Source of the DNA: an uncultured delta proteobacterium
GTDB taxonomy: Bacteria > Myxococcota > UBA727 > VGSZ01
Length of the DNA stretch: 64,000 nucleotides
Direction of reading: 5' to 3'
NCBI GenBank assembly: GCA_963775425.1
Contig: CAVZJB010000017.1
Span: 160,001 to 224,000 of the forward strand
Part shown: positions 1 through 64,000 of the stretch, in pieces
How the letters are laid out: every line of letters begins with the position of its first letter
How positions within the stretch are numbered: position 1 is the stretch's first letter
Notes under the pieces: model-generated
Databases searched by the model: none
What the model saw: the letters and a program-made list of their open reading frames with translations, nothing else
What the model was told of the DNA's origin: nothing
Translations under genes and position numbers: made by a program

Positions 1-1290
1 CGGCAGCTTCTCGATGTTTCCGCCGGACAGGAGCTCCTCGAAGCGCGCGCATACGTGGTCGAACTTGGCGGGGTCGGCGGTGGAGACGCCGCGGATCTCG
101 ACGCCGACGCGGTTGTCGTCGCCGTAGATGCCGGTGCGCATCCCTACGAAGTGGAACTTGTGCGGCAGGATCTCGTCGCCGTCGATCTTGCCTCCGCCGT
201 CCTTGTCCACGAACGACGACGCCACGGCCCCCGCCGACTCCGCCTGCCACGGCTCCAGGAACGCGAGCGTGTAGTTTTGGTGCGAGACCGCCGCCGCGTC
301 GGCGAACAGCGACAGGTCCTGCAGCGCCGCGAACGCCGCGAGCTTGGGCCCGAGCCGCGCCTTGTCCTCGGGCGTGCTCAGCTCGGCGACGCCGTGCATG
401 TGGAAGCCCTGTTGCCCGAAGTGCGACGTGATCCACGTCCGATCGGCGACGCGCTGGTCCTGGCTGGCGTAGCTGCCGTCCGTGATGAGCTCGCCAATCT
501 GCAGGCGCAGCTCGCGCTCCCACTTGAGCGTCTTCTGCAAGCTCCCGGGCGCCACCTGCCCGTCCGGCGTGACGCGCGGATCGGTGATGCGATGCATCGT
601 CATCTTGGGGTCGACGTTCTCCCCGTAGGCGACGAGGTATTGCTTCTGCAGCGCCAGCGGCAGGTCCTTCCAGCGGAGCCCCTTCAAGAACGCGTCGTCG
701 GGGAAGCGCTGCGCGAGCGGCGTGCGCGGCGCCGCGAGGAGCTTCTTGCGCAGCTCCGGCGTCAGCGCGCGCTCGTCGAGCTTTCCGCTCGGGTCGGGCG
801 CGTAGAACCGAAAGAGCGTCGCCAACGAGTGCGACTCGCTCTCGATCGCGGTGGTGATGGGCTTGTCGGTGCCGGCGACGGTGCGCGGCAGGTGGAACTT
901 GCGCAGCTCGTCGAGCGCTCCCGGGAAAAGCACGGGCGCGAGCGTGTCGAGGACGGCGGTCTTTTCGGTGGGCGGCAGCTCGATGAAGTCGGGCTCGAGG
1001 TAGCGCGCGAAGGCCGCGGCCACGTCGTCACCCGCGCCCGCGAGCTTCTCGAGGTCCCAGGGCGGCGACCGCTGCGACAGCCCCGCGTGGGGCGAGGGAC
1101 CGTCGGCCCCGGGGAAGCGGCGCAGCAGCTCGGGCATCGCGACGCCGTGGCTGCCGTCGAAGGCGTCGCCGGCGAGCGCGGGGCTCTTGTTGGCGTGCGT
1201 GTCGTCGGTCCCGCGTTGCTTGACGGGGCCGACGTCGAGCGCGCCGCGCGCACGCCTGAGACCGCCGAGCTGCACCCCGAAGAGCTTCAC
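1..1290 (-). CDS. Hypothetical protein with amidoligase (COOH-NH2 ligase)-like motifs; 3' end lies outside the window
   Basis: Absent from the ORF track because it has no stop in the window. Manual reverse-strand translation from GTG 1290 is open to base 1 with GC3-rich codons. Motifs: TAIESESH, GELITDG, GFHMHG, HKFHFVGMRTG..VGVEIRG. Confidence 0.65.
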   Translation of the reverse strand, partial: MKLFGVQLGGLRRARGALDVGPVKQRGTDDTHANKSPALAGDAFDGSHGVAMPELLRRFPGADGPSPHAGLSQRSPPWDLEKLAGAGDDVAAAFARYLEPDFIELPPTEKTAVLDTLAPVLFPGALDELRKFHLPRTVAGTDKPITTAIESESHSLATLFRFYAPDPSGKLDERALTPELRKKLLAAPRTPLAQRFPDDAFLKGLRWKDLPLALQKQYLVAYGENVDPKMTMHRITDPRVTPDGQVAPGSLQKTLKWERELRLQIGELITDGSYASQDQRVADRTWITSHFGQQGFHMHGVAELSTPEDKARLGPKLAAFAALQDLSLFADAAAVSHQNYTLAFLEPWQAESAGAVASSFVDKDGGGKIDGDEILPHKFHFVGMRTGIYGDDNRVGVEIRGVSTADPAKFDHVCARFEELLSGGNIEKLP

Positions 1291-1404
1291 CCGGCGAGCG
1301 TAGCACCGGCGGGCGCCGTCCCCGTGGACCCAAGAAGGGGTGTGTGCGCCGTCACGCAGCGAACCGACGTGGGGCGCGGCCGGCGGAGCCGCTAGGATCC
1401 CCGG

Positions 1405-2136
1405 GTGACGACGGCGCCTCTCGAAGTCCCGGACCGCACGGCGGCGTTCCGCGCGCAGTGGCGCAGTCAGAACGTCGGCCCGCGCTACCAGGGGTGGCTG
1501 CACTTCGCCTTCACCACCTCGGGGGCGCTCGCGGCCGTCGTCTTCGCGGCGTCCCGTCTCCACGACGTGCGCGGGTGGGAGTGGCTGGTGCTGCCGGCCG
1601 GCTTCCTCGTCGCCAACGTCGCCGAGTACCTCGGGCACCGGGGACCGATGCACCACCCGACGGCCGGGCTGCGCCTGCTCCACAGGCGCCACAGCCTCGA
1701 GCACCACCGCTACTACACGCATGAGCGTATGGCCGCCGAGTCCCACGTCGACTTCAAGATGGTGCTGTTCCCGCCGGTCATGCTCGTGTTCTTCCTCGGC
1801 GCGTTGGCGACACCCATCGGCGCGGCCGCGTACTTCCTCGTGTCACCGAACGCGGGGTGGCTCTTCGGCTGCGTCGGCGTCGGCTACTTCCTCACCTATG
1901 AGTGGCTGCATTGGAGCTACCACCAGCCCGCGGACAGCGTCATCGGGCGCCTCGGATTGGTGCGCGTCCTCCGTCGTCACCACACCCTGCACCACGACCC
2001 GGCGCACATGCAGCGCGCCAACTTCAACATCACCTTCCCCGTCGCCGACGCGCTGTTCGGCACACGCGAGTCGTTCCACGCAGGCACGGCACACGAGTTG
2101 CGCGACGAGACGGACGTCATGGAGACGCCGCGGTGA
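1405..2136 (+). CDS. Fatty acid hydroxylase / sterol desaturase family membrane di-iron enzyme
   Basis: His boxes EYLGHRGPMH, HSLEHHRY, YEWLHWSYH, HHTLHH, followed by NFNIT; several TM segments. Confidence 0.9.
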   Translation: MTTAPLEVPDRTAAFRAQWRSQNVGPRYQGWLHFAFTTSGALAAVVFAASRLHDVRGWEWLVLPAGFLVANVAEYLGHRGPMHHPTAGLRLLHRRHSLEHHRYYTHERMAAESHVDFKMVLFPPVMLVFFLGALATPIGAAAYFLVSPNAGWLFGCVGVGYFLTYEWLHWSYHQPADSVIGRLGLVRVLRRHHTLHHDPAHMQRANFNITFPVADALFGTRESFHAGTAHELRDETDVMETPR

Positions 2137-2798
2137 GCAGCTTCGTATGGATGAAGGTGTTGGAGTCGACGCCCGAGCGGTACGACCGCGGCATCCGGAT
2201 GCTCTCGCGCGGCCGGATCGACGACGTCTATCGCCGGATCGCCGCCGCCGCCGCCGGCCCCGGCCGCCGCGTGCTCGACATGGGGTGCGGGACCGGCGGC
2301 GTCGCCCTCGCCTGCGCCGCCCGGGGCGCGCACGTCACGGCCGTCGACCTCGACGCGGGCATGCTCGAGGTGGCGCGCACGAAGCCGGTGCCCACCGCCG
2401 GGCGCATCGACTGGTTGGAGATCGGAATCGCCGAGGTGCCCGATCGCATCGCGCGCGCGAGCATGGATGCGGTGGTCTCCTGCCTCGTCATGAGCGAGCT
2501 CGGCGCCGAGGAGCAGGACTACGCGCTCGACGTCGCCTTCGACGCCCTCGTGCCCGGTGGCGTGCTCGTCATCGGCGACGAGACGTTGCCGGAGGACGCG
2601 CTGGCCCGGGCCTGGTGTCGCGTGCGCCGCTCGGCGCTGACGGCGGCGACGTACGCGCTGACGCAGACGACCACGCGCCCCGTCGCGCACCTCGGCGAGC
2701 GCGTGCGCGCCCACGGCTTCTGCGACGTCGAAGAGACGCTGATGTGGTCGGACACGTTCACGATCGTCCGCGCTCGCCGCGGGGAGCGCGCCGCGTGA
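2133..2798 (+). CDS. Class I SAM-dependent methyltransferase (UbiE-like; corrinoid-protein-associated type)
   Basis: VLDMGCGTG motif I, AVDLDAGML, LVPGGVLVIGD; GTG start overlaps the upstream TGA (GTGA). Confidence 0.88.
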   Translation: MSSFVWMKVLESTPERYDRGIRMLSRGRIDDVYRRIAAAAAGPGRRVLDMGCGTGGVALACAARGAHVTAVDLDAGMLEVARTKPVPTAGRIDWLEIGIAEVPDRIARASMDAVVSCLVMSELGAEEQDYALDVAFDALVPGGVLVIGDETLPEDALARAWCRVRRSALTAATYALTQTTTRPVAHLGERVRAHGFCDVEETLMWSDTFTIVRARRGERAA

Positions 2799-3910
2799 GG
2801 CTCCGTGACGTTCCCGGCTACGTCCGCGACACCGCGCTGCGCATGCTGCCCCACCGCGCGCGCCCCGGCCTCGTCCCCGTCGGGCATCCCGGGAGCGACT
2901 CGCCCGTGCTCCTCACGGGCAACTTCACGCTCACCGTCCGGCGGATGAAGGAGGCGCTCGCAGGGCAGGACGTCTGGCTCCTCGTCGCCAACAGCAAGGG
3001 CATCAACGTCTGGTGCGCAGCGGGGGGCGGCCACCTGACCCACCACGACGTCGTCTCCGCGCTGCGGGTGTTCCACGTGGCGGATCGCGTTCGGCACCGC
3101 GAGCTGATCCTGCCGCAGCTCTGCGCCACCGGCGTCGAGCGAAAGAAGATCCGCGAGGCCGGCTGGCAGCCTCGTTGGGGGCCCGCGCGCCTCGAGGATC
3201 TCCCCGCGTTCCTCGCGCGCGGACGCCGCGTTCACGGCGACGAGCGCTTCATGCGCTTTCCGCCGTGGGAGCGAACCGAGATGGCGGCGATGTGGTCCGT
3301 GCCGATGCTCGCCGTCGCCTCGCCGCTCTTGGTCTGGCTCGCGGGCGCCGCCACCGGCTTGTGCGCCGCCGGCAGCGTGGCCGCGGGGACCTTGGGCTTG
3401 TTCCTGCTGCTCCCGTGGCTTCGCGTCACCGGGCGCGCCCGGCACCTGACGTTCGCGGCGTTCGCGCTCCTGGCGGCGGCGGGCGGCGGGGCGTGCCTGT
3501 GGGCCGCGGGCGCGGCGACGGCGGGACACCTGGCGGTGGTCGCAGGCACCGCCGCCTGTGGGATGGCGGTGGTGTCGGTGGACCTGGCGGGCACCACGCC
3601 CTGGTACGGGAGCACCCTCAACACCTTCCACAACAACGCCCACATCGAGCTCGTCGAGGAGCGCTGCACCGGCAAGTCGGACTGCGTCCAGGTCTGTCCG
3701 CGCGACGTCCTGCATATGAACGGCCCGAAGCGCAAGGTGGACATCGTCCGGCCGGAGCAATGCATTCAATGCGGCGCGTGCGTCGTGCAGTGCCCGGAAG
3801 ACGCCCTGCGCTTCCGATACGACGACGGGCGCGTGGCGGAGGCCGGCACGCTGCGCACGACGCGGATGAACATGCTCGGGCGTCGCACCCTCCCCGTCGT
3901 GGACGGCTGA
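2795..3910 (+). CDS. Fused HgcAB-like protein: CdhD/HgcA corrinoid-binding domain + TM helices + 2x[4Fe-4S]-type ferredoxin
   Basis: SPVLLTGNFTLT, SKGINVWCAAGGG (HgcA cap helix), LILPQL, WGP; hydrophobic middle; CTGKSDCVQVCP and CIQCGACVVQCP; GTGA overlap with the methyltransferase. Confidence 0.88.
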   Translation: MRLRDVPGYVRDTALRMLPHRARPGLVPVGHPGSDSPVLLTGNFTLTVRRMKEALAGQDVWLLVANSKGINVWCAAGGGHLTHHDVVSALRVFHVADRVRHRELILPQLCATGVERKKIREAGWQPRWGPARLEDLPAFLARGRRVHGDERFMRFPPWERTEMAAMWSVPMLAVASPLLVWLAGAATGLCAAGSVAAGTLGLFLLLPWLRVTGRARHLTFAAFALLAAAGGGACLWAAGAATAGHLAVVAGTAACGMAVVSVDLAGTTPWYGSTLNTFHNNAHIELVEERCTGKSDCVQVCPRDVLHMNGPKRKVDIVRPEQCIQCGACVVQCPEDALRFRYDDGRVAEAGTLRTTRMNMLGRRTLPVVDG

Positions 3911-3949
3911 GGCGGGCGCGCGCCGCCGACGAGCGCGCGACGAAGGCGA

Positions 3950-6900
3950 TCAGATGCCCGAGGGCAGCGGGACGCCGGCGCGCTGCGCGACGACGGCGGC
4001 GACCTGGCGCGGCTGTTGGTTCCAGAACGTGGCGAGGCCCGTGTTGGTGCCCTGCGACTGAAGCGCCTTGCCGATCTCCTGACGCACGAACGCGTCGATG
4101 GCGGGCGTCCATTGGGGGCCCCAGCGCGACGCCAGCGAATTGACGAAGCGGTTTTCGTCGACGGGCAGCCGCGGCAGTGAAGCGCCCCGGCCCTGCGCCC
4201 GCACCTGCTGCAGCGCGTAGTCGTGGCCGTATTGCGCAGACCAGTTGGCGTAGTTCTGCACCACCGCCGGCCCGAGCCCGGCGGCGAGGCACGCCTCGAC
4301 GAATTTCAACAGCTCGTTGGTCTGCGGCAACGCCTGGGCGTAGGTGGCGAGGCTCTGGCGGATGTGCGCCTCCACCGCGGCGGCGTCGTAGCTGAGGTCG
4401 GGGATCCTGGTGCCGATGAGGTAGATGCCCCGCTGCCGCAGCGCCTCGGCCAGCGACATCTGCCCGGCCGACTGCAGCGCGTACTGCAGGTTCTGGACGG
4501 GCACGCCGCCGTCGACGGCGACGCGCACGAGCTGCTTGAGGGGATCGTCGAACTTGAAGCCCTGCTGCTGCGCCGTGGGCTCGAGCATGGCGTCGACCGC
4601 CGCCCAGTCGCGCGCGAGCCTGGGCCCCGGCACCTTGAGCCTCTTGGCCTCCTGCTCGACGACGAGCTCCGCGTTCTGCCGCAGCGTGGACACGAAGGAG
4701 ATGGCCTCCTGCGGGCCGCGGGTGTCCGCGACGACGCCGAGGAACTTCTTCAACGCGTCGTCGACCTCGAAGTACTGGGTGCGCAACAGCGGCTGCGCCT
4801 GAAGCGCCAGGCGCTCCGCGGACGCGCGGAGCTTGGGGACGTCGCCGGCGACGCCGCGCTGCTGGCCCACCTGATCGAGGCGCACCTGCGGGTTGGACGC
4901 GAGGTTCGCCACGAGCTGACGCACCTCGTACGCGGTCATGCCCGCGCCGGCGGCCTTCTCGATGAAGCGCGCGATGTCCGCGGCGAAGCGCGGCTCGACG
5001 GCCGCCGTCTCGAGGTTGCGCTCGATGACCGCCCTGCCCCACGTGGAGCCGTCGAGGAGCCGCTTGACGTCGACGGACGGCACCGGCGCCGGCGACACGC
5101 CGAGCGACTGCGCGATGACCTGGAGCGCCTGCGCGTCCTGCGTGTTCTGCATCTGCGTCAACGCGCTCTCGAGCTGCGCCGGCGGGAGGTTCTGCGTGGT
5201 GGCGTTGTCGAGCATGCCGAGCGCGGCGGCGTCGGCGGACAGGCCGAGCTCCTCGAGGCGCCCCTGCACGCGCCCCTTGAGCTTGCCCGTGTCGTACTCG
5301 AGCGCGACCGGGAAGCCCGCGAGCTGTTGCAGCCACATCGGGACGTTCTTGGCCGCGCCGTTGGCGATGCCCTGCGCGAGCAGCTTGCGCTTGGCGGGAT
5401 CGTTTTTGAGCGCGTGCTCGATGCACTGCTGCACCGGCTGCGCCCACGTGAAGCCGGCGCCCTCGACGGCGTCCTTGGCGGCCTCGCGCAGGGCGTCATC
5501 GCTGAACGACACCAGGCCGAGGAGCTCCGCGGCGTGCGCCGCCTTCTGCCGCCCCGTGGCCAGGCCGTTCGGAAAGAGCGCGCCGAGCATGCGATCGGAG
5601 ATGCCCTCGAACGCGCGGTACGAGGCGGTCTCGCGAAACGCCTTGTTCTCGAGGTCCTTCACCTCGTGGAGGCGCGGCTCGATGTCCATGGTGACGTTCT
5701 GCGACGTGGCCTTCAGCCACGAGTCCTGCTCCTGCTCCGTGGAGAAATGTGCGGTGCCGACGCTGCTGGCGGCGACGTAGTTGGCCTGGTTGGCGCTCTG
5801 AAGCTGCAGGTGATCGAGCTCGGCCTCGAGCACGCAGAACTCCACCTCGCGCGGCTGCCCGTCTCGGCCCGCTTGGTTCGGGCGCGTGGTCTTTGCCTTC
5901 ACGAAGTCGAGCGACAGCTCGATCTCGACGCCCTTGTCGTTCTTGACGGTGAACTTGTGCCGCTCCTGCACGACGTCGAGCCACGGCACCAGGCACTGGG
6001 CGAGGTTGAGCGTGGCGTCGAGCTTGTTCACCTCGCGCTGCGCCTGGTTGAAGATGGTGCCCGACCACTGCGCGTTGCCGGCGATCATCTGAAGCACCTG
6101 CGCGCAGTCGGCGGTGTTGGCCTTCGCGAGCAACATCAGCGCGTACTCGATGCGCTGCGTGATCTTGGTCTTGTCGTCGCGGCGGCCGCCGCCGGGCTTG
6201 ACGTTGACCTCGGTGGCCTGCTTGTTCTTGCGCAGGCGGATGGCGCCCTCGTGCGCGGTCATGTCGAGGTTGGCGTTGTCCATGTACGTGTCGTGCATGG
6301 GGTCTTGCAGCGGCCAGCCCCGATCGTCGACGCGATACCCCTTGGTGAGCCCGCTGCCGGGCTTGCCCGGCTGGTTGGCGGCGCCGTCGTCCTTGAGCCA
6401 GTAGCGGCTGACAGGCTCGATGCCCCAACCCTTGCCCAGGATCTTCTCGACCTCGGCGGTCTTTCCCTCGTGGGCGAGCGCCGACAGCCGATAAGCCTCT
6501 TTGACGCCGGCGACCATGTCGTCCTTGGAGGTGCAGCCCTTCAGCTCGCTCTCGAGGCGCGAGAGGATGGCGCCGTCGGGCTTGAGCTGCGGGACGGCCT
6601 GCACGAGCTGCTGCGGATAGCCGACCTGCATGTCGAGGGGGACGTCGAGCTTGTCCGTGGCGCCCGACGCGTTGGCCGCCCTGACGTTCAGCGCGCTCTG
6701 CGCCGTCGACGCGGGCGGCAAGCGGAAGACGCCGCCGCGGCCGAAGCCGCCCGCCTGGTGCCCCACCGACCAGCGCGCCGCCACCGCGAGCGTGGTGGAG
6801 CCCGGCGTCACGTGCAGCGCGCCGTTTCTCTGTTGGAGCCACTTGTTGACGTCGTCGTAGCTGATGTCGAAGTACGTGTTCCCGCGAAAGCTCTGGCCGT

Positions 6901-7369
6901 TGAGGTTCTCGCCGTTGGCGAGCACCGAGAGCGTCACCGTGCGCAACTGGTTGGTCTTTTCGTCGAGGACCTCGGCGAGCAGGTAGAGCGTGATGCTGTC
7001 GTTGTGGTTGCCGTGGAAGCTCTCGACGTGGAGGCGGCAACCGCCGGGGATGGGCGAAGCGTCGCAGCGAACGAAGCCGCGCGACACGGGGCCCTCGCCG
7101 GTGCCGTTGTAGGCGTCGAACGAGGTGTCGCGCGAGAAGCGGTTGGTGGTGGCGCTGGCGTCGTTGCGCGCGCTACCGAGGCCGCCGATGGTGACGCGGC
7201 GGGCGTTGACGACGTTGCCGCCGCCGGCGGGGACGGTGCCGCCGGCGTTTACGTCGACGCCGTTTCCGCCCGTGGCCTGCGCGTTGACGCTGCCGGCGTT
7301 GACGACGTTGCCGGCGTTACCGGCGTTGGGGGTCTGCGGGGTGGGGTTCGATCCGCCGATGACGGGCAT
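3950..7369 (-). CDS. Large (1139 aa) protein with a central CYTH/triphosphate-tunnel domain, low-complexity N-terminus and helical C-terminal half
   Basis: LESELK (ExExK), DTYMD, AIRLRK, VNVK, RIEY, ERHKF, IELSLDFV, LEAELD appear in CYTH order; ATG 7369 chosen as start. Confidence 0.72.
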   Translation of the reverse strand: MPVIGGSNPTPQTPNAGNAGNVVNAGSVNAQATGGNGVDVNAGGTVPAGGGNVVNARRVTIGGLGSARNDASATTNRFSRDTSFDAYNGTGEGPVSRGFVRCDASPIPGGCRLHVESFHGNHNDSITLYLLAEVLDEKTNQLRTVTLSVLANGENLNGQSFRGNTYFDISYDDVNKWLQQRNGALHVTPGSTTLAVAARWSVGHQAGGFGRGGVFRLPPASTAQSALNVRAANASGATDKLDVPLDMQVGYPQQLVQAVPQLKPDGAILSRLESELKGCTSKDDMVAGVKEAYRLSALAHEGKTAEVEKILGKGWGIEPVSRYWLKDDGAANQPGKPGSGLTKGYRVDDRGWPLQDPMHDTYMDNANLDMTAHEGAIRLRKNKQATEVNVKPGGGRRDDKTKITQRIEYALMLLAKANTADCAQVLQMIAGNAQWSGTIFNQAQREVNKLDATLNLAQCLVPWLDVVQERHKFTVKNDKGVEIELSLDFVKAKTTRPNQAGRDGQPREVEFCVLEAELDHLQLQSANQANYVAASSVGTAHFSTEQEQDSWLKATSQNVTMDIEPRLHEVKDLENKAFRETASYRAFEGISDRMLGALFPNGLATGRQKAAHAAELLGLVSFSDDALREAAKDAVEGAGFTWAQPVQQCIEHALKNDPAKRKLLAQGIANGAAKNVPMWLQQLAGFPVALEYDTGKLKGRVQGRLEELGLSADAAALGMLDNATTQNLPPAQLESALTQMQNTQDAQALQVIAQSLGVSPAPVPSVDVKRLLDGSTWGRAVIERNLETAAVEPRFAADIARFIEKAAGAGMTAYEVRQLVANLASNPQVRLDQVGQQRGVAGDVPKLRASAERLALQAQPLLRTQYFEVDDALKKFLGVVADTRGPQEAISFVSTLRQNAELVVEQEAKRLKVPGPRLARDWAAVDAMLEPTAQQQGFKFDDPLKQLVRVAVDGGVPVQNLQYALQSAGQMSLAEALRQRGIYLIGTRIPDLSYDAAAVEAHIRQSLATYAQALPQTNELLKFVEACLAAGLGPAVVQNYANWSAQYGHDYALQQVRAQGRGASLPRLPVDENRFVNSLASRWGPQWTPAIDAFVRQEIGKALQSQGTNTGLATFWNQQPRQVAAVVAQRAGVPLPSGI

Positions 7370-7856
7370 GGAGACTCCAGGGTCCACCTGTCTATCGCGT
7401 CCGGCCCGCGCCCGCGACGGCCGCTCGCCTGACCCCGCGCGTCGTGAGTCCGGCGCGTCGGCGCGGGCGCCGGCAGCGAGGGATTGGTCGCCGCGAGAGG
7501 CTCTCGCCGCGAAACGTTCTCGCCGCGAAAGACGCGTCTGCGGCCGGCGACTGCGCGCGACGACGCCTCTCACCAGGCTGCCTCCTTCTTCGCTGCGATC
7601 CTCCTCGAGGCGCCACGCGCCTTGACGACGCGCACGTGCACGCCGTCGCACACGCGCGAAAAGCGCACCCGCTCGTGTGAGATCTCGCTCCCCGCGAGCC
7701 GGACGCGAGCCGGCTTCGCCCCTCGACGTCGACCGCACGCACGACGCATCGGTGGCCGCCGCGCTGCGCATCATCACCCGACGGATCGTCGACGGAGGCA
7801 AGGTGGGGCGCATGACGACGCCTGCGTGCGTGTGAGAGCGCCCGGTGCACGGCGCG

Positions 7857-7872
7857 GGGCACGCAGCTTGCT
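7857..7872 (+). promoter_or_regulatory. Candidate sigma54 (-24/-12) promoter
   Basis: GGGCAC-GCAGC-TTGCT, about 25 nt upstream of ATG 7897; a GGAGG RBS follows. Confidence 0.55.
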
Positions 7873-7896
7873 CATCTCGGGCGCGGAGGTGAGGCG

Positions 7897-8706
7897 ATGG
7901 ACGGTCTCGTGATTCCCCTCAGCGAAGAAATCTCATCTCGACCGTCGGCGCACGCGCGTTTCCGGGACAGCTACTTTGGTCGTGCCTTCCTTCACCCGCT
8001 CCACGGTGTCGCCCTCGTTGCGATCTGCGCGCTGTCGTCGGGCCTCGGCCTCGGCGTCGCCCTCGTCCTCGTGGAGAGCTTGATGCTCGGACTCCTGCCA
8101 CGGTCGTCGTGGTTCCAGCGTCGCGTCAATGAACAGCGCCGCGCCCTCGAAGACCGCAAGCAGAGCGACACCCGGATGCTTCTGTTGAACCGCATGCGCG
8201 ACGACGACCGCATCGAGTTCATGCGCCTCGATCAGCTCGTCACCGCGATCAAGGCACGCATCGGCCGAAGCGGCATCAGCAAGCGCGTCCTCGACGACTA
8301 CATGCGGCTCGAGCGCCTCTTGATGGTCTACGCACAGCTCGCCGCGTCCTACGCCGACAGCGATCGTCTCCTCGGCCTCACCGATCGCGCCGACGCCGAC
8401 GACTTCGTCGACGGTGATTCGCCGGCGCAGCCGCAGGTGTTCGACAGCGCGCGCGTGAGGAACCTCGCCGAGCGGCGGCAGGCGGTCGCCCGCCTGCGCG
8501 CGGCGACGGCGGAGGAGAACGCCGAGGCGTTGCACGCGCTGCGCGGCGAGCTCGGGCTCATCGGCGACCTCGTCACGCTCCTGTTCGAGCGCACCGCGAC
8601 GCCCGTGGTGCCGGGGGAGATCGCCGAGGAGATCGACCGCTACGTCAGCGGGCTCGACGAGACGGGCCCGCTCGTGCGGGAGCTCATCACGCTGCGTGCG
8701 GTGTGA
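7897..8706 (+). CDS. Hypothetical membrane-anchored helical/coiled-coil protein
   Basis: GGAGG RBS; two N-terminal TM segments, then charged helical region. Confidence 0.7.
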   Translation: MDGLVIPLSEEISSRPSAHARFRDSYFGRAFLHPLHGVALVAICALSSGLGLGVALVLVESLMLGLLPRSSWFQRRVNEQRRALEDRKQSDTRMLLLNRMRDDDRIEFMRLDQLVTAIKARIGRSGISKRVLDDYMRLERLLMVYAQLAASYADSDRLLGLTDRADADDFVDGDSPAQPQVFDSARVRNLAERRQAVARLRAATAEENAEALHALRGELGLIGDLVTLLFERTATPVVPGEIAEEIDRYVSGLDETGPLVRELITLRAV

Positions 8707-8959
8707 CCTGATCGTGCACGTGGGGCGGCTGGTCCCCGGGCCACGGCTCACGCGGCACCGACGCGGTGGCGCCGTGCTCGCGGGGCTCGGGGTGGCGGTC
8801 GAGGAAGCGGCTCACCACGAACCAGCGCTGGTAGACCCCGATCGCCACCACGGCCGCGCCGCTCGCCGCGAGCGGCAACGACCAGCCCGTGGCACGCAGG
8901 AGAGGCGCAGCGACGACCATCAACCCGCCGGCGACGAAGAGAACCATTCCCCGCACCAT
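8687..8959 (-). CDS. Small hypothetical membrane protein (2 TM)
   Basis: GGAGG 6 nt before ATG 8959; MVLFVAGGLMVVAAPLL...AVVAIGVYQRWF. Confidence 0.5.
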   Translation of the reverse strand: MVRGMVLFVAGGLMVVAAPLLRATGWSLPLAASGAAVVAIGVYQRWFVVSRFLDRHPEPREHGATASVPREPWPGDQPPHVHDQVTPHAA

Positions 8960-9271
8960 AGCCATCCTCCGTGCTCGTCCACGCCGTGGGCTTGCACGTC
9001 CTGGACCGCGCGCGTCCGCTCCGCGGCAGGCTTGATGCAGCGCCGCGTGGTCCGGAAGAAGGGCGCGCGCGCGATTGCGCTGTCGTTGGAGCGCTCGGCG
9101 GAGGTCGAGCCTCTTCGGGCGCGCCGCGCGCCGGATCGGCGCGCTGGACGATGAGGGCCGACAGGTCACCGCCCGCGACATGGGCGTTTCGGCGCATCGC
9201 CCCGGTGCGGGAGCGCCCAGGCCGGCGCGACGCGCGCCCGAGGAGACGCTCCCGACGCCCGGCCGTGCCAT

Positions 9272-9287
9272 TGGCCCGGAAATCGCT
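9272..9287 (+). promoter_or_regulatory. Candidate sigma54 promoter
   Basis: TGGCCC-GGAAA-TCGCT upstream of TTG 9310. Confidence 0.4.
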
Positions 9288-9309
9288 ACTCGCCGGGCGA
9301 GATCACACT

Positions 9310-10746
9310 TTGCACCACATTCAAGAGCTCAAGGACTACGTCGGCTTCACCGACGCCGACGGGCAGAGCCTCCGGGCGCTCTGGCCGCAGGTGGCGCCCG
9401 GGGCGGAAGCCCTCGCGGGGCGCTTCTACGACGGCGCGGCGCGGCTCGAAGGCGCGCGCGCCTTCTTGCAGGACGCCGCGCGGGTCGCCGAGCTGCGGCG
9501 GACGCTCATCGAGTGGCTGCGCGAGCTGCTGAACGGCCCCTGGGACGACGCCTACTGCGAGCGGCGGCGACGCATCGGCGACGCCCACATGCTCGTCCAC
9601 CTGCCGCAGGCGTTCATGTTCACGAGCATGAACCTGCTGCGCCATGACCTCCTCGACATCGCGGGGCGGGCGCTGGCGGGCGAGCCCCTCGAGCGCACCC
9701 GCACGGCGCTCCTGCGCATCATGGACATCGACCTGGCGCTGATGGTCGGCGCGTACATGGAGGTGCACGAGCAGGCCCACCTCGCCGATCTGCGCGAGCT
9801 GATCATCTCGCGGCTGCCGACGCCGGTGGTGATCTTCGACCGTGAGCAGCGCGTGCTCTCGATGGCGGACCCCTCGGGCCTCTTGCGTCCCGGCGAGACG
9901 TTCACCGACGTCATCCCCGCGGCCATCATCGAGGCGGCGGCGTTGCCCGCGCGCGTCGTTCGCGCCACCAGCACGCGCCGCGAGATCATCCTGCCCCGCG
10001 TCGACGCGACCATCGACGGCGAGGAGCGCTGCTTCCGCGTCACCATCGCGCCGCTCGACCACCCCGTCGCGGAGACGATGATCCACGTCGAGGACCTCAC
10101 CGAGGTGGTGGCTGCCCAGGCGCGCACGGAGATGGCGGAGCACCTGGCGGAGCTCGGCATGATGGCGGCGAGCATCGCGCACGAGCTCCGCAACCCTTTG
10201 GGCGGCATCCGGGCGGCGCTGCAGGTCGTGCGCTCGTCGTTCGCCGACGAGGACCCACGCTCGGACGTGCTCGACAAGGTGCAGGAGCAGACGGTGCGCC
10301 TCGGGTCCCTCGCCGCCGACCTCTTGAGCTTCGCGCGCCCGCTCGAGCCCAAGCCGCGGCGCCTCCGTCTGCGGGTCGTCCTCGACGCCATCAAGAACGC
10401 CGAGCCGGGCGCGGTGACGGTGACCGGCGACGGCTTCGCGCTGGGCGACGCGGCGCTCCTCACGCAGGTGCTCTTGAACCTCGTCCAGAACGCGACGCAG
10501 GCGGGCGCCTCCGAGGTGCAGGTGTCGGCCGACGGCCCACGCGTCCAGGTCGTCGACAACGGCCCCGGCATCGAGGCCGCGCTCCGGCAGCGGGTCTTCG
10601 AGCCCTTCTTCACCACCAAGACCCGCGGGACCGGTCTCGGCCTCCCCATCGCGCGCAAGCTCGTCGTGTCCATGGGCGGGACGCTCGACCTGTGCGCCTC
10701 CCCTCTCGGCGGCGCCGGCTTCCTGTTGTCGCTGCCGGAGCCCTGA
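9310..10746 (+). CDS. Globin-coupled (protoglobin) PAS-like sensor histidine kinase
   Basis: ELKDYVGFTDAD...RIGDAH globin-sensor signature; H-box IAHELRNPL; NLVQNA, DNGPGI, FFTTK, GTGLGL. Confidence 0.9.
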   Translation: MHHIQELKDYVGFTDADGQSLRALWPQVAPGAEALAGRFYDGAARLEGARAFLQDAARVAELRRTLIEWLRELLNGPWDDAYCERRRRIGDAHMLVHLPQAFMFTSMNLLRHDLLDIAGRALAGEPLERTRTALLRIMDIDLALMVGAYMEVHEQAHLADLRELIISRLPTPVVIFDREQRVLSMADPSGLLRPGETFTDVIPAAIIEAAALPARVVRATSTRREIILPRVDATIDGEERCFRVTIAPLDHPVAETMIHVEDLTEVVAAQARTEMAEHLAELGMMAASIAHELRNPLGGIRAALQVVRSSFADEDPRSDVLDKVQEQTVRLGSLAADLLSFARPLEPKPRRLRLRVVLDAIKNAEPGAVTVTGDGFALGDAALLTQVLLNLVQNATQAGASEVQVSADGPRVQVVDNGPGIEAALRQRVFEPFFTTKTRGTGLGLPIARKLVVSMGGTLDLCASPLGGAGFLLSLPEP

Positions 10747-10790
10747 CGCGCCGCTGGCACGGAGGTTGGATAGCTCGACGTGGAGGCACG

Positions 10791-11285
10791 ATGACGTTCC
10801 AGCTCAAAAGCATCCTCGTTCCCGTCGCCGTCGGCTCCGCCGATGATGTGGTCGTCGCGGAGCACCTCGTGGACGCGGCGTGCGAGCTGGCGAAGCTCCA
10901 GGGCGCCAAGATCACCCTCGTGTACGTCGACGCTCCGCGCATGGCGCTGGTGCCGCTCGACACCGGGGGCGCGTCGCCGGCGGCGTATCAGGCCATGGCG
11001 GAGGTCTGGGAGGCGAACCGCGGCGCGGCCATCGCCAACCTCGAACGGCTGCGCACGCGCGTGAACGAGGCGAAGGTCCCGGTCGCCATCGACGTCGTCG
11101 AGCCCACCGAGGGCCCCGGCGAGACCATCGCCGAGATCGCCAGGGAGAGGAACGTCGACCTCGTCGCGTTGGCGTCCCACGGCCGCCGCGGCATCAAGCG
11201 GCTCTTCCTCGGCAGCGTCGCCGAGCGTGTGGCGCACCTCGCGGATGCTCCCGTGCTCATCCTGCGCACCGCCGACCTCCACTGA
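10791..11285 (+). CDS. Universal stress protein (UspA family)
   Basis: ILVPV; DLVALASHGRRGIKRLFLGSVAERV; GGAGG RBS. Confidence 0.92.
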   Translation: MTFQLKSILVPVAVGSADDVVVAEHLVDAACELAKLQGAKITLVYVDAPRMALVPLDTGGASPAAYQAMAEVWEANRGAAIANLERLRTRVNEAKVPVAIDVVEPTEGPGETIAEIARERNVDLVALASHGRRGIKRLFLGSVAERVAHLADAPVLILRTADLH

Positions 11286-11295
11286 GGGGGGGGGC

Positions 11296-11760
11296 GTGCT
11301 CGACATCGACAATCGCTCCGCCCACCTCGCCGGCGCCTCCGTGCGCGAGCGGGAGAGCGAGACGGACTTCATCGTCGACCGCTACCACAGCGCCTTCAGG
11401 GACGAGCTCCGCTTCCTGTTCGCCCTGCTGCGATCGCGACCGCGCGACGACGGGCTCGGCGAGGCCGTCGCCCGCCTCGCCTCCCGGCTCGCGTCGCACC
11501 ACGCCCTCCAGGAGCTGCGCATCTTCCCGGCCTACGAGGCCAACATCCCGTGCGGCCCGGGCATGCTCGACGCCTGGACCCGCGACGAGATCGAGCTGTA
11601 TCGCGCCGTCGACGCCTTGCGCGACGCCTGCCGCATCGACGTGGAGCCGGCGCTCGTCGCGCGCGCGCAGGGCCTCGCCGACGCCGTGCGTGATCACCTG
11701 CGAGTCGAGAGCCAGCTCCTCGGCCCGTGGGTGCAGGCGCCCGACGACGCCGTGCCGTGA
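11296..11760 (+). CDS. Degenerate hemerythrin / YtfE(RIC)-like four-helix protein
   Basis: IVDRYHSAFRDEL, SHHALQELRIFP and DHLRVESQLL resemble RIC/hemerythrin HxxxE motifs, partly substituted. Confidence 0.5.
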   Translation: MLDIDNRSAHLAGASVRERESETDFIVDRYHSAFRDELRFLFALLRSRPRDDGLGEAVARLASRLASHHALQELRIFPAYEANIPCGPGMLDAWTRDEIELYRAVDALRDACRIDVEPALVARAQGLADAVRDHLRVESQLLGPWVQAPDDAVP

Positions 11761-11763
11761 GGC

Positions 11764-12615
11764 TCAGCGCGCGCGCGCGGCCGCGTACAAGACCGCAGCG
11801 TGAAACGACGAGCGCACCAGCGGGCCGGCGGCGACGCCGGCGAAGCCGAGGGCGAGGGCGTCGCTGGCCAGGTCCTCGAAGGACGTCATGTCGGCGTAGC
11901 GCATGACCGGCGCCGCCCGCGGCGACGGCCGCAGGTATTGTCCGACGGTGACGATGTCGACGTCGACGGTGCGCAGGTCGATGAGGGTGTCGACGGCCTC
12001 GTCGTCGGTCTCGCCGAGGCCGAGCATCAAAGACGACTTGGTCACGATGTCCGGCGCGATCTCCTTCACGGTGCGCAGGACGTCGAGCGAGCGCGCGTAC
12101 CCCGCGCGCCGGTCGCGGATGCCCGACGTGAGGCGCGCCACAGTCTCGATGTTGTGGGCGAAGACGTCGGGGCCGGCGGCGAGGACCGTCTCGAGGAGCC
12201 GCGGGTCACCGTCGAGGTCGGGGCTGAGGAGCTCGACGAGGGCGCCGGTCTCGCGCACGGCGACGACGCAGGCGGCGAGGTGCGCGGCCCCGCGGTCCTC
12301 GAGGTCGTCGCGATCGACGCTGGTGAGGACGACGTACTCGAGGCCGAGCTTCGTCACGGCCGCGGCGACGCGCGCGGGCTCGTCGGCCTCCGGCGGCGGC
12401 GGACGCGCGGCCTTCTTCACGTGGCAGAAGCGGCAGCCGCGGGTGCAGGTGTCGCCGGCGAGGAGGAACGTGGCCGTGCCCTCGCTCCAACAGGTGCCTT
12501 GGTTCGGGCAGCGGGCGGACTCGCAGATGGTGGAGAAGCCGCCGAGGGCGTCGCGCACGAAGGCGACGCGCTCGTCCGACGGGGCCGGCGCGGAGAGGAC
12601 CGGGAGCTCCCTCAT
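11764..12615 (-). CDS. lipA: Lipoyl synthase
   Basis: CX4CX5C (CESARCPNQGTC), radical SAM CTRGCRFC, TSVDRDDL, HNIETV, GQYLRP, RSSF. Confidence 0.95.
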   Translation of the reverse strand: MRELPVLSAPAPSDERVAFVRDALGGFSTICESARCPNQGTCWSEGTATFLLAGDTCTRGCRFCHVKKAARPPPPEADEPARVAAAVTKLGLEYVVLTSVDRDDLEDRGAAHLAACVVAVRETGALVELLSPDLDGDPRLLETVLAAGPDVFAHNIETVARLTSGIRDRRAGYARSLDVLRTVKEIAPDIVTKSSLMLGLGETDDEAVDTLIDLRTVDVDIVTVGQYLRPSPRAAPVMRYADMTSFEDLASDALALGFAGVAAGPLVRSSFHAAVLYAAARAR

Positions 12616-12851
12616 GCGTGCGCGCGCTCCTCGAGGTACGCGACGGCCGTCTTGAGCGTGCGCAGGCGGCTGTAGTCGGACTCGGGGACGTCGATGCCGA
12701 GCCGCTCGTGGATGCCGACGACGACGTTCAGAAAGTCCATGGAGTCGAGGTCGAGCTCCTCGCGCAGGTCGGCGTCGGGCGGAATGCTCGTGGCCTCGGG
12801 CGCGACGGCGCGCACGGCGGCGATGACGGCAGCTTCGATGGAGTCGGTCAC
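12612..12851 (-). CDS. Acyl carrier protein
   Basis: 79 aa acidic protein; DLDSMD phosphopantetheine motif; overlaps both neighbours. Confidence 0.9.
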   Translation of the reverse strand: MTDSIEAAVIAAVRAVAPEATSIPPDADLREELDLDSMDFLNVVVGIHERLGIDVPESDYSRLRTLKTAVAYLEERAHA

Positions 12852-14064
12852 GGTTCCTCCGGGTGCTCGAGGCGCATGGCGACGTCACGCAGAAAGAGCG
12901 CGCCCGCGTGGCCGTCGCTGACGCGGTGATCGGCGGCGACGCTGATGCTTGCGACGGAGCGGACCTCGACCTTGCCGTCGACGACCCAGGGGCGCGGCAC
13001 GATGCTGCCGACACCGACGATGGCCACCTGGGGCGGTTGGATGACGGGGACGAGCGCCTCGACGCCGGTGTCACCGAGGCTCGTGAGGGTGATGGTCCCC
13101 GACGTCATCTCGCTGCCGCGCAGGCCGCCGGCGCGGACACGGCGGACGATGTCGGCGATGTCCCTCATCAGCGCGTCGACGTCCTTCTTGTCGGCGTCGA
13201 AGATGCAGGGCGCGATGAGGCCGCCGCCGCGCATGGCGGTGGCGAACCCGAGGTTGACGCGCTCGCTCGGCGCGTGCCCGTCGACGTACGTGCCGTTGAG
13301 GGCCGGGTGGTCGGCGGCGGCGAGCGCGACGGCGCGGGCGTAGAGCACGGCGAGCAGCAGCCGGTCGGTGACGGCGCGCTTGTCGTTCGCGGCCTTGAGC
13401 CACGCGAGCGCGTCAGTCATGTCGACAGTTTCGAATAGATAGTAGTGAGGGATCTCCCGCTTGGAGCGCGCCATGGCCGCCGCGATGGCCCTGCGAATCG
13501 ACGGGACCTCCTCGCGCGCCGGCGGGGCGGGCGCTGCCTCGATCGCCGTCGGCGGCGCGGGGGCGGCCGGGCCGCTGGCGGCGAGGACGTCGGCGACCGT
13601 GATGCGGTCGCCGTGGGAGGGGACGACGTGGGCGAGATCGACGCCGAGCTCCGCAGCCCGTCGCTTGGCGAGCGGCGTCGCGTGCGGCCGAACGTCGTGA
13701 GCGGCTGCGCCGGGCTCGCCGGCGGGAGCGCGGTCGCCCCCGGGGCGGGCGTCACGCGCGCCGGTGCACCGTCGTCGTGGGGCGGGGGCGTACCCGCCGC
13801 GGGCGCCGCACCCGCCGGCAGCGTCTCGACGTGCAGGCGCGCGATGGGCGTGCCCACCGTCACCTGCGCGCCCTCCTGCACGAGGACGCTTTGCAGCGTG
13901 GCGTCCTCGAAGCACTCGACGTCGATAAGCCCCTTGTCGGTCTCCACCTGCACGATGAGGTCGCCGCGGTGGAGCGCGGCGCCGGGCTTCTTCAGCCAAG
14001 CGACCACGCGGCCCTTGTTCATGTCCGCGCCGAGCGACGGCATCTTGAAGTCGATGTCAGGCAC
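12848..14064 (-). pseudogene. pdhC: Dihydrolipoamide acetyltransferase (PDH E2), split by a -1 frameshift in the linker
   Basis: Lipoyl domain (VETDK) is in frame 14064-13417; E3-binding domain (ATPLAKRRAAELGVDL) and catalytic domain (DHRVSDG) are in frame 13999-12848. Confidence 0.85.
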
Positions 14065-15028
14065 CGCAAGCCTCCCGCGCCGCGCGCACGATGTCGTCCA
14101 CCTGGGGGAGCGCCGCCTGCTCGAGGTGCGCCGGGTACGGGATGGGCGTCTCCTGCGTGCAGATGCGCACCGGCTTGGCGTCGAGCTCGTCGAAGGACAG
14201 CTCCGTGATGCGCGCGATGACCTCCGCCGCGAGGCCCACGCTCCGCCAGCCCTCGTCGACGACGATGGGTCGGTGCGTGCGCGTCACGGTGGCGGCGATG
14301 GCGTTGTCGTCGAGCGGCCGCAGCACGCGCAGGTCGAGGACGTCCGCCTCGATGCCGTCCTTCGCCAGCACCGACGCTGCCTCGAGGCACTTGTACAGGC
14401 ACGCCCCCGACGTGATCAGCGAGACGTCCTTGCCGAGCCTGCGCAGGCGCGCGCGGTCGATGTCGACGGGCCCCGCGGGCAGCTCACCCTCCATGTTGTA
14501 GAGGCCGGCGTGCTCGAAGATGAGCACCGGGTCTCGCTCCTTCATCGCGGCCGGCAACATCCAGCGCGCGTCTTCGAGCGTCGCCGGCACCAGCACGCGC
14601 AACCCGGGGACGTGAGAGAACCAGCCCTCGAAGCTGTGGCTGTGCTGCGCCGCGAGCTGGCGGCCCGCGCCCGTCGCCATGCGGATGACCACGGGGCACT
14701 CCACCTGTCCGCCCGACATGTGTCGCAGCGTCGCCGCGTTGTTCACGATCTGGTCGAGCGCGAGCAACGCGAAGTTGCACGTCATGACCTCGGCGATCGG
14801 GCGCATGCCGCCCATGGCGGCGCCGATGCCCGCGCCGACGATGGCGGACTCGGACAGCGGCGTGTCGCGCACGCGCTCGGGCCCGAGCTCGGCGAGGAGC
14901 CCCTTGGTCACCGCGTAGCAGCCGCCGTAGGAGCCGACGTCCTCGCCCATCAGGAACGCCTTGGGGTCGTCGAGGAGCGCCTGGCGAATGGCCTGCTTGC
15001 AGCACTCACGGTACGTCGTCGTCGTCAT
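14057..15028 (-). CDS. pdhB: Pyruvate dehydrogenase E1 beta subunit
   Basis: [33 protein letters not shown]. Confidence 0.93.
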
Positions 15029-16008
15029 GGCCGCTCCTCTCCCGCGTCGGGCGGCGAGCCCGCGCCCGGAGATCGGGGTGCCACCACGTGCTTGAGGAGG
15101 TCGCTCACGGGCTCCCAGGTGCCGGCCTCCGCGAAGCGCACGGCCTCGTCGAGCTCCCGCTCGATGCCCGTCTCGATCTCGCGGATCACGGCGTCGCCGA
15201 GCTCCGCGGTCGCCTTCTTCAGCACCACCAGCGGGTCGCGCTCCTTCCAGCGCTCGATCTCCGCCTTGTCGCGGTAGAGCTGCGCGTCGAACATCGAGTG
15301 CGCGCGGAAGCGATAGGTGCGCATCTCGAGGAACACCGGCGCGCCCGCGCGCACCTCGGGGATCGCGCGCTCCGCCGCCGCCAACACCGCCGTGATGTCC
15401 ATGCCGTCCACGGTCTCGGCTCGAACCCGGTAGCTGCGCGCCTTGGCCGCAAGGTCCTGCTGGGACTCGTCGATCTCGAGCGCCGAGCCCATCGCGTAGA
15501 GGTTGTTCTCGCAGACGAAGAGCACCGGCAGCCGCCACAGAGACGCCAGGTTCAACGACTCGTGGAACTCACCCTCGGCGACGGCGCCTTCACCGAAGAA
15601 GCACGCCGTCACGCGGGGGCGCTTCTGCATCTTGTCGGCGAGAGCAAGGCCGACGGCGATGGGCAAGCCGCCGCCGACGATGGCGTTGCCGCCGTAGAAG
15701 TGGCGGCCGACGTCGAAGACGTGCATGGAGCCGCCGCGCCCGCCGCTCACGCCCTCGCGCTTGCCGAAGAGCTCGGCCATCAGGCGGTCGGCGGGGACGC
15801 CGCGGGCGAGCGCCTGCCCGTGGTCACGGTACGTGGCGACCACGGCGTCGTCGTCGCCGAGCGTGCGGCAGACGCCGACGGCGACCGCCTCCTGCCCGTC
15901 GTAGAGGTGGAGGAAGCCGCGGATCTTGCCCGCGCTGTAGAGTTCCGCCGCGCGGGCCTCGAAGCGGCGGATGCGCGCCATCTCCCGGTACAGCTCCACG
16001 GGGGTCAT
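15025..16008 (-). CDS. pdhA: Pyruvate dehydrogenase E1 alpha subunit
   Basis: [21 protein letters not shown] motif GEGA...[13 protein letters not shown]. Confidence 0.93.
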
Positions 16009-17726
16009 GACTTGCCCTCGAGCGTCGACGTGTCGCCCTCGGGGAGCCCCAGCTCGCGCGCGCGCAGCAGGCGCCGCATGATCTTGCCGCTGCGGGTCTT
16101 GGGGAGGTCGGCGACGATGTCGATCTCCTTGGGCGACACCGCCGGCCCGAGGCGCTTGCGCGCGAAGCCGAGCAGGTCCGTCCGCACGTCGTCACCGGCG
16201 GGCGTTCCGGGCTTCAACACCACGAACGCCTTGAGCACGTTGCCCGCGATGGGATCCGGCTTGCCGATGACCGCGGCCTCCGCCACGGCCGCGTGCTCCA
16301 TCAGCGCGCTCTCGACCTCGAACGGGCCCACCAGGTGGCCCGACGTCTTTACGACGTCGTCGGCGCGCCCGACGAACCAGAAGTAGCCGTCGTCGTCCCT
16401 GCGCGCGAGGTCGCCGCTCAGGTACCAGCCGCCGGCGAAGCACTTGTCGTAGCGCGCCTCGTCGTGGAGGTAGCCGCGGAACATCGAGGGCCAGCCGCGC
16501 TTGAGCGCGAGCTCACCCTCGCCATTGCCTGCGACGACCTCGACGACGTCGCCGTCGCGGCGGACGATGGCGGCCTCGACGCCGGGGACGGGCTTTCCCA
16601 TGGACCCGGGCTTGATGGGCATCGACGCGAAGTTCGCGATCATGATGCCGCCCGTCTCCGTCTGCCACCAGTTGTCGTGGAACGGCAGCCCGAGCACGTC
16701 ATTGCCCCACCACACGGCCTCCGGGTTGAGCGGCTCACCGACGCTGCCGGCGAAGCGCAGCGCGGAGAGATCGAAGCGCGCCGGCAGCTCGGGCCCCGCC
16801 TTCATCAACATGCGGATCGCCGTGGGCGCCGTGTACCAGACGCTGACCTTCTGCTCGGCGAGGATGCGGTACCAGCGCTCGGCGTCGAAGTCGGCCGCGT
16901 CGATGATGGAGGTCACGCCGCACGTGAGCGGCGCGATGATGCCGTAGGACGTGCCGGTGACCCAGCCGGGATCGGCGGTGCACCAAAAGACGTCGTCGTC
17001 GTGCAGGTCGAGGACGAGCCGGCCCGTGAGGTGATGGACCACCACGGCCTCGTGGACATGCACCGCCCCCTTGGGCGTGCCGGTGGTGCCGCTCGTGAAG
17101 TGGAGCAGCGCGGGCTCGCTCTTGTCGGTGGCCGGGATCTCGAAGCGAGCGTCCGCGCGCGCGAGCAGCCCGGGCAGCTCCTCGTCGACGATGATGACGT
17201 GCTCGAGCGTCGGCACCTGGTCACGCACCACGCGGACCTTGCGCTCGTACAGCCGCCGGGTGGTGACGAGCACCTTGGCCTCGCCCTTCTGCAGACGCGT
17301 GGCGAGCGGCTCCGGGCCGAACTGCGAAAACAGCGGGGAGAACACGCTCTTGTTCTTGAGCGTGCCGATCGCCGCCGTGTACAGCTCCGGCGCGCGCCCG
17401 AGCAGCGCGAAGACGGCGTCGCCGGGGCCGACGCCGAGGCTCCGCAGCGCGTTGGCGAAGCGGTTGCTCTGTTCGGCGAGGGCGGCGTAGGTGACGTCGA
17501 CGGCGGCGCCGTCCTTTTCGATGAAGCGCAGGGCGACCTTGTGCGCGAGCGGCCCCGCGGCGTGCCTGTCCACGGCCTCGTACGCGATGTTCAGGCCGCG
17601 ACCGCCGGGGAGGCCGCTGATGCCGGAGGTCCAGCGGACGTCGGCGCGGAGGCGCTCGATGTCCGGCGCGTTGGGGGAAACGCGCATGCGCGCGCGACTC
17701 TTTTCGATGAGCGCAGGTCTCGTCAT
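16005..17726 (-). CDS. acsA: Acetate--CoA ligase (AcsA type)
   Basis: [37 protein letters not shown]. Confidence 0.92.
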
Positions 17727-17878
17727 GCCGCGCGTGGATCGAGATTCGTGCCAGCGCGCGGCGGAGCCCCTGCCTGCGCTCTGCGCGCGGCCTTGTGGCG
17801 GCCCACACAGCAAGCGTGCGGTCGCGCACCACGCCGCGCGGCCCGCCGGACGGGCACGCGCCCCAGGCGGCGCGGTGG

Positions 17879-17894
17879 CGGCCCGATCGTTGCT
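17879..17894 (+). promoter_or_regulatory. Candidate sigma54 promoter
   Basis: CGGCCC-GATCG-TTGCT upstream of the AGGAGG RBS and ATG 17921. Confidence 0.5.
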
Positions 17895-17920
17895 TTCAGG
17901 GCCGGAGGCAGGAGGACCGC

Positions 17921-18730
17921 ATGAGCATCGTCGTCGCCACCGACTTCTCCGACAGCGCCCGCGTCGCCGCCGACGTCGGCGCGCGCATCGCCAAGGCGCT
18001 CGACGAGCCTTTGATCCTCGTGCACGCCCAGGAGCACGGCGACGACGGCGGCGTCCGCGCCCGCGCGCGCCTGGCCGAGGAGGTCGACCGCGTCGCCGAC
18101 TTCGGGCCGCGCCAATGCGAGGCCATGCTGCGCTCGGGACCGATCGTGCCGGCGCTGCGGGCGGCGGTGGAGGCCCTGGCGCCGCGCATCGTCATCGTCG
18201 GGGCGCAGGGCGCGGCGGTGCGGGGGGTCCTCGGGACCGTCGCGAGCGCGCTGGCGGCGCGCGTGCCGTCACCGGTGCTGGTGGTGCGCGACGGCGCGCG
18301 GCTGGTGCGCTTCTTCGACGAGCAGAAGACGCTGCGGGCGCTCCTGCCCTACGCCCTCGACGCGAGCTCGCAAGCGGCGCGCGACGCGTTCATCGAGGTG
18401 GCGCGCCTCGGCAAGGTGCAGGGGATCGTCGCGCACTTCTCCTTCCCGCCCGCGGGTCAAGGCCCGCTCGCCTCGGACGTGCGCTCCTTCCTCGCCCGCG
18501 ACGTGAAGGAGAGCCTCGGGGACGTCCCCGGCGCACACATCGTGGTGCGAGACAGCTACGGCGCGCTCGACGGGCACATCTGCGACCTCGCGGGCGAGAT
18601 GGACGTCGACTTGATCGTCGTCGGCACGCACCAGCGGCGCCACGTTGATTGGGTGACCGAGGGCTCCATCGCGGGCGGCGTCCTCAAGCACGCCCCGGTG
18701 AGCGTCCTCGTGGCCCCGCTCGTGCGCTGA
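17921..18730 (+). CDS. Tandem-domain universal stress protein
   Basis: IVVATDFS; [14 protein letters not shown]; [25 protein letters not shown]. Confidence 0.9.
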
Positions 18731-18733
18731 CGA

Positions 18734-19918
18734 TCAGCCGACGGCTGCCGGCAACCAGAGCGTGAAGCGGGCGCCGCCCTCCGGGGGCGACGCCACCTTC
18801 AGCGTGCCGCCGCGGCGCTGGGCGAGCTCCTTCACCATGGCGAGGCCGAGGCCCGTGCCCTCCTTGCCCTTGGTGGTGAAGAAGCTCTCGAAGATCTTGT
18901 CGCGCAGCTCGTCGGGGACGCCGGGGCCGTCGTCGATGACCTCGACTGCGGCGCCGCCGTTGTTCTCGCGCAACACCACGGTGACGGTGCCGCCGCAGTC
19001 GGCGACGGCGTCGATGGCGTTCAGCACGAGGTTGGTCACGGCGGCGACGGCGTCGGCGATCTCGACGCGCACGCGGGGCGCCTCGTGCGCCTCCACGACG
19101 AGGGCCACCGCGTTGGCGGCCTGCGCGGCGCGGGGCCGGCACAGGCCCACGGCGTCGTCGATGATGCTGTGCAGACCGGTGAGCTCGCTCTCGTCATCCG
19201 CGCCGAGCTTGCTGAACGCGCGCAGGCGCTCGACGATGCCGAGCCCCGTCTGCAACGGCCGCCGCATCCCCTGCACGCGCTCCGTGAACGCGGCGACGTC
19301 GTAGTTGCCGCGCGACAGGACCTCGATCTGCATGAGCAGCGGGCCGACGACGTTCTTGAGGTCGTGGGCGATGCCGGCCGCCATGCCGCCGATGGCCCGC
19401 AGCTTCTCCGCATGCCCCAGCGCGCGGCGCGACGCCTTGAGCTCCTCGTAGGCGCGCTCGAGCTCCTCACGCTCCTTGGCCCGCAGCAGCGTCGAGGCCG
19501 TGATGTCGACCACGGCTGCCGCGAGGCTCATCTGCTCGTCGTCCACCATGGAGCCGGGGTCGAACAGGACGAGCACCCCGTACAAGCCGCCGCCGGCGAC
19601 GAGCGGGAGCTGCTCGACCGCGGCGAAGCGCCCCTGGGCACACGCGAGGAAGTGCTCGCCGAGCGGCGCACCGAGGTCGTCGAGGGCTACCCCGATGGTG
19701 CTGGTGTCCCCGAACCCTCGCTGCGCCACCACCCCGGGCCGCCCCTGCTCGTCGAGCTGCACGAGGACGGCTGCGGCGGCCGCCAGGAGCTCGACGGCCG
19801 TGTCCACGAGCAGCGTCTGCAGCTCGGTGGAGGTCGGCGCCGTCGCGAGGAGCCTCGCGAAGCGAGCCAGGGCATCAATTGAACGAGACACTGCTTCGGT
19901 TACCTGCCTATTTCGCAT
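18734..19918 (-). CDS. GAF-domain sensor histidine kinase (start uncertain: 19918 or 19891)
   Basis: IAHDLKN H-box, NLVLNAIDA, DDGPG, FFTTK, GTGLGL; N-terminal GAF-like region. Confidence 0.88.
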   Translation of the reverse strand: MRNRQVTEAVSRSIDALARFARLLATAPTSTELQTLLVDTAVELLAAAAAVLVQLDEQGRPGVVAQRGFGDTSTIGVALDDLGAPLGEHFLACAQGRFAAVEQLPLVAGGGLYGVLVLFDPGSMVDDEQMSLAAAVVDITASTLLRAKEREELERAYEELKASRRALGHAEKLRAIGGMAAGIAHDLKNVVGPLLMQIEVLSRGNYDVAAFTERVQGMRRPLQTGLGIVERLRAFSKLGADDESELTGLHSIIDDAVGLCRPRAAQAANAVALVVEAHEAPRVRVEIADAVAAVTNLVLNAIDAVADCGGTVTVVLRENNGGAAVEVIDDGPGVPDELRDKIFESFFTTKGKEGTGLGLAMVKELAQRRGGTLKVASPPEGGARFTLWLPAAVG

Positions 19919-19956
19919 ATGACACGGGCGTCCAGCAGGCAAGCACAGGAGATCCC

Positions 19957-20871
19957 GTGGCCGAGCCCGATTACATGGTCTTGTTGAAGCTCGACGAGGC
20001 CGAGCTGCAGAGCCGTCGTGCTTTTTTCGAGATCACCGACGAGGACCTCGCCCTGCTCGCGTCGATGCACGGCTTCGCCGAGAAGCACATGGACGAGTTC
20101 GTCCAGGAGCTCTACGTTCTCATCCTCGGCCACGCGGAGTCGCGCCGCGCGTTCCCCAACGACAGCGTGCTGCGGCACGTGCAGCGCGCGCAAAAGGAGT
20201 ATTTCCTCGGCGTCTTCGCGGGCAAATGCGACCTCAACTACGTCGAGAATCGCTTGCGCATCGGCATCGCCCACGAGCGCGTGGGCATCGCGCCCAAGTG
20301 GTACATCGGCGCGTACGGCCGCTACCTGCGGCTGCTCCTCGCCCGGCTCGTCCGCGACGTCCCCGAGCCCGGCATGGCCCACAAGGTCTTCGCCGCCGCC
20401 ACCAAGCTCATCGCGTTCGACATGGCCCTGGCCATGGACACGTACATCGCGGCGCAGCTCGACACCATCAATCGCCACCAGGCCGCCATCCGCGAGCTGT
20501 CCACGCCGGTCATCCAGGTGCACGCCAAGGTGCTGCTGCTCCCTCTCGTCGGCACCGTCGATACGCAGCGAGCGGAACAGGTGATGGAGGCCGTGCTCAC
20601 CAAGGTGGTCGAGCACCAGGCCGCCGTCGTCATCACCGACATCGCCGGCGTCGCCGTCGTCGACACCAAGGTCGCCGACCACCTCCTGCAGACCACGGAG
20701 GCGGTCCGCTTGCTGGGCGCCGAGAGCATCCTGACGGGCATCTCGCCGCTGGTCGCCAAGACCATCGTCAAGCTCGGCATCGACATCACCGCGATGCACA
20801 CGAGGAGCCGCCTGGCCCAGGGGATCGAGCTCGCGCTGCAACTCGTGCGGGAGCGCGGGGAGGACGCGTGA
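19957..20871 (+). CDS. rsbR: Stressosome RsbR with N-terminal protoglobin sensor and STAS domain
   Basis: RIGIAHERVG globin motif; ELSTPVI, GTVDTQRA, DIAGVAVVDTKVA with conserved phospho-Thr; AGGAG RBS. Confidence 0.9.
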   Translation: MAEPDYMVLLKLDEAELQSRRAFFEITDEDLALLASMHGFAEKHMDEFVQELYVLILGHAESRRAFPNDSVLRHVQRAQKEYFLGVFAGKCDLNYVENRLRIGIAHERVGIAPKWYIGAYGRYLRLLLARLVRDVPEPGMAHKVFAAATKLIAFDMALAMDTYIAAQLDTINRHQAAIRELSTPVIQVHAKVLLLPLVGTVDTQRAEQVMEAVLTKVVEHQAAVVITDIAGVAVVDTKVADHLLQTTEAVRLLGAESILTGISPLVAKTIVKLGIDITAMHTRSRLAQGIELALQLVRERGEDA

Positions 20872-21233
20872 GCCCCATCCCGATCCTCCGGGTCGGCGGC
20901 TCGCTGCTCGTGACGGTGCAGGTCGATCTGAAGGACACGCTCGCCGACGCGTTCCAGGAGGACGTGCTGAGGGCCCTAGACGCTTCGGACGCCTCCGGCC
21001 TCGTCATCGACATCACCGGCCTCGACTTCGTCGACAGCTACGTCGCGCGCGTGCTCGCTGAGACCGGCAAGATGGCCAAGCTCATGGGGGCGAACACCGT
21101 TCTCGTCGGCATGCGGCCCACGGTGGCGGCCACGCTCGTGCGCATGGGCTTTCACATGGAGGGCGTGACGACCGCCCTCGACGTCGACGCCGGCCTCCTG
21201 CGCCTCGACAAGCTTCGGTCCGAGGAGCGATGA
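20868..21233 (+). CDS. rsbS: Stressosome RsbS (STAS)
   Basis: IPILRV, IDITGLDFVDSY (phospho-Ser), GMRPTVAATLVRMG. Confidence 0.9.
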   Translation: MSPIPILRVGGSLLVTVQVDLKDTLADAFQEDVLRALDASDASGLVIDITGLDFVDSYVARVLAETGKMAKLMGANTVLVGMRPTVAATLVRMGFHMEGVTTALDVDAGLLRLDKLRSEER

Positions 21234-21646
21234 CCGCGACGGTCCTTTCCGAGGAGAACCTGCCCATCTCGTGCGAGGATGACGTCGTCGTCGTTCGCAC
21301 CAAGGCGCGCGAGCTTGCCGAGCGCGTCGGCTTCAATCCGTTCGCCACCGCCGCCATTGTCACCGCCACGTCCGAGCTCGCGCGCAACGCCTGGCGCCAC
21401 GCGCGGACCGGCACCGCGCTCGTGTGCGTCATCGAAGAGCGCGGACGCACGGGCGTGCGTGTCGACGTCGACGACCGGGGCCCGGGCATCGCCGACCTCG
21501 AGCGCGCGCTCGCCGGGGGCAATTCCACGGTGCGCAGCCTCGGCCTCGGCCTCGCGGGAAGCAGGCGCCTGGCGGACGACTTCTCCATCGAGTCCGTCGT
21601 CGGCAAGGGCACCCACGTGAGCTTCACCAAGTGGAAGCGTCGCTGA
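21230..21646 (+). CDS. rsbT: Stressosome kinase RsbT
   Basis: TATSELARN, DRGPGIAD, GNST..LGLGL, DDFSIES. Confidence 0.9.
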   Translation: MTATVLSEENLPISCEDDVVVVRTKARELAERVGFNPFATAAIVTATSELARNAWRHARTGTALVCVIEERGRTGVRVDVDDRGPGIADLERALAGGNSTVRSLGLGLAGSRRLADDFSIESVVGKGTHVSFTKWKRR

Positions 21647-22650
21647 TCGACGTCTGGCTCCCCGAGCCAGACGTCCTGATCCTCGACGAGGCTTCCGTGG
21701 CGGTGGCGCGCGAGCGCGTGCGCGCGGTGGCGAAGGAGGCATCCCTGCCGGTGCTCCTCGGTGAGACCATGGCGCTCGTCGCCAGCGAGCTCTTGCACAA
21801 CCACCTGCGCCACGCCTCGGGCGGCCGCTTCCTCGTCCGCGTCATCGAGAGGGACGGTGTGCGCGGGCTGGAGGTCATCGCCGCCGACCGCGGCGCCGGC
21901 GTCGAAGACCCGGCCGCGGCCATCGAGGGCGCGCACGCGCGGACGAGCACGAAGCCGTCGAGCCTGGGCGCCGGCCTGGGCGCCGTGTTCCGCTTGAGCG
22001 ACGAGGTCGACGTCGACATTCGCGTCGGCGAGGGCACCTGCATCCGCGCGCGCAAGCTCGAGCAGCCGCCGCGCTTTCGCTCGGAGGTGGGCATCTACGC
22101 GCGGCCCTGCCCCGGCGAGCGCACCTCCGGCGACGACGCCCTGTTCGTGCGCGACGGCGGTTGTCTCGCGCTCGTCGTCGCCGACGGGCTCGGCCACGGC
22201 ACCAAGGCGCGGACGGGGGCGGCGCGGGCGGCGGCCCTCGCGAGCGTGTCGCGCGCGCCCGACGAGACGCTCCAGGAAGCGGAGCGCGCCCTGCAGGAGA
22301 CGCGCGGCGCCACCGTCGCCGTGATGCGCCACCAGCCACAGGCCGGGACGCTCGAGCACGCCGGCATCGGCGACGTCGCTGCGCGCGTGGAGTGCGGACG
22401 CAAGACCGTGGGGCTCCCCGGCCAGGCGGGCACGGTCGGCGTCGGCCGCATGCGCGGCAAGCGCATCCGCCTGGAGTCGGTGCCCGTCGACGCGGGCGAC
22501 TTCGTCATCGTCACCACCGACGGCGTGGCCTCCGCGGGCGGCGCCGAGCGCGTCGGCCTGCGCCACCCCATCCTCGCGGCCCACGCCCTCGTCGCCGGCT
22601 ACGGCCGCAACACCGACGACGCCCTCGCCGCCGTCGCGCGCCTCGCCTGA
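21631..22650 (+). CDS. HATPase + PP2C/SpoIIE phosphatase fusion (RsbX-like)
   Basis: ASELLHN, DRGAG, LGAGLG, then SGD, VADGLGHG, TTDGV, DDA. Confidence 0.85.
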   Translation: MEASLIDVWLPEPDVLILDEASVAVARERVRAVAKEASLPVLLGETMALVASELLHNHLRHASGGRFLVRVIERDGVRGLEVIAADRGAGVEDPAAAIEGAHARTSTKPSSLGAGLGAVFRLSDEVDVDIRVGEGTCIRARKLEQPPRFRSEVGIYARPCPGERTSGDDALFVRDGGCLALVVADGLGHGTKARTGAARAAALASVSRAPDETLQEAERALQETRGATVAVMRHQPQAGTLEHAGIGDVAARVECGRKTVGLPGQAGTVGVGRMRGKRIRLESVPVDAGDFVIVTTDGVASAGGAERVGLRHPILAAHALVAGYGRNTDDALAAVARLA

Positions 22651-22665
22651 CCACCCCGTGAGGAC

Positions 22666-23499
22666 TCACAGGCCGAGCGAGCGCAGGGTCGCGTCGACGT
22701 CGGCCACGTAGCCGCCGCCGAAGAGCCGCACGTGCACCATCAGCGGCCACAGCCGGTACACGCGCGCGCGAACGTCGCGTCCCGGGCGCGGCGGGCGCCG
22801 CTCGAAGTAGGCGGGCCAGAACGCGCCGTCGGCGCCGAAGAGGTCGAGCAGCGAGAGATCGAGCTCGGCGTCGCAGAAGCAGGGCGCGGGATCGACGAGG
22901 GCGACGACGTCGCCGCCCTTGCACAGCACGTTGCCGCTCCAGAGGTCGCCGTGGACGAGGCGCGGGCGATCCGGGGCGTCGATGACCTCGTCGATGCGCC
23001 TCGCGAGCGCCTCGAGCCGCCGCGCGAGCGGCGGCGGGAGAGCGTCGACGAAGGCGAGCAGCCGATGCTCGGCGAAGAACGCCGGCCACGAGGCGGTCCA
23101 CGGGTTTCGCTGCACCAGCCCGCCGATGGCGGTGTCCTCTTCGAAGCCGAAGCGGGCCGCCGTGACGTCGTGCAACCTGTCGAGCACGGCCGCCAGCGAC
23201 ACCGGCGCGCCCGGCCGCCCATCGACGCGCTCCATCACCAGCGCGCGCGCGGTGACCGCCACGACGCGCGGCACCGGCGCGTGCGCCGCGAGGAAGCGCA
23301 GCGTGCGCGCCTCGAGCTCCGTGGCTGACGGCCCCTCGTGGCTCCCTCGAGGGCGCTCATCGAGCTTGGCGACGAGGCCGTCCACCTCGAGGACGGGGCC
23401 GGTGTGTCCGTGCGCGAGCGTGCGCCACGCGCCCGGCGGGCGACCGAGGGCCTCGGCGAGGGCCCCGCCGATGGATGCGGCGCGGGCGTCGTCGCGCAT
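22666..23499 (-). CDS. Fructosamine/ketosamine-3-kinase family protein
   Basis: FGFEEDTAIG..QRN, LVHGDLWSGN, DPA, HVRLFGGGY. Confidence 0.9.
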   Translation of the reverse strand: MRDDARAASIGGALAEALGRPPGAWRTLAHGHTGPVLEVDGLVAKLDERPRGSHEGPSATELEARTLRFLAAHAPVPRVVAVTARALVMERVDGRPGAPVSLAAVLDRLHDVTAARFGFEEDTAIGGLVQRNPWTASWPAFFAEHRLLAFVDALPPPLARRLEALARRIDEVIDAPDRPRLVHGDLWSGNVLCKGGDVVALVDPAPCFCDAELDLSLLDLFGADGAFWPAYFERRPPRPGRDVRARVYRLWPLMVHVRLFGGGYVADVDATLRSLGL

Positions 23500-23548
23500 G
23501 GCGCACTCTACCGCCGCGCGGCGCGGGCGGCGGACGGCAGGCGCGGCG

Positions 23549-24784
23549 TCACCGCGTCTCCAAGCACTCGATGGGCTTGAGGCGCGCCGCCTTCACCGCG
23601 GGCCACGCCGCCGACGCCACCGTGACGACGACGCCAATGGCGGCGAACGCGATGACCTTCTCCGGGGACAGGTCCGGGTAGATGTGCAGATCGAGCGGGA
23701 CGCCGCCGGCCTCCATGGCCTGTCCGCCCGCGAGCTTGCTGAAGTCGAGCCCATGGATGGACGCCAGCGCGTTGGCCCCCACGCCGAGCGCGGTCCCCAA
23801 AAGCACGCCGCCGACGCCGAGCAGCGACGCCTCGTACACGACGAGCGCGGCGAGCTTCTTCGGCGTGAAGCCGAGCGCGAGCATCACGCCGAGCTCCGGC
23901 AGGCGCTCGAGCACGCTCATCAGCACGGTGTTCGTGATGCCCATGGCCACGATCACCGCGATGACGATGAGCAGGATGTAAAGCCCGGCGTTGTCGTAGC
24001 GCACCCACTCGGCGAGCTGCGGCAGCGCGCGGTCCCACGACAGCACCTCGACGTCGCGCCCCGCCAGAGCCGTCTTCACCCGCGCCGTCAACGCCGACGC
24101 GTCGTGGTAGCTGCGCGTGTGCACCGAGAGCTGCGTGACGTCGCCGTCGAGCGCGAGCAGCTTCTGCGCCGTGGCGAGAGGGACGTGCGCGAAGAAGCCG
24201 TCAATCTCGTCGATGCCGACGGAGAAGATGCCCTTCACGTGAAACAGGCGGCTCTCAATCTCGCCGCCCCGCTGCGTCATCAACACCACCTTGTCGCCCA
24301 CGCTGACGCCGAGCGTCTTCGCGAGGGTCTTGCCGAGGACGATGCCGTCCGGGGCGTCGTCAAGGTAGGTGCCGGCGACGAGCTTGTCGTCGATGTCGTT
24401 GACCTGCGCCTCCGGGCCCGGCTGCACGCCCACCAGCGCCACGCCCGACGAGCCGTGCGGCGCGGTGAGCAGCCCCTGGAAGAACACCCGCTCGACGACC
24501 ACCGCGTCCTTGGGCGCCGTCGCGCGCAAGTGCGCGGCGACGGCGGCGGTGTCGGGCACGACGATGTCCACCTCGCGCTTTTGCTGCCAGCCCCTTCCCT
24601 GCACCACGACTTCGCCCGCAGTGGCCTTGATGCCGGCTTCGATCATCTGGCCGTGCGCGCCGTCGGCGAAGCCGCTCGAAAACACGAGGAGCGCCAGGCC
24701 GAACGCGATGGCGCTCGACGTGATCAGCGTGCGCCGCGTGTTTCGCAGGAGGTTTCGCACGGCCAGCTTGAGCAACAACCCCAT
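23549..24784 (-). CDS. ABC transporter permease (LolE/FtsX/MacB-like)
   Basis: RNLLRNTRRTLIT; NTVLMSVLERLPELGVMLALG; AARLKPIE. Confidence 0.92.
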   Translation of the reverse strand: MGLLLKLAVRNLLRNTRRTLITSSAIAFGLALLVFSSGFADGAHGQMIEAGIKATAGEVVVQGRGWQQKREVDIVVPDTAAVAAHLRATAPKDAVVVERVFFQGLLTAPHGSSGVALVGVQPGPEAQVNDIDDKLVAGTYLDDAPDGIVLGKTLAKTLGVSVGDKVVLMTQRGGEIESRLFHVKGIFSVGIDEIDGFFAHVPLATAQKLLALDGDVTQLSVHTRSYHDASALTARVKTALAGRDVEVLSWDRALPQLAEWVRYDNAGLYILLIVIAVIVAMGITNTVLMSVLERLPELGVMLALGFTPKKLAALVVYEASLLGVGGVLLGTALGVGANALASIHGLDFSKLAGGQAMEAGGVPLDLHIYPDLSPEKVIAFAAIGVVVTVASAAWPAVKAARLKPIECLETR

Positions 24785-24791
24785 GGCGACC

Positions 24792-26066
24792 TCAGTGCTG
24801 CCTCATCGCCGCCACGGGCTGCAGCCGCGCGGCGCGGATTGCGGGCCAGATGGAGGCGAGGAGGGAGACGATGAGCAGCCCGGCGAGCGTCTCGACGACG
24901 CCCTCGATGCGGAACGCGCCCTTGAGCACCGGCGGGAACGAGGCGCCGCCGAAGCTCCAGTCGCCGATGACGCCGGTGAGGTCGAGCCCGTGGTGCACGA
25001 GGTATGCGTCGGCGCCGAGCCCGAGCGCCGCGCCGACGACGCCGGCCACGCCGACGAGGACGAGCGTCTCGAGCACCACGAGCGCCACCAGCCGGAGCGG
25101 CGTGAGCCCGAGGGCCAACAAGACCCCCAGCTCGCGCGCGCGCTCGAAGACGCTCATCAACATGGTGTTGAGGATGCCGAGGGCCGCCACGCTGAACACG
25201 ATGAGCAACAACAGACCGTTGCCGAGGTCCTGGATGCTCAACATCTGCGCGATGAGCGGGCTCACCTGACGCCAGGAGCGCACGAGGAGCTTCGGCTCCT
25301 CGGGGTGCGCGAGCGCGTACGACGACGCCGCGCCGTTCACCTCCGCGACGAGCTTGTCCACGGAGTCGGCGCTCGCACCGTTCACCGCAATCTCGTGGAC
25401 GGCGCTGCCGAGGACGAGCAGGTCGCGGGCGTCGTCGATGTGCATGTACGCCGCGCCGCGGTCGGTGATGACGTTGCCGGACTTGAAGACGCCGACCACC
25501 TCGTACAGGTCGTTGCCGAGCGAGCCGTCTGCGGCCTGGGTGACGGCCGCGACCTTCTCTCCGAGGCGCGCGTGCAGCGACTCTGCGAGGCCGGAGCCGA
25601 GGATGATCTCGTGCCGGGGGCCGGGGGAGAGGTAGCGGCCCTCGGTGATCTTGTCGTCGAGGCGCGACAGCCGCGCTTCGTCCGCCGGCACCACGCCGAT
25701 GAGCTGAGCGCCCGCGGAGCGCTGCGGGCGCCCGGGGAGATCGTCGACGCTCACGAGCGCGTAGCCGAACACCCGCGCCGACACCGCGCGCGCGTCGGGG
25801 AGCTTCGCGATCTTCTGCGCGAGGCCGTCGCCGTCCTCGATGACGTCGCCGAGGGCGCGCTCTCCGGGGAACGCGGGGTTGTGCACCTGCACGTGGCCGA
25901 TGCCCTCCGTGACCATCTGCTCGAACGCCTGCGCGTAGATGCCGTCGGAGAACGCGATCATGGCGATGCTGCACGCCACGCCGACGGCCATGGCGCCCGA
26001 CGTGATCAGCGTGCGACGGCGCTGACGCCACACGTTGCGCCACGCGATGCGAACGAGCAGAGGCAT
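24792..26066 (-). CDS. ABC transporter permease (LolC/FtsX/MacB-like)
   Basis: AWRNVWRQRRRTLIT; NTMLMSVFERARELGVLLALG; AARLQPV. Confidence 0.92.
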   Translation of the reverse strand: MPLLVRIAWRNVWRQRRRTLITSGAMAVGVACSIAMIAFSDGIYAQAFEQMVTEGIGHVQVHNPAFPGERALGDVIEDGDGLAQKIAKLPDARAVSARVFGYALVSVDDLPGRPQRSAGAQLIGVVPADEARLSRLDDKITEGRYLSPGPRHEIILGSGLAESLHARLGEKVAAVTQAADGSLGNDLYEVVGVFKSGNVITDRGAAYMHIDDARDLLVLGSAVHEIAVNGASADSVDKLVAEVNGAASSYALAHPEEPKLLVRSWRQVSPLIAQMLSIQDLGNGLLLLIVFSVAALGILNTMLMSVFERARELGVLLALGLTPLRLVALVVLETLVLVGVAGVVGAALGLGADAYLVHHGLDLTGVIGDWSFGGASFPPVLKGAFRIEGVVETLAGLLIVSLLASIWPAIRAARLQPVAAMRQH

Positions 26067-26078
26067 CGGCGTCGGCGA

Positions 26079-26094
26079 TGCATCGCCCGTTCCA
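26079..26094 (-). promoter_or_regulatory. Candidate sigma54 promoter (probably leaderless transcript)
   Basis: TGGAAC-GGGCG-ATGCA ends 12 nt before ATG 26066; no RBS. Confidence 0.4.
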
Positions 26095-26272
26095 CGGCAC
26101 ACCGCACCGGCGCCCGCGCCGGGAGGGTGCGCGCGTGCCAGGAAGCGCAAGCGCCGGCGCGAGATGGCACAGGCGGCTGACAACGCGCGCCACGGCGGCG
26201 CGCCCACACCGGGAAGCGGCGCGCCACGCCGGGAGGCGGCGCGCGCCGCGGGGACGTGCCCGACGCCCACCC

Positions 26273-26288
26273 TGGCGCCGGGTTTGCA
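26273..26288 (+). promoter_or_regulatory. Candidate sigma54 promoter (probably leaderless transcript)
   Basis: TGGCGC-CGGGT-TTGCA ends 12 nt before ATG 26301. Confidence 0.55.
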
Positions 26289-26300
26289 CACCCGGGTGCC

Positions 26301-27047
26301 ATGCTCGTCCTCATCGCCGCCGCCTCCGCGAGCCTCGCCGTCGCCGCCCCACGCGCCGGCGGCGAGCGAGACGCCCGGACGATCGTCGCCCACGCCGTCG
26401 ACGACCTCTACCGGGGCGCGTCCAGCGTCGGCACGCTCGAGATGCACGTGAAGACGAGTCGCTGGGAGCGCACCCTCGAGCTGCAGCAGTGGTCACAGGG
26501 CACCGACCGCTCCCTCATCCGCGTGCTCTCGCCGAAGAAGGAGCGGGGCGTCACCACCCTCAAGGTGGGAAAGGACGTCTGGAACTACCTGCCCAAGGTG
26601 GATCGCGTCATCAAGGTCCCCGCTTCGATGATGTCCGCGTCGTGGATGGGCAGCCACTTCACCAATGACGACCTCGTGCACGAGTCGCGCTTCGCCGACG
26701 ACTACGAGCTCGCCGTCCGCGAGCGGCCCACGGCCGCCGACGCGCGCTGGTTGATCGAGGCGACGCCCAAGCCCGACGCCCCGGTTGTCTGGGGCAAGGT
26801 GACGTTGGCCGTGAGCGCCGGCGACCTCTTGCCGATCGAGGCGAAGTTCTTCGACGGGCGCGGCGCCCTGGTGCGGACCATCCGCTACAGCGATGTCGAG
26901 GACGTCGGCGGCCGCAAGATCCCGATGCGCATGACGCTCATCCCCGCGGACAAGCCGGGCGAGAGCACGGAGGTGGTGTGGAAGACGCTGAGGTTCGACG
27001 TGAATCTGCCGGCGAGCACGTTCTCGCTTCAGGCGCTGAAGCGCTGA
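26301..27047 (+). CDS. Outer-membrane lipoprotein-sorting protein (LolA-like)
   Basis: Signal peptide; SPKKERG..TLK, WNYLPKVDRVIK, SWMGSHFTNDDL, FSLQAL. Confidence 0.88.
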   Translation: MLVLIAAASASLAVAAPRAGGERDARTIVAHAVDDLYRGASSVGTLEMHVKTSRWERTLELQQWSQGTDRSLIRVLSPKKERGVTTLKVGKDVWNYLPKVDRVIKVPASMMSASWMGSHFTNDDLVHESRFADDYELAVRERPTAADARWLIEATPKPDAPVVWGKVTLAVSAGDLLPIEAKFFDGRGALVRTIRYSDVEDVGGRKIPMRMTLIPADKPGESTEVVWKTLRFDVNLPASTFSLQALKR

Positions 27048-27739
27048 CGGAGGCGCAGCCCGACGTCGTCGTCGAGGGGCTCAGGAAGGACTACGCGCAC
27101 GGCGCGTTGGCCGTTCACGCGCTCCAGGGCGTCGACCTCGAGCTCGCGCACGGCGACTTCGCCACGCTCATGGGCCCGTCGGGGTCCGGCAAGACCACGC
27201 TCCTCAACATCATCGGCGGGCTCGACGCCGCCACCGCCGGCAGGGTCGTCGTCGCCGGGCGCGACCTCGCGACCATGAGCGCCGCGGAGCGCTCGCGCAT
27301 GCGCCTGCAGCACCTGGGCTTCGTGTTTCAGGCCTACAACCTCCTCCCCGTGTTGACGGCGTTCGAAAACGCCGAGCTGGTGCTCCTGCTGCAAGGCCTC
27401 GACAAGGGCGAGCGGAGCAAGCGCGTCACCGCCATGCTCGACGAGGTGGGCCTGAGCGGCTTGTACGACCGCCGCCCCGACGAGCTGAGCGGCGGCCAGC
27501 AGCAGCGCGTCGCCGTCGCGCGCGCCATCGTCGGCACACCCGCGCTGGTCCTCGCCGACGAGCCCACCGCCAACCTCGACTCGCAGACCTCGCACGAGCT
27601 CATCGACACGATGCGGCGCCTCAACGAGGAGCGCGGCGTGACCTTCCTGTTCGCCACGCACGATCCCCTCGTCATGGAAGGGGCGCGGCGCGTGATCCGG
27701 ATGAAGGACGGGCATATCGTCGAGGACCATCGAACATGA
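27044..27739 (+). CDS. ABC transporter ATP-binding protein (LolD-like); start uncertain, possibly CTG overlapping the upstream TGA
   Basis: GPSGSGKT, GFVFQ, LSGGQQQRVA, LADEPTANLD, ATHD. Confidence 0.92.
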   Translation: MTEAQPDVVVEGLRKDYAHGALAVHALQGVDLELAHGDFATLMGPSGSGKTTLLNIIGGLDAATAGRVVVAGRDLATMSAAERSRMRLQHLGFVFQAYNLLPVLTAFENAELVLLLQGLDKGERSKRVTAMLDEVGLSGLYDRRPDELSGGQQQRVAVARAIVGTPALVLADEPTANLDSQTSHELIDTMRRLNEERGVTFLFATHDPLVMEGARRVIRMKDGHIVEDHRT

Positions 27740-28917
27740 CCCCGGCGGCGCTCCTGGCGCTGCTGCTGGCCGCCGGCGCAGGCGATGACGGTGACGACGT
27801 CTTCGAGGCCGGCGCGAACGCGAAGTCCTTCGCCGTCGTCGTCGCCCCCGACGACGCGCTCGGCATCCCCAATCCGCTGTTCGTAGGCGCGGCGTTCGGC
27901 CGCCTGAAGCTCGCGCTCCACGGCGGCGACATCGTCGACGGCTCGCTGCAGCCGGTGCTCGTGGCGCAGACGCCGCTGTCCGGCGCCGGCACCGCTCTCA
28001 CCGGCCTCGGCGGGAGCAGCGAGCGCGCGCAGGTCGTGGACCTCGCGTGGCGCGCCCACGGCGGCGCGCTGTCCCTGTCCGTGGATCGCGCGAGCCTGAC
28101 GGCGCACGTCCCCCACGCCGACGTCACGCTCGGGCGCCAGGCGGTCTCCTTCGGCCGCGGCGTGTTCTTCACGCCGATGGACCTGGTGGCGCCGTTTTCG
28201 CCCGCGGCGCTCGACCGCGAATACAAGCCCGGCGCCGACGCCGCCCGCGCCGACGTCTACTTCGGCACCTCCGGGGCGCTCACCGCCGTGGCCGTGTACG
28301 GCGGCGCGTGGGCGCTCGACGAGAGCATCTTCGCGGCGCACCTGCGGGCCACCGTCAGGGGGATCGATCTCGGCGCCTTCGCGGCCGGCGCCTACGGCGA
28401 CACCGTGCTCGGCGCCGACGCCGCCGGCGACGTCGCGGGCGTCGGGCTCCACGGCGAGGCGACCGCGACGCTGCCGCACGACGGCGGGCGCGCGTTCCTG
28501 CGCGCCACCGCCGGCGCCACCACGCAGCTCCCTGCCAACGCAGAGCTCGTCGTGGAGGCGTACCTGCAGACCCTCGGCGCGACGTCGCCCGCGGGGTACC
28601 TCGCCGTCGCCCGCAGCGCACGGGCGGCCCGCGGCGAGCTCTGGCTCCTCGGCCGCGTGTACGCGGCCGCGCTCCTGTCGTGGCAGGTGACGCCGCTCGT
28701 GCGACCGGCCGCGTTCGCCCTCGCCAACCTCGAGGACGGCAGCGCGCTCCTCGGGCCGAGCCTGTCCTGGTCCGTCGCCGACGACGTCGAGCTCGTGCTC
28801 GGCGCGGAGGTGCCGGTCGGCGCGCGGCCGGCCATGACCCCGTCGGGTCCGGCGCCGCGCAGCGAGCTCGGGCTGTACCCGACGCTCGCCTTCGGCGAGC
28901 TCTCCGTTGACCTGTGA
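27736..28917 (+). CDS. Hypothetical exported beta-barrel-like protein associated with the LolA-like exporter
   Basis: Signal peptide; VTLGRQAVSFGRG..F.PMD..LDRE.KPGADA pattern; alternating beta-strand character. Confidence 0.7.
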   Translation: MTPAALLALLLAAGAGDDGDDVFEAGANAKSFAVVVAPDDALGIPNPLFVGAAFGRLKLALHGGDIVDGSLQPVLVAQTPLSGAGTALTGLGGSSERAQVVDLAWRAHGGALSLSVDRASLTAHVPHADVTLGRQAVSFGRGVFFTPMDLVAPFSPAALDREYKPGADAARADVYFGTSGALTAVAVYGGAWALDESIFAAHLRATVRGIDLGAFAAGAYGDTVLGADAAGDVAGVGLHGEATATLPHDGGRAFLRATAGATTQLPANAELVVEAYLQTLGATSPAGYLAVARSARAARGELWLLGRVYAAALLSWQVTPLVRPAAFALANLEDGSALLGPSLSWSVADDVELVLGAEVPVGARPAMTPSGPAPRSELGLYPTLAFGELSVDL

Positions 28918-29066
28918 GCGCGGCGGTCTGGGCGGCCGTGAACAGCCGCGTGAAAGGCGGCGCGACGCCGGCGCATTTGCCACGGGGCGCCGCGTCCCTG
29001 CGCACACCCTCGAGCTCCCGGCCCGGTCGGGCGCTGGACGTGGCGAGGCGGGAGCGCAGCGCCGGC

Positions 29067-29082
29067 GGGCACGCTCTTCGCT
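29067..29082 (+). promoter_or_regulatory. Candidate sigma54 promoter (leaderless asnB)
   Basis: GGGCAC-GCTCT-TCGCT ends 12 nt before ATG 29095. Confidence 0.4.
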
Positions 29083-29094
29083 ATTTGCGGACCC

Positions 29095-31023
29095 ATGTGC
29101 GGCATCGCTGGCATCTGGGATCGCGACGAGGCTCCTTCCCGTGATCGGCTGCGCGCCATGATCGGCGCCATCGCCCACCGCGGCCCCGACGGCGACGGCA
29201 TCCGGATCGATCCCCCTTGCGGACTGGCGCACGCACGGCTGGCCATCATCGACCTCGCCGGCGGCGCCCAACCCATGGTCGACGGCGACCTCGCCGTCAC
29301 CTTCAACGGCGAGATCTTCAACTTCGTCGAGCTGCGGCGCGAGCTGGAGGCACGCGGGCGCGTCTTCACCACCACCAGCGACACCGAGGTCATCCTCCAC
29401 GCGTACGCAGCCTGGGGCGACGCGTGCGTCGAGCGCATGAACGGCGACTTCGCGTTCGCGCTGTGGGACCGCGCCCGCCGACGCCTGTTCTGCGCGCGCG
29501 ACCGCGCCGGCGTGCGGCCGTTCTTCTATACGAAGACGAGTCACGGCCTCGTGTTCGCGTCGGAGGTGCGGGCGCTGTTCGCCGCGGGCGTCCCCGCGGC
29601 CTTCGATCCCCTCGGCCTCAGCGAGGTGTTGACGTTCTGGAACGCCCGCGCGCCGCGGACGGTGTGGCGCGGCGTGCAGGAGCTGCCGCCGGGCTGCACG
29701 TTGCTCGCCGACGACGACGGCGTCCGCGTCGCGCGCTATTGGCAGCTCGACTATCCGGCCGCGCGCGACGTCGCGCACCGGCGGGACGACGGCGACCGGG
29801 GCGATCTCGATGGGGCCGACGCGCGCGCCGCCGACGAGCTCCTCGCGCTGCTCGACGACGCCACCCGCATCCGGCTGCGCGCCGACGTGCCCGTGGGCGC
29901 GTACCTCTCGGGCGGCCTCGACTCCTCCGTGATCTCCGCGCTCGCGGCGCGGCACGTGCCGGCGTTGTCGACGTTCTCGGTGACGTTCGAGGAGCGGGAG
30001 TTTGACGAGAGCGCCTACCAGAACGTCGTGGCGCGCGCCCTCGGCACCGCGCATCACACCGTCATGATGAAGAACGGCGACGTCGCCGCGTCCTTCGCCG
30101 ACGTCGTCCGCGCCGCCGAGACCCCGCTCCTGCGCACCGCTCCTGCGCCGCTTTTGAAGCTCGCCGCGCTCGTGCGCGACTCGGGGATGAAGGTGGTGCT
30201 CACCGGCGAGGGCGCCGACGAGATGCTCGGCGGCTACGACATCTTCAAGGAAGCGAAGATCCGCCGCTTCTGCGCCCGACAGCCTTCGTCCGCGCTGCGC
30301 CCGCTGCTCCTGCAGCGGCTCTACCCGTGGATGCCGTCGTTGAAGACGCAGCCGGCGGCGTTCCTGCGCGCGTTCTTCTCCACCGGCGACGTCGACGACC
30401 CGCTCTACTCCCACCTGCCCCGCTGGCGCATGGCGTCGTCCTTGCGCGGCCTCCTCTCGCCCGACCTCGCTCGCGAGGTGGGCGGCTACGACCCGCTGCA
30501 GGCGCTCCGGGACGAGCTGCCCGCGCGCTTTTCGTCGTGGGAGCCGCTCGCCCAGGCGCAGTACCTCGAGGCCACCACGTTCCTGCCCGGCTACCTGCTG
30601 TCGTCGCAGGGCGATCGCGTGGCGATGGCGCACGCGGTGGAGGGGCGCTTCCCGTTCCTCGACGTCCGCGTCATCGAGCGCGCCGCGCAGATGCCGGCGC
30701 GACAGAAGATGCGGGTGCTTGACGAGAAGTACCTCTTGAAGCGCGCCGCGCGGGGTCTGGTGCCCGACAGCGTGATCGCGAGGACCAAGCAACCGTACCG
30801 CGCGCCGGACGCGCAGGCCTTCGCCGCGCTCACCCGCATCTTCGACGGCGTCCTCGCGCCGGATCGCATTCGCGCCGCCGGCGTCCTCGACGGGGAGGTG
30901 GTCCAGCGGCTCGTGGACCGGGTTCGCCGCGCCGGCTCCGCCAGCGCCAGGGACGGCATGGCGCTCAGCTTCGCCGTGTCGACGCAGGTGTGCTTCGACA
31001 CCTTCATCCAGAGGGAAACATGA
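29095..31023 (+). CDS. asnB: Asparagine synthase (glutamine-hydrolysing)-family amidotransferase
   Basis: MCGI, HRGPD, FNGEIFN, SDTEV, LSGGLDSS, GEGADE, GRFPFLD. Confidence 0.93.
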   Translation: MCGIAGIWDRDEAPSRDRLRAMIGAIAHRGPDGDGIRIDPPCGLAHARLAIIDLAGGAQPMVDGDLAVTFNGEIFNFVELRRELEARGRVFTTTSDTEVILHAYAAWGDACVERMNGDFAFALWDRARRRLFCARDRAGVRPFFYTKTSHGLVFASEVRALFAAGVPAAFDPLGLSEVLTFWNARAPRTVWRGVQELPPGCTLLADDDGVRVARYWQLDYPAARDVAHRRDDGDRGDLDGADARAADELLALLDDATRIRLRADVPVGAYLSGGLDSSVISALAARHVPALSTFSVTFEEREFDESAYQNVVARALGTAHHTVMMKNGDVAASFADVVRAAETPLLRTAPAPLLKLAALVRDSGMKVVLTGEGADEMLGGYDIFKEAKIRRFCARQPSSALRPLLLQRLYPWMPSLKTQPAAFLRAFFSTGDVDDPLYSHLPRWRMASSLRGLLSPDLAREVGGYDPLQALRDELPARFSSWEPLAQAQYLEATTFLPGYLLSSQGDRVAMAHAVEGRFPFLDVRVIERAAQMPARQKMRVLDEKYLLKRAARGLVPDSVIARTKQPYRAPDAQAFAALTRIFDGVLAPDRIRAAGVLDGEVVQRLVDRVRRAGSASARDGMALSFAVSTQVCFDTFIQRET

Positions 31024-31280
31024 ACCAGATCGCCGATCGCGTCAGCGAGTTCATCATCGCCAACCTGCTCCTCGGGAGGCAGAGCGACCTCGCCGCCACG
31101 CCGAGCTTCCTCGAGGCGGGCATCATCGACTCCACCGGTGTGCTCGAGCTCGTGCAGTTCCTCGAGGAGACGTGGGCGATCGAGGTCACCGACGCCGAGA
31201 TGCTGCCCGACAACCTCGACTCGCTCGACAAGATCGAGCGCTTCGTGCGTTCGAAGACCTTGTCGGCGGCCGCCCAATGA
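31020..31280 (+). CDS. Acyl/aminoacyl carrier protein
   Basis: GIIDSTG (DltC-like) motif; ATGA overlap. Confidence 0.9.
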   Translation: MNQIADRVSEFIIANLLLGRQSDLAATPSFLEAGIIDSTGVLELVQFLEETWAIEVTDAEMLPDNLDSLDKIERFVRSKTLSAAAQ

Positions 31281-32962
31281 CCACGGCGATGTGGCTCGAG
31301 TCGTTCCTGGAAGAGAGCGCGCGGCGAACCCCCGACAAGACCGCGGTCGTCTGCGGGCAGGAGCGGGCGACGTACGCCGACATCGAGCGCGCCGCCAACC
31401 GCCTCGCCCGGCGCCTGCGGGCGCGCGGCGTCGCGCGCGGCGACCGCGTCGCCGTCTGCCTCGAAAACGGCGTACCGAACGCGACGACGCTGTTCGCGGT
31501 GTGGAAGGCGGGCGCGGCGGCGGTGCTCGTGAACCCCGCGTCCAAGCCGGACAAGATCGAGCGCATCCTCGACGACGCCGGGGCCGCGGCCCTCGTCGCG
31601 GGCCCGCGCACGCTGGCCGCGTACCTCGAGGACGCGTCCGGGCCCACCGCGCCCACGCCCGACGATGCTTCTCGTGTCGCGCGCGGGCTCCCGGCCGTCG
31701 TCATCGTGGCGGGCGGGCGGCTCGGCGACTTCGAAGCGTTCGAAGACGTCGTCGCGAGCGGTGACGACACGCCGCCGGAGAAGGCGCACATCGATCTCGA
31801 CCTCGCCGTGCTCCTGTACACCTCCGGGTCCACAGGCATGCCCAAGGGCGTGATGCACACGCACGCGTCGCTCATGTCCGCCACGCGCTCCATCGTCCAC
31901 TACCTCGACAACACCGCCGCCGACGTCATCCTGCAGGTGCTCCCGCTGTCGTTCGGCTACGGCCTCATGCAGTGGCTGTCCGTCGCCTGCACCGGCGCCA
32001 CGCTGGTGCTCGAGAAGTCGTTCGCGTTCCCGCAGGTGTCGCTGCAGAAGATCGCGGGCGAGCGCGTCACCGGCATCGCCATGGTGCCGACTGTGGCCGC
32101 GCTCTTCATCGAAAACGGCTTGCGCGAGGGCGGCCCCCACGACGTCAGCTCGCTGCGCTACGTCACCAACGCCGGCGCGGGCATGCCCGTGACGCTGGTG
32201 CGCCGGGTGCGTCGAGCGCTGCCGAGCGTGAAGCTCGTGTTGATGTACGGGCAGACGGAGTGCATCCGCGCGTCCTACCTGCCGCCGGAGGACGTGGACC
32301 GCCGCCCCGACGCCGTCGGACGCGGCATCCCCAACCAGGAGACGTGGCTCGTCGACGAGGACGGCACGCGCGTCGACGTCGGCGTCGGCGAGATGGTGGT
32401 GCGCGGCGCGCACGTGATGCGCGGCTACTGGCGGCGGCCCGAAGCCACCGAGCAGAAGCTCCGCCCCGGGCCGCTGCCGGGCGAGCGCGTGCTCCACACG
32501 GGCGATCTGTTCCGGCGCGACGAGGAGGGCCTCTTCTCCTTCGTCGCGCGCAAGGACGACATCATCAAGACGCGTGGCGAGAAGGTGAGCCCCAAGGAGG
32601 TCGAGGACGTCCTGCTCGCCGTCCCCGGCGTCGAAGACGCCGCCGTCGCCGGCGTCGAAGACGCGCTCCTCGGCGAAGCCGTGCGCGCGTGGGTGGTTTC
32701 TGCCGGCGGGGCGGAGCTCGAGGAGCGCGCCGTGCTGCGGGCGTGCCGGGACAAGCTCGAGGACTTCGCGGTGCCCAAGCGCGTGATCGTCGTGGACGCG
32801 CTGCCGAAGAGCCTGAACGGAAAGATCGACAAGCGGGCCCTCGTGGCCACGGCGGCGGCGCGCGCGCCGCAGACGACGACAACGACGACGACGACAACGA
32901 CGACGACGACGCGCCCGACGACGACCTCGACGGGGCCGACGCGAGCATGGCGGTCCGAGTGA
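31277..32962 (+). CDS. AMP-forming acyl-CoA/acyl-ACP ligase
   Basis: YTSGSTGMPKG, MYGQTE, HTGD, RKDD, PKSLNGKIDK; poly-Thr tail. Confidence 0.92.
   Translation: MTTAMWLESFLEESARRTPDKTAVVCGQERATYADIERAANRLARRLRARGVARGDRVAVCLENGVPNATTLFAVWKAGAAAVLVNPASKPDKIERILDDAGAAALVAGPRTLAAYLEDASGPTAPTPDDASRVARGLPAVVIVAGGRLGDFEAFEDVVASGDDTPPEKAHIDLDLAVLLYTSGSTGMPKGVMHTHASLMSATRSIVHYLDNTAADVILQVLPLSFGYGLMQWLSVACTGATLVLEKSFAFPQVSLQKIAGERVTGIAMVPTVAALFIENGLREGGPHDVSSLRYVTNAGAGMPVTLVRRVRRALPSVKLVLMYGQTECIRASYLPPEDVDRRPDAVGRGIPNQETWLVDEDGTRVDVGVGEMVVRGAHVMRGYWRRPEATEQKLRPGPLPGERVLHTGDLFRRDEEGLFSFVARKDDIIKTRGEKVSPKEVEDVLLAVPGVEDAAVAGVEDALLGEAVRAWVVSAGGAELEERAVLRACRDKLEDFAVPKRVIVVDALPKSLNGKIDKRALVATAAARAPQTTTTTTTTTTTTTRPTTTSTGPTRAWRSE
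32872..32928 (+). repeat. (ACG/ACA)n microsatellite encoding a poly-Thr tail
   Basis: acgacgacaacgacgacgacgacaacgacgacgacgacg... Confidence 0.85.
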
Positions 32963-32975
32963 CCCGGAGGATGAA

Positions 32976-33959
32976 GTGAGCCTGAACATGGACGCTCTTC
33001 GCATCGACACCAAGGCCACGGCCGACGCCATCGCCGAGCGCATGCGCGGCATCGTCTCCGACGTCCTCAAGAAGCGCGGCATCGTCGTCGGGTTGTCCGG
33101 CGGCATCGACTCGAGCGCCACCGCCGGGCTCGCGGTGCGCGCCCTCGGGCCCGATCGGGTCGTGGGCCTGTTGATGCCGGAGAGCGAGAGCGCCGACGAG
33201 ACGCTCGGCATCTCGCAGCGCGTGGGCGACGCGCTCGGCATCGAGACGATCCACGAGGACATCACGCCCATCCTTCGATCGGTGCGCGCCTACGAGCGCA
33301 GGGACACCGCCATCGCGCGCTGCGTCCCGGGTTACGGCCCCGGGTGGAAGAGCAAGATCGTGCTGCCGAACCTCCTCGAGAGCGACGCGCTGCGCTTCTA
33401 CTCGGTGGTGGCCAGGAGCCCGGACGGTGCGGTGTCGCGGACGCGCTTGAGCCCGGCCGCGTACCTGGAGGTGGTGGCGGCCACCAACTTCAAGCAGCGC
33501 ATCCGCAAGATGCTCGAGTACTTCCACGCCGACCGCCTCAACTACGCGGTGGCGGGCACGCCCAACAGGCTCGAGTACGACCAGGGCTTCTTCGTGAAGG
33601 GCGGCGACGGCCTCGGCGACGTCAAGCCCATCGCGCACCTGTACAAACAGCAGGTGTACGCCGTGGCCGCGGAGGTCGGGGTGCCCGAGGAGGTGCTGCG
33701 CCGGCGGCCCACGACGGACACGTACTCGCTGCCGCAGACCCAAGACGACTTCTACTTCTCGCTCCCCTACGAGCAGATGGACCTCTGCCTCTGGGGCAAG
33801 AACCACGGCGTCGCGGCCGCCGAGGTGGCGAGCGCGCTCTCGCTGCAGGACGAGCAGATCGAGCGCGTCTACCGGGACATCGAGCAGAAGCGCCGCACCA
33901 CCCGTCCGCTGCACTTGAACGCCGTCCTCATCGAGGACGTTTTGGAGATTCATCGATGA
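32976..33959 (+). CDS. nadE: NH3-dependent NAD synthetase-like ATP pyrophosphatase
   Basis: GLSGGIDSS, NFKQRIR, GTPNRLE, GFFVKGGDG, PIAHLYKQQV. Confidence 0.85.
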   Translation: MSLNMDALRIDTKATADAIAERMRGIVSDVLKKRGIVVGLSGGIDSSATAGLAVRALGPDRVVGLLMPESESADETLGISQRVGDALGIETIHEDITPILRSVRAYERRDTAIARCVPGYGPGWKSKIVLPNLLESDALRFYSVVARSPDGAVSRTRLSPAAYLEVVAATNFKQRIRKMLEYFHADRLNYAVAGTPNRLEYDQGFFVKGGDGLGDVKPIAHLYKQQVYAVAAEVGVPEEVLRRRPTTDTYSLPQTQDDFYFSLPYEQMDLCLWGKNHGVAAAEVASALSLQDEQIERVYRDIEQKRRTTRPLHLNAVLIEDVLEIHR

Positions 33960-34699
33960 GCAAGCTGGCGTTGAGCGCCGCGCTCCTGGCCGGTTGCGCG
34001 GACGGCGTTGATGGCACCCAGCTCGAGCGCGTCGCACAAGCGGGCGAGCTCGGCGCGCTCGAAAACAAGCGCGTCTTCTTCGGCCACCACTCGGTGGGCC
34101 GGGACATCCTCGACGGCGTGAGCCTTGTCGCGCCCGAGGCGCACCTGTTCGTCTCCGAGGCCGCCGTCGGCGAAAACGGGCAACCCTCGCTCAAGATCGC
34201 CGACTTCGAGGAGATCGCCCTCGGCTGCGACGCGGACATCGCGCTCATGAAGCTCTGCTTCGCCGACTTCACCCCGAGCACCGACGTCGACACGCTGTTC
34301 GCCCGCTACGCCGTCGCCGTCGACCGCATCCACGCCGCGCGGCCCGAGCTGGTCGTCGTCCACGTGACGCCCGCCCTGCACACGGAGACGCGCGACCCCC
34401 GGAGCATCGTGAAGCGGGTGCTCGGCAGGCCGGTGTGGGGTGACCAGGCCAACGCCAGGCGTGCGCTCTTCGCCGAGCGCATGCGCGAGCGCTTCGCCGA
34501 CGAGCCCCTGTTCGACCTGTCGCGCATCGAGAGCACCACGCCGAGCGGTGATCGCGTGCTCACGTTGATGGACGGCGCCGCCGTCCCCGCGCTGTGGGAC
34601 GGCTACAGCACCGACGGCGGACACCTGAACAATCGGGGCAAGCGCGTCGCTGCGGCCGCCTTCCTTGACGTGCTGGAGCGCGCCGCCGAGCTCGAGTGA
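33956..34699 (+). CDS. Lipoprotein with SGNH-hydrolase-like motifs
   Basis: Lipobox LLAGC; FFGHHSVG (block I-like); DGGHLN (DxxH). Confidence 0.65.
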   Translation: MSKLALSAALLAGCADGVDGTQLERVAQAGELGALENKRVFFGHHSVGRDILDGVSLVAPEAHLFVSEAAVGENGQPSLKIADFEEIALGCDADIALMKLCFADFTPSTDVDTLFARYAVAVDRIHAARPELVVVHVTPALHTETRDPRSIVKRVLGRPVWGDQANARRALFAERMRERFADEPLFDLSRIESTTPSGDRVLTLMDGAAVPALWDGYSTDGGHLNNRGKRVAAAAFLDVLERAAELE

Positions 34700-34716
34700 G
34701 CTGCGGCCCGGTCTTG

Positions 34717-35319
34717 TCACACGAGCTTGACGGGACGCGCCGGGACGCCGAACACGACGGCCCCCGGCGCTACGTCCTTGACGACGACGCTGTTGGCGCC
34801 GACGACGGCGTCGTCGCCGATGGTGACCTCGCCGAGCACGCAGGCGCCGGCGCCGAGGTCGACCCGATCACCGATGACGGGCTTGGCGGTGTCGTCGAGG
34901 CGGGTCATGACGCCGAGGGTGGTGTTCTGGCGGATGTGCACATCGTCACCGATGGAGCGCGCGCCGAGGACCATGCCGCCGTGATGCCAGAGGCGCACGC
35001 GGCGCCCGAGCTTCACGGTGTAGCCGAGGTCGATGCCGAACCCGAGCGTGACGCCGGTGTAGAGCGCCCGATACAGCGCCGTCATCGGCGCGCGCACGGG
35101 CCTCGGCAGGTCCATGCGCCAGTTGCCGAAGCGGTGCACCGCGACGGCCCAGAAGCCGGGCTCGAGCACGCTCGAGCCGTGGGTGCGGAAGTCCTCGGCG
35201 AGCAGCGCGGGCATGGAGATGCCGTGCGGGTTTTCGTTCTTGTCGCCGTGGGGGAGCGGCGGCCGCTCCTTCGGCGACAGGGGGACGGGCTCGGGGGCAT
35301 GCGCAACGGCTGCGTCCAT
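34717..35319 (-). CDS. Serine O-acetyltransferase-like hexapeptide acetyltransferase (CysE/WcaB family)
   Basis: HRFGN, WHHGG, IGDDVHIRQNTTLG, GANSVVVKDV, GVPAR. Confidence 0.88.
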   Translation of the reverse strand: MDAAVAHAPEPVPLSPKERPPLPHGDKNENPHGISMPALLAEDFRTHGSSVLEPGFWAVAVHRFGNWRMDLPRPVRAPMTALYRALYTGVTLGFGIDLGYTVKLGRRVRLWHHGGMVLGARSIGDDVHIRQNTTLGVMTRLDDTAKPVIGDRVDLGAGACVLGEVTIGDDAVVGANSVVVKDVAPGAVVFGVPARPVKLV

Positions 35320-35419
35320 GCGGAAGCTCTTTGCACGCGACGCGCCGGGAGCCGGGAGCCCGACGGCGCGGCTCGCGCCGCCGCCTGCGGTCGATTCGGC
35401 ACGGCCGCGCGGGCGCGTG

Positions 35420-35531
35420 CGCACACGGGCGCGCGACACCGCCCCGCGCGCCGCGCTCGAGAACCGCATCGCTGAATAGGGTCAGTGCCCGCACACGGGC
35501 GCACGACACCGCCCCGCGCGCCGCGCTAGAG
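35420..35531. repeat. 42-bp direct repeat pair (2 mismatches, 70-bp period) in a divergent intergenic region
   Basis: cgcacacgggcgc(g/a)cgacaccgccccgcgcgccgcgct(c/a)gag at 35420-35461 and 35490-35531. Confidence 0.85.
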
Positions 35532-35538
35532 TGCGGAC

Positions 35539-36132
35539 ATGGGCGACATGAAGGTCAAAGGCGTCTCCGTACAGGTGCGGCTCGTCGCCGACGTCGAACG
35601 TACGGGCGAGGGGGCCAAGGTCGTCAAGCACGGCGGCGGCGGCGGCGAGGTGCGGTCGCGGGTCGAGATCGCGGCGGACGACGGGTTCAAGGGGACGGCG
35701 GCGGGCACAGGGCGGCTGCCGGCCTCGCTGCCCGGGGACAACAAGAGCCCGGTGGCGGTGGGCGCCGGCAAGGGCGTGCTCGGCCACCTGCTCTCCGCGG
35801 CGGTCACGCCGTCTGTGGCGGACCCCGGGCAGCTCTCCGCGGCCGAGCTGAAAGCGCTCCTGCAGCCGTTCTTCGGCCGGCCCGTCGTCGTCACCACCTA
35901 CGACAAGGACGATGCCTCGTCGCTCAAGGACGCGCTGAAGGCGCAGAGCGTCGGCGACACCCGCGGCACGCTCGTCGACGTCGGGCCCGAGGGGCTCGTC
36001 CTCGAGCACGAAGGCGGCAAGCAAGACACCGTGCGCGGCGAATACTGGGCTGTCGCGCGCATTCGCCTCGATGACGGCGACCGGCGCGTGGTGGCACAGG
36101 ACCCGAGCTACCCGAAGCTGTTCGCGGACTAG
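35539..36132 (+). CDS. Hypothetical protein
   Basis: Open frame with host-like codon use; low-complexity N-terminus, compact beta-rich C-terminus. Confidence 0.6.
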   Translation: MGDMKVKGVSVQVRLVADVERTGEGAKVVKHGGGGGEVRSRVEIAADDGFKGTAAGTGRLPASLPGDNKSPVAVGAGKGVLGHLLSAAVTPSVADPGQLSAAELKALLQPFFGRPVVVTTYDKDDASSLKDALKAQSVGDTRGTLVDVGPEGLVLEHEGGKQDTVRGEYWAVARIRLDDGDRRVVAQDPSYPKLFAD

Positions 36133-36164
36133 CGCAGGCCCGCGCGGGTTGCTCCGTTGTCATC

Positions 36165-36977
36165 ATGCGGATCCTCGTCGCGTTCGGCCCCGAAGGAGAT
36201 GGCACGGCGCCACTCGCGCGCGCAGTGGGAGACGCGCTCGCGGCGGCGGGGCACCAGGCCGACGTGCGCGCGGTGCGCGGGCTGCGCGAGCTCGTCACGT
36301 GGGACGCCGTGCTCGTGGGCGGCACGCTGACCGCCGACGGCCTCCCCGGCGAGATCCGCCGCTTCGTGCGCAGGAACGTGGACGTGTTGCGCGCGATGCC
36401 CGTGTGGTTCTTCACGTGCGGCGCCGCCGTCCCCCGCCCGTTCCCCGCCGTCCCCGCGCGCGAGACGCAGGTGCGCGCGCTCATGAACGCGGTCGGGGCC
36501 CGCGGCCATGGCTCGGTCCGCGGCGACGGCGAGGCCCGCGCCTGGGCCGCCGCCGTCGGCGACGCGCTGGCCGCGGCGCCGGCGCCCCCGCGGCTGGCTG
36601 TCCGCCGGGCCCGCGCCCTGCGGCGCACGCGGCGCGCGCTCGTCCTGCTGTGCGCGGTCTCGGCGGTCATCGCGTTCGCCGAGGGCGGCGAGCTGGTGCT
36701 GTGGCACCGCCTGCTGTTCAACGTCGCCATCGGCGGCCTCGGCGCCGTCGCCGCGGTGTTGCTCGCGCGCGGGGCGCGTATCGCCGAGAGCGTCGCGCTC
36801 GTCGCGGGGCTCGCGCTGGTCATCTGGATCGCGACGGAGATGGCCCGCACGCAGGTGCTCGCCTGGCCGCACGCGATCTTCCTCGGGGTGGGCGTCGCCA
36901 CCTGTGCGCTCGCCGCGCGCCTCCTGACGGAGCACGCACGCACCCTCCCGCCGCGTCGGGCGGCGCGCGCCGCCTGA
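36165..36977 (+). CDS. Degenerate flavodoxin (HemG-like) domain fused to membrane segments
   Basis: MRILVAFG..G.T, WDAVLVGG, MPVWFF, RAWA; four TM segments at the C-terminus. Confidence 0.65.
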   Translation: MRILVAFGPEGDGTAPLARAVGDALAAAGHQADVRAVRGLRELVTWDAVLVGGTLTADGLPGEIRRFVRRNVDVLRAMPVWFFTCGAAVPRPFPAVPARETQVRALMNAVGARGHGSVRGDGEARAWAAAVGDALAAAPAPPRLAVRRARALRRTRRALVLLCAVSAVIAFAEGGELVLWHRLLFNVAIGGLGAVAAVLLARGARIAESVALVAGLALVIWIATEMARTQVLAWPHAIFLGVGVATCALAARLLTEHARTLPPRRAARAA

Positions 36978-36991
36978 TGCGCTCGGGGCCG

Positions 36992-37007
36992 GGGCGCGGC
37001 GCTTGCT
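36992..37007 (+). promoter_or_regulatory. Candidate sigma54 promoter for the PspC-domain gene
   Basis: GGGCGC-GGCGC-TTGCT ends 12 nt before ATG 37020. Confidence 0.5.
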
Positions 37008-37019
37008 CCGGTCTCCCTC

Positions 37020-37247
37020 ATGACGAACGCAAGCCTCGCTCCGACCTCGCCACGAAAGCTGATGCGCTCCCAGCGCTCGCGCATGATCGCCGGCGTATGC
37101 GGCGGCATCGCGGAGTACCTCGACGTCGATCCCACGGTGGTGCGCGTCGTATACGCGCTGCTCACCATCTTCACGGGGGTGCTCCCCGGGGTCCTCGTCT
37201 ACCTCGTCCTCCTGCTGGTGATCCCGTCGCAACGCGAGGAGGCGTGA
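37020..37247 (+). CDS. PspC domain protein
   Basis: KLMRS..RMIAGVCGGIAEYLDVDPTVVR..YLVLLLVIP. Confidence 0.92.
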   Translation: MTNASLAPTSPRKLMRSQRSRMIAGVCGGIAEYLDVDPTVVRVVYALLTIFTGVLPGVLVYLVLLLVIPSQREEA

Positions 37248-37248
37248 G

Positions 37249-37719
37249 ATGGCCTCGACCACCCGCGCCCGCCCGTTGCGCGCTCCCGCGGCGCGATCGA
37301 CGCCGACGGGTGGCGTGCGAGCCGCCGTGCGCTGGGCGCTCTTCGGGCTTTGCCTGTTCGCCGGCGTCACCGCCACCGCCGGCGGCATCGAGCTGGTCGC
37401 CTTCCGGCACGGTGGCGCGTGGCTGCCCATCGAGCTGCTCGTGGACGCCCCGTTCGACACGTTCCTGGTGCCCGGGCTGCTCCTCGGCGGTGTCGTCGGG
37501 TTGGCCAACGTCGTCGCCGCCGTGTTGGTCGCGATGAACGACCGCTTCGCGGCCGGCTTCGCGTTCGTCGCCGGAGCCGCCATGACAATCTTCATCTCGG
37601 TGGAATTCGCCATGCTGCGGGACAGGTCCTTCCTCGAGTGGCTCTACCTGGGCGTCGGCGTCGCCACGTGCCTGCTCGCGATCCTCGCCGCGCCCCGGCG
37701 GCGCCCCGCGCGCGGCTGA
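37249..37719 (+). CDS. Hypothetical membrane protein (4 TM)
   Basis: GGAGG RBS; PFDTFLVPGLLLGGVVG; hydrophobic. Confidence 0.7.
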   Translation: MASTTRARPLRAPAARSTPTGGVRAAVRWALFGLCLFAGVTATAGGIELVAFRHGGAWLPIELLVDAPFDTFLVPGLLLGGVVGLANVVAAVLVAMNDRFAAGFAFVAGAAMTIFISVEFAMLRDRSFLEWLYLGVGVATCLLAILAAPRRRPARG

Positions 37720-37826
37720 CGGTGACGCGGATGAAACGACGCGCGCCTCTCGCAATTCGAGCACGCCCGCGACGCCGCATCCGGCCGCGGCTGCCGTGAC
37801 GGCACGCCGCGTGCCTCGGGCGGCGC

Positions 37827-38539
37827 ATGCGCCTCGTCTTCGACCACGGCACCTTGGTGTTCCAGGACGTCCCCGCCGGCCTCGACCTCGGCGCGTTCGA
37901 AGGCGTTCGCTTCGATGCGCGCGTGAACGCATGGCGGGCGCGCGCGTGCGACCGCGAAGCGGTTTTGAACAATCTGCTGAGGCGGGGCCACGACGTCGTC
38001 GACGACACGCAGCGTGCGCTCGGCGGTCCGCGCGCCCTCCCCGACCTCGCGCTGCGCCCGTATCAAGACAGCGCGGTGCGCGCGTGGGAAGGAGCGCGCC
38101 GCCGCGGCGTCGTGGTCGCCCCGACGGGTAGCGGCAAGACGCGCATCGCGTTCGCGGCCATCGCGCGCTCCGCCTGCCGCACCCTCGTCATCGTGCCCAC
38201 GCGCGTCCTGCTCGAGCAGTGGTACGACGCCCTCGTGCACGCGGGCTTCGGGGCCGTGGGGCGCTACGGCGACGGCTTTCGCGAGATGGCAGCCATCACC
38301 GTGGCCACCATCGACGCGGCGTGGCGCTGGATGCACGTGCTCGGTGACGCGTTCGAGCTCGTGGTCTCGCGCGCTACCGGCGCGCGCGCGCGGAGAACCT
38401 CGTGCTCTGCGTCGACCGCGACCTCGCCTGCGCCGCCGGCGACCTCCCCGACAACGCCCGCATCGTACGCTTCCGAAAGCGCATCGACGTCGACGAGGTG
38501 CTAGCGGCCGTCAACGGGACGCTCCACGCGCCGTGCTGA
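37827..38539 (+). pseudogene. Internally deleted XPB/ResIII-like SF2 helicase joined out of frame to the C-terminus of a DUF790 (Bax1-like) domain
   Basis: LRPYQ, APTGSGKT, VPTRVLLEQW; homology stops at FELVV, just before DExH. From 38366 another frame reads LARYRRARAENLVLCVDRDLAC...RFRKRIDVDEVL*. Confidence 0.7.
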
Positions 38540-38546
38540 TGCGTCG

Positions 38547-39410
38547 TCACCCACGGCGCGAGCGAATGAGCCCTTCTTGTGCCGTGGACGCGACGAGCCG
38601 CCCGTCACGCGAAAAGATGCTGCCTCGGACGAGGCCGCGCGCGCCCGACGCCGACGGGCTGTGCATCACGTGGAGCAGCCAGTCATCCATGCGAAACGGG
38701 CGGTGGAACCACATCACGTGGTCGATGCTCGCGACCTGCATCGCGGGGTTCACCCAGGTGACGCCGTGCGGCCGCATCGCCGTGGTGACGAAGGAGAAGT
38801 CGGAGCAGTACGCGAGCAGATAGCGATGAAGCGCGGGCGTGTCGGCGAGCGTGCCGGCCGCCTTGAGCCAGACCGCGTGATCGGCGGGCTTCTTCTCCGG
38901 CGCGAAGGGCTCGACGGGATCGACGGGCACGACGACGATGGGGCGCTCGGCGAGCGCGCGGGCACGAACGCCGTCGGGGATGCCCTTGGCGAGCCGCCGC
39001 CACTGATCGAGCTCGCTCTCGAGACCTTCGGGTCCGCGCGTCTCCGGCATCGGGTCGGCGTGGTCGAAGCCGGGCTCGTCGAGCTGGAACGACGACGACA
39101 TGTGGAAGATGGGGCGCCCGCTCTGCACGGCCACCACGCGTCGCGTGGTGAAGCTCGCGCCGTCGCGAATGCGATCCACGTCGTAGACGATGGGCTTCTT
39201 GGCGTCGCCCGGCCGAAGGAAGTATGCGTGCATCGAGTGGACGCGCCTGTCCTCGGGGACAGTCTGCGCCGCCGCCGACAACGCCTGCCCGAGCACCTGA
39301 CCGCCGAAGACCTGTCCCCAGCCGAGGTCCTGGCTCTGTCCGCGGAAGAGGTTCTCCTCGATGCGCTCGAGGGCGAGGAGCATGACCAGCTCGTCGAGGA
39401 CGCGTGTCAT
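38547..39410 (-). CDS. tesB: Acyl-CoA thioesterase II
   Basis: FGGQVLGQAL, HAYFLRPGD, RDGASF, ASIDHVMWFH, AQEG. Confidence 0.95.
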   Translation of the reverse strand: MTRVLDELVMLLALERIEENLFRGQSQDLGWGQVFGGQVLGQALSAAAQTVPEDRRVHSMHAYFLRPGDAKKPIVYDVDRIRDGASFTTRRVVAVQSGRPIFHMSSSFQLDEPGFDHADPMPETRGPEGLESELDQWRRLAKGIPDGVRARALAERPIVVVPVDPVEPFAPEKKPADHAVWLKAAGTLADTPALHRYLLAYCSDFSFVTTAMRPHGVTWVNPAMQVASIDHVMWFHRPFRMDDWLLHVMHSPSASGARGLVRGSIFSRDGRLVASTAQEGLIRSRRG

Positions 39411-39568
39411 CCCGCGCACCCTAGCCGTCCGTTCGTCGTCGAGCGAGCCCTTTCCCGCGGACACACGTTGCTTCCAGCCCCGTGCGATGACCCTGGCACC
39501 GTTCCATCGCCACCGATGGGTCGGCATGTGCCGTGCACGTTCAGCGACGAGGACTTTCCGGAGGAAAC

Positions 39569-40660
39569 ATGCACAGCACCAGGATCATGAGCATCGGCGC
39601 TGCCGTCAGCGTCGCTCTGCTGCCCGCCATCGCGCACGCCGCCGACGACGTCATGCCCACCGACGACGCAGCGTACGACACCTGTATGAACGACTGCTCC
39701 GCAAACTGCGCGAACGCAGGGACCGGCGCAGCGACGCCGGCGCCACAGAAGACCACGGTGACCGACGAGAAGAAGATCGACACGGGCGCAGGCACCAGCG
39801 AAGAGAAGAAGGTCACGACCACCGAGGACAGCGCCCGCGTCTCGCCCGACGAGCAGGCCGCCGCGGTCGAAGCCGCGCGCGCTGAAGAGCGTGCTCGGGC
39901 GGCCGAGGAGTTCCGCGCCGAGGAGCAGCGGCTCAACGACGAGCACGAGGCCGACCTCGAGCGCGTCCGCACCGAGGCGCAGCAGCGCGCCGACGAACAG
40001 ATCGCGCACGAGCAGGCAACCCAGCAGCAGAAGATCGACATGCTCACCGCCGAGCAGAAAGAGGCCGAGCGGGCCGCGAAGCAAGAGGAGCGGCCGCTGA
40101 TCGAGCACGCGCTGCTGACGCCCGTCGGGATCTACGGCCAAATCGGCGGCGGCGTCGGCGACTTCACGCAGCCGAGCGCCTCCGGAACGACGAGCGTCGG
40201 CGGGAACTGGGATGCGCGCATCGGCATCGGGACCCGCTCGATCTTCGGCATCGAAGCCGACTACGCCGGCGGCTCCCGCGACATCTCCGCGCTCGGTCTG
40301 TCGAGCAGCGCGTTCCTCGTGAACAACGGCGTCGAGGGCATCGCGCGCTTGAACGTCCCCGTCACGATGACCAACAGCACGGGGATCTTCGAGCCGTACA
40401 CCTTCGGCGGCGTCGGCTGGCAGCACTACTCGCTCGCCAACGCGCCCACCAACACGTCTGACGTGAGCAACACCGACGACATCATGACGGTGCCGCTCGG
40501 CGTCGGCGTCGACCTCGGCCTCGGCGGCTTCACCCTCGACGGACGTTGGACGTACCGCCACGCGTTCTTCAGCGACCTCCTCGGCTCGCCGACGAGCAGC
40601 TTCGCCCCGACGTCACTGAACTCGTGGGAGCTCGGCGCCGGCATCGGCTTCGAGTTCTGA
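39569..40660 (+). CDS. Exported protein: Cys motif + coiled coil + OmpA-like outer-membrane beta-barrel
   Basis: Signal peptide ..AIAHA; CMNDCSANC; E/A/Q-rich coil; barrel strands (EPYTFGGVGW); terminal GIGFEF. Confidence 0.75.
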   Translation: MHSTRIMSIGAAVSVALLPAIAHAADDVMPTDDAAYDTCMNDCSANCANAGTGAATPAPQKTTVTDEKKIDTGAGTSEEKKVTTTEDSARVSPDEQAAAVEAARAEERARAAEEFRAEEQRLNDEHEADLERVRTEAQQRADEQIAHEQATQQQKIDMLTAEQKEAERAAKQEERPLIEHALLTPVGIYGQIGGGVGDFTQPSASGTTSVGGNWDARIGIGTRSIFGIEADYAGGSRDISALGLSSSAFLVNNGVEGIARLNVPVTMTNSTGIFEPYTFGGVGWQHYSLANAPTNTSDVSNTDDIMTVPLGVGVDLGLGGFTLDGRWTYRHAFFSDLLGSPTSSFAPTSLNSWELGAGIGFEF

Positions 40661-40704
40661 CGCGCTCGCTTGCTTGGTCGACCGGCGCGGCCGGCGTTGT
40701 GGCC

Positions 40705-41232
40705 TCAGGGCTGCGCGCCGGCCGCGTCGTTTTTGGGGCAGTCACCCCACAGGTCGACGAAGGCGGCGCGGTCTTGGGCGGTGGGCCTGACCGTGAGGTT
40801 GCCGGGGTTCATCAGGCTCGCGCGCGCGTCGACGGGGACGTGCACGAGGCCGAGCGTGTGCCCGATCTCGTGAGCCATGGTGATGGCGAGCCTGTCACGG
40901 TTCACGAGGGAGTCGTTGACGAAGATCTCTCCGCGAGAGTCGTCGTAGAAGCCGTGGAAGTTGCTGCCCGCGGGATCGAAGTGCACGGGGATGTGCGGCG
41001 CGTCAGCCACGTCCGCGTCCACGCCGTCGACCACGTAGCGGGCGCCGGCGAGCGCGTTCCACATCGAGGCGCCGTCGACGACGCCCTGGCGCTCCGCGTC
41101 GGTGGTGGCCGCCTCGGGTGCGAGCACCACGGGCTCGCACGGGTCGAACACGGTCTTGATGGTGTAGTCGCCCGCCGATTGCCCGCAGGCCGAAGCGGCG
41201 ACGACGGCGACCGCGCAGACGAGCGCCCTCAT
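40705..41232 (-). CDS. Metzincin (matrixin-like) zinc metalloprotease lipoprotein
   Basis: Lipobox ASAC; HEIGHTLGLVH; Met-turn SLMNP. Confidence 0.88.
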   Translation of the reverse strand: MRALVCAVAVVAASACGQSAGDYTIKTVFDPCEPVVLAPEAATTDAERQGVVDGASMWNALAGARYVVDGVDADVADAPHIPVHFDPAGSNFHGFYDDSRGEIFVNDSLVNRDRLAITMAHEIGHTLGLVHVPVDARASLMNPGNLTVRPTAQDRAAFVDLWGDCPKNDAAGAQP

Positions 41233-41888
41233 CGCGCTCCCCCGAACGCCACGGTGGTGCTCTCGGTGAAGTCTTCGGCCATGTCGACGACGCACATGAC
41301 GCCGAAGCGCTTGTGGTCGCCGCACGACACGCCCGCTTGCGCGTAGAGCGGGCGCAGGATGGCGTTGCGGTGGCCGCGGTTCTTGACGCCGTCGTCGATG
41401 AGCAGGTCGACGACGATGTCGCGCGCGTCGCTCCAGCCGTAGTCGATGACCTCGCCCGATAGCCCGTCTGAGCGGCCGTGACGTGAGATGCGTTGGAAGC
41501 TGTTGCTGCCGTCGGTGCCGCGGTGCCCGACGGCGCCGGTGGGCCCTTCGTCCACGACCTGATCGCGCGCCGCCAACGCCAGACCGCGCGAGGGCGTGAG
41601 CGGGCCCGCCGGCGGCGCCGCCTTCAGCGCGGCGATGGCCTCCTCGAGCGCCGGCTCGCCCTCGACCGTCTTGATGGGCGGTTCCCCACGGGGTCGCAGC
41701 ATGAGATCGCCCCGAAAGGTGCCGCGCATCGCCTCGAGGACGCGCGCGTAGCCGGCGGGGTCGGCGCGCATGCGGTTGAGCTCGGCGAGCACCGCGCTCT
41801 CCAGCGCGCGCGCGGGCGGGGCGCCGGCGCGAACCGTGAACGAGGCAGCCATGAGCGTGACGACGACGACAACCGTTCGAGCATGCAT
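41229..41888 (-). CDS. Secreted CAP/SCP-domain protein
   Basis: Signal peptide; LNRMR, GHRGTDGS, LLIDDGVKNRGHRNAIL, GVSCGDH. Confidence 0.88.
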   Translation of the reverse strand: MHARTVVVVVTLMAASFTVRAGAPPARALESAVLAELNRMRADPAGYARVLEAMRGTFRGDLMLRPRGEPPIKTVEGEPALEEAIAALKAAPPAGPLTPSRGLALAARDQVVDEGPTGAVGHRGTDGSNSFQRISRHGRSDGLSGEVIDYGWSDARDIVVDLLIDDGVKNRGHRNAILRPLYAQAGVSCGDHKRFGVMCVVDMAEDFTESTTVAFGGAR

Positions 41889-41965
41889 GCGAAGGCAGCA
41901 TGCAGGGCCGCGATCGAAGGCGTCAAGCCGCCCACCGTCATGTGCGCCAACGCCCAGCGCGCACG

Positions 41966-42676
41966 TCAGGGCGCGGCGGCCTCAGCGTCGTGCGAACGAA
42001 CGATGAGGTTGTCGAAGACGGTCTCGGAGTGGTCGATGACGGCGACGCCCACGCGCCCGCTGCGCACGGCGACAGGCACGTCGTCGTCGAAGATGCTGTT
42101 GCCGTCCATCTGCACGGAGAGGTGTGTCCCCACGAGGTCGACGTCGACGTCGATGGCCTGGCCGACGTCGTGCGGGGCCGGCACCTGCCCCTCCGCGGTG
42201 AACATCGTGAACGTGCAGTCCCGGATCTCCTGCACCATGAGATCGCCGAGGGCGCCGTTCTCCGACAGCGCGCGGAAGTTGAGCTGCACGCGGTTCGCGG
42301 GGTCCTGCGAGCGGAGCACCAACACCTTGTCGACGCGCAGCACGGACGCCATCCGCACGTGCACCGAGAGGTCCTGCGCCTGCGCCGTGGACCAGATCGC
42401 GTGCGTCATGAGCGAGTCCGGGCACGGGCCGGGGACCTGCTCGGGGCCGGTGCCGACGTACCAGCCGTCCTCGACGTCCCACGCGCCGCCCTCGCTCGCG
42501 AAGGTCGCGTCGTTGCCGTCGTTGAAGTCGATGCACGCGGTCTCGCTGCCGTCGAGGTCGCTGCATGAAAAGTCGCTCGCGTCCGGCAACGGGTGGTCGA
42601 TGGCGTCGGGCCCGCTCCCGACGGGTCCACACGCGCAGGTCCCGAGCACACCGGCGATGACGATGATCTTCTTCAC
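41966..42676 (-). CDS. Lipoprotein with concanavalin-like (DUF1080/LamG-type) beta-sandwich
   Basis: GTG start, lipobox-like CACG; WDVEDG, SGRVGV, VFDNLIV. Confidence 0.6.
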   Translation of the reverse strand: MKKIIVIAGVLGTCACGPVGSGPDAIDHPLPDASDFSCSDLDGSETACIDFNDGNDATFASEGGAWDVEDGWYVGTGPEQVPGPCPDSLMTHAIWSTAQAQDLSVHVRMASVLRVDKVLVLRSQDPANRVQLNFRALSENGALGDLMVQEIRDCTFTMFTAEGQVPAPHDVGQAIDVDVDLVGTHLSVQMDGNSIFDDDVPVAVRSGRVGVAVIDHSETVFDNLIVRSHDAEAAAP

Positions 42677-42790
42677 ACGGCCCCCTTGTCTTCGGCGAGC
42701 GACGCTGCAGCAGGCGTGCCTCCAGTTGCGCGGACCGCACCGGCGTCGTACCCGGGCGGTCGTGTTCCTCGAGAACCGAACGGTGACGCC

Positions 42791-43483
42791 GTGAAGATCC
42801 CCTCCTCCTGGACCGCGGCTGTCGGCGCCGAGTTGGACAAGCCGTACTTCCGCTCGCTCTCCGCGTTCCTCGACACCGAGCGCGCGCACAAGACCGTGTT
42901 CCCGCCGGCGAGAGACGTGTTCCGCGCCCTCGAGGTCACGCCGTTTGCCGACGTGCGCGTGCTGCTCCTCGGGCAGGACCCGTACCACGACGACGGCCAG
43001 GCGCATGGCCTGTGCTTCTCGGTGAAGCCGCCCACCCGGCCGCCGCCGTCGTTGAAGAACATCTTCAAGGAGCTGCAGACAGACCTCGGCTGCACGCCGC
43101 CCGAGCACGGCGATCTCACGGCGTGGGCGCGCCAGGGCGTGCTGCTGTTGAACGCGGTGCTCACCGTCGAGGCCCACCGCGCCAACTCCCACAAGGGCAA
43201 GGGTTGGGAGACGTTCACCGACGCCGTCATCGCCAGCCTGAACGCGCGGGAGACGCCGCTCGTCTTCTGCCTCTGGGGCGCGTACGCGCGCAAGAAGGCC
43301 AAGCTCGTCGACACCTCGCGCCACACCGTCATCGAGGGCGCGCACCCGTCGCCGCTGTCGATGAAGAAGTTCTTCGGCAGCAAGCCGTTCTCCGCAATCA
43401 ACGGGGCCCTCGCCGCCCAAGGACACCAGCCCATCACGTGGCAACTGGACGCACGGCCCCTCTCCCCGGTCGCGCACTCGTGA
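42791..43483 (+). CDS. ung: Uracil-DNA glycosylase (family 1)
   Basis: GQDPYH, AHGLCFSV, PPSL, QGVLLLN, HPSPLS all intact. Confidence 0.96.
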   Translation: MKIPSSWTAAVGAELDKPYFRSLSAFLDTERAHKTVFPPARDVFRALEVTPFADVRVLLLGQDPYHDDGQAHGLCFSVKPPTRPPPSLKNIFKELQTDLGCTPPEHGDLTAWARQGVLLLNAVLTVEAHRANSHKGKGWETFTDAVIASLNARETPLVFCLWGAYARKKAKLVDTSRHTVIEGAHPSPLSMKKFFGSKPFSAINGALAAQGHQPITWQLDARPLSPVAHS

Positions 43484-45057
43484 GCGCCGCCGACCCCACC
43501 GATACGCTCGAGCTCACGCCGTTGTTCGACGGCGGCGGCGAGCCCTGGCTTCCCCTGTTGAAGCCCGTCATCGAGAAGCAACGCGACGCGGGCGACTTCA
43601 TCGGCCCCGGGCGCGACAAGGGCATCGTGCCCGTGCGCGAGCTGACGTTCCAGGCGCTCAAGCCCAACCCGCCCGGCAAGTGGCGCGTGGTGATCTTCGG
43701 GCAGAACCCGTACCCGCGCGTGGAGTCGGCGACGGGCATCGCCATGTTCGACAACGCCTTCGCCGACTGGAAGGAACCCCAGTTCGGCAAGGTCACCTCC
43801 ATCCGCTGCATCATCAAAGCGGCGTGCATGAACAAGCTCGGCATCGAGAAGGCCACCTCCACCGCCGCCATCCGGTCGCTCCTCGCCAAAAACGACGTCG
43901 TCACGCCGCCCCAGTGGTTCCAGGCCATGCTCACCCAGGGCGTGCTCTTGTTGAACGCTGCGCTCACCGCGAGCAGCGACAACGCGGTGTCCACCTCGCG
44001 CCACACGAGCTTCTGGAAGCCCGTCGTGGAGGCGGTGGTCACCGAGATCCTGCGCGCCAAGCACGAACAGAAGGAGGGTGTGGTCTTCGCCTGGTGGGGC
44101 GCGCACGCAAAGCTCCTGCGCGCCATGGTGGACAAGATCGCGCCGCGGTTCCCCGACGCCGTCGTCCGCCACGTCGACCACTGCAACCCCGCGGCGCAGG
44201 GGGACATGTTCTGCAACAAGGACCACTTCGGCGAGATCAACGCGGCGCTGTCGTCGCTGTCGATGAAGCCCGTGGACTGGCTGCCGGTGCAGGGCGGTGA
44301 CCTCGGCGCAGGCCAGGACGAGCACAAGCGCCTCGGCGACTTCATCGAGAGCACGCGCGAGCTGCACAAGCTCTACCTCGAGCGTCTCCAGGGCGTCGGC
44401 GACGAGCAGCTCGAGGAGCTCGAGGCCATCACGGGCCTCGCCACGCTCTCCGTCCCCACGTTGCCGGCGGCGGTGGAGCCGCTCCTCGCGCTGTTCCCCG
44501 GGCTCAAGCTGTTCGCGAAGAAGGCGGCGGAGCGCGCGCCGGAGCTGTTGAAGGCGGCGGCGGTGCCCGGGCTCACCGCCGACGAGGTGGGCGCGCTCTT
44601 CCTGTACACGACGGAGTCGCCGCTGTACCGCTCGCTGAACGCCGCGCTTCGCGACAAGAGCCGCGCGAAGGCGGAGCCGTGGCACGGCTACCTGCGGTTG
44701 TTCCTGAGCGCCCATGACAAGCTCGAGCGGCGCAACGAGAGCCTCTGGCGCGGCGTGCACAAGGACCTGCGCAAGGAGTACCCCACGGGCCGCACCGTCA
44801 CGTGGTGGGGCGTGTCGTCATGCACGACCAAGCTGGCGGTGGCCAAGGGCTTCCTCGGCCAGAAGGGCAAGCGGATGCTGTTCGAGGTCAAGCCCAGGAG
44901 CGCCGTGAGCATCCGCGCGTTCTCGGCGTTCACCGGTGAAGAGGAGCTCGTGTTGGCCCCCGGCACGAGCTTCTCCGTCGTCGACGTCGCCCCCGGCGAC
45001 GACGGCCTCGTTCACGTGAAGCTCGAGGAGCTCGAGCAGGAAAGGCTCATCCGCTGA
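43480..45057 (+). CDS. Fusion of a divergent family-1 UDG-like domain and an R-S-E (cholera-toxin-like) mono-ADP-ribosyltransferase domain (525 aa)
   Basis: N-terminus: VVIFGQNPYP, ATGIAMF, QGVLLLNAALT, VFAWWG, HCNPAA, FGEINAAL, PVDW. C-terminus: ALFLYT..LYRSLNAALR, LWRG, VSSCT, GEEELVLAPG. GTGA overlap with ung. Confidence 0.88.
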   Translation: MSAADPTDTLELTPLFDGGGEPWLPLLKPVIEKQRDAGDFIGPGRDKGIVPVRELTFQALKPNPPGKWRVVIFGQNPYPRVESATGIAMFDNAFADWKEPQFGKVTSIRCIIKAACMNKLGIEKATSTAAIRSLLAKNDVVTPPQWFQAMLTQGVLLLNAALTASSDNAVSTSRHTSFWKPVVEAVVTEILRAKHEQKEGVVFAWWGAHAKLLRAMVDKIAPRFPDAVVRHVDHCNPAAQGDMFCNKDHFGEINAALSSLSMKPVDWLPVQGGDLGAGQDEHKRLGDFIESTRELHKLYLERLQGVGDEQLEELEAITGLATLSVPTLPAAVEPLLALFPGLKLFAKKAAERAPELLKAAAVPGLTADEVGALFLYTTESPLYRSLNAALRDKSRAKAEPWHGYLRLFLSAHDKLERRNESLWRGVHKDLRKEYPTGRTVTWWGVSSCTTKLAVAKGFLGQKGKRMLFEVKPRSAVSIRAFSAFTGEEELVLAPGTSFSVVDVAPGDDGLVHVKLEELEQERLIR

Positions 45058-46385
45058 TGCAGCTCCCCAGCTTTCTCCGCCCCCTCCCCGACGCTCCACG
45101 CATCGCCGACGCCCAGCGCGCGGACAAGGCCTTTCGCTCCACGCGCATCGGCATCCTGGTGGCGCTCACCATCGTCTACGGCTTCTTCTACACGTGCCGC
45201 ATCGGCCTCTCCGTCGTCAAGAAGCCGCTGCTTGACGCCGGCATCTTCAACGCCACGGAGCTCGGCCAGATCGGCGCCTGCCTGTTGTGGGGCTACGCCC
45301 TCGGCAAGCTCATCAACGGCGTGTTCGCCGATCGCGTGAACGTCTCGCGCTTCATCCCCCTCGGCCTGGCGCTCTCCGCGGTGGCCAACCTGGCCATGGG
45401 CAGCAACTCGCTGTTCGTCGTCGCGTGCCTGTTGTGGGTGGTGAACGGCCTGTGCCAGGGCGTCGGCGCCACGGCGAGCGTGGTGAGCCTCACGCAGTGG
45501 TTCTCCGGCAGCGAGCGCGGGCGCGTATACGGCATCTGGAGCGCGGCGCACTCCGTCGGCGAGGGCATGACCTTCTTCGGGACCTCCGCGCTCGTCGCCG
45601 CCATGGGTTGGCGCGCGGGCTTCCTCGGGCCCGGCGGCGTCTGCCTCGTCATCGCGTGCGGCGCCGCGCTCGTGTTGAAGGACCGCCCGCAGGCGTACGG
45701 CCTGCCGCCCGTGTCGGACTGGAAGGGCGAGCCGCACGAGGAGAAGTCCGCGTCGACGCGCGCGGCCCAGCTCGAGGTGGTGAAGAACCCGGCCATCTGG
45801 GTCTGCGCCATCGCGTCCGCGCTCATGTACGTGTCGCGCTACGCGGTGAACAACTGGGGCGTGCTCTACCTGCAGGAGGCGCGCGGCTACACCCTCATCG
45901 AGGCGGGCAGCATCGTCGGCATCAACACCATCGCCGGCTTCATCGGCTCCGCCGCCTACGGGTTCATCTCCGACCTCGGCTTCAAGGGGCGCCGGCCGCC
46001 CGCCACGTTCCTCTTCGGGTTCGTCGAGGTTCTCGCGCTCTTCGTGATCTACTACGGGCCCAGGAGCACCGTGCTGTTGTCGGTGGCGTTCTTCGTCTAC
46101 GGGTTCACGATGTCGGGCATCCTCGCGGTGCTCGGCGGACTGTTCGCCGTGGACCTGTCGTCCAAGCGGGCCGCGGGCATGGCCATGGGCTTCGTGGGCT
46201 TCATCTCGTACGTCGGCGCCACCGCGCAGGACCTCGTGTCGGGCTACCTCATCGACCTCGGCACCCACACGGTGAACGGCGTGAAGCACATCGACTTCAC
46301 CATCCCCATCATCGGCTGGGTGGGGGCGTCGGTGCTGAGCATGCTGCTGGCGGCCACCCTCTGGAAGGTCCGCACCAGGGAGTGA
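45057..46385 (+). CDS. MFS organophosphate:Pi antiporter (GlpT/UhpT family)
   Basis: YGFFYTCR, YALGKL, QWFSGSERG..IWSAAH, DRPQAYGLPP, YVSRYA; 12 TM. Confidence 0.9.
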   Translation: MQLPSFLRPLPDAPRIADAQRADKAFRSTRIGILVALTIVYGFFYTCRIGLSVVKKPLLDAGIFNATELGQIGACLLWGYALGKLINGVFADRVNVSRFIPLGLALSAVANLAMGSNSLFVVACLLWVVNGLCQGVGATASVVSLTQWFSGSERGRVYGIWSAAHSVGEGMTFFGTSALVAAMGWRAGFLGPGGVCLVIACGAALVLKDRPQAYGLPPVSDWKGEPHEEKSASTRAAQLEVVKNPAIWVCAIASALMYVSRYAVNNWGVLYLQEARGYTLIEAGSIVGINTIAGFIGSAAYGFISDLGFKGRRPPATFLFGFVEVLALFVIYYGPRSTVLLSVAFFVYGFTMSGILAVLGGLFAVDLSSKRAAGMAMGFVGFISYVGATAQDLVSGYLIDLGTHTVNGVKHIDFTIPIIGWVGASVLSMLLAATLWKVRTRE

Positions 46386-46441
46386 CACCGTTTCCTCGGG
46401 GTGCGCATTGCGGTCGGCGGCGGCCCCGGTAGCGTTCGCGC

Positions 46442-47437
46442 ATGAAGAAGCTGTTGCTCCTCGGGGCCGGCCGCATCGGCCAGGTCCACGCGCGAAACGT
46501 CCTCGCGAGCGGCGCCGCTCGCCTGGTGGGCGTCGTCGACGTCAACCGCGCCGCCGCCGAAGCGCTCGCCGAGGCCACGGGCGCGCGCGTGTTCGACAGC
46601 GCCGACGCCGCCCTCGACACCGCCGACGTGCAAGGCGTGATGATCTGCACGTCCACGGATACGCACGTCGACATGATCCTCAAAGCGGCGGCGCGCACGC
46701 TCCCGGTGTTCTGCGAGAAGCCCGTCGACCTGGCCATGGCGAAGGTGCAGCGCTGCCTCGCGGAGGTGAAGTCCGCCGGCGTCCCGTTGCTGATGGGCTT
46801 CAACCGCCGCTTCGACCCGAGCTTCAAGTCGCTGCACGACCGCCTGCGCGAGATCGGCTCCGTGGAGGCCGTGGCCATCACGAGCCGCGACCCGCAGCCG
46901 CCGCCGCCGGCGTACGTGAAGACGTCCGGCGGCATCTTCCGCGACATGATGATCCACGACCTCGACATGGCCCGCTTCCTCCTCGGCGACGAGCCCGTCG
47001 AGGTCTTCGCCACCGGCGCCGCCCTCGTCGATCCCGAGATCGGCAAGGCCGGCGACGTCGACACCGCCACGGTGGTGCTGCGCACCGCGCGCGGCGCCAT
47101 GGTCACCATCCACAACAGCCGCCGCGCGGTCTACGGCTACGACCAACGCATCGAGGTCTTCGGCGAGAAGGGTGCGCTGTTCGCAGGCAACCCCACGCCC
47201 ACCACGGTGGTCAGGCTCGGCGCCGACGGCGCCGTCGGCGACAAGCCGCTGCACTTCTTCCTCGAGCGCTACGCCGACGCCTACCGCGCCGAGCTCGCCC
47301 ACTTCCTCGACGTCATCGACGGGAAGGCCGCGCCGCTCGTGACCGGCGAAGACGGCCGCCGCGCGCTCGCCCTGGCCGACGCGTGCGAGGCCTCGTTGCG
47401 CTCGAAGAGCGCCGTGGCCGTCGGGGTGTCGTCGTGA
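46442..47437 (+). CDS. iolG: myo-Inositol 2-dehydrogenase
   Basis: GAGRIG, CEKP, GFNRRFDP, TSRDP, SGGIFRDMMIHD, YGYDQR, FFLERY. Confidence 0.92.
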   Translation: MKKLLLLGAGRIGQVHARNVLASGAARLVGVVDVNRAAAEALAEATGARVFDSADAALDTADVQGVMICTSTDTHVDMILKAAARTLPVFCEKPVDLAMAKVQRCLAEVKSAGVPLLMGFNRRFDPSFKSLHDRLREIGSVEAVAITSRDPQPPPPAYVKTSGGIFRDMMIHDLDMARFLLGDEPVEVFATGAALVDPEIGKAGDVDTATVVLRTARGAMVTIHNSRRAVYGYDQRIEVFGEKGALFAGNPTPTTVVRLGADGAVGDKPLHFFLERYADAYRAELAHFLDVIDGKAAPLVTGEDGRRALALADACEASLRSKSAVAVGVSS

Positions 47438-48114
47438 GCCTCGACGCGGTCTTTCGCGGGTTTCACATCGCCGCGGGCGGGATCGCGCTCGGCTCGATGT
47501 GGATCCCGATGTTCGCCAAGAAGGGCGGCCTGCTCCACCGCCGCGCCGGCTGGGTCTACGCCGTGGCCATGTGGGTGGCAGCGCTCTTCGCGTGGGTGGT
47601 CTGCGCCGGGCGTCTCCTCGACCAGAAGCCGGCCAACGACCACAACGCGCTGTTCCTCGCGTTCGTCGGGCTGCTCGCCGCCAACAACGCCGCCGTCGGT
47701 GTGCGCGTGCTCCGCAGCAGGGGGCGGACCGACAAGCCCGCCGGTGCGCTCGACGTGGCGATGAGCGCGCTGCTCCTCGTCGGCAGCGTCGGCCTGGCGG
47801 TGCTCGGCGTCACCGGCGGCCGCATCCTCGACGACGTCTTCGCCGCCCTCGGCGTGTTCCTGTCCCTCCGTCAGCTCCGGTTCTGGCTGCGGCCGCCGGC
47901 GCTGAAACAGCAGTGGTGGCTCGAGCACATGGGCAACATGCTCGCGTCGTGCATCGGCACGGCCACGGCGTTCCTCGTCGTCAACGCCGGGCACCTGGGG
48001 CTGTCCGGTCCTGCCGTGCTCGTCGTGTGGATCGCCCCCGGCGTCGTCGGCGCCTTCGGCATCCGCGTCTGGACGCAGCGCTACCGCAAGCGCTTCACCA
48101 AGGGGGCCGCTTGA
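47434..48114 (+). CDS. DUF2306-like His-containing membrane protein
   Basis: HIAAG..KKGG..HRRAGWVY; WWLEHMGNM..IGTATAF. Confidence 0.7.
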   Translation: MSLDAVFRGFHIAAGGIALGSMWIPMFAKKGGLLHRRAGWVYAVAMWVAALFAWVVCAGRLLDQKPANDHNALFLAFVGLLAANNAAVGVRVLRSRGRTDKPAGALDVAMSALLLVGSVGLAVLGVTGGRILDDVFAALGVFLSLRQLRFWLRPPALKQQWWLEHMGNMLASCIGTATAFLVVNAGHLGLSGPAVLVVWIAPGVVGAFGIRVWTQRYRKRFTKGAA

Positions 48115-48890
48115 ACACCAGGCTCGACGGGCGCGTCGTCATCGTCACCGGGAGCACGCAGGGGCTCGGCGAAGCCGTCGCGCTCGCCTGCGGCGACGAG
48201 GGCGCCGCGGGGGTGGTGGTCACGGGCCGAAGCGAGGCAAGGGGCCGCGCCGTCGCGGAGGCGCTCGAGCAAAAGGGCGCGCGAGCGCTGTTCGTGCGCG
48301 CCGACCTCGAGGACGTCGACGACTGCCGCGCCGTCGTCGCACGCGCGGCGGACCGGTTCGGACGCGTCGACGGCCTGGTGAACAGCGCGGCCACCACCGC
48401 GCGCGGTCACCTCGACGACACGTCCGTGGAGCTGTGGGACCGGGTGATGGCGTTGAACGTCCGCGCGCCGTTCGTAATCACGCAGGAGGCCGTGCGTGTG
48501 ATGAAGGCCGGCGGCCGCGGCGGAAGCATCGTGAACATCCTGTCCATGAGCGCCAACGGCGGTCAGCCATTTCTGTGCGCGTATTCGACGTCGAAGGGCG
48601 CGCTCGCCACGCTCACCAAGAACAACGCCCACGCGCTGCGCAAGGACCGCATCCGCGTGAACGGGCTGCGCATCGGGTGGATGGAGACGCCGGGCGAGCA
48701 CGCCGTCCAGGCCTCCGACGGCGCGGCCGCGGACTGGCTCGCGCGCGCGGCGGCGGCGCAGCCCTTCGGTCGCATCCTGCGCACGGGCGACGTCGCCGGC
48801 TTGTGCACGTGGCTCTTGTCCGACGCCGGCGCCATGATGACGGGGTCGCTCATCGACTTCGATCAGAACGTCGTCGGCGCGTACGATTGA
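48111..48890 (+). CDS. Short-chain dehydrogenase/reductase
   Basis: TGSTQGLG, LVNSAA, YSTSK, IRVN; TTG start overlaps the upstream stop. Confidence 0.92.
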   Translation: MNTRLDGRVVIVTGSTQGLGEAVALACGDEGAAGVVVTGRSEARGRAVAEALEQKGARALFVRADLEDVDDCRAVVARAADRFGRVDGLVNSAATTARGHLDDTSVELWDRVMALNVRAPFVITQEAVRVMKAGGRGGSIVNILSMSANGGQPFLCAYSTSKGALATLTKNNAHALRKDRIRVNGLRIGWMETPGEHAVQASDGAAADWLARAAAAQPFGRILRTGDVAGLCTWLLSDAGAMMTGSLIDFDQNVVGAYD

Positions 48891-48937
48891 GCGACGACGG
48901 AGCTCCGCCGGGCGCGTGCGGGTATCATCGAGCGCGC

Positions 48938-49789
48938 ATGACCTCCCGCACGCCTCGCCTCGCGCTGTTCGACCTCGACGGCACCCTCTTGACGTCGAAG
49001 CGCACCATCCTCGAGGACAACGTGCGGGCGCTGCGGCGCTTGATGGACGCCGGCGTGCTCGTGGCGTTTTGCACCGGAAGGCCGCCGGGGAGCGCGCAGC
49101 GGTATGTCGACGTCGTGAGACCCAACGCGCCGCTCATCCACTTCAACGGCGCGGTCGTGCGCGACGCCGCCGACGGCCGCGTCATCTTCTCGCGCTCGGT
49201 TCCCGCGGACACGGCGCTGGCGGCGCTGGTGGCGGCCGACGGTCACGCGCGCCACGCCAACATCTATGTCGGCGACGCCATCTGGATCGAGCGACGCTCC
49301 GAGACCTCGCGCGTCTCCGAGGAGAAGGACGGCGTGGCGCACACCGTCGTCCCGGACCTCCGAGGCCGCCTGAGCGCCGGCGGCGGCGCGCTCACCGGCG
49401 GCGCGCGCTCGAGCGCCGGGGACGTCCGGCCGACCAAGGTCATGCTCATCGCCGACGCCCCGCGCGTCCCCGCCATGACGGCAGCCGTCTCCGCGTCCGT
49501 CGGCGACGGCGCCGCGCTGGTCAACTCCGAGCCCGAGTACCTCGAGGTGCTCCCGCGCGGCGTCTCCAAGAAGACCGCGGCGGAGGCGCTGTGCGGGCAC
49601 CTCGGCCTCACGCTCAACGACGTCGTCGCTTTCGGCGACAACCTCAACGACCTCGATCTCCTGGTCGCCTGCGGCCGCGGCGTCGCCATGAGCAACAGCC
49701 ACCCCGAGGTGCTCGCGCGCGTCTCCGCGCACATCGGCGACAACGACAGCGACGCCATCGCCCGCTTCCTCGACGAGCTCTTCGCTTGA
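48938..49789 (+). CDS. Cof-type HAD IIB phosphatase
   Basis: DLDGTLL, CTGR, NGA, GVSK, FGDNLND. Confidence 0.92.
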   Translation: MTSRTPRLALFDLDGTLLTSKRTILEDNVRALRRLMDAGVLVAFCTGRPPGSAQRYVDVVRPNAPLIHFNGAVVRDAADGRVIFSRSVPADTALAALVAADGHARHANIYVGDAIWIERRSETSRVSEEKDGVAHTVVPDLRGRLSAGGGALTGGARSSAGDVRPTKVMLIADAPRVPAMTAAVSASVGDGAALVNSEPEYLEVLPRGVSKKTAAEALCGHLGLTLNDVVAFGDNLNDLDLLVACGRGVAMSNSHPEVLARVSAHIGDNDSDAIARFLDELFA

Positions 49790-49793
49790 CGCG

Positions 49794-51779
49794 TCAGGCG
49801 CCCCGGTGCCGCCTGCGCTCCCAGTAGACGACGATGAGGCCGACGATCACCACGAACAACACACCGTTGACGTCGAAGGCGTAGGCCGGGAAGCGGAGGA
49901 TGGGTGGGACGCCGAGCAGCGGCACCACGGCGAACAGCATGGTGGCGCGCTCGTGGTGCGCCGCGGACACGAAGATGGCGAGGGCGATGATGATCTGCGC
50001 AGCGGCGAAGCCGAGCGCCACCGGCGCCCCGAAGGCCGCGACCGTCGCCCACATGAGGCCGTTGCACGCGGCGCCGGCCGCGCCCGCCGTGAAGTAGTTG
50101 CGTGTCACCACGCTCACATGCCGACGACGCGAAGCGACGAACGCCGCGACGGCGAAGCAGCCGGACATCGGGATGTTCGAGACCGCCAACAGGCGCGCAT
50201 CCAGGTGCCACGCGCCGGAGCGCTGGAGGACACCGCCGACGAGCGAAAACGCGAGCCAGATGATCCCCAAGGCGATGAAGACGGCGACGCGGAGGGCCGT
50301 GCCGCGGCGCGGATCGAGCGAGCGCTCGAGGTCATCGAGGCGGCGCCGCTCGTCGTCGGCGGCGGCCACGGACGCCTCGAGGCGCGTGAGCGCGAGGGCC
50401 ACGTCGCCGGCGGGCTCGGAGAGCTCGTCGACGAGGACGCGGGCGGCGGCGGCGCGCCCGCGGCGGATCTCCCACTGCGCCATGGTCCGGAGCGTGCGCG
50501 CGAGGCCGTCCTGGGCCTCGGCGGACTCCGGCCAACGCCGCAGGGCGACGGTGAAGCCGAAGCGCGCGCCGCTGTACGCGCGGTGGGCGGCGGCGTCGCG
50601 CTCGGGCGTATCCGGCTGCGCTGCGTCGCCGGCGACGATCGAGACGAGCTTTTCGATCTCCGCCTGCGCCTCGGCGATGACGTCGCGCGCGCCCGCGTGC
50701 GAGAGGTAGACCGCGAGCGCTTCGCGAAGCTCCTCGGCGCCGGCGAAGCGGGCCTCGCGGTCGCGAGAGAGGGCGCGCGCGCAGATGCCCGCGAGCTCCG
50801 TCGGGACGTCGGCCGGAAACGCCGGCGGCGCAGACACGAACGCCGCGTGGAGCGTCTCCGCGAGGGACGCGCCCACGTGCGGCGCGCGGCCGGTGAGGAC
50901 GACATGCAGCATGGCGCCGAGCAGGTACACGTCGCAGCGCTCGTCGAGGGGCTCGCCGGGCAGCGTCATCTCCGGCGCCATGAAGGCGGGCGTCCCGGTG
51001 ACGCCCGCGGGCGCGTCCGCGTCGGTGAGGCCGGCGACGGCGCGCCCGGGGAGCGCGGCGGCGGCGCCCCAATCGAGCAGGTAGACCTCACCGAACGAGC
51101 CGACCATCACGTTGGCCGGCTTGAGGTCCCGGTGAAGGACGCCGCGCGAGTGCGCGAACTGCACGGCCCGACACACGTCCATGAGCACGCCGACGTGGCG
51201 TTCGAGATCGTCGAGCGTCGACGCGCGCGCCGCGAGCATGCGAGACCACGCGTGGCCGTCGATGCGCTTCATGACGACGACGACGTCGCCCGCGGCGGTC
51301 CTTCCCGCGCCGTGAACCGGGACGATGTTCGGGTGCTCGAGTCTCCCGGTGACGCGACCCTCGAGCAGCAGGTCGCGCGCCGCGCTCTCGGTGTCGCTGC
51401 CGCCCCGCGCGGCGAGCTTCACGGCGACCTCGCGCTCGAGCGGCCGCTGCTCGGCGACGTGGATGCGGCCCATGCCCCCGCGGCCGATCTCGGCGCCGAG
51501 CACGATCTCGACGCCGGCGTCGCTGCCGACGAGCACCGGCAGGTCCGCCACCGGCAGCGGCGCGCGAGGCGCGGTGCGCGCCTCCGCGAGGATGGTGCCG
51601 TTTGCGTCGGGCGCGAGCGCGTCCGGGTCGACGCCGTACCCCCGCAGGATGCGCGCGAACGTCGCAGCGTCGGGCGCGACGTCGAGCGCGGGCTGCGACA
51701 AGAGCGGCCGCCCGGCGGCCGCGCCGCCTGCCGTCACGCACAGTGTCTCGTCACCGCTCACGATGGAACGGTAGCGCAT
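49794..51779 (-). CDS. Hanks-type Ser/Thr protein kinase with C-terminal multi-pass membrane domain
   Basis: GRGGMG, VAVK, HPNIV, HRDLKPAN, DWG, GTPAFMAPE; about 6 TM at the C-terminus. Confidence 0.92.
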   Translation of the reverse strand: MRYRSIVSGDETLCVTAGGAAAGRPLLSQPALDVAPDAATFARILRGYGVDPDALAPDANGTILAEARTAPRAPLPVADLPVLVGSDAGVEIVLGAEIGRGGMGRIHVAEQRPLEREVAVKLAARGGSDTESAARDLLLEGRVTGRLEHPNIVPVHGAGRTAAGDVVVVMKRIDGHAWSRMLAARASTLDDLERHVGVLMDVCRAVQFAHSRGVLHRDLKPANVMVGSFGEVYLLDWGAAAALPGRAVAGLTDADAPAGVTGTPAFMAPEMTLPGEPLDERCDVYLLGAMLHVVLTGRAPHVGASLAETLHAAFVSAPPAFPADVPTELAGICARALSRDREARFAGAEELREALAVYLSHAGARDVIAEAQAEIEKLVSIVAGDAAQPDTPERDAAAHRAYSGARFGFTVALRRWPESAEAQDGLARTLRTMAQWEIRRGRAAAARVLVDELSEPAGDVALALTRLEASVAAADDERRRLDDLERSLDPRRGTALRVAVFIALGIIWLAFSLVGGVLQRSGAWHLDARLLAVSNIPMSGCFAVAAFVASRRRHVSVVTRNYFTAGAAGAACNGLMWATVAAFGAPVALGFAAAQIIIALAIFVSAAHHERATMLFAVVPLLGVPPILRFPAYAFDVNGVLFVVIVGLIVVYWERRRHRGA

Positions 51780-51865
51780 GTGTCGTCGGTTTCCATGCCG
51801 GCGCCGCGAGCGATACGCGTCCGGCGAGCGCCTCGGCGCGGGAGCGCGTGGCGAACCGGCGCTGG

Positions 51866-52681
51866 TTATGCCGGGCCCTCGAAGCCGGTCAGCGCGTGGA
51901 GCGCGTCGTAGATGCCGGGCGCGGCACACACGAAGGCGTTGCCGTCGGTGAGCCAATCGGGGCGCGCTTCGAACGCGTTCACGCGCGCACCCGCCTCGCG
52001 CAGGATGACGAGGCCGGCGGCGACGTCCCAGGAGTTGAGGTGCTTTTCGATGTAGCCGTCGAGGCGACCGGAGGCGACGAAGGCGGTCTCGACGCAGGCG
52101 GAGCCGAGCCGGCGGATCTCCGCGCCCGAGTCCGAGACCCGCGTGCGGATCTCGTTCACCGGCCGGTTCTCGGTCCGCGTGGAGGAGCCCACGGCGACGA
52201 TCGCCTTGTTGAGCGACATCGTCCTGGCGGGCACGATGGGGACGCCGTCGAGCGTGGCGCCGGCACCGGCGGCGGCCGCGTACATCTCGTCCTGTTGCGA
52301 GAGGTGGATGACGCCCACGACCGGGGCGCCGTCGACGACGAGGCCGATGCTCACGGCGTACAGCGGCAGCCCGCGCAGGAAGTTGAAGGTGCCGTCGATG
52401 GGATCGATGACCCACACCGGCTGGCCCAGGGCCGGCGTGGTCTTCGCCCCCTCTTCACCGAAGAACGCGTGCCCCGGGAAGCGCTTCTGGAGCTCCTCGA
52501 CGATGAGCTCCTCGGTCTTCCGGTCTGCCTCGGAGACGTAGTCCTGCGCGCCCTTCTCCTCGACGTGGAGCTCGGCGCGCTTGCGAAACCAGACGTCCGC
52601 GCGCGCGCCGGCCATGCGGGCGACGTCGACGGCGGCGTCGCGGAAACGGGCGAGGTCGGCAGCGGGCAGCGCCGCGGTCAC
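51866..52681 (-). CDS. Inositol monophosphatase family protein
   Basis: DYVSEAD, GEE, WVIDPIDGTFNF, RRLGSA, WDVAAG. Confidence 0.93.
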   Translation of the reverse strand: MTAALPAADLARFRDAAVDVARMAGARADVWFRKRAELHVEEKGAQDYVSEADRKTEELIVEELQKRFPGHAFFGEEGAKTTPALGQPVWVIDPIDGTFNFLRGLPLYAVSIGLVVDGAPVVGVIHLSQQDEMYAAAAGAGATLDGVPIVPARTMSLNKAIVAVGSSTRTENRPVNEIRTRVSDSGAEIRRLGSACVETAFVASGRLDGYIEKHLNSWDVAAGLVILREAGARVNAFEARPDWLTDGNAFVCAAPGIYDALHALTGFEGPA

Positions 52682-53700
52682 GGCAACATCCGTTCGCGCA
52701 CGAGCTTCACGAGCCCGTCGTAGCCGTCGAGGAACTGCTTGAGCGTGTGCACCGAGGCGCCGTACGCGGCGAACTCCTCGGCCTTGAGCGCGCCGTCGTC
52801 GTGGGCGCGCACGAAGTCGGGGACTGTGCGCAAGGACGCGAGGACGCGAGGGTCCACGGGCTCGTCGAGCGAGTCGCGCAGCTCGAACGACGACGCCTCG
52901 AACCGCTTCCACCAGCCGTAGGGGATGGTCTGGACGATGCCGGGTCCGACGAGCTCGGTCCAATGCAGGTGGTGCCGGTAGGCCGCCGCGAGGAGCGTCG
53001 CGTCGAAGCCGCGCTGCTTGAAGATGCGCGCGGCCTCCTTGAAGACGGCGATGCCGGCCCAGGCGATGTGGCCGGGATCGATGAGCCGCTTTTCCTTGTC
53101 GACCATGCGCTTGATGTGGTCGTCGACGCGGCCGATCATGAGCGTGACGACGTGGCGCGCCTTCTTCCTGGCCCGCGCGTCTCCGCGGGCGAGCGCCTCG
53201 GCGACGGCGACGGCCTGCGACGTCGTGAAGCTCACCGTGGCGTTCACCGGGATCCCCGCGGCCGCCATCTCCTCCATGGCCGCGATGCCGGCCTTGGTGG
53301 CCGGGGCCTTGATGGCGATGTTGGGGGCGAGCGCGGCGAGGACCTGTGCGTGCGCCGCCATGGCCTTCGCATCGCGCCAGTGCTTGGGGCTCACCTGGGC
53401 GCACAGGAGCCCGCGCCTCCCGCCGCTGCGCTCGTATTCGGGCTGGAGCAAGAGCGCGGCTTCGCGCACCACCTCGCCGACGAGGCGCCAGGCGACGTCG
53501 TCTTCGCCGGCCGCGGGGTGCTCGAGGATCAGGACGTCGAGGACGTTTTGCAGCCGCTCCTTGTCCGCGTTGACGGCGGCCGCGACGATGACCGGGTTGG
53601 ACGTCGCTCCGACGAAGCCGTGCGCCACCGCGTCCTTCAGCTCGCTGAGCGCGCAGGAGTCGTTCCACAGCTCCACGCCCCGCTTGGCCGTCTCCGCCAT
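52678..53700 (-). CDS. Transaldolase family protein
   Basis: WNDS, GATSNP, QVSP, IAIKAPAT (Schiff-base Lys), VNATVSF, GRVDD, AAYR. Confidence 0.88.
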   Translation of the reverse strand: MAETAKRGVELWNDSCALSELKDAVAHGFVGATSNPVIVAAAVNADKERLQNVLDVLILEHPAAGEDDVAWRLVGEVVREAALLLQPEYERSGGRRGLLCAQVSPKHWRDAKAMAAHAQVLAALAPNIAIKAPATKAGIAAMEEMAAAGIPVNATVSFTTSQAVAVAEALARGDARARKKARHVVTLMIGRVDDHIKRMVDKEKRLIDPGHIAWAGIAVFKEAARIFKQRGFDATLLAAAYRHHLHWTELVGPGIVQTIPYGWWKRFEASSFELRDSLDEPVDPRVLASLRTVPDFVRAHDDGALKAEEFAAYGASVHTLKQFLDGYDGLVKLVRERMLP

Positions 53701-53802
53701 CTTTCCGGTATGCATTACGTGGCTCCTCTTTCGACGCGGGGGACAAGCCCCCGCCCTACATTGTGCCCGACGGCGGCGTCGCCCCGAGACGGCACCGCGT
53801 GT

Positions 53803-53889
53803 TCCGCGCGCCCGAGGACGGCAGCGCCCGCCGCCGTGTTCTCCGCGCGCCCGAGGACGGCAGCGCCCGCCGCCGTGTGTTCCGTGCGC
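53803..53889. repeat. 39-bp tandem repeat (two copies plus a partial third)
   Basis: tccgcgcgcccgaggacggcagcgcccgccgccgtgtNN at 53803 and 53842. Confidence 0.85.
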
Positions 53890-53890
53890 A

Positions 53891-54817
53891 TCAGACGCCC
53901 GCCTCGCGCCGGAGGTACTCGCGCGCGGTCCTGGCGTACTCGAGGGGGCTCGCCTTGTGCGGGTCCTGCTCGGCCTCGACGACGAGCCAGCCGCGGTAGC
54001 CGTGGCACGCGAGGGCGGCGAGGAACGCGGCGAAGTCGACGGCGCCGGCGGGGTCGCCCGGCACGGTGAACACGCCTTCGCGCACGGCGCGCTCGAAGGT
54101 CCACCCGCCGGAGCGCGCAGCGGCCACCACGCCGGCGCGCACGTTCTTCAGGTGCACATGGGTCACGCGCGCCGCGTGCTTGTCGAGGACGGCCAGCGGG
54201 TCGGCGCCGGTGAACGCGAGGTGGCCGGTGTCGACGAGGAGGCCCAGCGACGGGCACGCGGCCATGAGCGCGTCGACGTCGCCGGCGTCCTGGACCACCG
54301 TGCCCATGTGCTCGTGGTACGCGGTCTTCATCCCGAGCGCCGCCGCCTCCGCCGCGAGCGCCTGCAGCCCCTCGGTCAGCGCGCGCCACTGGCGCTCCTC
54401 GAGGAAGCGCCGTCCCCCCTCGAAGTACAGCGGGCTCTGGCCGTCGCCGTGGATGGCGTACGTACACTCGGCGACGATGACGACGTCGCTCCCCGCGGCC
54501 TTGAGCTTCTCGGCGTGCTTGCGGAAGCGCGCCCGCTCCTCGTCGAGCGGCCGCTCCGCCAGGAACGTGCTGTGCCAGCCGGACGCCAGGCGCAGGCCGA
54601 AGCGGTCGAGCAGCGCCGTGATGGCGCCGCCGTCGTCGGGGAAGCGGTGACCGAGCTCCGTTCCCGCGTAACCGGCCTCGCGCATCTCGCCGAGACACTG
54701 CTCGAGCGACGTGCCCGCGCCGAGGTCCTTGAAGTCGTCGTTGATCCAGTTGATCGGCTGCGCGGCGACGGCGACGTCGGCGGGGCTCAATCGGGGTGCT
54801 TCGGGCGAAGTCATCAT
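53891..54817 (-). CDS. iolE: myo-Inosose-2 dehydratase
   Basis: PINWINDD, GTELG, YHEHMGTVVQ, DTGH, HLKN, FTVPGD, VVEAEQDP. Confidence 0.94.
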   Translation of the reverse strand: MMTSPEAPRLSPADVAVAAQPINWINDDFKDLGAGTSLEQCLGEMREAGYAGTELGHRFPDDGGAITALLDRFGLRLASGWHSTFLAERPLDEERARFRKHAEKLKAAGSDVVIVAECTYAIHGDGQSPLYFEGGRRFLEERQWRALTEGLQALAAEAAALGMKTAYHEHMGTVVQDAGDVDALMAACPSLGLLVDTGHLAFTGADPLAVLDKHAARVTHVHLKNVRAGVVAAARSGGWTFERAVREGVFTVPGDPAGAVDFAAFLAALACHGYRGWLVVEAEQDPHKASPLEYARTAREYLRREAGV

Positions 54818-54842
54818 GCGATCTCGTCGGGCGTCGCCGTTT

Positions 54843-56698
<1,856 letters not shown>

Positions 56699-56702
<4 letters not shown>

Positions 56703-57511
56703 AGGAGCTCCTTGGGCGTAAAGCCCTGGTCCTTGCCGTCGAGGATCCAGCGGTGCTCGTCGGCGAAGGTGAAGCCGGTGTACCTGGCGCCGGGTTGGTG
56801 GCGCACGATCCACAGGTAGTACATGCCGTAGCCGGGCGCGGCGACCTGCGGGTGATCGACGCCGTCCAGGATCTTGACCGTGTCGCCGTGCTTGACCTTG
56901 ACGACGTCGTCACCGAGCTCGGCGTGGCCGTAGCCCTGCGGCTTCGTGAAGCGGTAGTGGTACAGCTCCGCCTGCGCGTGGTGGTGCGGCGGATAGCTCG
57001 ACCACCGCCCCGGCAGGTTCACGACCTCGCCCACGACGAGCATCGACTGCGGCCGCTTCTCGAGATCGAACGTGAGGCGCACCACGCGGAGCGACGCGTC
57101 CTGCGCGAACCCCTTGCCGCGCTGCTCGCTCGATGTCTCCTGCGGGAGGAACAGGCGCGCAGAAAACGACGCCGCGTTGTCGCAGCGCGCGCGCCCCCAC
57201 TCGACGTCAGCGTCGGCCTCGATGCGCACGCCTTGGCCGCGCGCGAGCGACAGCACCGTCGGCCGCTCGTCGAACAGGCTGCTGCGCGACACGGCGGCGT
57301 CGACGCCCTCCGCCGTCACGCGCGCCTTGCCGTCGAAGAGCACCCAGGCGGTCTCCTTGTCCGACGCCTCGTCGATGACCTCGCCCGCGCGCATGCGCAC
57401 GACGGCGAAGTCGACGCCGCAGTCGCCGGCCGCGTCGCCCTCGGTGGTGATGGGCGTGGTGCCGAACGGGAAGCCGCCGCGGTGGGCGGTGTCGTGACAG
57501 GGGTGCGGCAT
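56699..57511 (-). CDS. iolB: 5-deoxy-glucuronate isomerase
   Basis: RSSLFDE, GEVV..GRWSSYPPHHH, ELYHYRF, HPQVAAPGYGMYYLW. Confidence 0.9.
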
Positions 57512-57553
57512 GCCCGCCTTGTCGCGGACGCGCCCGGGCAATTCAACCGGGGG

Positions 57554-58144
57554 TCAACGGGGCTTGCCGTCGGCCAGCGTGTGATCGCGCTTGACGCTCG
57601 ACATCTTCGAGGCCGCGTGGGGGTTGTCGTCGGTGACGACGGAGCCGCTCTGCGCCGGGACGCCGTGCGCCTCGGAGAGCGGGCGCTCGGCGCCGGGGCG
57701 CCCCTCCGCGAGGCTGCGCGGGCGCGTCAGCAGCGGCTTGTCGCGCGGGGGAGGCGGCGGCATCTCCTCCGCCGGCTCGCGGTCCTCGAAGAGCGCGCGG
57801 ATGGCCGCGGGCGCCTCGGTCCCCGCCGGCGGTCCCTCGCAGATGTCGACGAGCGCGCGCGCCGTGACGAGCGCGAGCTCGAGCGCGTGCGACGGGGAGA
57901 CATGCGCCCGGGCGGACGCGCGGTTGACGAGGTCGTCTACGCTGGTCGGGGCGTCGTCGCCGGCGCCGAGCAGATCGACGTCGAGGCCTTCGAGCGTCGC
58001 CAGCTCCGAGCGCGCCGGCACCGAGAGCGAGGGGCCGAGCAGCTCGAGGAGCGCTCGGCCCGTCCTCGTGGCCTCGTCCAGTGACGCGCCGGCCTTGTCG
58101 GCGACCGTCTCCCAGAGCTCCTGGGCCCGTGTCGGTCGAAACAT
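57554..58144 (-). CDS. Hypothetical protein (DUF2267-like N-terminus)
   Basis: GAGG RBS; helical N-terminus VADKAG..EATR..ALLELL; C-terminal SLAEGRPG/TLADGKP repeats. Confidence 0.55.
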   Translation of the reverse strand: MFRPTRAQELWETVADKAGASLDEATRTGRALLELLGPSLSVPARSELATLEGLDVDLLGAGDDAPTSVDDLVNRASARAHVSPSHALELALVTARALVDICEGPPAGTEAPAAIRALFEDREPAEEMPPPPPRDKPLLTRPRSLAEGRPGAERPLSEAHGVPAQSGSVVTDDNPHAASKMSSVKRDHTLADGKPR

Positions 58145-58168
58145 CGTGCACCTCGTTTGATTCTTGTT

Positions 58169-58184
58169 CGCATCGCCCGTGCCA
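58169..58184 (-). promoter_or_regulatory. Candidate sigma54 promoter
   Basis: TGGCAC-GGGCG-ATGCG upstream of ATG 58144; nearly identical to the motif at 26079-26094. Confidence 0.5.
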
Positions 58185-58305
58185 GACGACACGCGCGACC
58201 GAACGCCCCGCTCGCCGCGCGCCCGCGCGATCCCGCACCGTGCCTGTGAACGCTCGCCCACGTCGTCGCGCCACCCCGCACGCGCCGCCGCCCCACGCTC
58301 GGCGC

Positions 58306-58716
58306 TCAGGCGCGCTCCGCCACCACGAACGCGCCCGCCGTGTTGCCGTCGTGCGTGAGCGAGACGTGCAGCCTGTCGATCTCGAGCGCCCGCAACAGCG
58401 CCGCCGCCGCCGCCGAGAGCACGAGCGTGGGGCGGCCGCGCGCGTCGCGCCGCACCTCGACGTCGACGAGCGGCACAGGCGCAGGCTCGAGCCCGAGCGC
58501 CGCCGCCGCCCCGTCCAGCGCTTTCAGCGCCGCCTCCTTGGCCGCGAAGCGCGCCGCCAGGTGAACCACCGGGTCGCCGTGCGCCTCGCGCTCGCAGTAG
58601 CGCAGCTCCGTCTCCGTGAACGTCGCGGCGACGAAGCGCGTGCGCGCCCCCGCCGGCCCCACCAAGCCGGCGAAGGCGCCGACGTCGACGAGGTCCATGC
58701 CGACGCCGGCGATCAC
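58306..58716 (-). CDS. acpS: Holo-ACP synthase (4'-phosphopantetheinyl transferase)
   Basis: GVGMDLVD, FTETE, LAARFAAKEA, GRP, VSLTHD. Confidence 0.93.
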   Translation of the reverse strand: MIAGVGMDLVDVGAFAGLVGPAGARTRFVAATFTETELRYCEREAHGDPVVHLAARFAAKEAALKALDGAAAALGLEPAPVPLVDVEVRRDARGRPTLVLSAAAAALLRALEIDRLHVSLTHDGNTAGAFVVAERA

Positions 58717-58746
58717 GGCGCGCTCCCCCGGCGCGCGCGCCGCGCC

Positions 58747-58785
58747 GGCGACGGAGACGGCGACAGCGACGGCGACGGCGACGGC
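58747..58785. repeat. (GGCGAC)n hexamer repeat between fas and acpS
   Basis: ggcgac ggagac ggcgac agcgac ggcgac ggcgac ggc. Confidence 0.7.
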
Positions 58786-58798
58786 CCGCGGCTGCGGA

Positions 58799-61700
58799 TC
58801 AAGCGCGCCCCCCGGCGTCGAGCAGGGCGCGCGCCTCGACGTCGCCGCCGAAGCCCGCGGGACGCTCGCGCGGGACGAACAGCGGGGCCCGCCCGCTCAA
58901 CACGCGCTGCAGCCGCTGCTCGGCGCTCCTGCGGCGCGCCTCCATGCGCGCGGCGTAGTCGGCGCGCACGTCTTCGGCGAGCGCGCGCCAGAACAGGAAC
59001 GGGTGCGCGAGGCACACGAGCGCGCTCACGTGCCCGAAGCCGAGCGTGGTCACCACGCCCGCCTTGAGCGCGTGCCACGGCAAGCGCGTGGCGCGATCGC
59101 TCCACACCAGACGGCCGAAGGCGCGCATGTCGTCGTCGACGTCGTCGAGGCTCGCGTTGCCGGGGACGACGCCGTCGGCCATCGCCTGCAGCAAGCCGTT
59201 CATCTGCCACGCCGCCGCCGCGCCCTTCGGGTGGCCGGTCAGCGACTTCTGCGAGATGACGAAGAGCGGCTTGTGCGGCGCCCTTCCGAGCGACGTCATC
59301 ATCGTCTCGTGCAAGCGGGCCTCGTTGAGGTCGTTCGCCTGCGTGGAGCTGTCGTGCTTGGAGACGACGCCGACGTCGTCGGCGACGAGCCCGAGCACGG
59401 CCAACGCCCCGCGCAGCGGCGAGATGTCCCTTCGGTCGCGCATGAAGTCGTGCGCGAGCCGCCGCTTCTCGGCCGCCACGATGGCGTCCGCCTGCGCGGC
59501 GCCCAAGAGCCGCGCGAGCTCCGGCCGGCGCTTGTCGAGCTCGCGCGCCGCGCGACGTCGAAGCTCGAGGTCACACGCCGTGTGGTCGACGGGGTCGGTG
59601 CGGTCCTCCGTCGCGAGCGCGAGCGCCCCCTGCCCCGGCGCCGGCACGCTCTTCTGCAGGCCGTCGCCGCTCGTGCCCGCGAACGCCACCACGCCGTAGA
59701 CCGGCAGCGCCAGCTTCACGGCGAGGCTCGCGCGACACACGACCACGACGCCGGCGCCCTGCGACTCCACGAAGCCGCGTCGGCGGGCGTCGTTGGGGCG
59801 CGACATGAAGCGAGGCTCGACGCCGCGCGCGGCGAGGTCGTCGGTGTCGGCGGTGGCGCCCATGTCGCCGAAGCCGAGGTTGCCGGCTTCGGAGAGGTCG
59901 TCGGCGCCGCCGGCGACGACGAGGTCGGCCTGGCCCGTCTTGATCTTGTCGACGGCTTCGCTGAGCGACAGGCCACCGGTGGCGCACGCGCCCACCGGGA
60001 AGCTCATCGGGCCGTAGCTGCCGAGGAACGACTGCACGACGTACCCGCCGATGACGTTGATGAGCGTCTCCTGCAGCGCGTCGTTTTGCCGGTCGGCGCC
60101 GTCGTAGAAGTCGCGGTAGAGCTTCTTGAGCTTGGTCATGCCGCCGATGCCGGTGCCGATGGTGACGCCGGCGCGCCCCGGGTGCAGGTGCGCGAACAGC
60201 TCCTCGGGCGTGAGGCCCGCGGCGAGGAACGCCTCGGCCGTGGACACCAGGCAGTACAGCGTCACCGGGTCGACCTGCGCGCACAGCTCCTTGGGCACGC
60301 CGAGGCGTGCGGCGTCCCAACCCGTCGGGATCTGCCCGGCCACCGCGCGGTGCAGGCGGAACGCCGCCGGCACGCGCACCACGGAGCCCGCCCGCTTGAC
60401 GACGAACAGCGCGCCGCCGTCGTCGACGACGACGGTGCCCTCCGGGTCGTCCTCGACCATCGCCGCCGCCGTCTCCCGGGTGGGGACAGGGAAGCGGAAG
60501 TCGCGCTCGAGGTGCACCTCGACGAGACGCGGCGTGCGGCGGGGATCGAAGCCCGTGACCGCGGGCTCGATGACGCGCACGCCCGCGTGCGCGAGCACGT
60601 GCTCCTCGTACTTCGCGATGACCTCGTCGTCGGCGACGCGCTCGCCGGAGGCGGCGTCGACGAAACCTGCGCCTTTGTCGTCGGGGCGAACGAGGCCCAT
60701 CATCCAAGCGAGCTCGAGCACCGCCTCGATGGAGAGCTTGGCGTCCTTCTCGATGGCCCAGCGCGTGCGCGCGCTGCCCCACGGGCTCACCTCACCGGTG
60801 CCGACGACGACGATGAGCTCGTCGAGGTCGAGGTGGTCGAGCTGCGGCAGGAGCGCCAGGTCCGCCTCGCACGGCACGGGCACGCGCAGGCGCTGCCGGG
60901 CCAACGGCGCCGTCTTCGACGTCGACGAGCCGGCCGCGGCGCCGGCGACGCGAGCCCACGCCTCGTCGAGGACGCGGCGGCGCGCCTCGAGGCGGGCGTC
61001 GGCGGCGACGCGGTCGCGATACTCCCGCATGAGCCCTGCGAGGTCCGGGACGGCGCCGAGGCCCCCGGTGAGATCGGCGACGAACGGCGCGCGCGCGGCG
61101 GCGACGTCGTCCATGAGGGCGACGACGGCGTCGGCCATCTCGTCCCCGGAGAACGTCTTCAGCCCACGCTCCTCGAGGAACGTCGCCGCGCCGTCGTTTT
61201 TGTGCATCAAGCCCGTGCCGCGCACCCAGCCGATGCGCGCGCCGACGACGGCGACGTTCTTGCCCCAGGCCTCCGAGCGCTGCTTGTCGAGCAGCGCCTC
61301 GAGCGCGGCCTTGCACTCGCCGTAGGCGCCGTCGCCGCCGAAGGTGCCGTGGTTGGGCGACAGCGGAAGGATGACGTGCGCCCGCGTGCCCCGCGCCGCG
61401 TGCAGCTCGGCGACGCGCGCGACGAGGCGCTCGACGCCCAGGACGAGCACGCGGAACATGGTGAGCGAGCGCGGCCCCATGGAGAGGAGGTCCGCAGTCT
61501 CGGCGACGGCGCCGAAGGGGATGACGAGGTCGGGGACCATGGGCGGCTTGGCGACCCGGTCCACCGAGCCCACGCGCTCCTTCTGCGGCTCCGCGAGGAA
61601 GCGCACGAGATCGTCGACGTCGGCGAAGCTGCCTTGGTTGGCGGGCACCACGTGCAGCTCCGCGCCGAGCGCGGCGTGCTCCTGGTACAGGGCCTTGAAC

Positions 61701-64000
61701 GAGCGCGCCGCGTCCGGTCGCGACGTCGTCACGATGACCCGGGCGCCGCCGGCGAGGAGGCGCGCGACCACGCTGCGCGCGATGGAGCCCGGCCCCGCGC
61801 CCGTGACGAGCGCCGTGCGCCCGGCAAACACGCTGGCGACCGCGCTGACCGCGAGCACGGCCTCGAGCCGCTCCACGCGGGAGGCGTCGCCGTCGCGCCG
61901 CGCCTCCTCGAGCATGTGCGCGGCGAGCGCGCGGGCGGCGGCGTCGAGGCGCCCGGCGACGCGCGCTGGGGGCAGCGCGTCGTCGAGGAGGTCGCGGCGC
62001 GCCCACGCCCACGACGACCGGAACGCCGCGTGCTTCCTGGCGTCGAACACGGCGCGCGTCGCCTGGAAGTAGGCCTCGTCGTGCTCGCGGTCATCGAGCG
62101 CGGGTCCCCCCGCGGCGGGATCGACCACGACGCCGTCGACGGCGCCGGGCTCCACGGCGTCGCGCAGCACGCGGGCCGCGCGCGCGAGCGCGCCGTCCTT
62201 GCCGAGCACGCGGGCCTCGAGGGCGTCGAGCGCCGCGGAGTCGACGGCGGCCCCGCCGGCGGCCGCGCGCTTCTTCTCGATGGCGACGCCGAGCTCGGCG
62301 CCGTAGGCGCGCACGAGCTCCTCGACGACGCCGTCGCTCTTGCCGCCGGCGCGGGCGCGCAGAGCCAGGCGGTTCTTCAGGCGCTCGCGGTGGGCGGGCG
62401 GGAGCTCCCACTCCTTGGCGAGCAGGTCGTCGAACCGGCCGAGGTCGTGGCCGAGCAGCTTGTGCGCGGCCTGATCCTGCAGCGGCTTCAGCACGGCGCC
62501 GGGACCGGTTGCTGTCGACGTTTTCGAGATCGTCGAAGCGAGCGTCGCCAGGGGCATCTCGTGCGCGTTGTCCACGGCGCGCGCGCCGAGCTCCGCCCCG
62601 ATCTCGGCGAGCACCTGGTTCCTTCGCGCGGAATTTCCGCCGAGCAGGTGATCGAGCGAGCGCGACAGATCGATCTCCTCCCGCGCCTTCTTGGTGACGA
62701 CGCACAGGAGCGTGACGAGGGCGTCCTCGACCCACGGGCGCGCCTCGGGGAGCGGCCCGACGCCGCGCGCCGGCTCGAGGGGGACGGGCGCCGCGACGGC
62801 CGCTTGCTGCGGCGCAGCCGGGGCTTCTCTGCGTGGCGCGGCTGCTTGCCCGCCGCCGGGCCCCTCCTGCTCGCCCACGCCGGACGCCGACGCCGGCGCC
62901 GGCGGGACGGCGACGGGGTCCTCCTCCACGAGCGCCGTGCCGAGCACGACGTCTTTGTCGAGCACCGCGTGCAGGACGCGAGACCTGCCGTCATAGCCGC
63001 CGGCCTTGGCCATGCCGCTCAGCACGGGCTGCTTGGCCGGGCCCACCTCGACCACGTCGCCGACGGCGTGTGCGCCCCGCAGGAGCACGTCCTGCACGTC
63101 GGTCCAGCGCACGGGAGACGCGAACTGGTAGGCGAGCACCTCGACGAGCAGCATGCGCGCGAGCCGCGGCCGGTCCGCCGCCGTCTCGTCGAAGCACGAG
63201 AGCCACTCGGCCACCCGCGGCGACCCCGACGCGTCGAGCACCTCGCTGAGGAACGCGGGTGAGAGCCGGAAGAGCGTGCCCGTGAGGTTCGGCACGTAGC
63301 GGCCCTCGAGGAGCGCCGGCTCCACGCGCTCGGGGAGCACGGCGTCGAGCCGCGCGCGGAACGCGGGCACGCCGTCGCGCAACAGCGGCGAGTGGAACGG
63401 GACGTCGATGCCCGGGACGTCGACGAACGCCGGCTTGCCGGCGCCGCCCTGGATCGCCGCGAGCTTCTGCTTCAGCGCCGCGAGCGCGCGCACGTCGCCG
63501 GTCACCGCGTACTGGCGGCCACGCACGTTGTGGTTCACCACGAACAGCGGCAGGCCCGCCTCGCGCGCCACGTCGTCGACGAGCGCGAGCGCGGCGCTCT
63601 CGTCAAGCCCGGCCAGGTTCGGCCGCACCGCGCCCATGCCGTACGGCGAGCGCCCCGCGGCGTCGCGCGACACCAGGCGATCCATCGTGCGCCCGCGCTC
63701 GTAGACGATGTCGACGACGCCGGCGAGCGGCATCACCGCCGGCACCGACGCCAGCGCCGAGTACTCACCGAGCGAGTGGCCCGCGAACGGCGCCCCCTCG
63801 ACCAGCGCGCCCTGCTCCTTCAGCGCGGCGACGTCCGCCACCGCCATCACGGCCAACGCCACCTGCGTGAGCTGCGTCAGGAAGAGGACGCCCTCGGGAT
63901 GCACCAGGCGCTCACCCTTCACCCACAGCTCGCGCGGGTTGTCGCGCACGACGTGGAGCAACGAGAAGCCGTGGTGCGACTGGCAGACCGCGTCCGCCTC
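58799..64000 (-). CDS. fas: Type I fatty acid synthase, mycobacterial/fungal single-chain architecture (MPT-ACP-KR-KS part); 5' end outside the window
   Basis: MPT: LTQLTQVAL, GHSLGEY, VPFHS. ACP: GGNSARRNQ. KR: VTGAGPGSI, LPLSPNHGTFGGDGAY, IGWVRGTGLM. KS: PWGSARTRW, GACAT, KHDSST, KSLTGHPKGAA, GFGHV. Confidence 0.92.
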   Translation of the reverse strand, partial: EADAVCQSHHGFSLLHVVRDNPRELWVKGERLVHPEGVLFLTQLTQVALAVMAVADVAALKEQGALVEGAPFAGHSLGEYSALASVPAVMPLAGVVDIVYERGRTMDRLVSRDAAGRSPYGMGAVRPNLAGLDESAALALVDDVAREAGLPLFVVNHNVRGRQYAVTGDVRALAALKQKLAAIQGGAGKPAFVDVPGIDVPFHSPLLRDGVPAFRARLDAVLPERVEPALLEGRYVPNLTGTLFRLSPAFLSEVLDASGSPRVAEWLSCFDETAADRPRLARMLLVEVLAYQFASPVRWTDVQDVLLRGAHAVGDVVEVGPAKQPVLSGMAKAGGYDGRSRVLHAVLDKDVVLGTALVEEDPVAVPPAPASASGVGEQEGPGGGQAAAPRREAPAAPQQAAVAAPVPLEPARGVGPLPEARPWVEDALVTLLCVVTKKAREEIDLSRSLDHLLGGNSARRNQVLAEIGAELGARAVDNAHEMPLATLASTISKTSTATGPGAVLKPLQDQAAHKLLGHDLGRFDDLLAKEWELPPAHRERLKNRLALRARAGGKSDGVVEELVRAYGAELGVAIEKKRAAAGGAAVDSAALDALEARVLGKDGALARAARVLRDAVEPGAVDGVVVDPAAGGPALDDREHDEAYFQATRAVFDARKHAAFRSSWAWARRDLLDDALPPARVAGRLDAAARALAAHMLEEARRDGDASRVERLEAVLAVSAVASVFAGRTALVTGAGPGSIARSVVARLLAGGARVIVTTSRPDAARSFKALYQEHAALGAELHVVPANQGSFADVDDLVRFLAEPQKERVGSVDRVAKPPMVPDLVIPFGAVAETADLLSMGPRSLTMFRVLVLGVERLVARVAELHAARGTRAHVILPLSPNHGTFGGDGAYGECKAALEALLDKQRSEAWGKNVAVVGARIGWVRGTGLMHKNDGAATFLEERGLKTFSGDEMADAVVALMDDVAAARAPFVADLTGGLGAVPDLAGLMREYRDRVAADARLEARRRVLDEAWARVAGAAAGSSTSKTAPLARQRLRVPVPCEADLALLPQLDHLDLDELIVVVGTGEVSPWGSARTRWAIEKDAKLSIEAVLELAWMMGLVRPDDKGAGFVDAASGERVADDEVIAKYEEHVLAHAGVRVIEPAVTGFDPRRTPRLVEVHLERDFRFPVPTRETAAAMVEDDPEGTVVVDDGGALFVVKRAGSVVRVPAAFRLHRAVAGQIPTGWDAARLGVPKELCAQVDPVTLYCLVSTAEAFLAAGLTPEELFAHLHPGRAGVTIGTGIGGMTKLKKLYRDFYDGADRQNDALQETLINVIGGYVVQSFLGSYGPMSFPVGACATGGLSLSEAVDKIKTGQADLVVAGGADDLSEAGNLGFGDMGATADTDDLAARGVEPRFMSRPNDARRRGFVESQGAGVVVVCRASLAVKLALPVYGVVAFAGTSGDGLQKSVPAPGQGALALATEDRTDPVDHTACDLELRRRAARELDKRRPELARLLGAAQADAIVAAEKRRLAHDFMRDRRDISPLRGALAVLGLVADDVGVVSKHDSSTQANDLNEARLHETMMTSLGRAPHKPLFVISQKSLTGHPKGAAAAWQMNGLLQAMADGVVPGNASLDDVDDDMRAFGRLVWSDRATRLPWHALKAGVVTTLGFGHVSALVCLAHPFLFWRALAEDVRADYAARMEARRRSAEQRLQRVLSGRAPLFVPRERPAGFGGDVEARALLDAGGRA

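Follow-up and report, generated by a model that had tools for sequence, protein, structure and literature searches.

The 525-aa protein described here joins a uracil-DNA glycosylase (UDG) fold without the catalytic aspartate to an R-S-ExE ADP-ribosyltransferase (ART) and, in actinomycetes, has a macrodomain as its conserved partner and a DNA-damage promoter motif upstream of its gene. The gene was found in a stretch of 64,000 nucleotides from an uncultured delta proteobacterium (hereafter, the window), where it overlaps a complete ung gene. From this combination we predict a lesion-reading pseudo-glycosylase that guides its ADP-ribosyl writer to sites of DNA damage, where a macrodomain would erase the mark, a logic like that of PARP; we judge the chances of this reading to be about even. 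The features of the locus were as follows.

42791..43483, + strand: ung, complete family-1 uracil-DNA glycosylase, 230 aa (NCBIfam equivalogs, motifs)
43480..43483, + strand: GTGA overlap of the ung TGA stop and the fusion-gene GTG start (sequence)
43480..45057, + strand: pseudo-UDG-ART fusion gene (gene 2), 525 aa (Pfam, NCBIfam, homologues, AF2 model, Foldseek)
43537..44289, + strand: family-1-type UDG fold, residues ~20-270, with an insertion of ~50 residues (PDB profile, Foldseek)
43699..43719, + strand: GQNPYPR, water-activating loop, family-1 catalytic Asp replaced by Asn (N76 in the alignment)
43945..43968, + strand: LLLNAALT, with the Asn that in Ung reads the Watson-Crick edge of uracil (alignment)
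44179..44202, + strand: HCNPAAQG, counterpart of HPSPLS, His kept and intercalating Leu replaced by Ala (alignment)
44290..44559, + strand: helical linker into the N-terminal helices of the ART module (AF2 helices)
44560..45054, + strand: R-S-ExE mono-ADP-ribosyltransferase domain (Pfam PF01129, alignment, fold)
45057..46385, + strand: MFS transporter gene, start of a run of metabolic genes (gene call, neighbour survey)

The first gene scored above the cut-off of the NCBIfam ung equivalog NF003589 (309 versus 223 bits), with a best E of 1.8e-92 against the ung equivalogs, and its product contains the motifs GQDPYH (42971-42988) and HPSPLS (43343-43360), score and motifs together placing it in family 1. 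The genome carries a second ung, on contig C9, to which the window copy is 47% identical, versus 68% for the ung of another locus, L026, which is likewise linked to a UDG-ART gene. The GTGA junction is present at L026 too, and suggests that ung and the fusion gene are translationally coupled. A GC3-based gene call agreed with the starts of both genes, and the start of gene 2 also agreed with the aligned N-termini of its homologues. Recent tandem duplication of ung as the origin of gene 2 was ruled out, since their products share only 25% identity (BLASTP of the UDG-like half, E 7e-13). Complex prediction for Ung and UDG-ART gave 0.00 against a mark of 0.32, a result that is uninformative either way. 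Downstream, the ATG of the MFS gene shares one base with the stop of the fusion gene (TGATG); this gene is not a conserved partner, and of 115 neighbouring genes around homologues just 6 had an MFS_1 match.

Residues ~20-270 of the gene 2 product matched ung models with E values from 9e-22 to 1e-13, under their cut-offs (17.7 versus 24.3 bits for Pfam, 77.9 versus 162 for NCBIfam). In a profile search against the PDB the best match was 5x3g_A (E 9.9e-17), with the ~50-residue insertion common to both, and Foldseek matched this half of the AF2 model (pLDDT 81.7 for the whole product) to N. salsuginis UNG (5x3h, TM 0.73). Neither the general-base Asp nor the intercalating Leu of family-1 UDGs was found. 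At the catalytic-Asp position, N76 was invariant in all 37 aligned family members; among 58 ART-fused proteins, this position was occupied by Asn (45), Ser (7), Ala (5) or Met (1), and never by Asp. Six close relatives keep the Asp, and no ART part was detected in any of the six; two kinase-fused relatives, one of them from the protist Thecamonas, have Asn. In the HCNPAAQG loop, N236, P237, A238 and A239 were invariant and H234 nearly so. Y78 was also nearly invariant, and N159 was fully so; it lies in LLLNAALT, which aligns with LLLNAVLT of Ung, where this Asn contacts the Watson-Crick edge of uracil. Because the general-base Asp is lost and the residues that hold a flipped uracil are kept, the UDG-like half would read rather than cut, and is probably a sensor rather than an enzyme. 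DNA binding by this half is itself presumptive: its intercalation loop no longer has the Leu, and its Pro-rich loop has a different build, pLDDT being low at residues 83-91.

MUG/TDG and SMUG1 glycosylases work with an Asn where family-1 enzymes have the Asp, so the UDG-like domain may retain a slow cutting activity. The protein could then be a bifunctional repair enzyme, with a slow-turnover glycosylase that uses its Asn as these enzymes do and stays on the abasic product, and an ART that modifies a repair partner, or the protein itself, to hand the site over. The strict conservation of the Asn in bacterial members (37 of 37 aligned and 45 ART-fused), the conservation of H234 and N159, and the links to ung and to a repair regulon described below are all consistent with such an enzyme, which we nonetheless regard as quite unlikely. 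Ser, Ala or Met occupies the position in 13 of the 58 ART-fused members, which argues that the residue need only not be Asp; moreover, no ART part was detected in the subfamily members that have Asp, and every ung equivalog model remained under its cut-off.

The linker between the two halves has AF2 helices at residues 279-304 and 328-360, with a pLDDT of ~90 from residue 310 onward, and linker and ART together (residues ~297-525) form a module that was found with different partner domains in other proteins. Residues 363-520 matched the Pfam ART family PF01129 (E 1.6e-14; 54.3 bits, cut-off 22.3). The ART motifs LWRG (44743-44754, R424), SSCT (44815-44826, S446-T449) and GEEE (44935-44946, E487 and E489) were all located, with R424, S446, S447, E487 and E489 invariant in 37 sequences. 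Foldseek matched this half to Vis, Tre1 (TM 0.77), XopAI, ART2.2 and ExoS, with a probability of 1.00 for Vis, Tre1, ART2.2 and ExoS, and a resemblance to C3 was also seen among the sequence and fold matches. Catalytic Arg, S-x-S, ExE, gathering score and ART fold are thus those of an R-S-E ART. By its motif, the domain is predicted to transfer ADP-ribose from NAD+ to arginine: the ExE signature is that of arginine-specific ARTs, whereas QxE is found in the ARTs that modify guanine in DNA (pierisin, ScARP, Scabin).

These results uphold the domain assignments of the original prediction, which had recognised an intact family-1 ung overlapping a 525-aa gene by GTGA (equivalog score, motifs and coordinates agree), a divergent family-1 UDG fold in the N-terminal half of the latter (profile, BLASTP and Foldseek agree) and a C-terminal R-S-E ART with LWRG, SSCT and GEEE (Pfam, the AF2 model and Foldseek agree). 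Its proposal that the UDG-like half is a sensor is probably right as well, given the lack of Asp in 37 of 37 aligned and 58 of 58 ART-fused proteins.

The likeness of the ART fold to Tre1, Vis, XopAI and ExoS would also suit a secreted or contact-delivered toxin, for which the UDG-like part would be a carrier or targeting domain. However, the Pfam scan of gene 2 returned UDG and ART only, with no trafficking domain such as PAAR, Rhs or LXG at the N-terminus, the original prediction had seen no signal peptide, and no conserved downstream immunity gene was found. In addition, the damage-regulon promoter and the fused macrodomain of the actinomycete homologues indicate cytoplasmic use, and we consider a toxin of this kind very improbable.

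A total of 1130 database relatives of the 525-aa protein were found at E<=1e-3, the best 120 of which were 57-100% identical to it, nearly all across 97-100% of the query. The fusion is real and common; misassembly was ruled out, because more than a thousand proteins share it. Carriers made up about a fifth of the genomes searched in the Streptomyces-containing genus to which genome G301 belongs (58 of 301), but were few in the window's phylum (4 of 301) and in the phylum of G302 (2 of 401); a metagenome scan gave two UDG-ART loci. Identity was still ~60% across phyla, and this patchy distribution suggests horizontal transfer. Three of the 58 Streptomyces copies appear split. In protist relatives, the module was combined with WWE, SAP, PBZ, PARP or kinase domains.

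Linkage of ung to UDG-ART was seen in 2 of 36 contexts, namely the window and one of the 35 others (L026), a count that leaves out the contexts of their nearest metagenomic relatives; the window and L026 sit in one well-supported 12-row clade, to which those relatives belong. The pairing with ung is therefore rare and is not the conserved unit of the UDG-ART family, contrary to the conserved ung and UDG-ART pair that had been expected.

In actinomycetes, the conserved partner of UDG-ART is a macrodomain (Pfam PF01661, E ~1e-10), which was present at 28 of 28 loci, either fused in frame (22 loci) or encoded by a divergent adjacent gene (6 loci). Each of the 22 macrodomain-UDG-ART genes is a single ORF of 751-799 aa; in NCBI they are likewise entered as single proteins, with both Macro and ART in 118 of the 120 matches listed. 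A macrodomain was adjacent to UDG-ART at metagenome locus L046 as well. None was found in cis at six non-actinomycete loci (L001, L002, L003, L026, L044 and L094), nor in genome G131 (89% complete), which carries UDG-ART, and the 64-kb window had no macrodomain or ARH match, in agreement with the original prediction, which had seen neither a macrodomain nor an ADP-ribosylhydrolase there. The window genome does encode an orthologous macrodomain (52% identical) on another contig, directly downstream of a WGR-PARP_reg-PARP gene, and this pairing with PARP was found in 9 of 9 related loci. As the macrodomain also occurs in many genomes without UDG-ART, it is primarily a partner of PARP in the window's phylum. 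Autoinhibition, which had been proposed from the missing macrodomain, is weakened by the 28 actinomycete loci and by the orthologue beside PARP.

Alternatively, DNA could be the substrate: close to the bound lesion, the ART would ADP-ribosylate a base (e.g., at N3 of uracil or thymine), an abasic site or a DNA end, and the macrodomain would act as a DarG/TARG1-like DNA de-ADP-ribosylase. In a fold search, the macrodomain model matched yeast Ymx7 and DarG macrodomains (TM 0.73 for DarG). The RecA-NDp-controlled Streptomyces macrodomain SCO6735 strips thymidine-linked ADP-ribose from DNA and has no endogenous transferase assigned to it (PMC9411070), and uracil-base ADP-ribosylation and TARG1-like erasers are recent findings (PMC13036486). 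By sequence, however, the macrodomain had no PDB match at E<=0.01, so that its class comes from the fold match only and it is not a close relative of SCO6735 or DarG. The ART half itself argues for arginine, through its ExE signature and its matches to Vis, Tre1, ART2.2, ExoS and C3, and no pierisin-family chain appeared at E<=0.01 in the PDB profile search or among the Foldseek matches listed. Moreover, a second active site would have no access to a base bound in the UDG pocket. Overall, we find DNA an unlikely substrate.

The exact motif TGTCRGTG-N8-TAnnnT, which we take to be the consensus letters of RecA-NDp, was present at promoter distance in the actinomycete homologues: all 22 fused genes have it, beginning 58-81 nt ahead of the start codon, and at 4 of the 6 divergent loci it begins 51-64 nt ahead of the macrodomain gene. 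This pattern was validated empirically in a control Streptomyces genome (G301), where it gave 37 sites and the reversed pattern gave none. The sites in G301 precede recA, a UvrB-type gene, ruvC, UvrD- and RecQ-type helicase genes, an AlkZ-like glycosylase gene, an ExoIII-like gene, ung and the UDG-ART gene; of two genomes checked, ung had the motif in G301 and not in G303. RecA-NDp is described as a DNA-damage promoter activated by PafBC (PMC6789036, PMC8223512). An invariant 16-mer from a LexA-box scan of actinomycete upstream regions was rejected as an operator, being coding sequence of the fused macrodomain. Upstream of the window ung, there was no LexA-type box, whether of the genome's own lexA type (CTGT-N8-ACAG) or its recA type (GAAC-N4-GTTC), and nothing was shared with the corresponding region of L026. 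As the promoter motif comes from actinomycetes only and no box precedes the window ung, induction by damage is conjectural for the window organism.

An anti-phage role was also weighed, in which the UDG-like domain would sense phage DNA that contains uracil, or an Ung inhibitor made by a phage, and switch on the ART to cause abortive infection, the macrodomain, where present, being a cis antitoxin as DarG is for DarT. The patchy distribution with ~60% identity across phyla, the single-gene organisation with a toxin-type ART fold and the split Streptomyces copies (3 of 58) would all suit such a system. So would the pairing of an ART with a macrodomain whose model resembles those of DarG, which recalls DarTG, a toxin-antitoxin pair and anti-phage system (PMC9411070). 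Against this, PADLOC gave 0 families at E<=1 for either protein and matched only 4 of 115 neighbours (30 loci). The commonest Pfam families among the neighbours of homologues were those of transporters, regulators and hydrolases, with no integrase or phage family among the 25 listed, the window context consists of metabolic and secreted-protein genes, and a search of 50,697 phage records yielded no full-length UDG-ART. The pair thus neither matched a protein model of a known anti-phage defence system nor lay in a defence or mobile neighbourhood. Furthermore, the promoter motif is shared with recA, the UvrB-type gene and ruvC, the homologues from protists have WWE, SAP, PBZ or kinase partners, linkage to ung is confined to 2 of 36 contexts, and N. 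salsuginis UNG, the closest solved relative, is reportedly not inhibited by Ugi. We therefore hold an anti-phage role to be improbable. The enrichment in defence islands that the original prediction had anticipated did not appear, whereas the alternative it had named, damage-dependent ADP-ribosylation of a PARP-like kind, fits best, given the promoter motif in all 22 fused genes and the protist modules with WWE, SAP, PBZ or PARP.

In this preferred reading, the 525-aa protein would be a cytoplasmic ADP-ribosyl writer directed at DNA lesions. Its UDG fold, having no general-base Asp, would read a uracil-like base, or stay bound there, without fast excision, and this binding would position the C-terminal R-S-ExE ART on the damaged DNA and may activate it. 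The ART would then ADP-ribosylate a nearby target, which by motif would be a protein arginine, possibly on UDG-ART itself or on a DNA-bound protein. A dedicated macrodomain would read or remove the mark: in actinomycetes the fused or adjacent one, in the window genome perhaps the one beside the bacterial PARP on another contig. The logic of PARP1 and its eraser would thereby be realised with other components, for base lesions rather than breaks; the coupling of the window UDG-ART to an extra ung copy fits a uracil-repair theme. A broader proposal, which we put forward tentatively and think possible rather than probable, is that bacteria and several protists have a PARP-independent form of DNA-damage ADP-ribosylation signalling, composed of a non-cutting glycosylase-fold reader of uracil or a related lesion, an R-S-E ART and a dedicated macrodomain eraser. 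In actinomycetes, it would be one polypeptide in the PafBC regulon, and the mark might be carried by a repair protein, a nucleoid protein or uracil-DNA itself. In the last case, it would be the natural equivalent, in DNA, of the uracil-base ADP-ribosylation reported recently.

In eukaryotes, ADP-ribosylation plays a central part in the response to DNA damage; to our knowledge, almost no endogenous bacterial ADP-ribosyl writers tied to DNA damage have been described. The UDG-ART family offers a clonable candidate for such a damage-linked writer, with putative reader, writer and eraser in one gene behind the promoter motif of recA. If the reading is correct, the family would be a naturally occurring case of a glycosylase fold put to new use in reading damage. 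Laboratories use Asp-to-Asn UNG mutants in this way, as uracil-DNA probes, and the UDG-like domain might accordingly be taken as it is for a sensor of uracil-DNA. The combinations with WWE, SAP, PBZ and kinase domains in protists suggest one reader feeding several signalling outputs. In S. coelicolor, according to PMC9411070, only three transferases are characterised, and the one opposing the damage-inducible SCO6735 is not known. We found no published description of the UDG-ART architecture, as the original prediction, which knew of no characterised system of this kind, had supposed; lists of the PafBC regulon may already name the gene.

Compared with known systems, the UDG-like half has in common with N. 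salsuginis UNG the fold, the insertion, the G-Q-x-P-Y-P-R-x-E-S-A-x-G motif, the Tyr of this motif and the Asn of LLNxxLT. However, that enzyme has the Asp (GQDPYPR) and stands alone, whereas gene 2 has Asn, Ala in place of the intercalation Leu, and a fused ART. With the arginine-specific R-S-ExE ARTs (PF01129 ecto-ARTs, Vis, Tre1 of Tre1-Tri1, ExoS/ExoT), the other half shares R, S-x-S, ExE and fold. Those ARTs are secreted, injected or extracellular, whereas UDG-ART has a putative lesion reader and no trafficking module, a macrodomain rather than an ARH immunity protein as its partner and, in actinomycetes, a DNA-damage promoter motif. The orphan macrodomain SCO6735 is under RecA-NDp control (PMC5087735, PMC9411070), as the promoter motif predicts for the actinomycete UDG-ART genes. 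DarT-DarG shows a similar pairing of ART and macrodomain, and the macrodomain model of UDG-ART resembles that of DarG. Nevertheless, the gene 2 ART had no match to DarT in Pfam or in the fold search, 22 loci fuse ART and macrodomain into a single polypeptide, and UDG-ART has a UDG-like domain as well; in the window, no macrodomain accompanies the gene. Finally, the logic is like that of PARP1-type proteins and of bacterial operons of WGR-PARP and macrodomain, in which a damage-reading domain, an ART and a macrodomain come together. UDG-ART differs from these in its R-S-E rather than H-Y-E signature, in its UDG fold in place of WGR or zinc fingers, and in a presumed mono-ADP-ribosylation, while the same macrodomain subfamily (52% identical) pairs with WGR-PARP in the window genome and with UDG-ART in actinomycetes.

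In the window, whose G+C content is about 71%, the features of the gene pair and of the genes following it were located as follows.

Features in and directly after the gene pair
42791-43483, + strand: gene 1, complete family-1 uracil-DNA glycosylase (ung), 309 bits against the NCBIfam equivalog NF003589 (cut-off 223)
43480-43483, + strand: GTGA overlap between the TGA stop of gene 1 and the GTG start of gene 2
43480-45057, + strand: gene 2, UDG-ART, 525 aa, composed of a UDG-like half and an ADP-ribosyltransferase (ART) half
45057-49789, + strand: packed same-strand run of MFS, GFO/IDH/MocA oxidoreductase, membrane protein, SDR and HAD phosphatase genes

Gene 1 contained both the GQDPYH and the HPSPLS motifs, and a GC3-based gene call gave an identical start choice for the two genes. 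Residues ~20-270 of gene 2 matched ung models with E-values from 9e-22 to 1e-13, under the model cut-offs, and this UDG-like half was 25% identical to the adjoining Ung; residues 363-520 matched the Pfam ART family PF01129 over its gathering score, with the LWRG, SSCT and GEEE motifs at the coordinates originally predicted. In an AlphaFold2 model of gene 2 (pLDDT 81.7, pTM 0.65), the fold of the UDG half matched 'UNG from Nitratifractor salsuginis' (5x3h, TM 0.73) and that of the ART half matched Vis, Tre1 (TM 0.77), XopAI, ART2.2 and ExoS. A profile search of PDB sequences returned 5x3g_A, the same N. salsuginis UNG, as the top match (E 9.9e-17), which shares with gene 2 an insertion of ~50 residues and the motif G-Q-x-P-Y-P-R-x-E-S-A-x-G, as well as Vis, Tre1 and ART2.2 for the ART half. 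The fusion of a UDG fold to an R-S-E ART is thus confirmed. That the product is an exported toxin seems hardly conceivable.

The idea that ung and UDG-ART form a conserved unit was not borne out. Among 32 species-genome loci, a true ung adjoined UDG-ART only in L026, from an Acidobacteria MAG, where the junction was a GTGA overlap as in the window; no adjacent ung was observed in the further loci L044, L094 and L046, the last having only 1.2 kb of upstream sequence. As, besides the window, one of 35 contexts had the pair, ung is not a conserved partner of UDG-ART. In the family tree, the window protein and that of L026 fell into one 12-row clade (support 99/95), whose sister includes a member without ung, so the pairing may be a trait of this clade, in which the context was seen for these two members. 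The ung of the window is an extra copy; it shares 68% identity with the L026 ung and 47% with its paralogue on another contig:

C9:389046-389660 (locus L045): second bona fide ung, 230 bits

The neighbourhood survey likewise gave no sign of the defence-island enrichment that a defence role had led one to look for: no PADLOC model was found for Ung or UDG-ART, and 4 PADLOC matches were obtained among 115 neighbours from 30 loci, in which MFS transporters, HTH regulators and hydrolases were the commonest Pfam families. Phage defence, the function first proposed, appears unlikely in the manner of DarTG. The neighbours in the window were a thioesterase, an outer-membrane protein, a metallopeptidase, a CAP protein and a lipoprotein, and then the MFS, GFO/IDH/MocA, SDR and HAD genes of the run directly after UDG-ART; the genes of this run overlap at their starts and stops and resemble a cluster for catabolism of the sugar or inositol type. 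Elsewhere in the window (29158-33959, + strand), four predicted genes (621, 86, 561 and 327 aa) had overlapping or closely abutting ends.

The fusion is present in other genomes and not only in the window, which answers the concern of a misassembly: a word-indexed search gave 1130 relatives at E ≤ 1e-3, the best 120 of which were 57-100% identical, nearly all covering 97-100% of the query. Those listed bore names such as 'ADP-ribosyltransferase domain-containing protein' and 'uracil DNA glycosylase' and came from Sandaracinus, Gemmataceae, Streptomyces, Nonomuraea, Micromonospora and others. When cluster representatives were searched exhaustively with HMMER, 4343 matches reached E ≤ 1e-3, of which 93 also reached E ≤ 1e-30. 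The distribution is patchy, with carriers in 4 of 301 genomes of the window's own phylum, 2 of 401 in the phylum of genome G302, and 58 of 301 in the genus of G301, a Streptomyces. Three of these 58 (G353, G558 and G576) had the match broken into two adjoining pieces and may hold frameshifted copies. Full-length UDG-ART was absent from the phage records searched and present on four large actinomycete replicons of the plasmid collection.

Other architectures were also observed. A clade of 40 proteins of ~1045 aa (P0283-P0321 and P0123), for example from Urbifossiella, carried a VWA domain and ~300 aa ahead of UDG-ART; around one such gene, no macrodomain, PARP or ung was found within ~9 kb:

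L094:8433-11690: VWA-UDG-ART gene

A SAP-UDG-ART form was found as well, and a single protein, P0030 (862 aa), had a histone-deacetylase-family domain (PF00850) N-terminal of UDG-ART, and this could be a genuine fusion or an artefact of gene calling. In a diatom and in marine eukaryote transcripts, WWE-UDG-ART proteins of ~975 aa were identified, and in eukaryotes the linker and ART module was combined with WWE, PBZ, PARP, LRR, WW or tyrosine-phosphatase domains. Two proteins, P0190 from the protist Thecamonas trahens and P0196, joined the UDG-like domain to a Ser/Thr kinase and had no ART.

The conserved partner of UDG-ART is a macrodomain. A promoter scan brought up a 16-mer that was invariant ahead of 17 Streptomyces genes; it turned out to be coding sequence read in the frame of UDG-ART and to belong to a macrodomain (Pfam PF01661, E ~1e-10). 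With this macrodomain, tblastn gave a match in 28 of 28 actinomycete loci: in 22 it was fused N-terminally in frame (macrodomain, Pro/Ala linker, UDG-like half, ART; all 22 single ORFs of 751-799 aa), and in six (L004, L005, L008, L016, L020 and L023), as in the metagenome locus L046, it was encoded by a divergent gene directly upstream. Public annotation placed both macrodomain and ART on 118 of the best 120 relatives of the macrodomain part.

The original prediction saw no macrodomain antitoxin. This holds for the 64-kb window, in which tblastn found no macrodomain of this kind, but not for the genome, as an orthologue (52% identity, E 6.5e-66) lies on contig C4, directly downstream of a WGR-PARP gene and upstream of a HEAT-repeat gene:

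C4, L051:2-3519, - strand: operon of PARP (WGR-PARP_reg-PARP, 472 aa), macrodomain (240 aa) and HEAT-repeat (at least 456 aa) genes

The PARP-macrodomain pair was found in 9 of 9 loci of related genomes. In the phylum sample, the macrodomain was present in three of the four UDG-ART genomes, with no match in G131 (89% complete), and also in eight genomes without UDG-ART. It had no sequence-level match in the PDB; its model (pLDDT 78) matched the folds of yeast Ymx7, DarG macrodomains (TM 0.73), macroH2A and MacroD2. DNA, rather than protein, as the substrate of the ART is doubtful.

Exact matches to TGTCRGTG-N8-TAnnnT, which we take to be the consensus of the RecA-independent damage promoter (RecA-NDp), were present ahead of all 22 fused genes, starting 58-81 nt before the start codon, and ahead of the divergent macrodomain gene in four of six loci, at a distance of 51-64 nt; the exact scan gave none in L005, L016 and L046. 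In the Streptomyces control genome G301, 37 exact sites were found versus 0 for the reversed pattern, one lying 56 nt upstream of recA and one just upstream of ung. The genes behind 28 of the first 30 sites encode RecA, RuvC, UvrB-, UvrD- and RecQ-type proteins, an AlkZ-like glycosylase, an ExoIII-like nuclease, a DNA polymerase III subunit, a WGR protein, Ung and the fused Macro-UDG-ART, among others. Many predicted start codons in this genome (L063-L092) followed the -10 element at a distance of just 6-7 nt, hinting at leaderless transcripts. The second genome scanned, G303, had 27 sites, including one at the macrodomain gene and none at ung. As described in excerpts of published work, PafBC switches on the principal DNA-damage response of actinobacteria through the RecA-NDp motif (PMC6789036, PMC8223512), and this motif also drives the UV-inducible macrodomain SCO6735 (PMC5087735, PMC9411070). 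In the window's own organism, no comparable damage operator was found upstream of the window's ung. In its genome, a perfect CTGT-N8-ACAG palindrome lies upstream of lexA (C4, ~93.6 kb) and TGAACAAGTGTTCA, of the GAAC-N4-GTTC type, upstream of recA (C16, ~904.9 kb); as these differ, two operator-like types occur in one genome.

In the UDG-like half, the general-base Asp of family 1 was replaced by Asn in 37 of 37 aligned members (GQNPYPR, N76), in which N159 of LLLNAALT and N236 and P237 of HxNPAAQG were also invariant, and Y78 and H234 nearly so; the Leu of the intercalation loop was replaced by Ala. In a census of 193 representatives and longer forms, 58 proteins included the motif region as well as the ART; their catalytic position held Asn in 45, Ser in 7, Ala in 5, Met in 1 and Asp in none. 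No ART part was seen in the six proteins that kept Asp, and both kinase-fused relatives had Asn. ART- and kinase-fused types thus lack the cutting residue and keep at least the LLN-type Asn of the pocket, as expected of a damage-reading module, and by its residues the UDG-like half looks like a damage reader. MUG/TDG and SMUG1, which are slow, product-bound glycosylases, also have Asn at this position, and slow cutting would thus be possible; the Ser, Ala and Met variants, however, speak against Asn itself being needed. A still-active slow glycosylase is judged improbable.

In a full-text literature search, we found no description of the UDG-ART architecture, in line with the earlier statement that no such system is known to have been characterised, and the words 'uracil' and 'glycosylase' are absent from a review published in 2021 on ADP-ribosylation systems in bacteria (PMC8120803). 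The best-supported model, which we judge could equally prove right or wrong, is that of an ADP-ribosyl writer directed to lesions, whose mark a macrodomain would erase or read. The PARP-like alternative of the original prediction fits best; it gains from the macrodomain partner and the actinomycete damage motif but not from the window's organism, where no such operator was seen upstream of ung. The C4 operon and the actinomycete loci show that one macrodomain subfamily partners either WGR-PARP or the UDG-like ART, which points to analogous roles for the two writers; a writer acting at the lesion, with a macrodomain as eraser or reader, would follow the logic of PARP.

Follow-up and report, generated by a model that had tools for sequence, protein, structure and literature searches.

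What does a glycosylase fold do when it has lost its general-base aspartate and is attached to an ADP-ribosyltransferase (ART)? This question is raised by a gene at positions 43480..45057 (+ strand) of the window, by which we mean the whole stretch of 64,000 nucleotides from an uncultured delta proteobacterium that was analysed. The gene encodes a protein of 525 aa composed of a UDG-like domain, a helical linker and an ART domain. A description of such a UDG-like–ART fusion was not found in the openly accessible main texts searched, and the words 'glycosylase' and 'uracil' are absent from a 2021 review of bacterial ADP-ribosylation systems (PMC8120803). Endogenous ADP-ribosylation in bacteria is poorly understood. 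For Streptomyces, damage-inducible ADP-ribose erasers without a known writer have been reported (PMC9411070). The fusion family has more than 1000 members and offers a concrete candidate for a writer-eraser pair with a built-in recognition domain, and the relatives described below point to an undescribed ADP-ribose signalling system that is tied to DNA damage.

Gene context in the window

The fusion gene is embedded between a canonical family-1 ung gene (42791..43483, +), which carries the motifs GQDPYHD and HPSPLS (AHPSPLS), and a gene for an MFS transporter of the UhpC/GlpT type (45057..46385, +). The adjacent Ung scores 307.7 bits with the NCBIfam ung equivalog (cut-off 223) and matches Pfam UDG with an E value of 1.1e-16. 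The GTG start codon of the fusion gene overlaps the TGA stop of ung (GTGA), and the two genes are translationally coupled in the window genome. On the other side, the ATG of the MFS gene shares one base with the TGA of the fusion gene (TGATG), and the MFS gene is probably co-transcribed with it. A scan of positions 42300-46600 revealed no sigma-70 promoter-like site, and a terminator scan of the same region gave a single terminator-like site, which lies within the fusion gene itself and is no more than expected by chance.

The presence of ung next door is a local accident of gene order. Adjacency to ung was considered as a conserved trait and rejected, since in 0 of 82 other loci is ung found beside the fusion. 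When the Ung protein was used as query against 80 related loci, 66 matched, all of them inside the N-domain of the fusion itself. Two fusion loci from the family of the host have no ung beside the fusion, either. Orthologues of ung (59-71% identity) are present in 5 of the 10 other genomes of this family, and where a genome has both genes they are on different contigs. The MFS gene and a Gfo/Idh/MocA neighbour are likewise missing from the surroundings of the fusion in all 80 related loci.

The UDG-like domain

The N-terminal part of the protein (about residues 1-275; 43480..44304, +) is a UDG-fold domain of the Nitratifractor-UNG-like subfamily that lacks the catalytic Asp. Its best sequence match in the PDB is 5x3g (E 2e-14), and the top Foldseek matches are 5x3g/5x3h, the UNG of Nitratifractor salsuginis (TM 0.76-0.79), together with many canonical UNGs. 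The profile scores remain below the cut-offs, both for the best NCBIfam ung model (77.9 bits, cut-off 162) and for Pfam UDG (17.7 bits, cut-off 24.3). Of the features that define an Ung, the UDG alpha/beta fold and the Gln/Tyr/Asn pocket are present, while the Asp of GQDPYH and the HPSPLS motif are not. An AF2 model of the fusion has a mean pLDDT of 85.2; residues 77-79 are poorly defined (pLDDT <50), and the pTM of 0.62 leaves the relative placement of the domains uncertain.

Compared with canonical Ung proteins (the adjacent gene product, with 25% identity over 253 columns, and the E. coli and human UNG), the fold and the pocket residues Gln, Tyr and the Asn of LLLN are the same. The differences lie in the catalytic motifs, in a Pro-rich loop that is replaced, in a Phe changed to Met89 and in the scores below the ung equivalog cut-offs. 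Motif 1 reads GQNPYPR (G74-R80; 43699..43719, +) instead of the GQDPYHD of the adjacent Ung. It places Asn76 at the position of the general-base Asp and keeps Gln75 and Tyr78, which bears out the exchange that had been noticed in the first, sequence-only reading. The LLLN motif (L156-N159; 43945..43956, +) contains the uracil-specificity Asn; N159 is the same in 64/64 aligned domains and invariant in four homologue alignments. Thus, the claim that the uracil-pocket residues are retained holds for Gln75, Tyr78 and Asn159 alike.

The counterpart of HPSPLS is HCNPAA (H234-A239; 44179..44196, +), or NPAAQG by the family alignment. Under either alignment there is no Leu, so the Leu finger is indeed lost, and the family alignment makes the Leu loop shorter by 2 residues than that of canonical Ung. 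The same reading had taken the catalytic His as kept, and this is probably wrong because the result depends on the alignment. H234 is paired with the catalytic His by pairwise BLAST, by phmmer and by a profile built of close fusions only, whereas N236-P237 comes to lie opposite the canonical H-P both when 64 domains are aligned and when the profile is built with the nearest active relatives included. Over the wider ART-fused clade, H, G, N, S, F or A is seen at position 234, and Asn at position 236 in 14/16. The catalytic His is therefore unconserved in this clade under either alignment. Most likely, it corresponds to N236, and in that case both catalytic residues may be Asn.

The PPS loop had been described as replaced by an insertion. 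This is correct as far as the run of prolines is concerned, which is gone, but the Ser is kept (S107, in TSIR). The insertion is found throughout the Nitratifractor-UNG-like subfamily, also in those members in which Asp and His are retained. The stacking Phe is changed to Met, Leu or His, and in the window protein to Met89. Canonical Ung has three Ser/Pro 'pinch' loops, of which two are absent here together with the Leu finger, so that DNA binding must rely on other elements. Many of these features are found in the N. salsuginis UNG as well, namely GQxPYPR, ESAxGxAF followed by an insertion, the Ser that is kept and a short loop instead of the Leu loop. However, the N. salsuginis protein keeps the Asp (GQDPYPR) and the H-P motif and is free-standing with 263 aa, while the window protein has Asn at both positions and the ART attached. 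The N. salsuginis enzyme is reportedly an active glycosylase that is insensitive to Ugi.

Homologues and loss of the catalytic aspartate

Scoring of 7998 candidates gave 1130 homologues at E<=1e-5, and identity stays at about 60% (56-67%) across three phyla (Myxococcota, Gemmataceae, actinomycetes). Motifs were counted in the 120 best homologues. GQNPYP is found in 117 of these and GQNPFP in one (GQNP[YF]P, 118/120); H-x-NPAA occurs in 117 and Y-x-NPAA in three (x-x-NPAA, 120/120), and LLLN is essentially universal. Across phyla the block GQNPYPRxESATGIAMFDN is near-invariant, and QGVLLLNA and NPAA show little or no variation. With N76 and NPAA conserved among homologues, the substitutions are not simple decay, the outcome that the sequence-only reading had set against a sensor function; judged by this conservation, they are under selection and far from chance.

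In a tree from a quick IQ-TREE search, the ART-fused forms make up a single clade (22 rows, SH-aLRT 99). The Asp position is occupied by N, S, A or M and never by D in 16/16 ART-fused representatives, with variants of the motif such as GQSPYPR, GEAPYPR and GEMPYPR. Asp and His are both kept by 30 forms without an ART (29 free-standing, one of 488 aa), and the free-standing relatives of the Nitratifractor UNG type read GQDPYPR. A second clade without Asp and His (9 rows) has zf-PARP, FHA and PBZ domains, and the Asp-less domain is also joined to WWE(-ART), SAP or kinase domains in putative eukaryotic and other relatives. In these alignments, loss of the Asp accompanies fusion to signalling domains. 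A search of the Atlas by features for the zf-PARP/PBZ relatives returned only bacterial UDG clusters. A possible equivalence to the circularly permuted macrodomain that Dictyostelium APL carries was considered and rejected, since the domain orders differ: FHA-PBZ-macro for APL (PMC5087659) versus zf-PARP-UDG-like-FHA-PBZ in the relatives.

The distribution of the fusion is patchy, with copies in 3/11 genomes of the family of the host. The identity within this family (63-64%) is not above that to other phyla, and the fusion hence looks like an accessory, horizontally moving gene. Its neighbours are unrelated housekeeping genes and not defence islands. A full-length fusion is absent from 50,697 phage records and present in 4/72,556 plasmid records, two of which are chromosome-sized.

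The ADP-ribosyltransferase domain

The C-terminal domain (about residues 363-525; 44566..45054, +) is an R-S-ExE ADP-ribosyltransferase that matches Pfam PF01129 with 54.3 bits against a cut-off of 22.3. The catalytic arginine is R424 (44749-44751, +), followed by S446-S447-C448-T449 (44815-44826, +) and by the ExE glutamates E487-E488-E489 (44938-44946, +). In one homologue alignment R424, SSCT and E487-x-E489 are invariant, and among the 120 best homologues SSC[TS] is found in all and E[ED]E in 117. The catalytic triad is thus intact in sequence, and motifs, Pfam score and ART fold agree in placing the domain in the R-S-E (cholera-toxin-like) group. Structural neighbours found with Foldseek are the Vis toxin, Tre1, XopAI, ART2.2, C3, ExoS/T and HopU1. 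The arginine-specific R-S-ExE enzymes Vis toxin, Tre1 and ART2.2 provide the closest structures and have the R, S-x-S/T and ExE in common with the fusion. These are ecto-enzymes, or toxins that are secreted or injected, and they possess trafficking domains or, in other cases, have DraG-type immunity proteins. The fusion, in contrast, has no signal or trafficking domain, and it has a macrodomain as partner.

The macrodomain partner and PafBC promoter motifs

The gene immediately upstream of the fusion encodes a macrodomain protein in 65 of 80 loci (57 divergent, 8 on the same strand). At one locus (L072) a single ORF of 753 aa encodes Macro-UDG-like-ART, and in an Atlas cluster made up of 73 proteins from actinomycetes, with a length of about 789 aa, every member (100%) has the ART and 79% have Macro. 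The partner macrodomain scores above the Pfam Macro cut-off and has the N-x6-GG[V/L/I]D motif of hydrolytic MacroD-like macrodomains in the form N-x6-GG[VLT]D. Its second motif is G[ML]GAxTG rather than the G[V/I/A][Y/F]G of MacroD-like proteins, and among known structures the yeast ADP-ribose-1''-monophosphatase Ymx7 is the nearest to its model. The macro orthologue of the window genome neighbours a PARP gene and is encoded on a contig other than that of the fusion. Across the family of the host, members of this macro family share an operon with WGR-PARP_reg-PARP in 8/8 loci, and therefore the UDG-like–ART protein takes the place that is held elsewhere by a break-sensing PARP.

The PafBC (RecA-NDp) consensus tGTCgg-N10-tA-N3-T, as given in PMC8635444, was searched as TGTC[AG]G-N10-TANNNT in the 57 divergent macro/fusion intergenic regions of actinomycetes. 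An exact PafBC-type motif is present in 52 of them; all 52 have it facing macro, and 19 have it facing the fusion. Allowing up to one mismatch raises these counts to 53 for macro and 44 for the fusion. Shuffled controls gave 0.05 loci (exact) and 0.74 loci (<=1 mismatch), and the remainder of the same loci has 8 matches in 722 kb. SOS control was examined as an alternative and rejected, since the actinobacterial LexA box (<=2 mismatches) occurs in only 1/57 intergenic regions. These observations belong to actinomycete orthologues and not to the organism of the window.

Proposed function and alternatives

Taken together, we favour the view that the UDG-like domain is a non-cutting module for base or lesion recognition that guides mono-ADP-ribosylation as a reversible response to damaged DNA, and we give this reading a probability of about one half. 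The pseudo-glycosylase would consist of a family-1 UDG fold with the pocket of Gln75, Tyr78 and Asn159 kept, Asp exchanged for Asn76, His most likely exchanged for Asn236 and no Leu finger. It would hold a flipped-out uracil-like base, a lesion or an abasic site, with cutting absent or very slow. Binding of the lesion would localise or activate the C-terminal R-S-ExE mono-ADP-ribosyltransferase, which is predicted to mark a protein at the lesion on arginine, or possibly the DNA itself, and the mark would be erased by the dedicated macrodomain hydrolase of the Ymx7 type. The whole would be a base-lesion-gated, reversible ADP-ribosylation signal and a functional analogue of a break-sensing PARP with its eraser. 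The sequence-only reading had proposed a sensor that binds but does not cut and is coupled to the ART. This proposal is partly supported, namely by the conserved substitutions, by the loss of Asp that accompanies ART fusion and by the kept pocket; binding of DNA or lesions and loss of glycosylase activity are what we infer from these features, and the activity and target of the ART and the eraser activity of the macrodomain are likewise predictions. One complication comes from the macrodomain. According to a table in PMC8120803, ADP-ribose is removed from arginine by DraG-like hydrolases and not by macrodomains. The ExE motif predicts an arginine target, and thus the actual target or the role of the macrodomain may differ from the simple writer-eraser picture.

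A broader version of the recognition-module reading is more tentative. Bacteria and, by transfer, some protists might possess a base-lesion-gated counterpart of PARP made of a pseudo-glycosylase, an R-S-E ART and a macrodomain eraser. A damaged or uracil-like base, flipped out and held uncut, might switch on the ART, and the DNA itself or repair and replication proteins at the site might be marked. In actinomycetes the pair might belong to the PafBC damage regulon, and the Asp-less module might have been recruited more than once into eukaryotic damage-response proteins with zf-PARP, PBZ, FHA or WWE domains. We consider this broader version as a whole possible, though somewhat doubtful.

Among the alternatives, the domain could still be a glycosylase with altered chemistry or substrate. 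In MUG/SMUG1-type enzymes an Asn at the Asp position is catalytic, and the glycosylase activity of the UDG-like domain may therefore persist, with the Asn positioning the water as in MUG/TDG/SMUG1 and the protein acting bifunctionally, by excision of a modified base in repair and by ADP-ribosylation. The invariance of Gln75, Tyr78 and Asn159 would suit such an enzyme, and so would the finding that both catalytic positions have Asn and not random residues; moreover, the nearest solved relative was deposited as a UNG despite the same insertions and the short loop. However, the range N/S/A/M at the Asp position means that no single catalytic residue is conserved there in the ART-fused clade, and the catalytic His position is not conserved as His. 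Every free-standing relative has Asp and His, as would be expected if these residues are required for activity. We regard an active glycosylase as unlikely.

We hold it equally unlikely that the ligand of the pocket is a small molecule, for example free uracil or a nucleotide, ADP-ribose or an NAD-derived product, and that the domain senses it allosterically or reads the product of the ART. The loss of the DNA-pinching loops and the Leu finger together with the changed stacking Phe would fit this idea, and the domain recurs beside readers and erasers of ADP-ribose (Macro, WWE, PBZ). Against it stand the retention of S107 and of the insertion that is common to the Nitratifractor-type UNG relatives, the co-occurrence with the DNA-binding zf-PARP and SAP domains and the coupling to ung in the window genome. 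Furthermore, UDG-fold proteins are not known to bind ADP-ribose.

A further alternative is an anti-phage or toxin-antitoxin-like system. A dead UDG could serve as a decoy that senses Ugi-type inhibitors or uracil-containing phage DNA and sets free a toxic ART, with the macrodomain as antitoxin. Such a role would be in line with the pairing of ART and macrodomain, which recalls DarT-DarG, with the patchy distribution (3/11 genomes of the family of the host) and with a faint DarG match of one macro orthologue (E 0.009). Damage regulators of the WYL type can also govern defence genes (PMC12392091). Nevertheless, PADLOC was negative for the fusion, the triple fusion and the VWA and WWE forms, and the housekeeping neighbourhood is not that of a defence island. 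An identity of 56-67% across three phyla is unlike that of fast-evolving decoys, and writer and eraser are mostly divergent (57/65) and sometimes one polypeptide. Full-length copies number 0/50,697 in phage and 4/72,556 in plasmid records, as given above, with two of the latter chromosome-sized. The missing Leu finger makes Ugi binding unlikely in itself. A role as Ugi decoy or in defence is thus not favoured and slightly less probable than the two preceding alternatives. The connection to Ugi that had been raised before finds no backing, given the lack of a PADLOC match and of a full-length phage copy, the cross-phylum identity of ~60% and the PafBC-type promoters of the actinomycete orthologues. 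That the UDG-like part is a decayed remnant, serving as inert scaffold or dimerisation domain for the ART, is very improbable, since few parts of the protein are as well conserved as the segments that line its pocket, even though catalytic residues are lost and NCBIfam ung scores are far under the cut-offs.

Relation to known systems

If base lesions are read by the pseudo-glycosylase, a glycosylase fold would for the first time be seen as the sensor of an ADP-ribosyltransferase, and the PARP principle would apply to base damage as well as to strand breaks. Uncharacterised eukaryotic proteins in which the same Asp-less domain is combined with modules that bind PAR would find an explanation, too. 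In addition, a natural protein that binds uracil and leaves it uncut could serve as a reagent for the detection of uracil or abasic sites.

The logic of a damage-recognition module, an ADP-ribosyltransferase and a macrodomain is common to the fusion system, to sensors of the PARP1 type and to the WGR-PARP/macrodomain operon of the same genome. There is a clear difference in the parts, however. PARP-type systems use an H-Y-E transferase with a zinc finger or WGR sensor, whereas the fusion has an R-S-E transferase with a glycosylase-fold sensor, and mono- rather than poly-ADP-ribosylation is therefore expected. In DarT-DarG, in which thymidine in DNA is reversibly ADP-ribosylated, an ART and a macrodomain hydrolase are likewise linked to DNA damage. 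DarT, however, belongs to a different ART family, and DarTG is a co-directional toxin-antitoxin operon, while the fusion and macro genes are mostly divergent or fused. The macrodomain of the fusion system is Ymx7-like and not TARG1/DarG-like, and there was no significant PADLOC match to DarG or DarT. A precedent for marking uracil rather than turning it over is UdgX, a protein of the UDG superfamily that binds uracil-DNA covalently (PMC10776899). UdgX is of another UDG family, works through a covalent cross-link and is built without an ART domain.

Results

The fusion gene lies at 43480..45057 (+ strand) and encodes 525 aa. Its GTG start shares four bases (GTGA) with the TGA stop of the preceding canonical Ung gene (42791..43483, +; NCBIfam ung equivalogs 307.7 bits against a cut-off of 223), and on the downstream side its own TGA is overlapped by one base by the ATG of a UhpC/GlpT-type MFS transporter gene. 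Pfam and NCBIfam models divide the protein into a UDG-like N-part and an ART C-part: residues 363-520 match Pfam ART (PF01129) with 54.3 bits (cut-off 22.3), and residues 1 to ~275 stay below the UDG cut-offs (Pfam UDG 17.7 versus 24.3; best NCBIfam ung model 77.9 versus 162). The transporter, translationally coupled to the stop of the fusion, is followed by a Gfo/Idh/MocA oxidoreductase, and further ORFs resemble, by eye, a short-chain dehydrogenase and a HAD hydrolase. This whole 45057-49789 stretch (+) is a cluster of sugar-phosphate type with no tie to the fusion in other genomes.

The motifs singled out by the sequence-only reading are found where it had placed them, GQNPYPR at residues 74-80 (nt 43699-43719) and HCNPAA at residues 234-239 (nt 44179-44196), with LLLN retained at residues 156-159; the adjacent Ung has GQDPYHD and AHPSPLS. 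Of 7998 candidates scored in a word-indexed search, 1130 are homologues at E<=1e-5. The best 119, the window protein aside, are 56-69% identical to the fusion and are found in Myxococcota, Gemmataceae and numerous actinomycetes (Streptomyces, Micromonospora, Nonomuraea, others). Within the best 120 of the 1130, motif 1 reads GQNPYP in 117 and GQNPFP in one (two did not match the pattern), motif 2 is H-x-NPAA in 117 and Y-x-NPAA in three, and LLLN occurs in 118, the other two having LLMN and LMLN. The ART serine motif of the same proteins is SSCT in 118 and SSCS in two, and E[ED]E was found in 117 and not in the other three.

Residues R424, S446-S447-C448-T449 and E487-x-E489 are invariant in the homologue alignment. 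The nearest structures are those of Vis toxin, Tre1, XopAI, ART2.2, C3, ExoS/T and HopU1, and the ART domain looks active. According to a table in PMC8120803 the ExE enzymes cholera toxin, MTX and SdeA target arginine, and QxE is listed there for the DNA-targeting Scabin and SCO5461.

The nearest solved relative of the UDG-like domain is not canonical Ung but the unconventional family-1 UNG of Nitratifractor salsuginis (5x3g/5x3h), matched by phmmer at E 2e-14 and by Foldseek at a TM-score of 0.76-0.79 with the predicted fusion model (mean pLDDT 85.2) as query. Both proteins have an ESAxGxAF segment followed by a long insertion, and in both a short loop replaces the Leu loop, whereas the Nitratifractor enzyme carries GQDPYPR, with the Asp present, in place of the GQNPYPR of the fusion. 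The insertion said to replace the PPS loop is indeed there and the Leu finger is indeed absent, but both are traits of the whole subfamily, including the forms that keep Asp and His, since the Nitratifractor UNG already has them; moreover, the Ser of the loop is retained (S107 in TSIR). That the catalytic His is kept, as had been proposed, holds only for pairwise BLAST, phmmer and a profile built from the close fusions, which align it with H234, gapless toward the C-terminal side. In the 64-sequence alignment of domain-complete relatives, and in a profile that takes in free-standing forms, N236-P237 instead falls opposite the H-P dipeptide that all active enzymes share, for the Nitratifractor 'EHP' as for the canonical 'HPSP'; this family alignment is gapless from the preceding strand and puts a 2-residue deletion in the loop. 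Among ART-fused sequences of the wider clade, residue 234 varies (H, G, N, S, F or A); at 236, 14 of 16 have Asn, and a His and a Gly account for the other two. Whichever alignment is taken, the catalytic His is not a conserved trait of this clade, and under the family alignment both catalytic positions are now Asn.

The N-domain, run through HMMER against all 1.84 billion representatives, yielded 1930 matches at E<=1e-3. Of the 150 best and one earlier match, 62 span motif 1 to motif 2; with the query and the adjacent Ung added, 64 sequences were aligned. Asp and His are both present in 30 of these, none with an ART domain; 29 of the 30 are free-standing proteins of ~230-310 aa, the adjacent Ung counted, and one has 488 aa. 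Both residues are missing in 33 and Asp alone in one, and all 16 ART-fused rows lack the Asp (N, S, A or M instead). In a quick IQ-TREE of the aligned domains the ART-fused forms make up a single supported clade (22 rows, SH-aLRT 99), nine rows with neither Asp nor His form a second clade (SH-aLRT 100), and the starred branches require at least two changes of state. In the second clade and other Asp-less forms the domain is joined to zf-PARP, FHA and PBZ, to a protein kinase, to RING, to SAM, to SAP plus ART, to VWA plus ART (40 proteins of ~1050 aa, P0271-P0309 noted among them, one from Urbifossiella limnaea of the Gemmataceae) or to WWE plus ART (four proteins, P0310-P0313, ~44% identity, one from the diatom Seminavis robusta). 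Because these forms carry such domains, the Asp-less UDG fold is a recurring module of signalling proteins, many of them linked to ADP-ribose or the DNA-damage response.

Proteins with WWE, UDG-like and ART domains also come from marine eukaryote transcriptomes. Eight proteins (P0196, P0205, P0206, P0222, P0223, P0231, P0236 and P0258) unite zf-PARP, FHA and PBZ with a UDG-like domain that lacks Asp and His; they are probably eukaryotic, P0206 additionally has FNIP repeats, and we found no description of this architecture in the literature. P0159, P0164, P0176 and P0133 join an Asp-less UDG-like domain to a Ser/Thr protein kinase, RING finger or SAM domain. P0029 (862 aa) carries a histone-deacetylase-family domain (PF00850) N-terminal to UDG-like-ART; either a genuine fusion or two gene calls run together could explain this.

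With one genome per species, relatives are encoded at 524 loci, of which we retained the 80 best. In none of these 80 does the fusion stand beside canonical ung, the MFS gene or the oxidoreductase, nor does it at the two loci of the window's own family, in which the fusion occurs in 3 of 11 genomes and orthologues of the adjacent ung (59-71% identity) lie on other contigs. The ung coupling is therefore restricted to the window's genome, which has a second canonical Ung paralogue (contig C9, 389040-389693, +; 47% identical to the Ung beside the fusion). What is conserved beside the fusion is a gene for a ~220-aa macrodomain protein (Pfam Macro), directly upstream in 65 of the 80 loci (57 divergent, 8 on the same strand); the 15 without it are on Myxococcota or other MAG contigs, with short flanks in 4-5. 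At locus L072, of a Streptomyces, macrodomain, UDG-like domain and ART form one 753-aa ORF (5326-7587, +), and an ESM Atlas cluster of 73 actinomycete proteins (~789 aa) has ART in all its members (100%) and Macro in 79%. The partner macrodomain retains N-x6-GG[VLT]D, and its model (pLDDT 73) is nearest to yeast Ymx7 ADP-ribose-1''-monophosphatase (E 2e-10). The orthologue of this partner in the window's genome (62% identity, 240 aa) is on another contig, immediately downstream of a gene for a 472-aa PARP homologue with WGR, PARP_reg and PARP catalytic domains; the two genes lie at contig C4, locus L081, 1393-3546 (- strand). The PARP-macro pair occurs in 8 of the 11 family genomes, adjacent in 8/8, and a PARP gene is present at 0 of the 80 best fusion loci. 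Since the macrodomain gene adjoins PARP in the family and the fusion elsewhere, one macro family partners a break-sensing PARP in some cases and the UDG-like-ART in others.

The PafBC (RecA-NDp) promoter consensus is given in PMC8635444 as tGTCgg(N10)tA(N3)T. We scanned 57 divergent macro-fusion intergenic regions and found exact TGTC[AG]G-N10-TANNNT in 52; all 52 have it toward the macro gene, at a constant distance, and 19 toward the fusion. Shuffles gave 0.05 regions, and 8 matches fall in the 722 kb that make up the rest of these loci. When up to one mismatch outside GTC is allowed, 53 of 57 regions match toward the macro gene and 44 toward the fusion (shuffles 0.74). A LexA box is present in just one of the 57. 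These motifs predict that the pair would be DNA-damage-induced in actinomycetes. They carry no direct information on the window's organism, where the operon with ung is the sole regulatory clue.

Discussion

Three independent contexts agree, namely the ung coupling in this genome, the PafBC motifs in actinomycetes and the zf-PARP/PBZ/FHA/WWE architectures elsewhere, and point to a function at damaged DNA, not to defence or an exported toxin. Pfam detected no signal peptide or toxin-trafficking domain in the fusion. The most economical mechanism, with predicted binding and activity and a probability of about 0.5, is that a pseudo-glycosylase would bind a uracil-like base or lesion without cutting, that this recognition would direct or activate the mono-ART, and that the macrodomain would take the mark off again. 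A glycosylase with changed chemistry seems unlikely to us, given a clade in which N, S, A or M takes the place of the Asp. The UDG-like domain lacks two of the three DNA-pinching loops as well as the Leu finger, and its stacking Phe is Met, which is a difficulty for a DNA-binding role; a small-molecule sensor or ADP-ribose reader is nevertheless a doubtful alternative. Recognition coupled to reversible ADP-ribosylation has two further difficulties. The product predicted for an ExE ART is Arg-ADP-ribose, and we know of no macrodomain that removes it. The fusion is distributed patchily, in the manner of an accessory gene. A defence or toxin-antitoxin system, the Ugi-decoy idea included, is improbable: the PADLOC models matched nothing in the fusion, its neighbours are unrelated housekeeping genes, and a full-length copy is present in 0 of 50,697 phage records and in only 4 of 72,556 plasmid records, two of these chromosome-sized. 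An inert remnant is the weakest explanation and very hard to credit, as the substitutions are conserved across the 120 best homologues and thus not the simple decay that had been considered.

Database names of the homologues are limited to 'ADP-ribosyltransferase domain-containing protein', 'NAD(+)--protein-arginine ADP-ribosyltransferase' and 'uracil DNA glycosylase'. Full-text searches of the literature outside subscription journals brought up no account of the UDG-like-ART fusion or its macro partner, and neither 'glycosylase' nor 'uracil' appears in a dedicated review of bacterial ADP-ribosylation systems (PMC8120803). Reversible ADP-ribosylation with a damage sensor is already known; new is the glycosylase fold as the proposed sensor.

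Elsewhere in the window, an ORF at 37827-38504 (+) with a helicase-like Walker A (APTGSGKT) appears to stop early while another frame carries on, and may be a frameshifted or split helicase gene.
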